Source: an uncultured Cytophagales bacterium
GTDB taxonomy: Bacteria; Bacteroidota; Bacteroidia; Cytophagales; UBA9547
Direction: 5' to 3'
Length of the DNA: 16,401 nucleotides
Assembly: GCA_945957555.1 (NCBI GenBank)
Contig: CAMFLX010000110.1
Location: 1 to 16,401, forward strand
Under the pieces are notes generated by a model that ran no database searches, had not been told where the DNA came from, and was given only the letters and a program-made list of their open reading frames with translations. Position 1 is the stretch's first letter, and every line of letters starts with the position of its first letter. A program made the translations under genes and the position numbers. This document shows positions 1-16,401 of the stretch, in pieces.

Positions 1-46
1 TACCGCCCACAGTGCGTCGGCTCATAAACAATTCCTTATCCCGAAT

Positions 47-238
47 TCAGGTTAACTTAATTTTATCATATAGACTTAATAGAGTTTTCAAGTCGCCTTC
101 TACCAATTGAATAAATTTAGAGTCGTCATACAACAATACCCCAGTGATATCCAAGCTTGGGTTGTTTTTCTTGCACGATTCTAATGTCTTTTCAATTTCT
201 TTGTTTGAACACAACTTGTCACGATTGCTGATATACAC
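47..238 (-). pseudogene. BLUF (blue-light FAD photosensor) domain remnant; 63-codon ORF with GTG start, bounded by in-frame TGA codons at 239-241 and 47-49
   Basis: The translation carries the BLUF core NNPSLDITGVLLYDDSKFIQLVEG, with the conserved Tyr near the N-terminus and the conserved Gln in F-x-Q-x-LEG. It stops before the beta4-beta5 region that carries the conserved Trp/Met. Reading through the TGA does not give a recognisable D-x-RH motif. The flanks are AT-rich. Confidence 0.45.
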
Positions 239-533
239 TCATAATGAATTGAATTTGTTTATAATACCCCATACGGAAGAACGGTATTATTATTCAACTA
301 TTTAAACAAATAGATTTCCAATTCAAATAAACTATAAATTGATCCCACTTTTGTGGATATTATTTAAATTTACAATTCATTAATATATTTCTCAACAATT
401 TAAGACGGACAGAATCAAACTTTGGGAGCATCAAATTACCTTTTTAGAGGCCGTAGAACCGATATCCCTTGCACCAATGAATTGTTGAGACCAAATAGTA
501 ACATAAAAAGGGGCAATTATCCCAAATAAGTAA

Positions 534-1424
534 TTGACTACGACAAAACGCATGAGCCATACCAACACGTATCTTGCACAGGAAGTAACTTCACAAATTA
601 GCGTCAAATCCATACAAGGCAAGTCTACACTTACTGAGGCAAAGATCTCAAGGCCTCTTAAAATATTTTCCCTTCAAAATGATACCGCACTGCAGATTGT
701 ATTTTCCAACTATGGTGGAGGTTTTGTGGAAGGCGATCACATTAAAATTGACCTGAGTTGCAATGAAGAAACCACAACAGCTATTACCAGTCAGGCACAT
801 ACGCGTGTTTATCGCTCAGAAAGAGGCATGCCATCACGCCAAGAAATTCATGCAAAACTAGGGAAAGGGGCTTTCGCCACATTCTTGTGTGACCCACTTG
901 TGCTACACGCAAACAGTATTTTTGAGCAGCGACAAGTTTGGGAAGTAGCCGATGACTCCATACTGCTTTTTACGGATTGGTTTGAAGCGGGTCGCCTGCT
1001 CAATGGCGAACGATTCGCTTTTGAGGCCTATCATTCGGAATTTAAGGTAGTTTATAAGGACATTCCGTGGGTGTGGGACAAGTTCCATATCCAACCGCCT
1101 CTCGTTGACCCAAATTCACCTGGTATATTTCTTCATCACGGTTGTTATGCAAATATCTTTTTGATCGGAAGGGACCGCCTACCAAGGGTACAACAACTTG
1201 AAGCCATCATGAGACAATTGAGTGAACAATATTTCAAAACAACAGCCACCCTAGTGGCTACTGAGGCTGAAATCATAGGCAGTTTCGCAAAAATAAACGA
1301 TAGGGTCTCGCTGATCCGTTGTTCTGCAAAAAATAACGAGATCCTTCAAAATCTCATGAAAGATCTTGCCAAGGCACTTGAGCATAAAGATCTTTTAGGT
1401 TTTTACCCAGGACATAATATATAA
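534..1424 (+). CDS. ureD: urease accessory protein, UreD/UreH family
   Basis: The 296-aa translation shows the UreD pattern: PLK...YGGGFVEGDHI...TSQAHTRVYRS...LGKGAFATFLCDPLVLHANSIFEQ...GRLLNGERFAFEAYHSEFKVVYKD...PGIFLHHGCY. It lines up motif by motif with Helicobacter UreH and Klebsiella UreD as I remember them. An alternative start lies at Met-7 (nt 552). Confidence 0.7.
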   Translation: MTTTKRMSHTNTYLAQEVTSQISVKSIQGKSTLTEAKISRPLKIFSLQNDTALQIVFSNYGGGFVEGDHIKIDLSCNEETTTAITSQAHTRVYRSERGMPSRQEIHAKLGKGAFATFLCDPLVLHANSIFEQRQVWEVADDSILLFTDWFEAGRLLNGERFAFEAYHSEFKVVYKDIPWVWDKFHIQPPLVDPNSPGIFLHHGCYANIFLIGRDRLPRVQQLEAIMRQLSEQYFKTTATLVATEAEIIGSFAKINDRVSLIRCSAKNNEILQNLMKDLAKALEHKDLLGFYPGHNI

Positions 1425-1464
1425 AGAATAAATTTCACAAAGGCTAGTATTACAGTACTGCTCA

Positions 1465-1502
1465 AAACGACAAAAGCTCTCGCATGAGAGCTTTTGTCGT
1501 TT
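1465..1502. terminator. bidirectional rho-independent terminator between convergent ureD (+) and the giant LRR gene (-)
   Basis: Perfect 17-bp inverted repeat AAACGACAAAAGCTCTC / GAGAGCTTTTGTCGTTT (1465-1481 and 1486-1502) with a 4-nt loop GCAT. U-rich ends are available on both strands; the minus-strand RNA ends ...GUCGUUUU. Confidence 0.55.
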
Positions 1503-1524
1503 CATATTAAAATGTAAGTCCTTT

Positions 1525-4500
1525 TTATTCAAGAACAACCTTTCTCCATTCGCTAGAATGCTGATAAGTTATATTTAACAAGTATAATCCTTTTGGCAAA
1601 TCTACAGCAGGTACACTCAATATACTTGACGATACTGTATTTTGCCATAAAATATCTCCTTGCAGATTGCGCATTACCACTATGCTACCAGGAATCAGTC
1701 CTAACAAAGTGAATTGGTCTTTCGCAGGATTAGGGAAAATCTGTAATTGTCCAGCGCTAGACAATACCACCTGACCATTGCTGTTCAGAGAGTGTTCTTC
1801 TCTTACAAAAGTTTTAGAGAACTCTGTAATTAAAATCTCTCTTGAGTTGGCGGTACAACTATCAGAGGTACTTGTGAGCAATTGATAGTTGCCATTATAA
1901 TAAACCCTTAGGCTCTTGGCATGAGCACCGGCAATGGCCAGCCCGTTAATAAACCACTGATATTTTGGCTCCTGCCCTACAGGATAAATATTGGCACAAT
2001 GTAGAGACGAATCTGCTTCGGTAAAGTTAATAGATGGCGAATTATGAGCCTTGGTATTGATCAAGGTATCGCTAGAAATAACCACACATCCAGTAGCATT
2101 GTCATTAACTGTATAATTGTATGCTCCACTTACAAACAATGGGATCTTGCTATTATATGCACCGCTGATTTGATTACTGTTAAAATACCAATAAGAATAG
2201 TAGTTTGTAACAGGTCTATTGTTTCCTCCATACACCAAAGTGAAGCTCAAGGAATCTTGACCAGTACAGCTCGTCTGTGAGGCCTTGTACTTATACTTCA
2301 TCACATACGCTACTCCACAAGGTAAAAGTGTAATTGGGCGTCTGTAAAAGGTAAGACCAGGGAAATCTGTATTGTTTATCGTCACCGAGTATTTACCCGT
2401 ATCTGCTAAAGTAAAGGTAAACTTCAAAACATTTTCCTTAGATGTAGCAATGTTCAGATCTAAATAGCCTAGAGGTTTTTTATACTTAGTCCACGAATAA
2501 GTGGTTTTACTACCGGCCAATGTAGTTGTCAAACTAATGGCACTTCCCACAGCAGGCTTATAGGTACTTACAACATCTACGGAGTCATACTGAGGATAAT
2601 ATTTGTTAGGATTCTTATTGAACAAAGCAGTGTATGGCTCCAAATCTATATAATCCAAGTGATTGTCTTGCACATAGAGCTGCAAGCCTGTATTCAATGG
2701 TAAAAGCGGTAATGAAGTAAATCCTGAATTGTACTCAGTACTATCCACATTATTAGAATCCAGTGCACAATACTGAAGTTGTGTCAATTTTGTGAGTGTA
2801 TCATTAAAAGTTCCATAGATTTTATTATTACCAACATTTAAATAATTAAGTGCTGTGCAATATTTTAGCTTCGAAGCAAAACCTATGTAGTACATTGCAT
2901 TATGAGACACGTCTAAGTATTCTAGCTTTGGTAATACCCTCGGAAGCGAAAAACCTCCCTCAATGGCGTTATATGACAGATCCAGGTGCTTAAGCTGGGT
3001 ACTGGTAATCATCGTATCCAATAGTTGGTTTAAAGAATTAGTCAACTGACCTGTCAGCAAGTTGTGTGAAGCGTTAAGATATACCAAAGTATGTGGCGAA
3101 CTTAATCCTTTTCGGATATCCAAAGACTGAATGCTATCCTTAGAAATATCAATAAACTTAGGCAAAACACCGCCATAGGTATACAAAAGCCGTAGGTTGT
3201 TACCACTCATATCCAAGGTATCTGCAAGATCTTTAACATCGGTAGGCAAACTGATGTTGAGGCCTTGTATAAAAGACATTCCATTGTTTCTGAGCTTAAC
3301 AACTCTCAATTTACCGATGAACTGTCCCAAATCTAAACTAGCGGTTTTGATCTGGTTATCTGACAAATCCAGCACATTTAAATAGTCCAAACTATCAAGC
3401 CCAGAAAGAAACCCAGTAAGGCTCTTATTTGGCAACCTAATTTCTGTGATATATTCACAATCAACCTTTACACCAGGCCAAGTGCTGATATCAGAAGCTT
3501 TGAAACTTGCAGGCATCTTCATTTTTGTATTTCTATACAAATGAAGCATCGCGAGGGAATCTTTAATATTGAGTTTACAATACGTCACGTTTACAAAGAA
3601 TCTTTGCGTAATAAGAGAATCCGTACCCAATGAAGGGTATCTTACTACCGCGTAATATGAGCCAATATCGCTTTTCTGTACTTTATTCAAGATCAACTTT
3701 GCAGAATCATTAGCCAATCGTTCTTGGGTACCATCAAGTTTAATCCTATACCAAGTGTACTTCTGTAGCGGATCAGATTCATTGGCAATACCTGCATCGT
3801 ATTTATAACTAGAGTCTTGCCCAAACGCCCTCTCAGGTGCATTTACCATTAAAGAATCTTGAGGAAACCACCTGAGGGCACTTCCCAAACTTGCATAGCC
3901 CTTCAGATGCCCAAAATCTAGGCTGTTATTTTCTACATGTAAAGCTTTTAGCTTTGAGAGCTTAGGAATATAAGAGATCTTTTGACCAGGTTGGCTTTCA
4001 TCAAAGTTGTACACGTTAGAATCTAACGCCAAGTATTGCAAGTTCTGCAAGAGAGCAAAGCTATCCGATACTGCACCAAAGAAGCTGTTATTTCCCAAAT
4101 CAATATATTTCAGAGGCTTTCCAGGTACTTTCCAAGAGTTCAAAGTATTAACTGAGCCTGACAAATAATTATGGGCAAGGATCAAAGTATCTAGCCTTGG
4201 CAAGTAATCTAAACCTGGGAGTTCACCAGAGAACGTATTGTAAGAGGCATTTAGATACTGTAAGGAATCCACAAATGCTTTCAGATTTGGAAAAGGCCCA
4301 TATAATTGATTGCGAGAAACATCCAAATGCTTGATAGACTTTAAACTATCTACCAATTGTAAGCTATTATTGCTTAGCTGGTTATTACTGATGTTCAAAT
4401 ACTTTGTTTTAAAATCATAAAAACCTTCAAACAAGATACGCTCATTGCTCTGCAATTTGCTCCTCTTGTTCCCAAGCCTCTCCGTACCTGCAAAAGGATT

Positions 4501-7500
4501 GTAATACATTTCAAAGCTCTTCATCCTATTATTGCTCAAGTCCAAATAGGTAGGTACAAAGTTTTCAAAGCTAAATGAACCTTTAAAGTTATTATGTGCA
4601 AGGATTAAAGTATCCAAAGCACCTGCCTGAAATCTTGGCACGAAACTCTGGTTTTTATAGTCTGTGATGTTATTATGAGCCAAATTTATACTTTTGATTA
4701 CTTCGTAATTAAAATTGCCTAGTGCAAAACTTATAGAATCAAGAGCGTTGTTTGACAAATCGACTCTTTGAAGATAATACAAGTTATCTAAACCCGTCAC
4801 TGTACCTGCGAGTCCCTGATTCTTCAAATTAAGCCCTACTACATTGGCACAGTCAAAAGTCACTCCCGCCCAAGTCTTCACAGGTTTATTCAGATCCCAT
4901 TTGGGTTTTACTTTAAGACCTTCGTAAAACGTCACCAAAGCAAGCGAATCCTGTGCCGAAGCATCGCAAATCCTCACGTTTATATAAAGACCTTGTATTT
5001 CTATACTATCAGTAGTATAGCCAATAGTCTGGCGAAGTTGTCTCGCTTGGAAATCTGGGTGTAGTATTACGCACTTATACGTTCCCGACTGGTCTCTTTT
5101 CGCAGCAGTCAATCTCAAATTCCTAGTGGTTGCAACCAACCGTGGTACTTGGTTTACTAGTTGGTACCACTTGTAGCTCAGTTTTCCATCTTTAGTATCG
5201 GGAAATTTATTCAAAAACACTAAATCGTCTCCTTCATTAATCGTAATGGTCGTATCCATGTACTTCGCCTGCTGAGGCATCACTTTATTGTCATCCCCCC
5301 CGGGGTGTACATTTAAAAGCGACTTAAATGTCATCCTGTTATTAACGGCCCTAAAGGATGAGGCTTTCAAAAGTGCACCTTTGAAATTCACAAAAGAGGT
5401 ATCTGTAAAATTGTTATGAGAGATGTCTACAATATTAAGTTTGGAACTGCTCAATGGTTTTTGAGCATCAAAAGAACCTATAAATTTATTGTATGCAATA
5501 TCCAGATTCCTTAGCTCCGACAAAGTATCAAAAGCCAAATTAAAAGGCTTATCTACACCGATAGGCGCCGATTCCCCATTTAGATAAAGTCCAGCTACCC
5601 TACCGCATACTACTGTTACCAAGGAGTAGCCTCCACTCGAATTTTTCCAAGCATTTAAAGGCAAATAAGTCTGCGCGTCCAAGTCGTAAATAACATTACC
5701 GTACCAGAGATAATCATTGTTCGGGTTTGGCAGATTCCCAATACGTTCTACAAAGTTAACGACGGCAAGGCTATCTTCTTTTTTCAACTTCAAAGTATCA
5801 TCAAAGGAAATTTCTGCAATTGATTGTACATTAGTCGATAGACAATACTTGTCTTTAACTAATAGATTGAGCGAAGCCCCCCTCTCTAGTTCAAAAATAG
5901 GGACTGTTATATCCACTGTTCCACCCAACTTATCCCCAAACTTCTGATATTTTGACAACCCAGTCTCTAAAACCATAGGAACATATACATAAGAGGAATC
6001 AGTTACGGGCAAACTGATAAGTGCATCAGACGAACAAGTGGGAGGTGTATACTTGTACTGTATCGGTAAAGAAACATTCCCACTCCTGATCTCTATACTA
6101 TCTTTATAGAGAACTGTCTGGCAATCATTTCCGACAGACGCAAGCACCTTTAACTCAAATTTACCATCTAGGTCACCAAAGATCGGATTACTTTGGATCA
6201 TCAAGGTATCTGGCGCCAAGAAAATATAAGCCAAATTATAACGATCCAAGTTCGTTACATCATAATTTACACCCAATTGAGGGTTCACGATTTTCACATA
6301 ATACTTATCATTAGCCGACTTGCAATAAAATTTTGCCTGAGGGATTATCCGTGTCTTGTTATTCGCATTGGGGTACGATACCGTAGTATAGTTGCTACTA
6401 TCTTTAGTGACAGCAGCAGTACCATTCAACACTACCTTATTGAGCTTGAGTATCAAAGAGTCGCCAGTAACCAGCAAAGAAAGATCAATATGCTTTTCAC
6501 GCAACAATGTGGTAACCTGTGCTGTGCTCAAATCAAAAACAGTATTGGTTCGTACGCCATTAGTTACATCAGTACGCGCAATTTGTACAGTACAGTTATC
6601 GGTTTCTTGAACGCCCAATGCATCAATACCGTAGTAAAAGTTTTTATCTGCGCTGCTCTTACAAATAAAGGGGTTATTGCCCATTAACCTAAACTTAGGT
6701 TTATCGAATCTCCTTAATACTATCGGCGAAAACTGAACTGAATAGTACGGTTGTCCTGATGATGGCATTGCCGTTACATAAGGAAGAATAGAAACTGAAT
6801 CTGCTAACGACAAATAGTTCTGCAAAAACGAGGACTTAAATGTGAACGTGGCAAAACCTTGGGCATTTTTTGAATATGAAATCTCTCCTGAAAAATATGC
6901 TAAACCATTGACGTAATATGCTAAAGTATTGTCGCTATAGGAATCATCCTTTACTAATGTCGCTACATTCAAATCGGCAGTAATATCCGCACTCGGAACA
7001 TCTCTGATGATCTTGGCGCCCAAAACTTGAGGCACTACTGTGGTATAACCATTAGGCCCTTGGTAGTAAGAATTGGTAAAGCTCAGACTACTTGCTATAG
7101 TTGAGTTTGGCAATTGGTTGAAATCTATGTTAACGTTACTCTGTTCATTAAGTAGACCAGGCTTGCTATACAATTTTTGCACAAAGCCATCCTCAGTAGT
7201 GATCTGATTATTGTTCAAATTGAGGATCAAAGGTAACGAACTTGAAAAAGCACGACTACTTACAATTTTGGTCAGCTTGTTGTGGCTCACATCCAAAGAC
7301 TTACTTGGTGAAGAAGTTATTGCGGCCCCCATGTTAATCGCATAAGCATCAAATACACCCACAAATTCATTACCACCCAATCTTAGCTCTATCAAATTGA
7401 CTGAATTCCCTATGGCATTGTATGGGATAGTATCTGTCAATCGGTTATTGCTCAGGTTTAAGGACGTCAGCTTAGACATACTACTGAAAAGCTTACCTGG

Positions 7501-7941
7501 CAATACACCCTGTGCATTATTGCTTGAGAAGTTCAGACTCGTCAAGCCACTCAAATAGGCGATAATTGAATCCGCTTGAAAATACTTAACCTTTGTATTG
7601 TATTTAATTTGCAAATCAGTCAATTGTGCGAGTGGTTTCATCTTCGCATATTGTACAATACCACTTGCGGGTACCATATAATTCGCCAAGTCTAGACTCG
7701 TTACACTACCGTTGGCAACTGTAACTCCCTGCCAATACGAGCTTGCAGAAGGTTCCTTAAACCACATTTGCCCACTGGGTGTTCCCACAGGATACTGCCA
7801 ATTAGGCCCATCCAACGAAAGCCACAAACGTCTGAGACTTGTAGAATCGGCAATGCTAAGTTTCTGTGCCGATAGTTGATACTGAATTGATAATAGTGAG
7901 CACAAGAGCAAGAGTGCTCTTATATATGTTTGCTTAACCAT
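1525..7941 (-). CDS. giant (2138 aa) secreted leucine-rich-repeat / Ig-like cell-surface protein with a T9SS C-terminal sorting domain
   Basis: The ORF is 6.4 kb and uninterrupted. It has an N-terminal signal peptide (MVKQTYIRALLLLCSLLSIQYQLSA). There are dozens of LxxLxLxxNxL(s)G repeats, for example LDLSNNRMKSF, LDVSRNQLYGPFP, LNASYNTFSGELPG, LILAHNYLSGSV and IDLGNNSFFGAV. At least two Ig-like modules are present (KLSYKWYQ...RDQSGTYKCVI and YTWYRIKL...SDIGSYYAVV). The C-terminus reads IFPNPAKDQFTL...LPKGLYLLNI...KVVLE, which is typical of the Por/T9SS CTD. Confidence 0.85.
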   Translation of the reverse strand: MVKQTYIRALLLLCSLLSIQYQLSAQKLSIADSTSLRRLWLSLDGPNWQYPVGTPSGQMWFKEPSASSYWQGVTVANGSVTSLDLANYMVPASGIVQYAKMKPLAQLTDLQIKYNTKVKYFQADSIIAYLSGLTSLNFSSNNAQGVLPGKLFSSMSKLTSLNLSNNRLTDTIPYNAIGNSVNLIELRLGGNEFVGVFDAYAINMGAAITSSPSKSLDVSHNKLTKIVSSRAFSSSLPLILNLNNNQITTEDGFVQKLYSKPGLLNEQSNVNIDFNQLPNSTIASSLSFTNSYYQGPNGYTTVVPQVLGAKIIRDVPSADITADLNVATLVKDDSYSDNTLAYYVNGLAYFSGEISYSKNAQGFATFTFKSSFLQNYLSLADSVSILPYVTAMPSSGQPYYSVQFSPIVLRRFDKPKFRLMGNNPFICKSSADKNFYYGIDALGVQETDNCTVQIARTDVTNGVRTNTVFDLSTAQVTTLLREKHIDLSLLVTGDSLILKLNKVVLNGTAAVTKDSSNYTTVSYPNANNKTRIIPQAKFYCKSANDKYYVKIVNPQLGVNYDVTNLDRYNLAYIFLAPDTLMIQSNPIFGDLDGKFELKVLASVGNDCQTVLYKDSIEIRSGNVSLPIQYKYTPPTCSSDALISLPVTDSSYVYVPMVLETGLSKYQKFGDKLGGTVDITVPIFELERGASLNLLVKDKYCLSTNVQSIAEISFDDTLKLKKEDSLAVVNFVERIGNLPNPNNDYLWYGNVIYDLDAQTYLPLNAWKNSSGGYSLVTVVCGRVAGLYLNGESAPIGVDKPFNLAFDTLSELRNLDIAYNKFIGSFDAQKPLSSSKLNIVDISHNNFTDTSFVNFKGALLKASSFRAVNNRMTFKSLLNVHPGGDDNKVMPQQAKYMDTTITINEGDDLVFLNKFPDTKDGKLSYKWYQLVNQVPRLVATTRNLRLTAAKRDQSGTYKCVILHPDFQARQLRQTIGYTTDSIEIQGLYINVRICDASAQDSLALVTFYEGLKVKPKWDLNKPVKTWAGVTFDCANVVGLNLKNQGLAGTVTGLDNLYYLQRVDLSNNALDSISFALGNFNYEVIKSINLAHNNITDYKNQSFVPRFQAGALDTLILAHNNFKGSFSFENFVPTYLDLSNNRMKSFEMYYNPFAGTERLGNKRSKLQSNERILFEGFYDFKTKYLNISNNQLSNNSLQLVDSLKSIKHLDVSRNQLYGPFPNLKAFVDSLQYLNASYNTFSGELPGLDYLPRLDTLILAHNYLSGSVNTLNSWKVPGKPLKYIDLGNNSFFGAVSDSFALLQNLQYLALDSNVYNFDESQPGQKISYIPKLSKLKALHVENNSLDFGHLKGYASLGSALRWFPQDSLMVNAPERAFGQDSSYKYDAGIANESDPLQKYTWYRIKLDGTQERLANDSAKLILNKVQKSDIGSYYAVVRYPSLGTDSLITQRFFVNVTYCKLNIKDSLAMLHLYRNTKMKMPASFKASDISTWPGVKVDCEYITEIRLPNKSLTGFLSGLDSLDYLNVLDLSDNQIKTASLDLGQFIGKLRVVKLRNNGMSFIQGLNISLPTDVKDLADTLDMSGNNLRLLYTYGGVLPKFIDISKDSIQSLDIRKGLSSPHTLVYLNASHNLLTGQLTNSLNQLLDTMITSTQLKHLDLSYNAIEGGFSLPRVLPKLEYLDVSHNAMYYIGFASKLKYCTALNYLNVGNNKIYGTFNDTLTKLTQLQYCALDSNNVDSTEYNSGFTSLPLLPLNTGLQLYVQDNHLDYIDLEPYTALFNKNPNKYYPQYDSVDVVSTYKPAVGSAISLTTTLAGSKTTYSWTKYKKPLGYLDLNIATSKENVLKFTFTLADTGKYSVTINNTDFPGLTFYRRPITLLPCGVAYVMKYKYKASQTSCTGQDSLSFTLVYGGNNRPVTNYYSYWYFNSNQISGAYNSKIPLFVSGAYNYTVNDNATGCVVISSDTLINTKAHNSPSINFTEADSSLHCANIYPVGQEPKYQWFINGLAIAGAHAKSLRVYYNGNYQLLTSTSDSCTANSREILITEFSKTFVREEHSLNSNGQVVLSSAGQLQIFPNPAKDQFTLLGLIPGSIVVMRNLQGDILWQNTVSSSILSVPAVDLPKGLYLLNITYQHSSEWRKVVLE
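1528..1782 (-). other. T9SS (Por secretion system) C-terminal sorting domain of the giant protein
   Basis: The last ~85 aa contain FPNPAKDQFTL, VMRNLQGDILWQ and LPKGLYLLNITY...KVVLE. This matches the type-A CTD pattern (PNP-x-D ... KG-x-Y). Confidence 0.7.
7867..7941 (-). other. signal peptide of the giant LRR protein (about 25 aa)
   Basis: Basic N-terminus (MVKQTYIR), a hydrophobic core ALLLLCSLLSI, and a likely cleavage site near LSA/QK. Confidence 0.55.
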
Positions 7942-7966
7942 AGTTTAATGAACGTGATGATCAACA

Positions 7967-7974
7967 CAAACTTA
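7967..7974 (-). promoter_or_regulatory. candidate Bacteroidota-type -7 promoter element TAAGTTTG for the giant LRR gene
   Basis: On the minus strand the upstream sequence reads ...TTTTTTCGTAAGTTTGTGTTGATCATCACGTTCATTAAACT-ATG. TAAGTTTG matches the TAnnTTTG consensus exactly and lies about 33 nt before the ATG. No Shine-Dalgarno is present. Confidence 0.35.
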
Positions 7975-8770
7975 CGAAAAAATTATCGAAATGTATCTTG
8001 GCAATAAAACACAGGACTCCCAAGCATTTTCAACAGATTGATCAGCAATACTATAAAGTAGTCAAATTTCAATAGAAAAGCCCCTTACGTCTATTTAAAT
8101 AAATAGGGCACAAAATGCCTCGGATGAATTTTTTTGTCTCGGATGTATAGTGAACACATGAGAAAGATTGCCAAAACCAGATCTATCAATAAGGTACTAC
8201 TATGTACAAGTGTCGGAATAATGAAATTTCTAAACATAATCAGTCAGCATTAAAATATTTTATAGTATTACATAAACACACTTAAGAATTCGGATCTATA
8301 ATATTCTAGTATTTGATTCCAAGCAAACGCTTACCTATAACTCTAATAGAATTTTATATTATTGAGTATCATGCAAGTATAGATTAAAGGTAACCATAAA
8401 AACCTGAATCACAAAAAATATTCAACTATTACAAATATTAATAACGTTGAGGCCTCAGAAGCATGATAAAGCACCAATAACCTTATTATCTCTCGTAATT
8501 CATAAAATATTTCTCCTTAGGCGTGCAACCCTTTTTAAAAGTTATAGGTCTTTACATGCGCCAATACCCAAAATCATAAAATCTCCTTTTACAAGATTGG
8601 CCACTCTAAAAATAATCGAGTATGATTTAAAACCTTTAGACATGTTATTTAACAACTGGAAAATACCCCCTAAAACTAAGCTTATCGTTTGTTCGCTATC
8701 TATTCTTCTCAAAGTATTTATTGCGCTTGTTAGTATCTGTATTATGTATAGCTTCATTTCAAAGCTTTCT

Positions 8771-8811
8771 TCATAAAAACAAAAGCACCTCATTCTGTAC
8801 AGAATGAGGCG
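8771..8811 (-). terminator. rho-independent terminator of the flotillin gene
   Basis: Stem CCTCATTCTG / CAGAATGAGG (8788-8797 and 8800-8809, extendable by a C-G pair) sits directly 3' of the flotillin stop on the minus strand. It is followed in the minus-strand RNA by CUUUUGUUUUUAUG. Confidence 0.6.
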
Positions 8812-8838
8812 CTTTGAAACTATGATTTATAGTAGCTT

Positions 8839-10746
8839 TTAAGACTTCTTAGGTGTTTGATCTTTGTTTGGATCTATCAGTTCCATGAGTTTCAAGCCCA
8901 AGAGACCATCCATGGCAGTACCACCATTGGCGCCACCTCCGATCAATACTTCCGGGATCAACTTAATGTTACCTTTAGACAGCTCTTCTGTGATTTTGAA
9001 CTTGGTAAAGTTCTCTCCACCCAAAGCCTTAACCGCCAACTCGTAAGCTTCGGCGGTAGATTTACCTATAGCTAGAATTTTACCAGCTTCAGCAGCACCT
9101 ACTAGGGAAATCTGCTCTGCCTGTGCGGCTGCTTTTAACTTGATGGCCTCCGACTCCGCCACAGCTCTCGCCTTGGTCGCTTCAGCTTCGGCATGTGCCC
9201 TTAACTTAGTAGCCTCCGCCTCAGCACTTACTGCAAGTTTCACACTTGAGGCATCTCCTTCAGATTTTTTCACGGTTGCATTGGCAGTACGCTCAGCGAT
9301 TTCCACACTTTGTTGCGCCTTCACGATGTCCTTTTGCATATCTGCGATGGCCGTTTCCTTCTCCATCCCCTGGCGCGTCTCTTGCGCTTCCTTTTGGGTA
9401 TCGTAAGTTACCTTTTGTTCTTCGGCAATCTTACGTTCTGTAAGTGTTCTCATCAAAGACTCTGGAGGTACGATATCCCCGATCAGTGTATCCACCGCAT
9501 TTACGTTGTATTCGTCCAATACTTTTTTGATATGCGACTTCGCAGACTCCTGTCTTTCCTTACGAGTGCTTAGGAAAGCGATCACATCACTGTCTTGTGC
9601 CGAGTTACGGAAATAGTTGCCAATGGTCGGCTCCAATACCTGCGAAACCAAGTTTACCATGTTTCCAAATCTTGCGATTACCTTTGGTGCCTCGGTAGTA
9701 GGCACGTGTATGATCTGTGAAACATCTAAGTTAAAAGGGAAACCGTCCTTAGACCGTACCGTTATCGTGGAGAGATGTTTGTCCAAATTATGTGCCTCAC
9801 TACGTGCGCTGGCCCAGTTGAGTACCAGATTGGTAGTAGGCACCTGCTCTACTTTCATAATATATTTATTGATAGGGTATTTACCTGGCCCTAGTGGCTC
9901 GAGCCAAACACCTTTAAAGCCTTTTTCTACAATATTACCATGCTTAAAGTCGTCACCTGTCAGGTCTTGCCCCTCCTGTCCGATAAATGAGATCACTACC
10001 CCTACATAACCAATAGGAATCTCCGTCATATAAGTTTCTTCAATCTGCACCGCCCATGGGTTGATGTTGTACGAACCCGCCAAGATCACCTGTGGTTGCA
10101 AGCCTCTGTTACCACCCTTTTTAATAAAGGCATCAAAATCCTGAAAGTTATTGTGTCCTTCAACATGTCTACCTGCTATTTGTCCTGCCTCTATAGGCAA
10201 ACCATCAAGAGTAGTTACAATACCCACCTTACTTTCGCCGATTTTAACCATATCAGCTTCTGTGAGTTGAAACAGAAAGGTATTGATCCTGTAAGAACCC
10301 GAAGTAATGTATGCTGTTTGACGACCCTTTTGGCCACCGTTGGAAAGAAACTTTTCAGCATCCTGAAAATTATCACAATCCACACGTTGTGCCAAGATGT
10401 TACCCGTAGGAATCTCGCCGCCGTCTTTAGCCATCACCAAACCGATCTTTCCCTCAGGGATGATCGTAAAGTTTTCCATAGTGACCTCATACTGCCATAC
10501 CCACATGCCAAAATACACCCCTGGTGCCAATGTTTTAGCCTGATAACCAGCCTCTCCCTTGGTGGCTATGATGCGACCGTCAGGCAATTCCTTGTTTTCT
10601 CCAAAAAGAACGAATGTTTTTGTGACCAAACCGATTTTATCCTCAGGCACTATGACCATACCGAAGATAAAACGAAGTACAAATTTGTACATGACGACTA
10701 AAATAATTAGGACTAATACCCACCAAAAACTTAAGATGTTTTCCAT
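8839..10746 (-). CDS. flotillin-like SPFH/band-7 membrane protein (635 aa) with N-terminal tandem repeats
   Basis: N-terminal TM helix (FWWVLVLIILVVMYKFVLRFIFGMVIV). SPFH core (ITVRSKDGFPFNLDVSQIIHV...VIAFLSTRKERQESAKSHIKKVLDEYNVNAVDTLIGDIVPPESL...). C-terminal Ala/Glu-rich flotillin coiled coil (AVSAEAEATKLRAHAEAEATKARAVAESEAIKLKAAAQAEQ). An alternative in-frame Met at residue 30 gives the same TM topology. Confidence 0.85.
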   Translation of the reverse strand: MENILSFWWVLVLIILVVMYKFVLRFIFGMVIVPEDKIGLVTKTFVLFGENKELPDGRIIATKGEAGYQAKTLAPGVYFGMWVWQYEVTMENFTIIPEGKIGLVMAKDGGEIPTGNILAQRVDCDNFQDAEKFLSNGGQKGRQTAYITSGSYRINTFLFQLTEADMVKIGESKVGIVTTLDGLPIEAGQIAGRHVEGHNNFQDFDAFIKKGGNRGLQPQVILAGSYNINPWAVQIEETYMTEIPIGYVGVVISFIGQEGQDLTGDDFKHGNIVEKGFKGVWLEPLGPGKYPINKYIMKVEQVPTTNLVLNWASARSEAHNLDKHLSTITVRSKDGFPFNLDVSQIIHVPTTEAPKVIARFGNMVNLVSQVLEPTIGNYFRNSAQDSDVIAFLSTRKERQESAKSHIKKVLDEYNVNAVDTLIGDIVPPESLMRTLTERKIAEEQKVTYDTQKEAQETRQGMEKETAIADMQKDIVKAQQSVEIAERTANATVKKSEGDASSVKLAVSAEAEATKLRAHAEAEATKARAVAESEAIKLKAAAQAEQISLVGAAEAGKILAIGKSTAEAYELAVKALGGENFTKFKITEELSKGNIKLIPEVLIGGGANGGTAMDGLLGLKLMELIDPNKDQTPKKS

Positions 10747-10774
10747 GATTTAAAGTTTATATTTTACTTTAGAG

Positions 10775-10782
10775 CAAATATA
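10775..10782 (-). promoter_or_regulatory. candidate -7 element TATATTTG for the flotillin gene
   Basis: The minus-strand upstream sequence reads ...AAATAAATTTATATTTGCTCTAAAGTAAAATATAAACTTTAAATC-ATG. TATATTTG fits TAnnTTTG about 28 nt upstream of the ATG, in an AT-rich, SD-less context. Confidence 0.3.
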
Positions 10783-10920
10783 AATTTATTTTTAAATAAT
10801 ATAAGAAGAACCACCACAAATATGAATAGCCTTTATATGTCGTCATGTGGGCACAAAATTGCGGATTAAATCGAAAAGCATATTGATAGAGACCACCGAG
10901 AAAATCGGGATAAGTTCCTC

Positions 10921-10948
10921 ATTGATGCTCAGTTTAGAGAGCATCAAT
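10921..10948. terminator. 10-bp inverted repeat hairpin 113 nt downstream of the HD-GHKL gene; weak terminator candidate
   Basis: ATTGATGCTC-AGTTTAGA-GAGCATCAAT is a perfect 10-bp stem with an 8-nt loop. No convincing U-tract follows on either strand, so the call is low-confidence. Confidence 0.25.
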
Positions 10949-11060
10949 ACCAAGACTCTCTATTTTGATGTTGCCTTATTTCACAAACCACCTTTATTAG
11001 GCATAAATACCCTCAGCTTACAGTTTGTCATCACAATAGACCATAAACACTTGAGCTTCC

Positions 11061-14000
11061 TTAAGCCCTAACTGTTGAAAAAATATTATTAGTATCCACC
11101 ATTACTAAATAGTCTGCAATAAGTTTTGCATAACCATTTTTGATTTCTTGAGGTGTTAATGTTCCATCCTGTTTAAAGGAAGAATTACTGATTGTCCAGT
11201 TAATCATATTAATTGGTATTAGATCGTCAATATATTTTTTGAAAATTAAATTCTCAAGAGAGGAAGTGTTTTTGCTGACTTTGGCTTCATTTATTTGAGC
11301 TTCTAAGTCTTTCTTTATGTTCTCAGCCTCATTATCCGATTTAAATGGAGAAAGTATTCCATGGTGAGTATAATCGTTAAAATATTCAAAACCACTTATA
11401 TAGACATTTTTTGTAGCTAGAATTGAATACTCTTTAAGAGGTAAAATTTTTCTTCGTTCATCAGAGCGTCCGAATCCGATTAACTCCTTTAACTCAAAAC
11501 CAATATCCTTATTTGAGATCATCACAAAAGGGAATTGGTCATTGGTTTTTTCTAGTATGGCTATTCTGTGTAAGTATTTAATGTCCTTAACGTCTGATGA
11601 TATTAATATTTCAGTAACTTTTAATCCATCATTCCAAAAGTAATCTTCTAAGTAGCGTTCTGATATTAATATTGCATCAACTTTTTCCCCTAAATCATTA
11701 TTACTTTTAACCCATTTTGTTTTGAGGCTCTCATAATCACTCATATTTGCATTTATTCTTATTCCTATATTTTTGAAAGAAACAACTGCAACTTTATTAA
11801 TATTGAAAAATTCTAAAGCATTCATCTGTTTCTTTTCTTTATTCAGAATAATCTTAGAAGGGATTTTAAGGGACTTTAAAATTGATTCATTTTTGTTTGC
11901 AATATCTAAGCGGAATGTTTTCGCAGTTAATAGAGCATTAAAATATAATATTGACATTTTTGCCTTGTCATCACTTTTTACAAGTTTAAAAAATTCTTCA
12001 GAGACTATCTTTAAAATGTCAATGATAATAATAGGCAATAATTCATTTCTTATGTTATTTCTTATTTCTCTATAATACTCTGCTAATAATTTGTTCCGTG
12101 CAATGTTTAGCATTTTGTCTGAATCAGGATCGAGCAAATTAATACTAATTGCACAATACATTAATCCAAATGATGTTGCATAACTTTTGGTATCAGGCAC
12201 ATGCATATTCCTGACAAAAATTATCTTTTCAAATTCTGGATTCGAATAGTGAAAATTGATCAGATCAAAAGATTGGATGAAATTCAAATTTATTCGTGAT
12301 CCAATAATTCGACTTTCTGTGATTTCAAAAACAAATTCCTCAGTATTTTCAAAGTCAATTGTTTTGTCCATTTTTATCTGTATATCCTGATCGTGAAATA
12401 CTGATACATGCTCATTTTCATAATCAATATGGTTATCTAGGATTGTTTCATATGGAGTTTCAAGAGTTAGGTTTGGCATACTTAATAGATTTTCATGTAT
12501 ATAGTTTATTATTTTTTTTAAGTATAACTCTTCTCTATCGTTTAAAAATGCATCGAAAGAGGCAATTACATCCATGTTAAAATTACTATATCCATATATT
12601 TGTTCTAATTGATTTTTGGGAATTTTTATTTCAACCCTACTGCCCCTTTGTTGAGGGCTATCAAGAATTTCTAAGGAACAATATTCTCTATTTTTGGCAG
12701 ACCTCAAACTAAGTTTTATTGCGCTTTCACCATCAGCTTGTGTATAAATATCAAATTCTTTTACGATTAAAAAAACGGATTGTAGACCCAATCCAAATGC
12801 ACCTGTGGGTTTTAGCCAAAAAGGCATCGTTTCTTTAAATTTGTTATGTTCTAGATCTTGCTTTCGACTTTCACCCACATTTCCAATCATTCGTATGATG
12901 TTTTTTTCAGATATACCAGTTCCTTTATCAATCACCTCAATAATTAAAAAATCTTTAGATGCATTAGACCACTTTAAATTGAGATTGATTGGATAATTCT
13001 CATAAATTGCCAAAGGTATGTCTTCAGGGAATTTAATAGCTTCTAAAATTTGTTGATGATTTTTATTTAAAAAATTAATATTTGGATATCTATTGATAAG
13101 ATTATCCTTTATGAAATTATCATAATAACCTTTTTGAATATCAATCCAAAGTTGAATATTACTAGCATCTTTGGCATTTTGAATTAACTCACGTAGAAAT
13201 ACAAACTCGGGGTCACTATATAATGCCTTTCCTTCCAAAATTCCAAAAACTTTACTAGGGGTTATGTCAAAACGAAGATTCATAAAACCCTTTTTGGGTT
13301 CTTTGCCATTCGAAAGCACTAAAATTTTTTCTTTAGAAAGAATAGGAGCGTTGCCTCCTAAATTCTTAGGAGCGATTTTATGCCATTTTAAATTTTGATT
13401 TTTTATCTCTTCCTCAAGCCAATCGAACCATTCTCTTGCGATTCTATAAACTCGGTCATTGCCTTTACAATCGACCGTGGCTTCTATACCAAGAGGGCTG
13501 ATATTCAAATGTTCGGTAGCGGCATGTTTTTTTTTGTGGATTTCAGAAGATGTTGGAAGTTTGTCTCCAAAAATATTCTCTTGAAACTTATTAAAACGTT
13601 TGTCATCAATGTCTAAGAGATCTCCTAGTCGCAACATACAAGCTACAAATCTTGGGTGCATCTTATCATTTGCAATGCCATTTGCTTGGAATTCCAATTT
13701 ATCGAAGATGTATTCATATTTAGATCCATGCGCTTCTGCAATCTTACCAAGTACTTCAAGAAACCGATTAGGGATTTGGTCAGCATAAAAATTGGATAAA
13801 ATATTGGTAAAATTTTCATCCATTCCCTTTAATACATCATTGCTCCTGTAATAGTGTGTTCTTCTGAAATACTCAGCAGAAAGAAGCGTTATTGCCGTAC
13901 GGACTTTCAATGGGAAGTTAAAGTCCAACTCAGGGTTTGGTTCGTTATTTGTCAATTGTAATATGATTACTGCTGATTTTGCCAAATCCGGGTCAGTATA

Positions 14001-14360
14001 CTCCTTTACCTCTTCTAAAAAATCTTTAAATTCCGCTTCATTCCATTTCTTTTCTAAAGTATTGTAAAATACAATCATGCCTAGATCATGAGTATACGCA
14101 GCCATGATCAACATCCAAGTATCGGTCGGAGAAAGTGTCTTGATTCTTTCTTCGCCGAGGAAACTCTCTATATTTCTTAATATCGTATTTGAATGACTAC
14201 TGTCGTGAAGGCTATAGTGGGGGAAAGTAACTTGAACTGTTGTCAATGCACTTCCAAGATTTTTCTTATTAAGTTTCCAAATTGAATTTAGAATCTCGTA
14301 CTCCTCATTCGTTTTGCTTAGATTTTCAAGATGTTTTTCTAAGGTGTATACTTCTAGCAT
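11061..14360 (-). CDS. HD-domain phosphohydrolase fused to a GHKL (Hsp90/MORC-like, HATPase_c) ATPase, with a ~500-aa C-terminal region of unknown function
   Basis: The ORF is 3.3 kb and uninterrupted. The N-terminus has HD motifs (FPH48YSLH52D53SSH56S ... AAYTH91D92LGM, later RLGDLLDIDD), laid out like the dGTPase/SAMHD1 HD fold. The centre carries a Bergerat-fold ATPase: N-box FLRELIQNAKDA (E391, N395, D398), G1 box EVIDKGTGIS (D478, G480, G482) and G2 box TGAFGLGLQ (G520-G525). No HisKA/DHp or receiver domain is present. The C-terminal half has no motif I recognise. The gene is very AT-rich, about 27% GC in sampled 60-nt stretches. Confidence 0.85.
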   Translation of the reverse strand: MLEVYTLEKHLENLSKTNEEYEILNSIWKLNKKNLGSALTTVQVTFPHYSLHDSSHSNTILRNIESFLGEERIKTLSPTDTWMLIMAAYTHDLGMIVFYNTLEKKWNEAEFKDFLEEVKEYTDPDLAKSAVIILQLTNNEPNPELDFNFPLKVRTAITLLSAEYFRRTHYYRSNDVLKGMDENFTNILSNFYADQIPNRFLEVLGKIAEAHGSKYEYIFDKLEFQANGIANDKMHPRFVACMLRLGDLLDIDDKRFNKFQENIFGDKLPTSSEIHKKKHAATEHLNISPLGIEATVDCKGNDRVYRIAREWFDWLEEEIKNQNLKWHKIAPKNLGGNAPILSKEKILVLSNGKEPKKGFMNLRFDITPSKVFGILEGKALYSDPEFVFLRELIQNAKDASNIQLWIDIQKGYYDNFIKDNLINRYPNINFLNKNHQQILEAIKFPEDIPLAIYENYPINLNLKWSNASKDFLIIEVIDKGTGISEKNIIRMIGNVGESRKQDLEHNKFKETMPFWLKPTGAFGLGLQSVFLIVKEFDIYTQADGESAIKLSLRSAKNREYCSLEILDSPQQRGSRVEIKIPKNQLEQIYGYSNFNMDVIASFDAFLNDREELYLKKIINYIHENLLSMPNLTLETPYETILDNHIDYENEHVSVFHDQDIQIKMDKTIDFENTEEFVFEITESRIIGSRINLNFIQSFDLINFHYSNPEFEKIIFVRNMHVPDTKSYATSFGLMYCAISINLLDPDSDKMLNIARNKLLAEYYREIRNNIRNELLPIIIIDILKIVSEEFFKLVKSDDKAKMSILYFNALLTAKTFRLDIANKNESILKSLKIPSKIILNKEKKQMNALEFFNINKVAVVSFKNIGIRINANMSDYESLKTKWVKSNNDLGEKVDAILISERYLEDYFWNDGLKVTEILISSDVKDIKYLHRIAILEKTNDQFPFVMISNKDIGFELKELIGFGRSDERRKILPLKEYSILATKNVYISGFEYFNDYTHHGILSPFKSDNEAENIKKDLEAQINEAKVSKNTSSLENLIFKKYIDDLIPINMINWTISNSSFKQDGTLTPQEIKNGYAKLIADYLVMVDTNNIFSTVRA
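12726..13238 (-). other. GHKL / HATPase_c ATP-binding domain (approx. aa 375-545) of the fusion protein
   Basis: N-box LRELIQNAKDA, G1 IDKGTGIS and G2 GAFGLGLQ are present in canonical order and spacing for a Bergerat fold. Confidence 0.7.
13583..14228 (-). other. HD phosphohydrolase domain (approx. aa 45-260) of the fusion protein
   Basis: Motifs H48, H52-D53, H56, H91-D92 and RLGDLLD are consistent with the metal-binding residues of the HD superfamily. Confidence 0.6.
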
Positions 14361-14632
14361 TTTAATGAATTTTAGTATTGTTTTACATATTTACTCAAAA
14401 GTTCTTAAAACTTTATTTGAAATATTATATATAAATCATATAAAAATAAATAATATGATTCAATTCGAAGATATAGAAAACCACCAGCAAATAGCAAAAA
14501 GAGCCTTTTCTAAGGCAGGACAAACTAATTTAGATGAAGATTGGCAAATGTATAATAGTCTTATTAATGAACTTTGGTGTTTAATAGAAAAATTTGGTTT
14601 AGCGAGATATATAAGGAAGAAGAAAATTAATT

Positions 14633-15055
14633 CTATTTTCCCCTCAACCTCTCCTCCAGCATCTCGATCATCTTCTGCTGCATCTTTACCTGCTCGGTAA
14701 GGAGCCTGATATTGTCTTCATAAAGTCTTTTTAGGTCATCAGGAAAAGTATTCAAGTTGCCATATACAAAACCAGCACTGCCATTCATGGTTTGATAGTT
14801 ATTAAAAACCACTTTCTCATCAAAACTCAGCACCTCTTCAGGTTTCATTTCAAAGATGCCAGAGATCTCGAGCAGGCGGTCTATGTTGATAGACACCTCG
14901 TCGCGTTCGATTCTCTGATAGCCCGAAAGCGTCATGTCTAGGCGGTCGGCCATGTCTTTGGCGGTGATGTTTTTGAGTTCTCTGATCTTGTGAATCTTGT
15001 TGCCGACCTTCATCATGTCTTTGGAGTTTGTTACGATATCCTGTGGTACAAACAT
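14633..15055 (-). CDS. XRE-family (Cro/cI-type) helix-turn-helix transcriptional regulator, 140 aa
   Basis: N-terminal HTH_3 pattern (KIHKIRELKNITAKDMADRLDMTLSGYQRIERDEVSINIDRLLEISGIFEMKPEEV) and a C-terminal coiled-coil-like tail. It lies on the same strand as, and 272 bp upstream of, the HD-GHKL gene. Confidence 0.8.
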   Translation of the reverse strand: MFVPQDIVTNSKDMMKVGNKIHKIRELKNITAKDMADRLDMTLSGYQRIERDEVSINIDRLLEISGIFEMKPEEVLSFDEKVVFNNYQTMNGSAGFVYGNLNTFPDDLKRLYEDNIRLLTEQVKMQQKMIEMLEERLRGK

Positions 15056-15075
15056 AACATTTATTTGTGAAATTT

Positions 15076-15089
15076 CCTTTGACCAAAGG
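15076..15089. promoter_or_regulatory. operator-like inverted repeat CCTTTG-AC-CAAAGG about 20 bp upstream of the XRE start codon
   Basis: It has 6-bp perfect arms and a 2-bp spacer. The position fits an autoregulatory operator overlapping the promoter of the HTH gene. Confidence 0.35.
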
Positions 15090-15187
15090 TTGCAAAAAAG
15101 GAGCTGTAAGATTTTCTTCTATCATCCCCGAATGTTTCGAGGATGGCCTTTGTAGGCAATAAATTATAATAGGATCTATAGAGATCC

Positions 15188-15217
15188 AAAAAAAAAGGCT
15201 GCCCTTTTTGGACAGCC
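15188..15217 (-). terminator. rho-independent terminator of the FN3 gene
   Basis: The minus-strand RNA is GGCUGUCC-AAAAA-GGGCAGCC: an 8-bp stem with one G-U pair, followed by U9 (the plus-strand A9 at 15188-15196). It lies immediately 3' of the stop at 15225. Confidence 0.7.
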
Positions 15218-15224
15218 CCTTTGC

Positions 15225-15857
15225 CTACTGAACCCTACTGAGGGCTTCGCTCCACTCGCCAGCGCCGCTGCGGTTGATGGCACGTACGCGGTAGAAGTAC
15301 CTTTGGCCTTTTTCTATGTCATCGTCGGTAAACTTGAGCTTTTTCACCGTTCGTAGAAAGGGGTATGGCGGTGGCAATACCAAAGCCTTGGGGTCTTCGC
15401 TTTGTCCTCTTTGTACTTCGAAGTGCTCCACATCGTCAATGCTCCCAAGTCGAACAATGAAGCCAACACCGTCGTCGTCGTCAGTGATGCTTTCAATGAC
15501 CACCTTGGCAGGAATCGGCAACCTTTTAGAGCCCCCTCCGCCCCCTTTTTGAGCCTGAGCGCTTAGTCCGTACTCGTTGAGCTTCTCGCTGCTGTCGGCG
15601 TGCAAGGCATAGGCGAAATTGTCGATCTGGTCAAGCGTTTTCTTTTGGTTTTCGATCTCTTTGTGGGCAAGATCCCTGCGCTGTTGCAACTCTTGCACGC
15701 TATCTTCGATCGACTTGCCCAGATCCCCTAAGGTTTTGATCATTGCGTCAATAATGACGTCTTTTATGGGCATGTTCACCCATTTGTCTGCATTTTTCAC
15801 GATACCGTTTTTTCTTTTCTTCAGTTCGGCGATCTGGTCTTCAATGTATTTAGCCAT
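15225..15857 (-). CDS. small coiled-coil + fibronectin type III domain protein (211 aa from MAKYIEDQ...; the longest ORF would start at 15911)
   Basis: The N-terminal ~115 aa are heptad-rich (QIAELKKRK...QELQQRRDLAHKEIENQKKTLDQI). A GGGGGS linker follows. The C-terminal FN3 signature is PIPAKVVIESITDDDDGVGFIVRLG...YFYRVRAINRSGAGEWSEAL. GC is high (about 50%). The 54 nt between 15858 and 15911 are AT-rich, unlike the gene body, so I prefer the start at 15857. Confidence 0.65.
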   Translation of the reverse strand: MAKYIEDQIAELKKRKNGIVKNADKWVNMPIKDVIIDAMIKTLGDLGKSIEDSVQELQQRRDLAHKEIENQKKTLDQIDNFAYALHADSSEKLNEYGLSAQAQKGGGGGSKRLPIPAKVVIESITDDDDGVGFIVRLGSIDDVEHFEVQRGQSEDPKALVLPPPYPFLRTVKKLKFTDDDIEKGQRYFYRVRAINRSGAGEWSEALSRVQ

Positions 15858-16250
15858 ATAATTTAAAAGGAGTTTATGCTGCAATTTTAGGAGTTTGGGG
15901 AAAAATTTCAAAACTGGGCATTATAAAATATAGGCTCGGACCTTTCCCCCAAGAATATAGAATCTCAAAAACTGAATATAAACTAAATGGACAAAAACAA
16001 AACCCTTATAATGTGTTATAACATAGAAATTTAGGTCTGTACCCTGCAAATATATTTTTGGGTTTAAATATATTTCGCCCGCCTTTAAATCTATAAATGA
16101 TGTAGAAAGTCCTAATCCTCAAAAAATATATCAAAAATTCGATGAAAAGATCCCCAAATTCTATCTCAAAGAAGCTTTTTTTACAAAACCCAGAGCAATT
16201 AAACCCCTTTTAATGAAATCGTATCGGTTAAATAAGAAGAGGAAGGCTTG

Positions 16251-16268
16251 AAAATAGTACTATTTTTT
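16251..16268. promoter_or_regulatory. perfect 16-bp palindrome AAAATAGTACTATTTT (+TT) next to a half-site repeat AAAATAGTGC
   Basis: It reads the same on both strands. It sits immediately before the tandem-repeat block and is a plausible dimeric DNA-binding-protein site. Confidence 0.3.
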
Positions 16269-16285
16269 CAAAAAATAGTGCTCTG

Positions 16286-16401
16286 TTTACCCAAACATGT
16301 GCATCTTTTTGGTGAAAATATGCATTACTTTACCCAAACATGTGCGTCTTTTCGGTGAAAATATGCATTACTTTACCCAAACATGTGCGTCTTTTTGGTG
16401 A
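16286..16401. repeat. 43-bp tandem direct repeats (2.7 copies, truncated by the window end)
   Basis: Units start at 16286, 16329 and 16372. The unit is TTTACCCAAACATGTGC(A/G)TCTTTT(T/C)GGTGAAAATATGCATTAC, with only two variable positions. Each unit carries the palindromes ACATGT and ATGCAT. There are no unique spacers. Confidence 0.8.

What the first reader, a model, noticed from the sequence alone, without database searches (positions are those of the whole stretch)
11061..14360. Stand-alone 1099-aa HD phosphohydrolase + GHKL ATPase fusion: candidate undescribed defence/conflict protein
One uninterrupted ORF joins three parts. The first is an N-terminal HD metal-dependent phosphohydrolase domain (H48, H52-D53, H56, H91-D92) with the dGTPase/SAMHD1-like motif order. 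The second is a central Bergerat-fold ATPase whose N-box (LRELIQNAKDA) is of the Hsp90/MORC/MutL type rather than the histidine-kinase type, with G1 and G2 boxes intact. The third is a ~500-aa C-terminal region with no motif I can recognise. There is no HisKA/DHp domain, receiver or TM segment, so it is not a two-component kinase, and it is too long and wrongly organised to be HtpG. Nuclease or phosphohydrolase domains coupled to ATPase sensor modules are the recurring logic of prokaryotic immune proteins, and HD dNTPases are established anti-phage effectors. The gene sits alone in an AT-rich island next to a small HTH regulator, which is typical defence-island context. I cannot match this HD+GHKL(+unknown C-terminus) architecture to any named system. 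That is a statement of non-recognition, not the result of a database search.
Basis: partly seen in the sequence, partly recalled or inferred. Interest (0 to 1): 0.85.

Follow-up and report, generated by a model that had tools for sequence, protein, structure and literature searches.

The report
HD-CE phosphodiesterase fused to Hsp90-type ATPase
This 1099-residue gene joins a nucleotide-cutting "HD-CE" enzyme to a complete Hsp90-like ATP-driven switch with a fast-evolving tail; it is a horizontally moving, probably anti-phage protein of a class already catalogued by computer analysis but, as far as I could find, never tested experimentally.

Summary
The ORF (11061-14360, minus strand, 1099 aa) is real and sits in a low-GC island (GC 0.31; neighbours 0.39-0.48).

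- **N-terminus:** a full-length match to Pfam HD-CE (PF24391, E=1e-48).
- **ATPase:** a genuine Hsp90-type module, not MORC/MutL or a kinase.
- **"Unknown" C-terminal half:** it begins with the Hsp90 middle domain, including the catalytic-arginine loop (R755). It continues into a poorly conserved ~270-aa tail.
- **Catalytic residues:** all HD and ATPase residues are invariant across homologues down to 24% identity. The C-terminal half diverges 2-4 times faster than the N-terminal half.
- **HD type:** by sequence and fold it resembles cyclic-nucleotide phosphodiesterases and PPX/GppA. It does not resemble SAMHD1/dGTPase or the Cas3 nuclease.
- **Family:** at least 760 clusters (50% identity), scattered across phyla, on plasmids, in a prophage-like region and next to type IIG RM systems. 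No partner gene is conserved.
- **Databases:** PADLOC v2 has no model for it.

Best reading: a single-protein immune or conflict system built as effector-NTPase-sensor, like AVAST/NLR proteins.

It is not undescribed. The HD-CE name, and (from memory) HSP90-coupled effector systems, come from Nicastro et al., NAR 2023, which I could not read here.

Verdict: a new member of a kind known in silico. Interest is moderate.

The parts
11061..14360 (-). Whole gene: 1099-aa HD-CE + Hsp90-type (N-M-C-like) fusion protein, stop codon included
   Evidence: ORF list and translation. Full-length homologues of 950-1130 aa are found in many loci.
13398..14225 (-). HD-CE phosphoesterase domain (aa 46-321). 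Catalytic set: H52, H56, H91-D92, H169, H211, D247, D250, D252.
   Evidence: Pfam PF24391, E=1.4e-48, covering profile positions 1-263 of 263. The catalytic columns are invariant. It is PDE-like by sequence and PPX/PDE-like by fold (the model has pLDDT 69).
12591..13238 (-). Hsp90-type N-terminal ATP-binding (Bergerat) domain (aa ~375-590). Key residues: E391, N395, D398, D478xGxG482, T519, G523xG525.
   Evidence: The best PDB sequence hits are all Hsp90, Grp94 or HtpG N-domains (E down to 7e-13). NCBIfam HSP90 family PRK14083 matches aa 378-606 (E=1e-12). HATPase_c_3 matches only weakly. The motifs are invariant.
11871..12590 (-). Hsp90 middle-domain-like segment (aa ~591-830) with the catalytic loop: R717 (YVRRVFI-type motif), D748, and R755 (LN-x-S/A-R motif, the Hsp90 catalytic arginine)
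11064..11870 (-). Fast-diverging C-terminal alpha/beta + helical region (aa ~831-1099). Few invariant residues: R969, S1004-P1005-F1006, Y1077. Proposed sensor and/or dimerisation region.
   Evidence: The AF2 model is confident here (block pLDDT mostly 80-97). No specific fold match beyond weak Hsp90 M+C alignments. Mean pairwise identity is 0.23, against 0.53 for HD-CE.
14361..14632 (-). 272-bp very AT-rich upstream spacer (GC 0.23), the presumed promoter or regulatory region of the gene
   Evidence: Composition. Sigma-70-like hexamers at 14463-14435 and 14398-14369 are no more frequent than in shuffled sequence, so this assignment is an inference.
14633..15055 (-). 140-aa Xre/HTH_3 regulator upstream on the same strand. 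It may be a local transcriptional controller; it is not a conserved partner.
   Evidence: Pfam HTH_3, E=2e-9. PADLOC HTH_VI, control protein and weak capH hits. PHROG repressor families. A similar upstream HTH occurs only in Salegentibacter L082 among 89 loci. Its GC of 0.44 matches the flanks, not the island.
15192..15222 (-). Strong intrinsic-terminator-like hairpin after the fn3 gene. It separates that gene from the HTH + HD-Hsp90 unit.
   Evidence: 13-bp stem followed by a T-run; sequence read.

Best explanation
The gene encodes a self-contained conflict (most likely anti-phage or anti-mobile-element) protein with a three-part layout: effector, NTPase switch, sensor. This is the layout used by AVAST/NLR-type immune proteins, but the switch here is an Hsp90 module.

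**Shown**
- An N-terminal HD-CE metal-dependent phosphoesterase with a complete, invariant active site of the phosphodiesterase type (H-x3-H ... HD ... D).
- A catalytically complete Hsp90-type ATPase: N-domain Glu/Asn/Gly boxes plus the middle-domain catalytic arginine.
- A C-terminal half that diverges 2-4 times faster than the catalytic half.
- A patchy, horizontally transferred, single-gene distribution, often beside RM systems, recombinases, toxin genes, or in prophage or plasmid DNA.

**Inferred**
- The middle and C-terminal regions, which are the client-binding and dimerising parts of Hsp90, recognise an infection cue such as a phage protein.
- ATP-driven N-terminal closure of the Hsp90 dimer then repositions or pairs the two HD-CE domains, which hang directly off the N-terminal strand of the ATPase, and switches them on.
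- The active HD-CE hydrolyses free nucleotides or a nucleotide-derived molecule (NTP/dNTP or similar). This starves replication and causes growth arrest or abortive infection.
- The upstream HTH is at most a local expression control in this genome.
For: **Domain identity**
- HD-CE, E=1.4e-48.
- Hsp90 N-domain.
- Hsp90 middle domain and catalytic Arg loop.

**Active sites conserved.** They are invariant in 34 close and 27 distant homologues.

**HD type**
- The only PDB sequence relatives are class I cNMP PDEs, aligned through H52/H56/H91-D92.

**Sensor-like divergence**
- Per-domain mean identities are 0.53, 0.50, 0.28 and 0.23.
- Pairs 90-100% identical in the N-half are 52-96% identical in the C-half.
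- Many homologues align only to about residue 600.

**Mobility and patchiness**
- 77 loci in Bacteroidota, Clostridia, Leptospiraceae, Calditrichales, Hyphomonadaceae, Fibrobacter, Campylobacterota and Enterobacterales.
- 7 plasmids and 1 phage contig.
- Low-GC island in this window.

**Context**
- No conserved partner gene.
- Type IIG RM directly adjacent in at least 8 gut-Bacteroidales loci, involving different RM families.
- AAA_15/DUF4276 pair, RhuM/Fic and SNF2-PLD nearby.
- Prophage-like block in Runella.
- Recombinases, an AbiEii toxin gene and an AAA/UvrD pair on plasmids.
- MNT/HepT, an integrase and DUF4238 near other copies.

**Precedents**
- VcSduA, a GHKL ATPase fused to a nuclease, is a validated single-gene defence that needs both activities (PMC12137116).
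- A sister "-CE" effector, Calcineurin-CE, depletes dNTPs in a validated system (PMC12871103).
Against: - No experiment on any family member was found.
- PADLOC v2 and PHROGs give no hit.
- Among 139 immediate neighbours, only a minority are defence genes and many are ordinary. Enrichment was not measured against a control set.
- The window's own neighbours (SPFH protein, fn3 protein, LRR/T9SS protein, UreD) are not defence genes.
- The substrate is inferred only from distant similarity: E about 1e-3 by sequence, and a model with pLDDT 69 by fold.
- The sensing role of the C-terminal half and the activation mechanism are analogy, not observation.
- The published description of HSP90-coupled CE effectors could not be read and is cited from memory.
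Confidence: 0.55

Rival explanations
1. Same immune role, different target. The HD domain is a nuclease, as in Cas3, and the GHKL module acts as an ATP-driven DNA clamp, as in MORC/paraMORC/MutL and the GHKL-Shedu protein VcSduA. The protein would then be a restriction-like enzyme that cuts invading DNA or RNA, possibly cooperating with the adjacent RM systems.
For: - GHKL-effector fusions in RM neighbourhoods are the defining feature of paraMORCs (PMC2292703).
- VcSduA works this way.
- Type IIG RM genes sit directly beside the gene in several Bacteroidales loci.
Against: - The ATPase is specifically Hsp90-like in sequence, including the LN-x-SR catalytic loop. All top PDB sequence hits are Hsp90, not MutL or MORC.
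- No Cas3-type HD nuclease is among the top 60 fold matches; the matches are nucleotide-directed HD enzymes.
- The RM association is confined to one lineage.
Confidence: 0.17
2. It is not an immune protein. It is an accessory stress or signalling enzyme: a chaperone-linked phosphodiesterase that degrades a second messenger or alarmone (cNMP, c-di-NMP, (p)ppGpp, polyphosphate) in response to proteotoxic stress.
For: - The HD domain's nearest solved relatives are signalling-nucleotide and polyphosphate enzymes: PDEs, PPX/GppA, HD-GYP and SpoT.
- Hsp90 modules normally deal with protein folding states.
- Several loci have no defence genes nearby.
Against: - The distribution is extremely patchy across phyla, with low GC and plasmid or prophage locations.
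- There is no conserved operon with signalling or chaperone genes.
- The C-terminal half diverges rapidly, which is unusual for a housekeeping regulator.
- It scores 47 bits against a 455-bit cutoff for the HSP90 family equivalog.
Confidence: 0.13
3. It is a weapon or addiction module of mobile elements rather than of the host. Examples would be a counter-defence enzyme that destroys host immune signalling nucleotides (CBASS, Pycsar, type III CRISPR, Thoeris), or an exclusion factor that serves the plasmid or prophage carrying it.
For: - Copies occur on plasmids, in a prophage-like block and on a phage contig.
- The PDE-like active site could cleave cyclic nucleotides.
Against: - Most copies are chromosomal, and only 1 of 50,697 phage records has one.
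- Known anti-signalling enzymes are small and constitutive, not 1100-aa ATP-gated proteins with a diversifying tail. This point is from general knowledge.
- Prophage- or plasmid-borne defence genes are themselves common, so the location does not discriminate.
Confidence: 0.07

Closest known systems
HSP90-module-coupled 'CE' nucleotide-targeting effector systems (Calcineurin-CE, HD-CE, PRTase-CE) predicted by Nicastro, Burroughs, Iyer & Aravind, Nucleic Acids Res 2023; 51:11479 (doi 10.1093/nar/gkad879)
   Same: - The N-terminal domain is a full-length, high-scoring member of Pfam HD-CE.
- It is fused to an Hsp90-related ATPase.
- The gene is stand-alone, patchy and often found in defence or mobile contexts.

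As I recall the abstract, that paper proposes HSP90- and HSP70-related modules as analogues of STAND/GTPase switches coupled to such effectors.
   Different: I could not read the paper. I therefore cannot say whether this exact clade, or its C-terminal region, is described there. The window protein is only about 40% identical to its nearest relative. I found no experimental test of any HD-CE/Hsp90 protein.
Hsp90/HtpG chaperones
   Same: - N-domain ATP site: ExxxN, DxGxG, GxxGxG.
- Middle domain with the YV-R-RVFI and LN-x-SR(E) catalytic-arginine motifs.
- Fold matches to Hsp90 N+M structures.
   Different: - An extra 345-aa N-terminal HD-CE enzyme.
- Only 47 bits against the 455-bit cutoff of the HSP90 family model.
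- A divergent C-terminal region with no confirmed Hsp90 CTD.
- Sporadic, horizontally transferred distribution, not core-genome.
VcSduA / paraMORC3 (GHKL-ATPase Shedu, type I-D), a validated anti-phage protein
   Same: - A single polypeptide that combines a GHKL ATPase and clamp-like middle domain with a phosphoesterase effector.
- A stand-alone gene.
- In VcSduA both the ATPase and the effector are required for defence (PMC12137116).
   Different: - In VcSduA the effector is a C-terminal PD-(D/E)xK nuclease (DUF4263); here it is an N-terminal HD.
- The VcSduA ATPase is paraMORC-type, not Hsp90-type.
- There is no PADLOC Shedu hit here.
AVAST / bacterial NLR-like (STAND) single-protein defence systems
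   Same: - Tripartite logic: N-terminal effector, central NTPase switch, rapidly diversifying C-terminal sensor.
- Single-gene systems with patchy distribution (general knowledge, compared).
   Different: The NTPase is a GHKL/Hsp90 dimeric clamp, not a STAND P-loop oligomeriser. No sequence relationship exists.
Class I 3',5'-cyclic-nucleotide phosphodiesterases and the PPX/GppA HD-like domain
   Same: - The same metal-ligand arrangement.
   Different: The similarity is very distant (8-15% identity). HD-CE has extra invariant residues (H169, H211, D250, D252, H275/K278/H279/H284/C298). The substrate is unknown.
SAMHD1 / bacterial dGTPase (Dgt) anti-phage dNTPases
   Same: Membership of the HD superfamily and a possible nucleotide-depleting outcome.
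   Different: - No hit to PADLOC models, which as far as I recall include a defence dGTPase.
- No SAMHD1/Dgt structure among the top 60 fold matches.
- The first-His motif is the PDE-type H-x3-H.

Membership tests
Pfam HD-CE (PF24391) | Score above the curated gathering threshold over the whole profile | tested here: met
   166.3 bits against a cutoff of 27, E=1.4e-48, profile positions 1-263 of 263 on aa 46-321. All 27 distant homologues also match.
Pfam HD-CE (PF24391) | Intact HD metal-binding and catalytic residues (an active rather than inactive 'iHD-CE' version) | tested here: met
   H52, H56, H91, D92, H169, H211, D247, D250 and D252 are invariant and present in the window protein.
HSP90-coupled CE-effector conflict systems (Nicastro et al. 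2023) | A CE-type effector fused or adjacent to an HSP90-related ATPase module | tested here: met
   HD-CE is fused to Hsp90 N+M.
HSP90-coupled CE-effector conflict systems (Nicastro et al. 2023) | Identity with a clade defined in the paper, and the paper's own diagnostic criteria | not testable with these tools
   The paper is not held in the library. Only its reference was verified. My description of its content is from memory.
Hsp90 family (fold and catalytic module) | Bergerat N-domain with Hsp90-type motifs | tested here: met
   The 60 best PDB sequence hits listed are all Hsp90, Grp94 or HtpG. LRELIQNAKDA, DKGTGIS and GAFGLGLQS align to LRELISNASDA, DNGVGM and GQFGVGFYS.
Hsp90 family (fold and catalytic module) | Middle domain carrying the catalytic arginine loop (LN-x-SRE) | tested here: met
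   [not shown]
Hsp90 family (fold and catalytic module) | C-terminal dimerisation domain | tested here: inconclusive
   [not shown]
Housekeeping HtpG / HSP90 family protein (NCBIfam PRK14083 equivalog) | Whole-protein score above the curated cutoff; conserved core-genome gene | tested here: not met
   47 bits against a cutoff of 455. The distribution is sporadic with variable neighbourhoods.
MORC / paraMORC1-5 GHKL ATPases of RM systems | GHKL + S5 module of the MORC/MutL type, with conserved operonic linkage to helicase, methylase or REase genes | tested here: not met
   [not shown]
SAMHD1 / dGTPase-type HD dNTP triphosphohydrolases | Sequence or fold similarity to the dNTPase clade | tested here: not met
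   [not shown]
Two-component sensor histidine kinases | HisKA/DHp domain, kinase-type N/G boxes, partner receiver, usually TM segments | tested here: not met
   No HisKA or Response_reg domain. HATPase_c E=0.012 only. No TM segment.
Any system in PADLOC-DB v2.0.0 (2023) | HMM hit to a component model | tested here: not met
   0 families at E<=0.1 for the 1099-aa protein.

The most novel reading that the evidence does not exclude
This family would be the first experimentally accessible case of a bacterial immune sensor built on an Hsp90 chaperone scaffold. The middle and C-terminal client-binding surface has been turned into a rapidly diversifying detector of phage proteins or of infection-induced misfolded or assembling proteins. 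The Hsp90 ATP-driven N-terminal closure then serves as the trigger that switches on a PDE-type HD enzyme, which destroys nucleotides. That would make chaperone-type client recognition a third immune switch alongside STAND and GTPase switches. It would also give a prokaryotic counterpart to the Hsp90-NLR connection of plants and animals.
Probability: 0.3. Interest if true: 0.8.

Novelty: new member of a known kind. Interest (0 to 1): 0.45.

Why it matters
If the model is right, an Hsp90 chaperone module has been re-used in bacteria as an immune on/off switch driving a nucleotide-destroying enzyme. As far as I could find, that design has only been predicted from genomes and never tested.

The family is compact: one gene, with no partner needed. 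Both active sites are clearly defined and can be mutated. It has enterobacterial and plasmid-borne members (Buttiauxella, Pantoea) that could go straight into E. coli phage panels.

A positive result would add a new sensor class to bacterial immunity. It would also identify the substrate of the HD-CE effector family.

For this particular window the practical message is more modest. The gene is a divergent (about 40% identity) but typical member of an already catalogued family.

Tried and rejected
**Looked for a conserved partner gene.**
- The window's HTH, SPFH and fn3 proteins have no counterparts beside homologues.
- All-vs-all clustering of flanking ORFs in 78 loci gave no cluster present in more than 6 loci.
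- An HMM built from the two upstream HTH proteins found only Salegentibacter L082, plus one weak opposite-strand case, among 89 loci.
- I therefore dropped the idea of an HTH + enzyme two-gene system.

**Known defence and phage libraries.**
- PADLOC v2, NCBIfam and PHROGs gave no family assignment beyond HD-CE/Hsp90 for the large protein.

**Literature.**
- Searches for "HD-CE", "PRTase-CE", "iHD-CE", Hsp90-like defence, HD+GHKL and DefensePredictor+Hsp90 found no relevant text.
- The two eLife conflict-system papers and two discovery papers do not mention the architecture.
- The key NAR 2023 paper and the 2024 Annual Review are not held.

**Rejected interpretations.**
- MORC/MutL-type or kinase-type GHKL.
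- SAMHD1/dGTPase-like HD.

**Unavailable or unproductive.**
- The afdb50 fold library was unavailable. I could not ask which AlphaFold-DB proteins share the C-terminal ~270 aa.
- The source organism could not be named. Bacteroidota is inferred from the T9SS sorting domain next door and from the nearest homologues.
- No tRNA or obvious att repeat marks the island.
- The promoter scan was no better than shuffled sequence.
- Defence-island enrichment could not be quantified against a control, because the batch scan returns only family counts.

Full report
**1. Observation**

The window holds one uninterrupted ORF at 11061-14360 on the minus strand, 1099 aa with an ATG start.

The gene is compositionally foreign:
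- GC is 0.312 for the gene and 0.228 for the 272-bp upstream spacer.
- The neighbouring genes range from 0.39 to 0.48.
- The low-GC block spans about 10,600-14,600.

A 140-aa Xre-type HTH gene (14633-15055) lies upstream on the same strand. It is preceded by a strong terminator at 15222-15192 that closes the previous gene. The protein has no TM segment and no HisKA or receiver domain.

**2. The three parts**

*N-terminus.* Residues 46-321 match the curated Pfam family HD-CE (PF24391) over its entire profile: 166 bits against a cutoff of 27, E=1.4e-48.

*ATPase.* This is Hsp90-type.
- Pfam's generic GHKL models hit only weakly.
- NCBIfam's HSP90-family model matches residues 378-606 at E=1e-12.
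- A profile built from 34 homologues finds only Hsp90, Grp94 and HtpG among the best solved structures, with E down to 7e-13.

*C-terminal "unknown" 500 aa.* I modelled residues 590-1099 with AlphaFold2 on a 28-sequence alignment (pLDDT 80, pTM 0.79).
- All 50 best Foldseek matches are Hsp90. Each is weak on its own, but they are unanimous.
- The profile-to-HtpG sequence alignment is the clearest result. The family motif "Y-l-v-R-d-i-p-v ... S-D-k-i-l-n-l-s-R-d-k-l-i" aligns with HtpG "LYVQRVFIMD ... SSDLPLNVSREILQ". This puts the invariant R755 on the Hsp90 catalytic arginine and R717 in the YVRRVFI motif.

The architecture is therefore HD-CE, then Hsp90 N, then Hsp90 M, then a ~270-aa alpha/beta + helical tail (aa ~831-1099). 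The tail folds confidently but has no specific structural match. It may be a divergent Hsp90 C-domain.

**3. Conservation**

Across 34 full-length homologues at 33-40% identity, these residues are invariant:
- HD set: H52, H56, H91-D92, H169, H211, D247, D250, D252.
- ATPase set: E391, N395, D398, D478-x-G-x-G482, G523-x-G525.
- Middle-domain R717, D748 and R755.

The HD set is still invariant in 27 homologues taken from distant phyla at 24-54% identity. Both enzymes are therefore expected to be active.

Conservation falls steeply along the protein. Mean pairwise identity is 0.53 (HD-CE), 0.50 (Hsp90 N), 0.28 (M-like) and 0.23 (tail). Over 224 full-length homologues the C-half is always less conserved than the N-half. 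Pairs 90-100% identical in the N-half are only 52-96% identical in the C-half, with a mean of 76%. Many relatives can be aligned only to about residue 600.

**4. What kind of HD**

- A profile of the HD-CE region finds only class I 3',5'-cyclic-nucleotide phosphodiesterases among solved structures: PDE8A, PDEB1, PDE9A, PDE1B and PDE7A. The best E is 1e-3, aligned through "H-x3-H ... HD".
- An AF2 model of residues 1-345 has moderate confidence (pLDDT 69).
- HD-GYP, SpoT/Rel, small alarmone hydrolases and the SidE PDE follow.
- No SAMHD1/Dgt and no Cas3 HD nuclease appears in the top 60.

The evidence is distant but consistent. This is a phosphodiesterase or pyrophosphatase-type HD of the sort that acts on nucleotides.

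**5. Distribution and context**

*Family size.*
- The word-indexed search found 1252 relatives. The top 120 were nearly all full-length and mostly from Bacteroidota. The nearest is 40-41% identical.
- The exhaustive search of 1.84 billion representatives gives 760 clusters at E<=1e-30.
- Even the longer variants keep HD-CE + GHKL.

*Taxonomic spread.* A scan of one genome per species returned 77 loci. They come from Bacteroidota, Clostridia, Leptospiraceae, Vulcanimicrobiaceae, Calditrichales, Hyphomonadaceae, Fibrobacter, Campylobacterota and Enterobacterales (Buttiauxella). This scan used two strict peptide patterns, so 77 is a lower bound. The spread is sporadic and typical of horizontal transfer.

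*Mobile elements.* Seven plasmids or megaplasmids and one small uncultured-phage contig carry a copy.

*No conserved partner.* The window's neighbours do not recur, and no flanking-gene cluster is present in more than 6 of 78 loci. An upstream HTH like the window's is seen only in Salegentibacter.

*Contexts are often defence or mobile.*
- In gut Bacteroidales the gene lies directly beside type IIG RM enzymes of at least two different families.
- One locus also has an SNF2-PLD helicase, RhuM/Fic and an AAA_15/DUF4276 pair.
- The Runella copy is inside a prophage-like run of small ORFs.
- The Hymenobacter plasmid copy is flanked by recombinases and lies near an AbiEii toxin gene. The Pantoea plasmid copy is next to an AAA-ATPase/UvrD pair and an integrase.
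- Others lie near MNT/HepT, an integrase or DUF4238.

*Limits of this evidence.* Among 139 immediate neighbours only a minority hit defence models and many are ordinary genes. The window's own neighbours are not defence genes. I could not compute a controlled enrichment.

**6. Mechanism**

The layout is effector at the N-terminus, NTPase in the centre and a rapidly diversifying region at the C-terminus. This is the layout of single-protein immune sensors such as AVAST/NLR-like STAND proteins (general knowledge). Here the switch is an Hsp90 module.

In Hsp90, the M and C domains bind clients and hold the dimer together. ATP binding closes the N-domains with exchange of the N-terminal strand (established knowledge of Hsp90). 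In this protein the HD-CE domain hangs directly off that N-terminal end.

My proposal, which is inference:
- Recognition of an infection cue by the variable M/C region permits ATP-driven N-closure.
- Closure pairs or unmasks the HD-CE domains.
- The HD-CE domains then hydrolyse nucleotides or a nucleotide-derived metabolite.
- The result is growth arrest or abortive infection.

Two precedents support the plausibility:
- VcSduA, a GHKL ATPase fused to a nuclease, is a validated single-gene defence that needs both activities (PMC12137116).
- A sister "-CE" effector, Calcineurin-CE, depletes dNTPs in a validated system (PMC12871103).

The rivals are a nuclease or DNA-clamp version, a non-immune stress or second-messenger enzyme, and a mobile-element counter-defence or exclusion factor. 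They are set out with their tests in the rival explanations.

**7. Comparison with what is known, and novelty**

The protein is a member of Pfam HD-CE and carries an Hsp90-family N+M module. It is not any of the following:
- an HtpG orthologue (47 bits against a 455-bit cutoff);
- a MORC/paraMORC protein;
- a SAMHD1-type dNTPase;
- a histidine kinase;
- a component of any PADLOC v2 system.

The family names HD-CE, iHD-CE and PRTase-CE correspond, from my memory, to Nicastro, Burroughs, Iyer and Aravind (NAR 2023). As I recall its abstract, that paper also reports systems using HSP90- and HSP70-related modules as analogues of STAND and GTPase switches coupled to such effectors.

I verified that the paper exists and what its title is. 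I could not read it. No open-access text I could search mentions HD-CE or an Hsp90-based defence protein.

It is right in the sense that no experimental work was found and the 2023 PADLOC library lacks the family.

**8. Verdict**

This is a real and well-defined feature. It is a divergent but typical member of a catalogued, computationally predicted and experimentally untested class of single-gene conflict systems.

Interest is moderate at 0.45. The surprise is low for a specialist who knows the 2023 analysis. The family is nevertheless a clean entry point for testing whether Hsp90-type modules act as immune switches.

Noticed in passing
window 13467-13538 (-), aa 275-298 of the protein: The end of the HD-CE domain carries an invariant cluster: H275, K278, H279, H284 and C298 (H-x3-H-x4-H-x13-C), lying on a helix and beta-hairpin in the model. 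It could be a second metal site, perhaps Zn, or a substrate-binding site specific to HD-CE. It has no counterpart in the PDE alignments.
   Followed up: no
window 14458-14700 (+): A small AT-rich ORF of 80 aa from an internal ATG (128 aa from the TTG at 14314) lies on the opposite strand in the spacer between the HTH gene and the HD-Hsp90 gene. It overlaps the 3' end of the HTH gene. It has no Pfam or PHROG match. It may be spurious or a small divergent gene belonging to the island.
   Followed up: partly
L005 10001-13202; L002; L033; L060; L077: In several genomes the homologue is split into two or three ORFs, for example 702+393 aa in L005 and 241+281+547 aa in L060. This could be recurrent pseudogenisation of a costly gene or assembly frameshifts; L005 is a nanopore-derived MAG.
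   Followed up: no
L007, L017, L030, L011, L013, L027, L035, L078-L081: In gut and rumen Bacteroidales the homologue is repeatedly placed immediately downstream of type IIG restriction-methylase genes of different families. A 395-aa protein with weak DzbB similarity sits between the RM gene and the homologue in L078-81. This could mean a lineage-specific functional link to RM, as proposed for paraMORCs, or simply a shared defence-island hotspot.
   Followed up: partly
window 8839-10746 (-): The downstream neighbour is a 635-aa SPFH/Band-7 protein with an N-terminal TM helix and a long Ala/Glu/Lys-rich coiled-coil tail. It weakly resembles flotillin FloT and matches phrog_200. It does not recur next to homologues.
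   Followed up: partly
window 1525-7941 (-): A 2138-aa secreted protein with many leucine-rich repeats, Ig-like domains and a T9SS C-terminal sorting domain. It indicates a Bacteroidota host and is unrelated to the finding.
   Followed up: partly
L057 (Buttiauxella noackiae ATCC 51607) and L085 (Pantoea agglomerans plasmid pPA-MXU-125, 7995-10745): Enterobacterial members of the family exist (about 29-30% identity over the HD-CE + Hsp90 part, 917-918 aa). In Pantoea the copy lies between an AAA-ATPase/UvrD pair and a tyrosine recombinase. They are convenient candidates for testing in E. coli.
   Followed up: partly
window 15225-15911 (-): A 228-aa protein with a coiled-coil N-half and a C-terminal fibronectin-III-like domain. 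It has weak similarity to a phage tail-tip Ig-like domain (E=0.028) and no PHROG hit. It is followed by the strongest terminator in the region.
   Followed up: no
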